DNA of 64,000 nt from Magallana gigas (GCF_963853765.1 NC_088854.1:48112001-48176000); one strand, 5' to 3'; shown: positions 1 through 64,000, counted from the first letter of the stretch. The notes: generated by a model from the sequence alone, not told the origin. Numbers and translations are program-made.

Positions 1-2018
1 AATAGAGACACAGATTTGATCATAATCTTAGTACATGTAGTTTATATTGTGTAATAATTATGGGAATGTACCAAGATGATCTAATGAAAGTATAAGAAGA
101 TAAGAACTATTTGAATTGATCTATTTTGTTTCCATAATGTATTTAATACAATGTACATAAGTTTTTGTTTATAAATCAAAGTCATAATTTTATAAACCAG
201 GGTTTTTTTATAACTGGTGGGATATAATTTGAATAATAGAGTTATTTAATGCTATCACATTTGATTTCTTTTCTTTTTCCAGTAAGCATATTTTTCGAAA
301 TGATGTTTTTCACTAGTCATGAATGGTTGTGTCTTGATTAAACTAGATTATTCAGACATTGATGTGTGGCAAATTAAAATAATCTCAGATAAGCAATAAT
401 GATGTTAAGTGATCATCTGATTCAAAACATTTAGTGCTCATTTTTTCCAGATATTTACATTTGGTTGTACATGTATTCCACTTCAAAGGGTTATTGCATT
501 GACTTGTTTACATTTTTGTTCACCCTTGTGAACTGTTTTCTCTCCATTTACAGTGTAATATTTTTCATAAAGTAGAATCTCGAGGGTATCATATCATCTA
601 AGATTTATAATGCATGTATAATATATCAGGATCATACAAACACACAATTTAACGTCTCCTTTCAGTGGGTATTTGAATTTCATTTTTCATTAATATTGGT
701 GTTTGAAATGTCAAATTATAAAATAAAATCTTGGATTTAATTTTCAAAAAAGGTTTTTTTTTTTACTTTATTTTACATGTACATGTATACAGCAAACAGG
801 TTTAGATGAGGTGGACACGAATTTCCAGTCTGTCTATCTGTCCTAAATTTTGACCAAATTGCATCTTGATGGCAAAAAAAATAATTTTTATGGCCAAAAA
901 ATTGAGTTGCGCCTATGGAGGGATATAACTTTCAAAGAATGTGAATTTTGTCTTTTGTCTAATTTCCGAAACGGGGATATCTCCCAGACTGTGGCACAGT
1001 TAAGAGTATTTAAATTGTTTCAGACCTTGCTGCTTTATCAATGAATATGAAAACAATTGGAATCTTCTCTAATACTCAAGGAATCATGTTTCTTTGCTCA
1101 TTCTATCATGAATATTAAGGGGGTTCTAAATTGAACTGCATGGTTTGACTACAGCTCAACTAGTTGCATGGCTGCATATTACAGAGGTACAAGGAATTTG
1201 AGTGTTGGTGAGGGGCGAGGGGGTGAAGAATGCAGGGATGATCACTCATGGGGCCAATACATCTATTATTATGCATAGGTTTGTCAAACTAGTAGTCTCC
1301 ACCACATTTATTACCAGTACTGTCAATAAAATTTGATATTAAGTAAGACAACAATTTTCGTAATTGTTATTGGCTGAAAGGACATCACATGACGTTCGTC
1401 CGTTTCATGATCAGATATCGAAATTGATAGGATGTTCATACGTAGATTTAGACACCCTACCAACTGTTACACTGGCAAGCCTGGTCGATATCACATTAAG
1501 GCTTCGGTCAATATCACTTGACAAGGGTGCATATAACAACATATCGACCTAATGAAGTCCAATTTTTTTAAAATTGTATAATATATATATAGCAAATATT
1601 CTTCTGGACTACATTTAAGATAGTAGCAGCTATGCTAACCGCTAGGTCAGATGAATGCGGTAGAAATTAAAGAGTTTATTCTGCTATAAAGCAAGCGTAT
1701 CATTTAAAACTAAGCTCTATATCATACTATAGTGTTTGGTGGCACACTTCTGTCCCATTGTGTGGAAGTTACTAATTTTTCTATATTAAACATGTCGACA
1801 TACAATATCAATATGTTGAAAAGCAAGATAATTACGTCAACATGCAAGATAGCTCAGTCAATTCAGTTTTACAATATTACAGTTTTAAAATTATACCGTT
1901 CATGTAGATAACCATTGTTGACAATATAAATATATGCATTAACTCTACCCTTTAAAATAATGTTAAATTGGCATTTACCAATTATAGTTATCGTGTTTGT
2001 TCCAATAAAATAACTTTA

Positions 2019-2270
2019 GAACCATTTTATCAAGAGCTTGGATTTTGGGTGGTTGTGTCAAACAGCAATATGACGTAGGCCTGTGTATTTCATTGCTGGC
2101 CACTCAGCCATGGCTCTTTGAAATCAACACTATTTGTCTGCTTTTGAGCTAAGACTACGCAATCGGTGCATATTTCGCTTGAAACTACGTCATTTTTAAA
2201 TAACTCGTTTTGACGCAAGAAATAGATAGCTACGTCTAAGCGAAAGTCCAAGGTCTCGTTAAAATGGTTC
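2019..2270. mobile_element. TA-flanked MITE, 252 bp
   Basis: Imperfect terminal inverted repeats (ta)gaaccattttatcaagagcttgga / tccaaggtctcgttaaaatggttc(ta). TA on both sides. Confidence 0.65.
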
Positions 2271-3041
2271 TATTTGTATTAAAAAAGGTATAGCGCCTTT
2301 TCCCATACCTGTGTTTGAATGGAAAGTCATGACCTGTTGCTAAAATTAGATACAGGTACCTGTCGCAATATGATCAAAACCTACTGATTTTATAATGGTG
2401 TCAGTATGTAACCACTGATTTGTCATAAATAGGAAACCTGCATCGAGAACTCTATGTATAAAATCAGTTGATATTATGAACGTGATAACCGATCAATGCA
2501 ATGAATGCAGTGTTGTTGACGGAAGAGATCTGGGTGTTGTTGATTTTTTTCATATCCCAAGCATGCTCACACTCAGAATTAAACAAAAGAATTAAAAAAA
2601 AACTCCAGCAGATTAGATACACTAGATACATGTAATCTAAACACTCGATCTATTCTTATCATGCTTTTAAGGAAAAGAAAAAAAAACTACTCAGAGGAAT
2701 CGTTCAAGCGACCGCAAAATCAAAGTGTACATGTAAGAGTTACCATTAGGCCACGCACATAACAGTTTCATGGGATGTTTTTTTAATGTATGTCGCTATA
2801 TGCTTTATTATATTTTAAAAAGTCATTAACCAGATTAACTGAAATAATCGTTCAATTATCAATAAGAAGACCACGTTAAACCAAACTTAATTCAATGTAA
2901 AAGTGTACTACTTTACCCGTTGATCATAATTTAAATTGGATTTCTTTGGTTTAAAGTGATTCAAATGGTCAGCTACTCAACTTTTTATATATCTCTAACA
3001 AAACCTGTAGATTTTAACGATGCCGTGTAAGATTCTATTAA

Positions 3042-3872
3042 GGTAGTCCATCAATAATTAAGGCGAATTTAACCATTTTGATTAATCTATACTACATCAA
3101 ATACGTATTTTTTAAGTTGTTTAAGGCTGACATAAACCAAAATCGGACCTATGTATGTAGTCAATTAAATAAACTTTTTACACTTAAAACTGTTTTAAAG
3201 AGTTGTCTGCCCTTTAAGAAAATTAAAAAGATAATTTTTTGAAAATATGTATGGTAAATTATATATGAATTATTTTAGCATATTCAAAGAAAGGGAAAGC
3301 TTTTGCAACTTTTTACCAAGAGAAATGTGAGAAAATTACTTGTCCTAAAAAAATATATTTAAAAATGCATTTTCCCCATAGACTTAAGTATATATGATAA
3401 ATTTGTTAAAGGGACTTGGACACGATTTGAGATCAAATATTTTATTTTTATTTTTTATGTATAAAATGGTTTATTGGTGCATTTTAAATGATTGACCAAA
3501 ATATTAAATGTTAAAGTCAAGTTACAAGCGAGATACAGAGGTATTTTAAGAATTGATTGTTATGTAAACAAAACTCGAGTCTTATAGTTGTTTATAAAAA
3601 AGTAATGTAGAGAATTACCATTTCTTAGACAAAATCTCATGTAAATAACAATTTAAACTAATTCAATATCTTCTTAAATAATATTTTCAACAAAAGAAAG
3701 TTACACACATTTCAAGTCAAATCGTGTCCAAGTCCCTTTAATATTAATTTTTTCTTCAATTTCAGAGGTGAATATTTATTATTTAATAAACCCTTTAAAA
3801 TCACATTAAAATTTTGGTGATTAAACTTGCAATCTAATAGATATGAAATATGATAGTTGTGGATGGACAACC
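3042..3872. mobile_element. TTAA-flanked non-autonomous DNA transposon (Kolobok-like), outer element hosting a nested MITE
   Basis: ttaa|ggtagtccatc ... gatggacaacc|ttaa: 11-bp TIR with 1 mismatch, TTAA at 3038-3041 and 3873-3876. Confidence 0.55.
3410..3737. mobile_element. TTAA-flanked MITE (Kolobok-like), 328 bp, nested in 3042-3872
   Basis: Perfect 21-bp TIR agggacttggacacgatttga / tcaaatcgtgtccaagtccct. TTAA at 3406-3409 and 3738-3741. Confidence 0.85.
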
Positions 3873-4295
3873 TTAATTACACAGGTATATACTGCAGGGC
3901 CAAAACACCACGTGGTGAAAAAGACAATGGACCAAAAAAATGAAACCCATATTCATAGTCTTATATGCGTTTTTCTCTTTCTCATTTTTATAACGGTAAA
4001 CAATGCTATTGAATGACATTGAAAATCATTGCATGTGCTAGAGATTGAAACGAACTTGAAAATGTTGCGATTGCCCCCTAAAGTCGACCCAGAAGAACAA
4101 AAGAAAATAGCGAGATATGGGTGCATACAGAGCGTTTGTGTATTTGCAGTCACATGTGCCGTTATCCGTGCTCGTGAGTGATGATATTCTATTATTTATA
4201 AGGGCTTACTCCTGACGTTGTTACACAAGCATTTTTGGGTGAAAGCATGTATACTCAGTTATGATTTTTAGTGCTAGGTTAGTGGTTACATTTAA

Positions 4296-6622
4296 TAATA
4301 TGTAAACGGTGTGACCGTTGGACCGAGCGCAGATTTAACACAGTGCAGTTTGATTTTTGTAGAATAAAATTTATTTGAAATGCACACAGTAGGATCCGCC
4401 TTGTTGACTACTCAAAGCATTAGCCAAAGTTTAACAAAACGTCGCGTGCTCAGTCTACATTATGACGTCATGTTTCAAACGTAATACACGTTTTAACTTC
4501 GGAAATAGCCGAAGAGAGTTACGTTATTCCGAACTTTTTTTTCTTCTTTCATTGTTTATCAATTTAATTCATATAAATGCCGCAGTAATAAAATTGAATA
4601 CTTTATTCAGTATCTAAAAGACCAGTTCCTTGATGTTAATGTTTTTATTTTCCATCTGATAATTTGATAAGACATACATAGAACTAGTCGTGTTTTTTGA
4701 CTGAAGCACTATTGAAACTTAATCGGTGTCCTCTTTTATTTCTTTTGATTCAAATTACCTTCTATTTAAATACTGGAACATTTTAACTGAGTTTAGGGGC
4801 AACAAACATCGATAAGTACCGGTCAAACAATGATCGAATTAACTTTTAAAAAACAAAATGGCTGCCAATATGGCCGCGCCCATGGCTGGAAGAAAAATTT
4901 TTTGGCCTTAGTACCCCTGATTAAACTTTCAGTTTTCAATGATTTTCTTATATATACGTGTTACCATTAATCCTCGCTTCGCGAGGCGGGCTTCGCCCGC
5001 CTCTCGCTGCGCTCGGTATAATCTATATTTTCCTGGAAAGGTTCAAAGAATTGTGTGTTGGGGGGGGGGGGGGGGGGGGGGTCATATCAAGTGGGTATTA
5101 TCAGAGACATAAATATAAAATAACATTATGTTATTTATGTCTCTGGTACTATCTACCACACATAATATGTAAACGGTGTGACCGTTGGACCGAGCGCAGA
5201 TTTAACACAGCGCAGTTTGATTTTTGTAGAATAAAATTTATTTGAAACGCACACAGTAGGATCCGCCTGGTTGCCTACTCAAATGATTAGACAAAGTTTA
5301 ACTAAACGTCGCGTGCTCAGTCTACATTGTGACGTCATATTTCAGACGTAAAACGTTCAAGTTTTGTCTTCGGAAATAGCCGAAGAGTGTAACGTTATTC
5401 CGAACTATTTTTTATTTCTTCTTTCATTGTTTATCAATTTAATTCATATGAATGCCGCTGTAATAAAATTAAATACTTTATTCGGTATCTAAAAGATCAG
5501 TTTCTTGACCTTAATGTTTTTATTTTCCATCTGATAATTTGATAAGACATACATAGAACATGTCGTGTTTCTTGATTAAAGCACTATTGAAAATTATCTG
5601 GTTTCATTTTTAATTTCTTTTAATTCAAATTACCTTCTTTTGAAACACTTGAACTTATTTAATCGAGTTTAGGGGCAACAAACATCGATAAGTACTTATC
5701 AATCAATGATCGAAATAACTTTTTAAAAACAAAATGGCTGCCAATATGGCGGCGCCCATGGCTGGAAGAAATTTTTTTTGGCCTTAGTACCCCTGATTCA
5801 ACTTTCATTTTTCAATGATTTTTTTATATATACGTGTTACCATTAATCCTCGCTTCGCGAGGCGGGCTTCGCCCGCCTCTCGCTGCGCTCGGTAATATGT
5901 AAACGGTGTGACCGTTGGACCGAGCGCAGATATAACACAGTGCAGTTTGATTTTTGTAAATCAAAATTAATTTGAACGTGCACAGTAGGATCCGCCTGGT
6001 TGCCTACTCAAATCATTAGCTAAAGTTTAAGTAAACGTCGCGTGCTCAGTCTACATTATGACGTCATGTTTCAGACGTAAAACGTACACGTTTTGTCTTC
6101 GGAAATAGCCGAAGAGAGTAACGTTATTCCGAACTTTTTTAAAATTTCTTCTTTCATTGTTTATCAATTTAATTCATATATATAACGCGGTAATAAAATC
6201 GAATACTTTATTCAGTATCTAAAAGTTCAGTTCTTGATGGTAATGTTTTTATTTTCCATCTGATAATTTGATAAGATATACATAGAACTAGTCGTGTTTC
6301 TTGATTGAAGCACTTTTGAAGCTTATCTGGTGTCCTCTTTTATTTCTTTTAATTCAAATTACCTATTATTGAAACACTAGAAAATTTTAATCTAGATTAG
6401 GGGCAATAAACATCGTTAAGTACCAGTCAATCAATGATCGAACTAACTTTTTAAAAACAAAATGGCTCCCAATATGGCGGCGCCCAGGGCTGGAAGAAAA
6501 TTTTTTTGGCCTTAGTACCCCTGATTCAACTTTCATTTTTCACTGATTTTCTTATATATACGTGTTACCATTAATCCTCGCTTCGCGAGGCGGGCTTCGC
6601 CCGCCTCTCGCTGCGCTCGGTA
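4296..6622 (-). mobile_element. Tandem array of three ~725-bp Helentron-type non-autonomous elements (HINE/DINE-1-like)
   Basis: Units are 4296-5016, 5163-5892 and 5893-6620. Each has an asymmetric 10-bp inverted repeat (ccgagcgcag near one end, ctgcgctcgg at the other terminus), a hairpin aacggt-gtg-accgtt outside the internal copy, and GC hairpins cctcgc-ttc-gcgagg and gaggcgggc-ttc-gcccgcctc. No coding capacity. Confidence 0.75.
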
Positions 6623-7310
6623 TTAAGTAAATCATACATCAAAGCTGTCCGGGAATCAATAAGTTTGTGCAATTATGAACGATTTTCTTTGCAGTTACTG
6701 TAATGTATGAAAGGTTTATAACGGTTAGTAAATGAAAGTAGAAATATTTACTTGTAAATTGAATTTATCAGATATCTCTCGGTTTTTCTTTTCCCATATA
6801 GTTTGGCATATGTCAAGGTTTGACTGTAACTGAATGTATGTCATCTTATCTTTACAGTACCATACGTTATGAAGCAGCTGAATTCCTAAGGACTGTTGCT
6901 CTGCTGGGAGGTCAAGAGAGCTGTACATAGTTTGACAATGCCTCATGGAGGAAAATGTAGATACTGGACACGAATTACCCTGGACACTGCATAACAAAAT
7001 TGTTTTTGATGATGATGAGCATCCTGTTTTTGCAGTTATATGATGATAAATAAATGTATCTCGCATATCTAATAGCTCTTTTTGATCTATGCATATTTTA
7101 ATCTATCAAAAGAGAACTAACCATCAATATGGCAGACTGATTAAAATCAACCCTTCCAACAGCCCTTTAATTCTGATTAAGAACATCTGAACAATTAGAT
7201 TAAGGAGCTAGTCGAAGGTTGCTTGTGGTGGTCTTTTCCTATCTGTGTAAACAGGATCAAAATATTGCTCTCCTTCTACAAAAAATCCTTTCACACCGCA
7301 AACCTTCATA

Positions 7311-7485
7311 CAGCAAAACTCATTTATAACGAAGTCACTGGGACCTGAGAAATTACTTTGTTATATCCGTAATTCGTTATAACCGTATAAAAAATTCATT
7401 AAATTTACATAGCTGGGGATCCAAGATGACTTCGCTATATCCGTGAATTCGCAATATCCGTGTTCTTAATAAACGAGTTTTACTG
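7311..7485. mobile_element. Tc1/mariner-type MITE, 175 bp
   Basis: (ta)cagcaaaactcatttataacgaa / ttcttaataaacgagttttactg(ta): imperfect TIR with TA on both sides. Confidence 0.7.
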
Positions 7486-7544
7486 TACATTGATCATAAG
7501 CAGAATATAGAGGTATCATTGGGATACGTATCACATATATCACA

Positions 7545-8271
7545 TAAGGGGTTTTGGAAAAGCTAAAAGTATTGCAGGTAAAGGTGTGTTAAACAAAACT
7601 AAAATATCGGCACCGGACACCTCGTCAAAGACAACTCATCGAATGCGACAACTCATCAAAACTCAAAAGTCAACTACCAGGTAATCAAAAGTAAAACTCG
7701 CTGACGCAACATGTCACAGAATGACAACTCATCGATATTACATGTATATACTCTGAAGTAAAAAATCTTTGAATACTTCTCAGATTATTTTTTCATACTC
7801 ACTTAAAACATGGCTGAAGGAGGTACCAATTTACCTTATTCCGTCGCAGATGAATACAAACAAATTGGCATACAATGGTTTTGCACACTTGTGCAATAGG
7901 AAAAAGAAAACTTATTTGAAATTCAAACTGAGCACTTGTTAGGGGACTCTAATTCGAAGTGGCCGCTCATAAAGGAAAACTCTGAAAAAAAAAAATACAA
8001 TTGTGTAAACCGTCGGGGAACGAATCAGAGATGGTAACTACATGTATTTAAATGATCTTGAGGGTAAATATTAATGTTTATGTGAATAAAAATTTTATTA
8101 ATAGGTTTTCTTTCACTTTCTATGACTGTCGAATGTGTTGTCGTATCCATGAGTCGTCTATTCCATGACTTGTCCTTTCTATGCGCTGTCCATTCTGTGT
8201 GTTGTTGCATCGTTGTCATCGATGATTTTTTTCGACAAGTCGTCTTTCTATGAGTTGTCATAGACCCCTTA
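7545..8271. repeat. Foldback-like element with inverted clusters of a GACAACTCAT motif
   Basis: GACAACTCAT at 7630, 7647 and 7723. Reverse complement or variants at 8133, 8149, 8165 and 8250. 8-bp terminal inverted pair TAAGGGGT (7545) / ACCCCTTA (8264). Confidence 0.4.
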
Positions 8272-9323
8272 AATATATCTATAAGTCAAGATGTAGTTTT
8301 CTGGTTCTTTAGTTGATGATAACCATGCATAAATTTTGCCATGTTCAAACACAGGTTAAATTATTTTAAACAGTTTTTATTTTTACCAGTAATTTCTACA
8401 TTCTGCTCAAGACATATACACAGGTTTTGCTGTGTGAAACAACTTTTCTGGTTTGCAAGTAATGTATGGACACTCTTTACGCACACAGATGAACATAAAG
8501 ACAAGCTAACAACTGTTGTGTAGTAAAAAAGAATTGTATTACACTTTCCTGCTGCATTTCCATTGGGGTTAAAAATAATTGAAATCATAGAAGGGATGGG
8601 TGAGGGTAACCTGTAATCTGGAGCAAGGTACATTACCGGTAATACCTTTGAAAGGTTATAAATGGATACACTACATTCTAAGACTTCCATTTCCTACTTA
8701 GGGTTTATAAATGCAATTAAAAGAGCTCTTCTATAATGTAGAGGAAACTAAAATCTTTATATAAAAGTTAATAACTTATCATCAGTTACAAGTGCATTAC
8801 CGGTATGTTGTTTATAAAATCTTGTCTTTGGTAATAGGTAACATTTACCCTGGCGCCTACAGTGTTGAAAACACTTAAATTCACTCAAAATAAATTATTG
8901 TGCAACCAAATATTATTAAAATAAATAACAACTAAAAAAAGAAAAAAATTCCTTGTAGACAAGAACTTTAAAAGTTATTTTTTGACTATTTTTTTTGTGT
9001 ATTCTTTCCACAAATACCCTAAACTATCTGTATTTAAAGGACAGAAATATTGAATAATTCTACAACACCATTGGTACAAAGCTTTATTTCTTATATGACT
9101 TGCACATAAAACATTATTATTTTATTAAAATATTTTGATAAGAAAAATTGATTGCAATGCATTTGCACTTTTAAGAGATACATATGATTCGATGAAAATC
9201 TTAACTTTTCTTCATGTAATTTTGAACATGATTAATAAGGTCACTCATAAATATCACAGTCACAGTTCCTATATACCCGGTAGTTACACTGTTTTCAGCC
9301 GAAACACTTTGCGCTGCTGCCTG

Positions 9324-12300
9324 CTATCTTCTGTATTTCTTCTCTATTTTTTCTACTAAGTTGGGCACATTTTTGATTTCAAAGTCCAACAGCATCTGGC
9401 CCATGGCTTTTCCCTTGAAAATAATACCAGTATTTTCAGACATTGTTAACTAGGTGGTTACAAAGCAGTCACTCTGAAGGTTGTAATATAAGCGTGTGAT
9501 ATATTTATTTTCCCTGTTGTAGATTGTTTAATCAACTGAACATGTTACTTGTAGCCAAATATATATACTGGTACATGTGTAACAAAAAGAAAATTTCCTA
9601 TAATCATGAGGTGATAGGAGAGGGTGTTCATATCATAAGAACTGCAGATGATTGTGCATTCACATTTTATCACAACATATGTAGCTAACTTACAGTGTAT
9701 TTGATTTTATATGCCTCTTTTTTAATCTTTTTTAAAAAAATATATTTCTATAGTGAGATATTTTTTAATGAGAGCCAGTACAATAAAAGGCTGGTGCTAT
9801 ACCTTTTCATAAACCGGTATTTTTAATCCATTTTCCATAAAAATGACTGTTTGCACTTAAACAGAACTATCTTCTATCCATACCTGAGGGTCACTCCTGA
9901 GAGAGGCGATTCCTCCGCCCCCTAGCACATCATGCAGCACAAAGTTCAACCCATACACTCCTGGTACATCATACCTTTAAAATTTAAGAGAAAGGTATTT
10001 TCAACATTTACTATTTCGTCAATAAAAAAGACAACCAAAAATACAATCAAAATATATATTAAAACTCTAGCTAGATATAATAAAGAAATAGTTGTATTAA
10101 TGAAATTTTATATTGGATATTTAATTGCAATACATGTTAATTTTCTATTTATAAGATATATTGTTTTTTAAAATAAATAATTTGGAGATGTGTGAAGAGA
10201 TCAAAGGGGTGGTAATTAGTATTAATTGACAATACTTCACTTACCCATGATCAATTATAACAGTTGTTGTAATTAACTCAGCAGGAGTGATAATTAAACC
10301 ATGAAACTGTGGAGAACTTAACAAGGGGGTCAAACAAACCTACCTGTGTCCCACTTCCTTTGATCTCAGTAGGATAATGACCTCATTTAAAGTCTCAAAA
10401 TTTACTTAATGAAGAAAAAGAGTAACTCCTGATGCATGGATGATATATAAGGGGGAACTTGCAGGGCATTTCATTACAACTCTCTTCTTCAAACCATTCA
10501 ATATAATACTATCAATATACTCAAAACCATGGATGTTAAGACCAGTGCACAACTCCTACAGAGACACCTGATTCATCACGAGAAGGCCAAGGCCCAGGTC
10601 AAACTCATAGGTAGGATTTTGTAAAGTTTTCTGATAATTAATTCTCATTTAAATTTGTAACTGAACACTATATCCTTCAGAAATAAAATATTAAGTATAA
10701 TACTAAAAGAAACAAAAATTAACAATGGTTTTATCATTTTTCAATGATTTACAAACTTTGTCAGGTTTTTTTTAGCCAACCTACATAATTGTAATCTAAA
10801 CAATCATACCTGTAATTATCAAATACAGAGCTTTGTTGAGGAAATCAGAAAGTTGCAAGCATTTTAAAGAATGAAGAGTATATGTCTTCTATGACTCAAC
10901 ACAAACTCTGTGATATGTCATTACCATAATCTGTATTTCAAAAAAAAGGATATGTAAATTATTTTAGATCTGCATGGTGTTGTTCTGATGAAAATAAAAG
11001 TATCTGCTTGGTATTTATTTTGCTTTTAATATTTCAGAGCGACAGATTAAGAGACAATATCGACTGGCAGTGCGCACTGTTCTCAAGGGTCACAAGGGAC
11101 AGTCCCTTCACTACATGGGAATCATGACCGTTCTACAGTCCGTCCGACACTTCTACCAGCGCTATTCCCACAGGAGTTGGCTGAACGTCCAGATGCTGGC
11201 CCGCATTATCATGCAGACCATGGACCCCTGCCGCATGCTCCCTCCCCTAGAGATCCCAGAGGACAACTTCCAGTGCGAGAGTGGTCAGTCAGAGAAGTAC
11301 CAGCATGCTCTAGTGGTGGCCCATTGTAACTTCTCCAGGGCCAGTTAGTGACATCCCAGTTGTTGCTACCTTGTGATATTGTGTTTGTGATATTCTAGTG
11401 ATTTTCATTGTGTGACAGTGTTTTATTCTGACATTGTGTGTCAAATAAGACTCAAATTTTTAAATGGCTTTCAAGAGTAAGAACCTCTTGATAGGCTAAA
11501 AAGATATCCAAACTTTCAACTGATGTTTTATTGTGTCCTTTTGTGTAAACAATGATATTATTTCATGTGCTCCTCTGTGCTGAACCATTTGTATATTCTA
11601 TTCAAAATGTGAAAGTGCTTACATGTTATAAAAACTAATAAATTATAACCATAATCAATTTTATAGTCTTCTTTATAAAAAAAAAAAGCAATAGAGAAAA
11701 ATTGATTTTGGTGACAAGATAAAACCAAAACCTAATATCCCAAATATGCAATCTAAAATGCCTAGTATATGTTATATGGGTCTTAAAGGGGCATGGTCAC
11801 GAAGTTCATCAAATTTTATTTTTCTAATTTCAGTGTTTACAATGCTATTTCGTTTAAAACATAAAAAAAACCATTTCCTGATATTTGTGACATTCATTTT
11901 AGGTCTAAGTCCCTTTTAATGCATTTTAATTGCATTCCAAGCATATCTAGAAATATCTACCAGTAGTAACTTCTTACTGTTGAAATATATACAAGCTTTT
12001 ATAAAATACCTCTGTATCTTATGGTGACTGGGTACACTCTTATTCTCAAAGAGATGGGAGAAGTAGCTTTCCACCGCCTCTGTAGTGAGAGCCTGTCTAA
12101 GATAGGGTAGTATATCAGGGTGTCTGGCAATCACACCTACAACACAAATACAATGGTCATTACACACTTATACATTAAACATATAACACTTTAAAGAAAT
12201 ATTTTTTCTTTTGAATAAATGCACGTCGCTCATGAAAGAACACAAATATTACTTGAGAGCCATTTCAATTACTGCATAAAACTGCTATCATGATTTCCAC

Positions 12301-15300
12301 CCTATCTTGATAATTAGTTTGTACAGATCAGTGTTTGTACCAATATATGAACTGTGATAATGAATTCCCCCTAATCTTGACAATACAGATGAGTTGATTA
12401 CCAATATTAGCACTGTTTCCCTTGTCTCCACTCCTGGTGTAGGCCAGTTCCTCCAGCCTGAAGGAGTAGTCTCCCCCTGGGAGGGGTGTCTCCACCACTC
12501 GGGAGGGAGGTGTGACATTCTGGGTCATGTACTCCGACATAGGGATGTCTGGGAACTGATACTGTTCTACATGTTCACCATTCATGTGGATGTCAACCTG
12601 TCGCATTTAAATAATTCATTATACAAGAAAATCACTACACGACTACATCTTTTTATGAAATCATATGCATGGAATGAATTATAACGGTAATTGATTATAT
12701 ATGTATCAAATTTTCTTCTTTAACACCATGCTCTGTTTCAGTTTAAAACAAACTCATTTAATTCTGATATTGTGGCAACCTTTTACTAAATCAAAATGGT
12801 TATATGTACGAAGAGAAGTTCCGGGGCATTTGCTGAAAGTCTCACAAACATGTTTACCTGGACATTGTTGCGTGGATACAGAAAGGAAAACATCTTCAGC
12901 ACTGGATTTCTGCAAACAAATAGAACATATTAATATAAATAAATGCACAAGTACACAAACCAAATCAACAGTCATACTGGACCAACAACAGATTAAGATT
13001 TATTTTATAAATATTCATATTCTCATATGAAATAATTCAAATTTAAGTAAGAAGAGGTAATTTTGAAAAAAAATAGTTCAACTTCACCAAATGTAAAATA
13101 CATGTGCAGCTAAATATATATACATGTATAAATATATATACCCATATAAAAATTTTTCTGACAGAGTTGCGATCTGGGTACTTACACTCTTGGGCGTCCA
13201 CCAATGATGTTTGTTAATCCTGGAGCTGTGTACGGAACATAGTTTGGATTTGTTAGATATGAATTATCAGCAGATGATTTTTCTACATGTAGTTTCAAAC
13301 AATATCAAAATTTTATACATTAGAAAAAGATTTAAGTTATTCAGGAATTCAAAAGATGAGATTAGATAAATGCAATTGCTGTGCACCAATGTTTAACTAA
13401 GAGGAAAACAACTTGTCATTTTTCTTAAAAACAATGCAATTTGTTTATTATTCAAACACTCTTGATAGGACTAGACCATTCAGCATCATGGGATGATGAA
13501 GAAATGTACGACATAACCCTTTCTTGCAATAATGAAAACCTCATATTAATACCTGGTTGGAACATTTGGCCTAATCCACATTAAAAAACCATGATCAGAA
13601 TACCGGTACACATGATGTCGGTGGGAGATACATACCCATCCCCGTTCCTGCAGGGGCAATTTCTTTGGCAAAAAACTCTAATGCCTTTTTGTCTTTGTGT
13701 TGAACTGCTAACCACATAACAGCATCCCTTACACCCTAATGACAAGGTTATGGATTACATTGGCATAAGATACATGTATATTCCACAGTTAATTAACTCT
13801 TTACCTCTCAATGCCATATTCATAAGATACATCTGTAGTTCGATCAAATGAGACAAATTGACAAACCTTTGGAACTCTACTATGTGGTCCATAGATATGT
13901 TCTGAGCCAAGCACCTCCAGGTTGACTTTCGTGAAATCACTCATATTTAATTGTGAAAAAACTCTTCTACATCTGAAATAAATACATGTACAAAGGTACA
14001 CTGTACTGTAACTATCAAAGTCTTCATTTTTTATTGATACATTGTACCTTTTTTGAACGTTCCTTAAATTTTTCTCTCTTACTGATTCCCCAGTATTTCA
14101 TACAAGTTAAGCTATATTTGTATATTATGTGTAGTTACACAGTTGTCCCAGGTCTAAATTTATGTCTCTTTTTTATAGTTTTCTTAATCAGTACAAATAC
14201 TTATCAGTAAAGAAGAATAAAAATGGATATAAGAAACGATTCTTGGTACTTTTGTTCATTCTAGTGAATGAATATTGTTTTGACACAGAGGCAATTGTGC
14301 ATATCAAAATATGGCTTATCTGCATCTTTGTAATTCCAGATTCTTACTGTCTTGAATGTTGTTAAAATAAATAACATCAATGATGATATGACAAAAATTG
14401 TTTTGAAACAGGGTTTCATCTTATTAATAACCAACCAGTATGCATTCATAAATCAAAGTACTGAAGTACTGACGGGAGTTGATTTTATCAATTATCATTT
14501 ATTACAAAATCAACTTATCTTGCATGGCAATTAGTTTCTAGTCTGTAATATGAATTTTAATTAGACTTTTCAGACAAGAATTTAGAGAAACCCCATATGA
14601 ATCATGTTGTGTAATATTTAAAGATAGATTTCAAACTATGTATTAGTAATCGAAACAATTCTAAAAATTGTATGGATCCAAGCACTATAGATATTGAACT
14701 CCAGTCTCGTTCAACCAGACGCTCAGCTGTCTCCTTTAATCTCCGACAAGCAAGAGAGCCTCTCTGATTGACGGAGATTTACGGAGACAGCCAAGCGTCT
14801 GGTTTAACAAGACTATATTTAACTCTGGCGTAGGCATACATGAGATTACATAAATATCTAAATTATTCGTATTATATAAAATCTTACTATTTTCAAAGTG
14901 TTTATAGATAACTTTCCTTGAAAAACAATGCTTCAGCATACATTACATCAAATTTTTCTATTATATTCAAGAACTAAAACTTGTCAGCAGTGATGATTTG
15001 TGCTTAGGTCCAAACACTGTTTCACTTTCAGTTTGCCAAAGTGACTGCATAGGAGAGTTGATTAAAATCAACTCCCAAAAAACCATAATTGTAAGGGTAC
15101 AGAATACAGACTACACTTGCCTTTTAAGGATTTCTTCAGCTGTTTTTTCTGCTTTAGCCTTGGAATTGACACCACCCACGCAAGCTACAGCAGTGGCTCT
15201 GAATCCACTGGGATATATGGTACAAACCTGATTAGTGTAAAAGCAATGTGTGTTATGGCACAGAATAGTTATAGAAATTAAATATTTGACAAATTAAGTT

Positions 15301-18300
15301 TAAGATAAAAGAAACGATGAAATTCAAAAGTAATCTTAAGCAAGATATGGAGATCGAGTAAGTAAATGTAGCACAATTAGGATCTTATTTTGACCTTGAA
15401 CTCCCCGGTAGGAGGATGACCTTTGGCCCCTGAGACATAAACAGCTGTACCATCAGGCGCTACAATGCAATATCATTATAGAGTTCAGTCTAAATTGTGT
15501 TATACAGTAGTTTGAATAACACAATAAATATAGAGGTCAGCTTAAGGTCGTACTGTCAAATTCATCCAGCTGTACTTGAGAGAAATCACAGCAGACGTCA
15601 GGGAGCATGTAGTGCTCTGGGTCCCCTATCTCATACACCAGCTGCTCGCTGACCGTCCCCCTGTTCACCAGACCCCCTGTTGCCTTTGGTTTGGTGACAA
15701 TGAATCCACCATTGGAGGCACACTCCACAATAGGAAATCCAATGTGGTCCCTGTCACAGATTGAGTATCGTTATACAAGCATTTACAGTTGGTAATTTTA
15801 GAGAACTACACACCTAATGCATTTCACCAAAATAAGCTCAATATATGCTACAACCAAAAAGGAGCTTTCAATTTTAAAATCCAAGGGCTATAACACTGTT
15901 AAAATTAACTGAACTTTAGCAGATTACATAATTTGTATGAAAAGTAACTTACCAGTCGGGTACCTTATCCCAGTCTGTGAAAATTCCTCCGGTGACCTGA
16001 GCCCCACACTCTACCAAATGACCTGCAAGACTGTAAAAATCAACACAATATCATTAAAAATGCACAATCAGCAACTCTTACCATTCTCATGTACTCAATT
16101 GAATTATAACCAAAATAAAGAAAACCCTCTCCAAATTGATAAATATTCCTTGAAAATGTAAAGTAAAGTATTGAATGGCCAGGAAATGATTTTCAGCAAT
16201 ATCAATTTATGTACCGGTATTGGTACATGTATGTAACAATAACACATGTCTTTATTAATATACAGTCGCGTAATTTGCACACACCTTCCTGCAGCAAGAC
16301 TATTGAAATCTTTCCAATCCCATCCGAACTAGAAATATATAAATCAACTAAAAATCATGTGCCTTAAGGAATAAACATTTAAAAACCTCAATTTCTTTTC
16401 AAAATTATGTGTATTGCATTATCACATTTTAAGCAACAATCCCATAATGATAACATAGTACTAAATTCAAGCAATGAATTTTTTAGTGAAATTTTCACAT
16501 TATAGTAAGCAAATTCCAATAACATATCTTATAACTTCAGCCAATTGAATCACAAAAGAATTTCATGTAGAAAGTAATACACAAAAATTAATGTGAAATT
16601 TCATGCATTTTCAAGTTATCTGTATTTCACATTAAAATTTTTATGTAAAATTTGGATGTAATTATTGCAGTTTATCAGTCTTAAAATTAAGTTAAGTACA
16701 AGTTTAAAAACTATTTTTTTTCCCATCATCACAGACAGGCAAACTTACTGTGTGTACAAGAGGTCCTAACACTACAGCACTGTCTACACAGCGGCCTGTG
16801 ATCACAACATCAGCTCCAAGGTCCAGGGCTCGAGCAATGGGGCCTGCCCTGTAACAAAACAATCCAAGTATCCAATTAATAAAACTACCTATACAGGACC
16901 ATTACTACTGTAAATTCCTTATTTGTTGCGAGTACTGGTGCTTAATTCCGCAATTCAACTGTTTTGTATTAAATCATGGGAATATAAAATCGTGAGCACC
17001 ATTTTTTTGTTATAATTCCTAAAGTTCAAAACTGTCTGAAAAATAACAGCATGATTTTATAATCGGTGAGGGTTGCTTCTCGCGATTTTTAGCAGATGTT
17101 AATTCCTTGCCTTTAATAAGGAATCTACAGTAGCTAATGGTCCCTGTAATCTGGGATAGAACATGCAAGTAATAAATTTACACATATTACCCAATGTAGG
17201 CATTCATGCTGACCACTGCTTTTGGAAATGATTGACCAGACTGCATATCTATTATACAGTCATCTTGGAGACTCTTCAACTGAAATGAAATTAAAAAGGT
17301 AATGAAAATCCTTTTTCTCTAAATTTATAATTTGCTTGGACCATCATAGATTTGTGTGGTGTGTGTGTGTGAGGGTATGTCTGTCACTCTAATCAAGACT
17401 TTTACCTTTGGCATGAGATCATCACCAGTGACAACAGCAACATTTAGATTGACCCCTGCAACCTCACATACTTTTTTCAGTGCAGCAGCACAACCATGAG
17501 GATTTACTCCCCCTGCATTGCTTACAACCTTTATTCCTTAAAAATATAACACAAGAGTATAATATCTTAAAACACAGTCATAGAGAAAATGCTCAAAAAG
17601 AATTCATGCTTACATCAGTTTCATTTCCCTAATCTTTAAAGTGTATATTAAAAACTGATCGTACATTATGAATTATGCTTATAACATATAAAAATTGCTT
17701 GTCCCTGGCATTTCACTATATTAACCCTATTTAACTGTAGTTTCTTAAAGTATACCTTTATCATAAATAAGTAATCTGTAATTCAATCACACATAGACCT
17801 TTATTGCCTACCTTGTCTTTTGATATCTTTGATAAATGGTGCCATGGCTACTGTAATGAAATCTGGAGCATATCCCATCTCCTGTTAAAAATATGAAAAT
17901 AATCAACAGTCAAAATAATTCTAACCAACCTAGGAATAAGTTTATTGGTTGATTTATAGTCTACAAAATATAGTGCCTTTGTGGTTATAAGCAAACAGCT
18001 TGTTACTGTTATAGGCATTCCAAGATAACATGTTGTACAGTAATATAAAATCAACCTACTGCCAATGAAAAATGTTACATAGAGAGGGTTAAGCAAAATT
18101 ATGTTGCATCTGCAGGTAGGGGATGGAGAAAAGAAAGTTTAGGGGATTAACCCTCACTCTTTTTTTGTCTTCACTGGACAGAAACCTTCTATTGAAATAT
18201 GACCAATTTACTGTTTGGATGCAGAGTCATTATAAAAGGGCAACTTAATTAGTATCACGTCTAGTTAGTGTACAAATACAACCAGTGTATCACCATGATC

Positions 18301-19454
18301 ACAGGGAAAGGAATTTCAGAAAACAATGCATATATGCAATATATACATTTATCAAAAAATTCTTTTTTTCACAAAGTTTACAAAACTTATTACAAATATG
18401 AATGTTTTGATTTACATATAAGTAAAAATAAACCACATACATTGTTCTTATGCTTTGCCCCAACAAGTAGAGACATTGTGACCTCAGCCAGATAGTCATA
18501 GACCAAGTAATCAATCTTCCCTCCATAGATAAGTTGTGGGGCTGGAAGAAAATTATATTATACAATAATAGTATTCAATCAAAAATTACAATATTATATA
18601 CGATTTCTTAATTTCAATTTAAATACTCCAATATACAGTAAACATATTATATTTAGCTTATACAATATTTGGCAGAAAATGACTGTGCAACAGGTTAAAT
18701 AAACGTAGATTTGAATACACCAATGATAATACTAAAGTAATTTGTAAATTGTGCACTGCTCATTTTAAATATACTGAAATCACTTTGGACATGCGGTAAT
18801 GCATCAATAAATTGAATATATTTTAAACCCTTTTTCATGTTTTCATTGAGTTACAATGTATTGTGATCTGTATCATATTGCATTTCAGTACTAGCTATTA
18901 TGATGATGTACCGAATTGGCAAAGCACAGTTTTGGCCAAGCCCTAAATCAAGTTATTCTGAATAGCTTATTAAAGCTATATAGCTTATTCAAGATATAAA
19001 CAGAACAAGCTATATACATGATGCTAAATCAAGAGATTGTTCTGGACCTGTTGATATGTGATATTTCAACTGTTTTGTAGCTCTATAGGCAATATCTTAA
19101 ACATTAGCAATAAACATTTGATTTATTATTATTCATTTAAGATTAATCATCAATTAATTCCAGTTCATAAAATTTAATCCACCACGATTTTTCTAACATA
19201 AAATTTTAAAAAAATATTAATTAAGGGGGCCAAATTTCCACGTAACGAATTGACTTATCTCGGGTAAACAACGTACTCGAAACAGAGGTATCCCCCCAAA
19301 AACCACTTGCGCATCCTATTCTGACAGTCTTTCCTGGTAAATAATCAGAGTATCTCCTTTTCTCATATCTGAATTGCAGATATGAAGAACAAGGCAATGT
19401 TTTGCATTTGTAATTTCTAAAAGCATTAAATATTTGCGGTGTGAGTAGTTTCAT
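9324..19454 (-). CDS. AtuA/DUF1446 family (acyclic terpene utilisation protein A-like) protein, 19 exons, 653 aa, probably mitochondrial
   Basis: Exons in transcript order (minus strand): 19277-19454, 18441-18541, 17812-17881, 17406-17536, 17191-17279, 16749-16848, 16285-16328, 15953-16030, 15554-15750, 15395-15459, 15121-15227, 13867-13972, 13636-13735, 13186-13225, 12858-12909, 12402-12597, 12010-12136, 9884-9974, 9324-9413. Total 1962 nt, all splice phases compatible, one GC donor. AtuA-family motifs: [137 protein letters not shown]. The basic, acid-poor N-terminus resembles a mitochondrial presequence (inference). Confidence 0.92.
10444..10476 (+). promoter_or_regulatory. TATA box plus initiator core promoter of the nested 130-aa gene
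   Basis: TATATAAG at 10444-10451 matches TATAWAAR. Inr-like TCATTA at 10471-10476 puts +1 (A10473) 29 nt after the first T of the TATA box. The ATG lies 56 nt downstream. Confidence 0.55.
10529..11348 (+). CDS. Uncharacterised small basic protein (130 aa), 2 coding exons, nested antisense in intron 17 of the AtuA-like gene
   Basis: Exon 1 is 10529-10610 (aaaACCATGG start context, in-frame stop upstream at 10448, donor AG|GTAGG, phase 1). Exon 2 is 11038-11348 (acceptor tttcag|, ends TAG). Joined product: [49 protein letters not shown]...[42 protein letters not shown]. Exon 2 is GC-rich at third codon positions against AT-rich intron. No family recognised. Confidence 0.75.
11783..11860 (+). 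mobile_element. Truncated end of a TTAA-type MITE
   Basis: ttaa|aggggcatggtcacga resembles the terminus of the 3410 element. No partner TIR found. Confidence 0.35.
14703..14814. mobile_element. Palindromic 112-bp MITE in AtuA intron 11
   Basis: 32-bp arms agtctcgttcaaccagacgctcagctgtctcc / ggagacagccaagcgtctggtttaacaagact (4 mismatches), plus an inner inverted pair aatctccg / cggagatt. Confidence 0.7.
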
Positions 19455-19660
19455 TTTCACTTCAGCCGTCTGCTGACAGGAAGTTCAAGTCGCACATGCG
19501 CACTACATCATATGACAAGTTTCGTCACTTCTGGCCAAAATGGATGACAGCATCATCTTTACAGACGGATAATAATTTTATGGTCCTACAACTGATGGAT
19601 GCGTAATTGCATCCTTTTGAAGATTATTCTTATCGAATTAGTATAAAAAACGTAAAAATC
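19455..19660. promoter_or_regulatory. Bidirectional promoter / 5'UTR interval shared by the AtuA-like and JIP3/4 genes
   Basis: The two ATGs (19454 minus, 19661 plus) are 206 bp apart. The interval is CpG-containing and has an ETS/GABP-like CAGGAAGT (19477-19484), an NRF1-like CGCACATGCGCA (19491-19502) and a YY1-like CAAAATGG (19536-19543). Confidence 0.65.
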
Positions 19661-46944
<27,284 letters not shown>

Positions 46945-49190
46945 TCAGGGGGCCAGGGAGACGGACCAGGTGGTCAGTATCTGGGGGGTCACTGTGTCGA
47001 CTCTCGGGACAGAGACCTGCATCATTCCTTAGCACAGTGTAGAGCAGGTCAAGGGCATCGTAAACCAGTCAGATGTCAATGTATAACAAATGCTGTATGT
47101 GTGTGTGCATACATTACAACTTAATGTATGTCGCTTCAGGTTAAATGCTTGACCTCATTTAAAAAAAGAACTACTATATTCGAGCTGATGCTATTTGTGT
47201 ATTTATACATCACTACACGAATCATTTGAGCCTGCTATGAAAGGCGATATTCTGTTTCAACAGCTTGTATGATAATGTATCTAAAGCAGTGATCTCTGTT
47301 GTAAAGTCCATATTTTTGTTCAAAATCGTGGCATTCAATTTTAAAGAAAAGGAACAAAGATTTTATTGTATATCCATCTAATAATGAGCTGAGAAAGAGA
47401 ATTTTGAGAGATACATGGCATTTCTAATACAGTCTTACTCGGTTTAATCCATATATTCATGTGCAATATATATCTTGTTGACATTTCAGATTTTATTTAT
47501 AGTCATTTTTTTTAATGTTACATGTGTTTATTTATTGATTAAGGAGGAAATGTATTCAGAAAAGAACATGGTACATGTATAGCAGAGGGCAGTACTAAGT
47601 ATGCATGTACATGCTCAGAATTCATTGTCTATTATTTTATCGGTAGTTTTCTTCCTTGTTTCCAAGAAAACCTTGTTATTTTAGACTTAGTATAAATAGG
47701 TACAGTTTTTACCCCTTGACAGCTTAATTATCCCCGAGTTGTTCAGTTAATTTGTGTAACAAAAGAGCCAGGTGTTTTGTTAGTCATAATAATTCATGGC
47801 AAAAATAAACAAGGTCAGGACATCTTTCCGGGGGAAGAAATCAACAGAGCACATGACGCATGACAAACTCCAGCAGATCTGACATGTTATTTTCCTTTTT
47901 GTTGTTGTTTAAAAGACTCTTATTTTGAATTTATTTGTTTCAGTGGATTTTGTTACTGGGTTTGTGTTATTAGTTTTTATAAACCTGAATCTTGTATTTA
48001 AAAGCTTTAATTAAGAAGAGTGTCAATATTTTACTAAAAACAAACATTGTATTTATCCAGTTACCAGTATATTTTAGAGTAAGGAATTTAAAAGTTTTTT
48101 AAGTTTCCTAAGAATTTTAGGATGCCAGAGTTTTTAAGTACACTGTACTTGACTGTGTATGTAATAATTACATCTGGTTGAATTAAGAGTTGGGAATAAG
48201 ACATGTTACTTATACATGGATTTCACATGTAGGATTGGATATGGATGATGTCATGTAGAATAATGTCAAGCATAAATTGTATGCAGTGTGCTACATGATC
48301 AAATGTATATTTATGTGTTTCATGAGGAATACTATGTATGTTGTCAAAGCATGTTAAAGATACTGAGCTTAATTTATGATGATCCTGAATAAAGCTGCAA
48401 TTTCATCAGAGAGAGTTTGTTGATGACCAATCAAACACACTGTATACGAACAACATGCCTTTTTAGATATGAATATGGTGGCATCTGATTTTATTGAAGG
48501 GTTGAGTTTTCTATCCACGCACCTTGAGGTCCATATGAAAAACCTTTTACACCACAGCCTCTTATGATTCAACTGATCCTATGTCATTTTTAAAATATGA
48601 ATTATGACATCGCAGTGCAGTATAACCACTGCAGATTGATGCAAACTTGATAAATACAGATATGTGTAGTTCACCAAATAATGGATAGTCTGTCCACACA
48701 GAGAGAGTCTTTAAACTCTCTTCATCAGATGCATGTTTAGCAAAGTGGGTTTTCACAAGCGCTCACCAAAATTCCCTTTGCTTGTAACACAAATTTGGTG
48801 ACCGTTTGCAAGCACCTGCTCTGCTGAACATGCATTAGGAGTTTGGAATTATCCAAACCAATTTTGAATTGGGACAAGGTGTGAAAGCTTGAATTGCATT
48901 CTACTTTAAGTGATCAAGAAACAGACCTACAAGGTTTTCAAGTAACTGATTAAGGAGGCTGGGTTCTCAACAAATTTCTAATCAGAGTTACCTGAAGTTT
49001 TCTTAGCCAAAAACATAATGGACTATTTTCTTATATTGTTATACAAAGTTCTCATCAAAGAGTCTAAATGTAACAATGCCCATACAACATTTTTAAAGAA
49101 ATGGGTAAAGTACCTTGTCCAAATAAAGCACAATTTATGCCTTGTAGGTATTTTGCTATAGTAAAATATCATTTTTTGGTATGTTCACTA

Positions 49191-49890
49191 TACTAAAATG
49201 CTAGGACCTAGTCAACCAGTTTACCAAAATTCTATGACCTATCATACCATTGAACTAAAATGTTAGGATCTAGGTAACTAGTGTACCATAATGCTAGTAC
49301 CAAATATACCAGTGTACCAAAATACAAGGACCTAGTATACCAAAATTCTAGGACCTATCATACCAGTGTACCAAAATGCTAGGACCTTGATAACCAGTGT
49401 ACCAAACTGCTAGAACCTAGCTAGTATTCCAGTGTACCAAAATGCAAGGACCTAGTATACCAAAAATCTAGGACCTATCATACCAGTGTATCATAATGCT
49501 AGTACCTATATAACCAGTGTACCACAATACTAGGACCTATTAATCCAGTGTACCAAAATTCCAGGACCTATCATACCAGTGTACCAAGTGCTTTTACCTA
49601 TGTAACCAGTGTACCAAAATTCTAGGATCTTTCATACCAGTGCACCAAAACGCTAGGACCTAGATAACTAGTGTACCAAAATGCTTGTATCCAGTTTATC
49701 AATGTACCAAAATTCTAGAACCTAAATAAACACTTGCCCACTGTATCAAAATGCTAGTACCCATGCACTGTACCAGAATACTAGTACCCAGTATACCAGT
49801 GTACCAAAAAGCTAGGTCTAAGATAAACAGTGTACTATAATGCTAGTACCCAGTATAGCACTAACAGTAATTAATGCTGGTACCCTGTAT
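49191..49890. repeat. 31-bp minisatellite, roughly 20 degenerate copies
   Basis: Consensus about ccagtgtaccaaaatgctaggacctatcata. Anchor at 49363, 49394, 49429, 49483, 49514, 49545, 49576, 49606 and 49637. Confidence 0.85.
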
Positions 49891-50526
49891 GGCCTAGAAA
49901 TATGTAAGTAAATTTATGCAATGTGTGCATGCAGTAAGCGTGTCTCTAACAAAACAAAAAACAAAAACAGACAAAGGACCATTTATCACCTTTTTAATTA
50001 TCTATCATTACTTACTTACTTACATCCAAGTACCATATAAAAATGATTTTTTTTAATAAGCCCACTATAAATTATGATAACGAACCACCGTTATTATGAA
50101 TAATAATTATTTACGTAAATTTTACATGCATTTGTAGTATACAATTTATAAAAAAAAAACCCAGAGACGTTTGGTGATTAATTAAGGTCTTATCATGTTT
50201 TGCTTGACAATATTTCGCTACAGAGGAGTGTTGCTTTCATTTAGAGCAAAAAAAAAAAAAAAAGAATCAAGTGTTTCAAATAAAAAAGAGAGTTTTTCGT
50301 TTGATTCTTGTTGTTATTTTAACTGATGTAAGACAAAAACAGCGACAGTTTAATTTGTTTTTTCGTTGATACTATGACTAATCGAAGTCTGTAATTATTG
50401 AGTCAATGACTGTACAAACTGGATTTCAAAAATGATATTGCAGTTCGTAATTTACTATCTATACATGTATAAATTTTCACACTTAACATAGCAGCAAGCA
50501 ATAATGTAGCTATAGCCCTCAGTCCC

Positions 50527-50559
<33 letters not shown>

Positions 50560-50657
50560 CATACGTACCCCGGTAAGTTTTCTTTTTAATAATTGGTCAT
50601 GGTAAATATGTGGCATTATGATATCGATACAGTTACTATTAATGTAAATGTGATATA

Positions 50658-50876
50658 CTAATGTGAATCATTAGAATTCGTGGTGGCTCAATTTTCGTGG
50701 TATTCGTGGGTAGCCCTCCCCCATAAATTTAAACCCTCAATGAAAACAATTTTAGACAGAGTTATCTTTGTTACTGAAACAGTAACCGACGCATCCACGA
50801 AATTACATCCCCACGAATGAACAAAGAATTCACAATCCACGAAAATTGGCCCCCACGAATTTAAATGAGTCCACAG
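50658..50876. mobile_element. TA-flanked MITE upstream of ADCY9
   Basis: ~40-bp imperfect TIRs (gtgaatcattagaattcgtggtggctcaattttcgtgg / ccacgaaaattggcccccacgaatttaaatgagtccacag), internal ccacga repeats, TA on both sides. Confidence 0.7.
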
Positions 50877-52155
50877 TAGTATGTTTTTTTTTGTTTTTTC
50901 TTTTCGTTTTGTTTTTGTTTTGTATTATTTTTTTGTTTTTTGTTTGTTTTGTTAAAGCAAAATTGAGCACACATAACCAAAGGCATAGATACATGTAAAT
51001 AAATGTTATTAATGTCTCTGACATAACTGATGTATTCTATCGGAGACATAAATACCATTTTATTTCTGTCTCTGATTCTATCAATAAGCTTGAATTTAAA
51101 TTTAATATTTTACTAAGAAAATAAAAAAATGTATATATCGTTCATTTATTTAAAAATCGCAATTAAGATTGAAGTTAAATTGATTTTTTTTTTCATGTCT
51201 AAATGTAGCAAACATCAGTAACTTCAACAAAATATGCAAACTCAGCACCGTGTCAATGTGCAATATTTTTAGAGCTTGTAAATTCCATTATTGTTTGGGT
51301 GGCTGCTTCAAATATGCAAATTTATGTCTCACATTTGCTTTTTTTATCTGTTTAAATTTTGCACCCTCATATACTTCAACCGTTGGATACACTGGCCCGG
51401 GGCACGGCTGACAAAGGTCAAATCCACAACGTAAGTTAAATTTAGAACGGGATGTTTATTTATAGCAACTAAATTTATTTCATTTGCTCGCCGCACAAGA
51501 TTGTAATCGTGGACGTATGTTGTGCATAAAATTGAGGAAATTTACGGTATACTGTGATTCATCTTGACGAAACCAAAATTCTTAGCTGGTAGTGAATTTT
51601 ATCATCCACAGAATCGAGTGCGCCCATTGCGGAATATACTTTGTGCACATTGATTGTAAAACCGAGTCCGTCCCCATTGTGACCTTGTTCCGCTTTGATA
51701 TGCTGAGACAACTCTACATGACCCCATCTAAGCAGATGAAAAACGTATATTTATACAAGTCTTGGCAAATGGTATTAAGACTTTCTTGTATACACAGGTA
51801 GTATGGATTAATTATTAATGGCTTTCAAACACCGGCCTCTACGAACTCTCGGTAAACACACACACTCGATCTCATTCATCGACATAACTCGAAGCGCCGC
51901 TGAGCCAACAACACGGAAAAGATAGGCAAATATATGTTATTGTAGGAAGGTGTCGGACAACGTACAGTTCATGATGTGGATTATATCTCCGACTTGAGAA
52001 AGCTCGTACCTGCGTGTATGTGTATATTATACGTGGTCTGTAAGGTAATGTACATGGACTGTGCATTTCTCGACGAACAGCGAAATAAAATGGATCTTAG
52101 CGGGCACCTGCCCTAGAGTGTTTACAGTGCATGTTCTTGGAATTCTAGATAAAAA

Positions 52156-64000: not shown

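Follow-up and report, generated by a model that had tools for sequence, protein, structure and literature searches.

Genes nested inside the introns of other genes occur generally in metazoans, and most of them lie on the strand opposite to that of their host. The locus described here belongs to this class. It falls in the window, that is, the whole 64,000-nucleotide stretch of Magallana gigas DNA that was analyzed, from whose first letter all positions are counted. The original prediction, made from the sequence of the window, had placed in it a two-exon, plus-strand gene for a 130-amino-acid protein, antisense inside an intron of an AtuA gene, and had described this gene as hidden and orphan. 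Our analysis indicates that the gene is very probably genuine, that it was already annotated, and that it encodes a soluble, basic protein with the predicted fold of a helical hairpin.

The spliced translation, obtained by joining the two exons, is identical to XP_011429611.1 (Crassostrea gigas LOC105329844), to XP_052675922.1 (C. angulata LOC128157419), and to the UniProt entry A0A8W8LCW8 (P0058), all of which bear the name "uncharacterized protein." Because the identical protein was already present in RefSeq and UniProt, the gene cannot be called hidden. The coding models of LOC105329844 and LOC128157419 do not differ from the one given here, with the same 130-amino-acid protein encoded by the same two exons in the same AtuA intron. 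UniProt also holds a second model, A0A8W8LCA1 (P0059), of 147 amino acids, which begins in an opposite-strand exon of the host and looks like a mis-join. A literature search with the LOC, XP, and UniProt identifiers, with the run accessions, and for nested oyster genes returned no papers. The gene itself is already known, and the pattern of nesting at the level of its family may be the only part that is new.

The nested gene and its AtuA host

The host is an AtuA-like gene transcribed from the minus strand, and the nested gene, which is antisense to it, is wholly contained in a single one of its introns (Table 1), as had been proposed. Contigs of the host mRNA join positions ~9970-9974 to ~12006-12010, the ends of these joints being loose, and the nested unit, which would extend from 10473 to 11660 on the plus strand, occupies over half of the intron. 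The intron holding the nested gene interrupts the ferredoxin-like domain of the host, and the other host joint in this region, 12134>12400, was detected in four runs, with a depth of 43-113 in the three contig runs.

Table 1. Positions of the nested gene, its candidate promoter elements, and the adjoining parts of the host gene in the window
Feature	Position	Strand	Evidence or remarks
Host intron holding the nested gene	9975..12009 (about)	-	CT 9975-9976 and AC 12008-12009 fit a minus-strand GT-AG intron
Upstream motif TTTGATCTCAGTAGGATAAT, candidate promoter-proximal element	10359..10378	+	~95-115 nt 5' of the putative start; nearly invariant in alignment
Upstream motif GAGTAACTCC	10420..10429	+	~15 nt 5' of the TATA box; invariant alignment columns
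TATA box, octamer TATATAAG	10444..10451	+	Read from the window sequence; position kept in three oyster genera
Inr-like TCATT, with putative start at A 10473	10471..10475	+	TATA spacing (the A is 29 nt past the first T of the TATA box) and conservation
Start codon	ATG 10529, within ACCATGG 10526..10532	+	
Exon 1, coding part	10529..10610	+	27 codons and first base of codon 28; sequence and spliced translation
Phase-1 GT-AG intron	10611..11037	+	Donor GT 10611-10612, acceptor AG 11036-11037; junction 10610/11038 in four Logan RNA contigs (L013-L016)
Exon 2, coding part	11038..11348	+	102 full codons and stop TAG 11346-11348; translation identical to XP_011429611.1
3' UTR	11349..11660	+	Contig L013 aligned up to 11624; AATAAA 11637-11642; predicted end ~11660
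Host exon, AtuA ferredoxin-like domain positions 22-70	12010..12136	-	Pfam PF23544, E 1.7e-4
Next host exon upstream, start of AtuA ferredoxin-like domain	12402..12600	-	Pfam PF23544, E 2.4e-5

The TATA, Inr-like, ACCATGG, and GT-AG features on which the original prediction was built are all present at the positions that it gave for them. Exon 1 contributes 27 codons and 1 nt to the frame, and the intron, of 427 nt, is therefore a phase-1 intron. The resulting spliced frame of 393 nt encodes the 130 amino acids; a mechanical ORF list shows only the segment 11070-11348 of this gene. Exon 2 forms a GC island, with a GC content of 0.48-0.56 over 11000-11400 vs. 0.23-0.35 in its surroundings, and the GC content at the three codon positions of the spliced frame (0.58/0.34/0.68) has the periodicity of coding sequence, in agreement with the coding-like GC3 bias that had been noticed in exon 2.

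The frame and its setting are conserved in other oysters. The orthologs of Saccostrea echinata and Ostrea edulis are exactly 393 nt long, with coding exons of 82 and 311 nt, and the coding part of exon 1 also measures 82 nt in the C. angulata ortholog. Against Saccostrea, pN was 0.25 and pS was 0.72 (omega ~0.13), and against Ostrea omega was ~0.26, with dS saturated. Judged by these comparisons, in which pN is below pS, the nested gene is under purifying selection, with dN/dS about 0.13-0.28. As for its location, the gene tables of C. angulata and Saccostrea echinata show it antisense within a gene that has the Pfam domains AtuA and AtuA_ferredoxin, and in Saccostrea echinata and Ostrea edulis opposite-strand AtuA exons flank the ortholog on both sides. 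The nesting in the same intron is therefore conserved in three genera. When the host introns of Crassostrea and Ostrea were compared, only two blocks aligned, 10213-10620, which includes the candidate promoter and exon 1, and 11017-11380, which includes exon 2.

Transcription and the candidate promoter

The predicted 10610/11038 junction, together with the uninterrupted 393-nt ORF, was found on four short Logan RNA contigs from four runs. When aligned to the window by BLASTn, these contigs split into two blocks, the first ending at 10610 and the second beginning at 11036/11038, and the splice is therefore real. The runs that gave these contigs differ from the four that were mapped on the region 10300-12700, three of which were RNA contig sets and the fourth a stranded run of raw polyA reads. 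In none of these four mapped runs was a 10610>11038 joint observed. The contigs of two of them span the whole intron of the nested gene unspliced, at a depth of 5-10 as against 43-113 for the host exons, and contigs of the third enter this intron from either side. The stranded polyA run had few read pairs over exon 2, all in the orientation of the host, and these are therefore attributed to host pre-mRNA. In the four mapped samples, the nested gene is silent or nearly silent. We infer that its expression is low or restricted, and the tissue-specific or inducible expression suggested at the outset would be consistent with the lack of spliced reads in these four runs.

Two of the splice-bearing contigs follow the genome without a break as far back as 10180-10192, and RNA contigs extend 5' of the TATA box by 280-290 nt. 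Contigs L014 and L016, also splice-bearing, diverge from the genome at 10405/10406 into 293-368 nt of repeat sequence. The upstream part of these two contigs was considered as a possible 5' exon and rejected, as it is a high-copy repeat with >40 near-full-length matches in the genome; the segment is a polymorphic insertion.

The original prediction also held that the gene has a TATA/Inr promoter of its own. By itself, the bare octamer is no rarer than chance, since 13 TATAWAAG octamers were observed in the window vs. 12.1 expected, and it is because of its conservation in three oyster genera that the TATA box stands above chance. An alignment of the upstream regions of Crassostrea, C. angulata, Saccostrea, and Ostrea was used for this comparison. 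The TATA box is located at -85, -81, and -89 from the ATG in Crassostrea, Saccostrea, and Ostrea, respectively, and, in the same order of genera, GATCTCAG is at -167, -161, and -174 and AGTAAC (part of GAGTAACTCC) at -108, -103, and -114. Saccostrea has the Inr region, CATTTCATTACAACT, without any change, and Ostrea retains part of it. The motifs of the TATA region were absent from the paralogs whose upstream regions were compared.

The conserved positions of these motifs give good indirect support to a TATA/Inr promoter inside the host intron, which is probably what they represent. The contigs do run on 5' of the TATA box, but this extension may only derive from host pre-mRNA that was appended during assembly; because an assembler can extend the end of an mRNA into low-coverage host pre-mRNA, a start at 10473 is neither established nor contradicted by these contigs. 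As proposed here, the nested gene would be transcribed from its own conserved TATA-type promoter, independently of the host, with a start ~29 nt after the TATA box.

A mollusc family and its predicted fold

Profile searches placed the supposed orphan in a mollusc-wide multigene family. A six-frame search of its own genome retrieved two intact paralogous frames with ~28-30% identity, and a profile made from the three copies in this genome then led to three further loci, which amounts to at least five loci besides the nested gene. The exon-2 profile of the three copies, when searched against 1.84 billion representative proteins, matched 35 clusters at E ≤ 1e-3, 17 at E ≤ 1e-10. The full-length profile matched 33 proteins at E ≤ 1e-3, and in both searches the named matches are all from molluscs (Saccostrea, Ostrea, Crassostrea, Pinctada, Mizuhopecten, Pecten, Mytilus, Lottia, and Haliotis). 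No described function and no Pfam domain is on record for any of the family matches. The proteins are ~113-153 amino acids long, and examples are LOC133196197 of Saccostrea, LOC130055130 of Ostrea, LOC105344890 and LOC105345479 of C. gigas, LOC110465479 of Mizuhopecten, LOTGIDRAFT_230035 of Lottia, and LOC125382721 of Haliotis.

Two characters are shared across these proteins. The first is a single phase-1 intron. In all nine spliced members that were tested, it falls in the same Asp/Glu/Asn codon, past the first-helix motif Q-x-x-L-L/I, and these members represent oysters (Saccostrea, Ostrea, and C. angulata), scallops (Mizuhopecten and Pecten), a limpet (Lottia), and an abalone (Haliotis); one member from Mytilus is intronless. 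The second is the C-terminal family motif Cys-x-hydrophobic-Ser/Thr/Tyr-Arg-x-x-end, which in the nested-gene protein reads C-N-F-S-R-A-S. The Arg of this motif is invariant in 21 aligned members, and the motif is kept in the more distant copies of the own genome. Given the mollusc-wide matches and the shared intron position, the family is therefore older than the bivalve-gastropod split. By its sequence, the nested gene is a member of an old, mollusc-only family of predicted helical-hairpin proteins, with which its product shares the length class, the hairpin-linker-helix layout, the C-terminal motif, and the position of the phase-1 intron. Its paralogs differ from it in sequence (21-33% identity), in their host genes, and in having no promoter motifs in common with it.

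The 130-amino-acid protein is predicted to be soluble and is basic (pI 9.96), and no signal peptide, membrane segment, or hydrophobic segment was found in it. With the 21-sequence family alignment as input, AlphaFold2 returned a model with a mean pLDDT of 85, in which two antiparallel helices (residues 3-43 and 47-89, pLDDT >90) are followed by a Pro/acidic linker and a C-terminal helix (residues 105-129, pLDDT 59-68) that ends in the family motif. Pfam had no match for either exon peptide, and the Pfam scan of the 21 members gave scattered weak TPR and coiled-coil matches, each in one or two members. Sequence searches of the PDB with the exon-2 and full-length profiles returned nothing relevant, the Atlas feature search with exon 2 alone was uninformative (best score 0.81), and the Atlas shape search found generic hairpins only. 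We propose that the protein is a non-enzymatic coiled-coil scaffold or adaptor that acts by protein-protein contacts, and its conserved C-terminal helix would pack back on the hairpin or serve as a docking motif.

The same fold brings to mind the ESCRT-III proteins. Under this reading, the family would be a very divergent, truncated branch of the ESCRT-III/Snf7 type, formed by the alpha1-alpha2 hairpin and one C-terminal helix, and would either polymerise on membranes or serve to cap or regulate the filaments of ESCRT-III. The top Foldseek matches in the PDB are indeed mostly from the ESCRT-III superfamily (Snf7, Asgard ESCRT-IIIB, Vipp1, PspA, and CHMP2A-CHMP3), with a probability of 0.84-0.99 for most and a TM score of ~0.6, and the Swiss-Prot models are likewise led by PspA, VIPP1, CHMP7, SNF7, CHMP1, VPS20, and CHMP6. 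The E-values of these ESCRT-III matches, however, are 0.3-1.3. In the language-model features, the nested-gene protein adjoins two clusters of Snf7, with a score of 0.89 and 177-179 features in common, and its G-x-K-G-x-A-L followed by a basic stretch resembles the helix-1/2 turn of CHMP4, these 10 columns being the only ones that hhalign aligned. Against this, none of the family members scanned matched the Pfam Snf7 model, Snf7 is absent from the 25 Pfam families matched at E ≤ 1 by most of the 21 members, and the family profile matched no ESCRT-III chain in the PDB at E ≤ 10. The hhalign probability was 1.1% vs. CHMP4, CHMP5, and CHMP2A combined and 0.2%-0.4% vs. each of them singly; in the positive controls it was 99% for CHMP4-CHMP5, 80% for CHMP5-CHMP2, and 64% for CHMP4-CHMP2.

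Because hhalign was negative with the single CHMP5, with the mixed CHMP profile, and with the three subfamily profiles, while its controls worked, membership in ESCRT-III was rejected, and we consider the whole reading improbable. What the protein, as modeled, may have in common with ESCRT-III/Snf7 (PF03357; PspA/Vipp1) is a long alpha1-alpha2 hairpin of ~40 + 43 residues and then a further helix. It differs in being ~90 residues shorter, and its fold match is no better than with unrelated hairpins. The nested-gene protein is best described as a generic long helical hairpin whose membership in ESCRT-III is not supported, and it may have a distant functional resemblance to that superfamily.

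Nesting of the family loci

Nesting is not confined to the AtuA locus. Among the nine distinct family loci whose context was examined, seven are antisense inside a larger, unrelated gene. The hosts are AtuA, BLTP1, a DEAD/Helicase_C/KH helicase, an NVL-like AAA ATPase, a CUB/LDLa gene in scallop, TMEM232, and a Sec7 ArfGEF, and the NVL-like host carries a tandem pair of family members. The Lottia member is located between two minus-strand CUB-type gene models, which are perhaps one split gene; a tblastx comparison of the CUB-type host regions of scallop and Lottia (L022 vs. L036) gave no matches. The Haliotis member is the sole locus of the nine without an overlapping gene call, and AtuA exons were not found near the family member on contig L021.

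At an intronic fraction of 35%, a rough value that we assumed, nesting of seven loci in nine would be unlikely by chance. A broader proposal is that an ancient, mollusc-restricted hairpin family has been kept antisense in the introns of large, unrelated hosts, locus after locus, through a mechanistic or selective link of nesting with expression or duplication, and that its proteins are perhaps a remote, miniature offshoot of ESCRT-III. Taken as a whole, we hold this proposal to be speculative and rather doubtful.

The repeated antisense placement could also be read as the mark of a mobile unit. In that case, the nested gene would be, or would recently have been, a mobile or transposon-borne cassette, and its ORF would be an accessory gene of the element, hence the antisense intronic copies in unrelated hosts at seven of the nine loci. 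Active repeats are found nearby, such as the high-copy polymorphic insertion at 10405/10406 and the 4.3-kb insertion that the intron of the nested gene carries in C. angulata, as assembled. The copy number, however, is low, with six loci found in a genome of 564 Mb, and the Pfam scans detected no transposase or other domain. The paralogs have neither promoter motifs nor flanks in common, which argues against a common cassette. In addition, the orthologs hold the same host intron in three genera, where dS is saturated and dN/dS low, and the gene's own intron has kept its position since bivalves and gastropods diverged. We therefore regard a mobile origin as very unlikely. The least probable reading of all makes the plus-strand RNA a noncoding antisense product of the host intron and treats the 130-codon frame as an annotation artefact. 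It could be supposed from the very low expression and the absence of spliced reads from the four mapped runs. Against it, the 393-nt frame is exact in three genera although synonymous change is saturated, pN is well below pS, homologous proteins occur across Mollusca, and GC content is periodic by codon position.

For a genuine nested gene of an old mollusc family, which is the reading that we prefer, three results are new here. A family is defined that is mollusc-wide, is without a Pfam entry, keeps its intron at one position, and conserves a C-terminal motif. The nesting in AtuA and the TATA-type promoter motifs are conserved across three oyster genera. The relatives are nested antisense far more often than expected, with the intronic fraction of 35% assumed. 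Should the pattern hold across whole genomes, the family would be a convenient natural case in which to study why some genes reside within others, and it would also provide a way into a protein family that is specific to its lineage.

Among the closest known counterparts of this locus are the nested antisense intronic genes. Like them, the whole unit is contained in one host intron and runs antisense to the host, and it has splice sites and a putative promoter of its own. It differs from them in that the nesting has been kept across three oyster genera, and in that most of its relatives are nested likewise in unrelated hosts, which is unusual for a gene family.

Antisense nesting across the family

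An antisense position within a larger, unrelated host gene was found for seven of the nine distinct family loci, as judged from the genomic context of L011, L012, L017, L022, and L033–L039. The hosts are AtuA, BLTP1, a DEAD/KH helicase, an NVL-like AAA ATPase, a CUB/LDLa gene, TMEM232, and a Sec7 ArfGEF gene. Among the nine, the Lottia locus is ambiguous in this respect, and the one in Haliotis is not nested. The Sec7 ArfGEF gene hosts the Mytilus galloprovincialis member, which is still antisense-nested although it lacks the phase-1 intron otherwise universal in the family; this could be a case of intron loss or a retrocopy. Two distant members lie in tandem in the window's own genome, 5.9 kb apart, and this pair corresponds to a Saccostrea tandem pair located inside the NVL-like gene (L035).

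Coordinates of features around the nested gene and at related loci
Feature	Sequence	Position
Intronless M. galloprovincialis member	L038	10001-10399
First exon of chromosome-7 paralogue, nearer exon 2	L002	1082-1184
Tandem pair of distant members (L008, L009)	G000:C6	41358751-41364819
First segment of A0A8W8LCA1	window	9932-9994 (+)
Repeat insertion	window	10405-10406
Intron insertion, C. angulata	L012	3403-7715 (window about 10930)
High-depth stretch	window	11783-11825
CHMP5	G000:C7	26967171-26967836 (L023 1465-2130)

First exons and gene models

About 290 nt upstream of its exon 2, the chromosome-7 paralogue carries a first exon that resembles those of the family. Its annotated and RNA-derived proteins (P0003/P0107) use another first exon, further upstream and also family-like, with an intron of 1135 nt in C. 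angulata; the two may represent a duplicated or an alternative first exon. For the nested gene itself, UniProt holds a second model, A0A8W8LCA1 (147 aa), whose ATG falls within an exon of the opposite-strand host and whose splice joins the nested gene at codon 5. The model is probably a mis-join derived from unstranded data. As a separate observation, CHMP5 in the same genome is one unbroken 221-codon frame, unlike the remaining ESCRT-III genes found, which are exon-split.

Insertions and repeats at the nested locus

In contigs from two RNA-run individuals (L014 and L016), a repeat replaces the window sequence upstream of 10406. The window's own genome contains over 40 near-full-length copies of this repeat, which is here a polymorphic insertion lying ~40 nt 5' of the TATA box. 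At 11783-11825, depth was much higher over a short stretch in both the contig and the raw-read runs, with reads covering both strands and loose ends at either side, probably marking a fragment of an abundant repeat. Within the gene, a 4.3-kb insertion in the C. angulata assembly brings the intron to 4.7 kb; the coding sequences of C. angulata and the window are one synonymous change apart.
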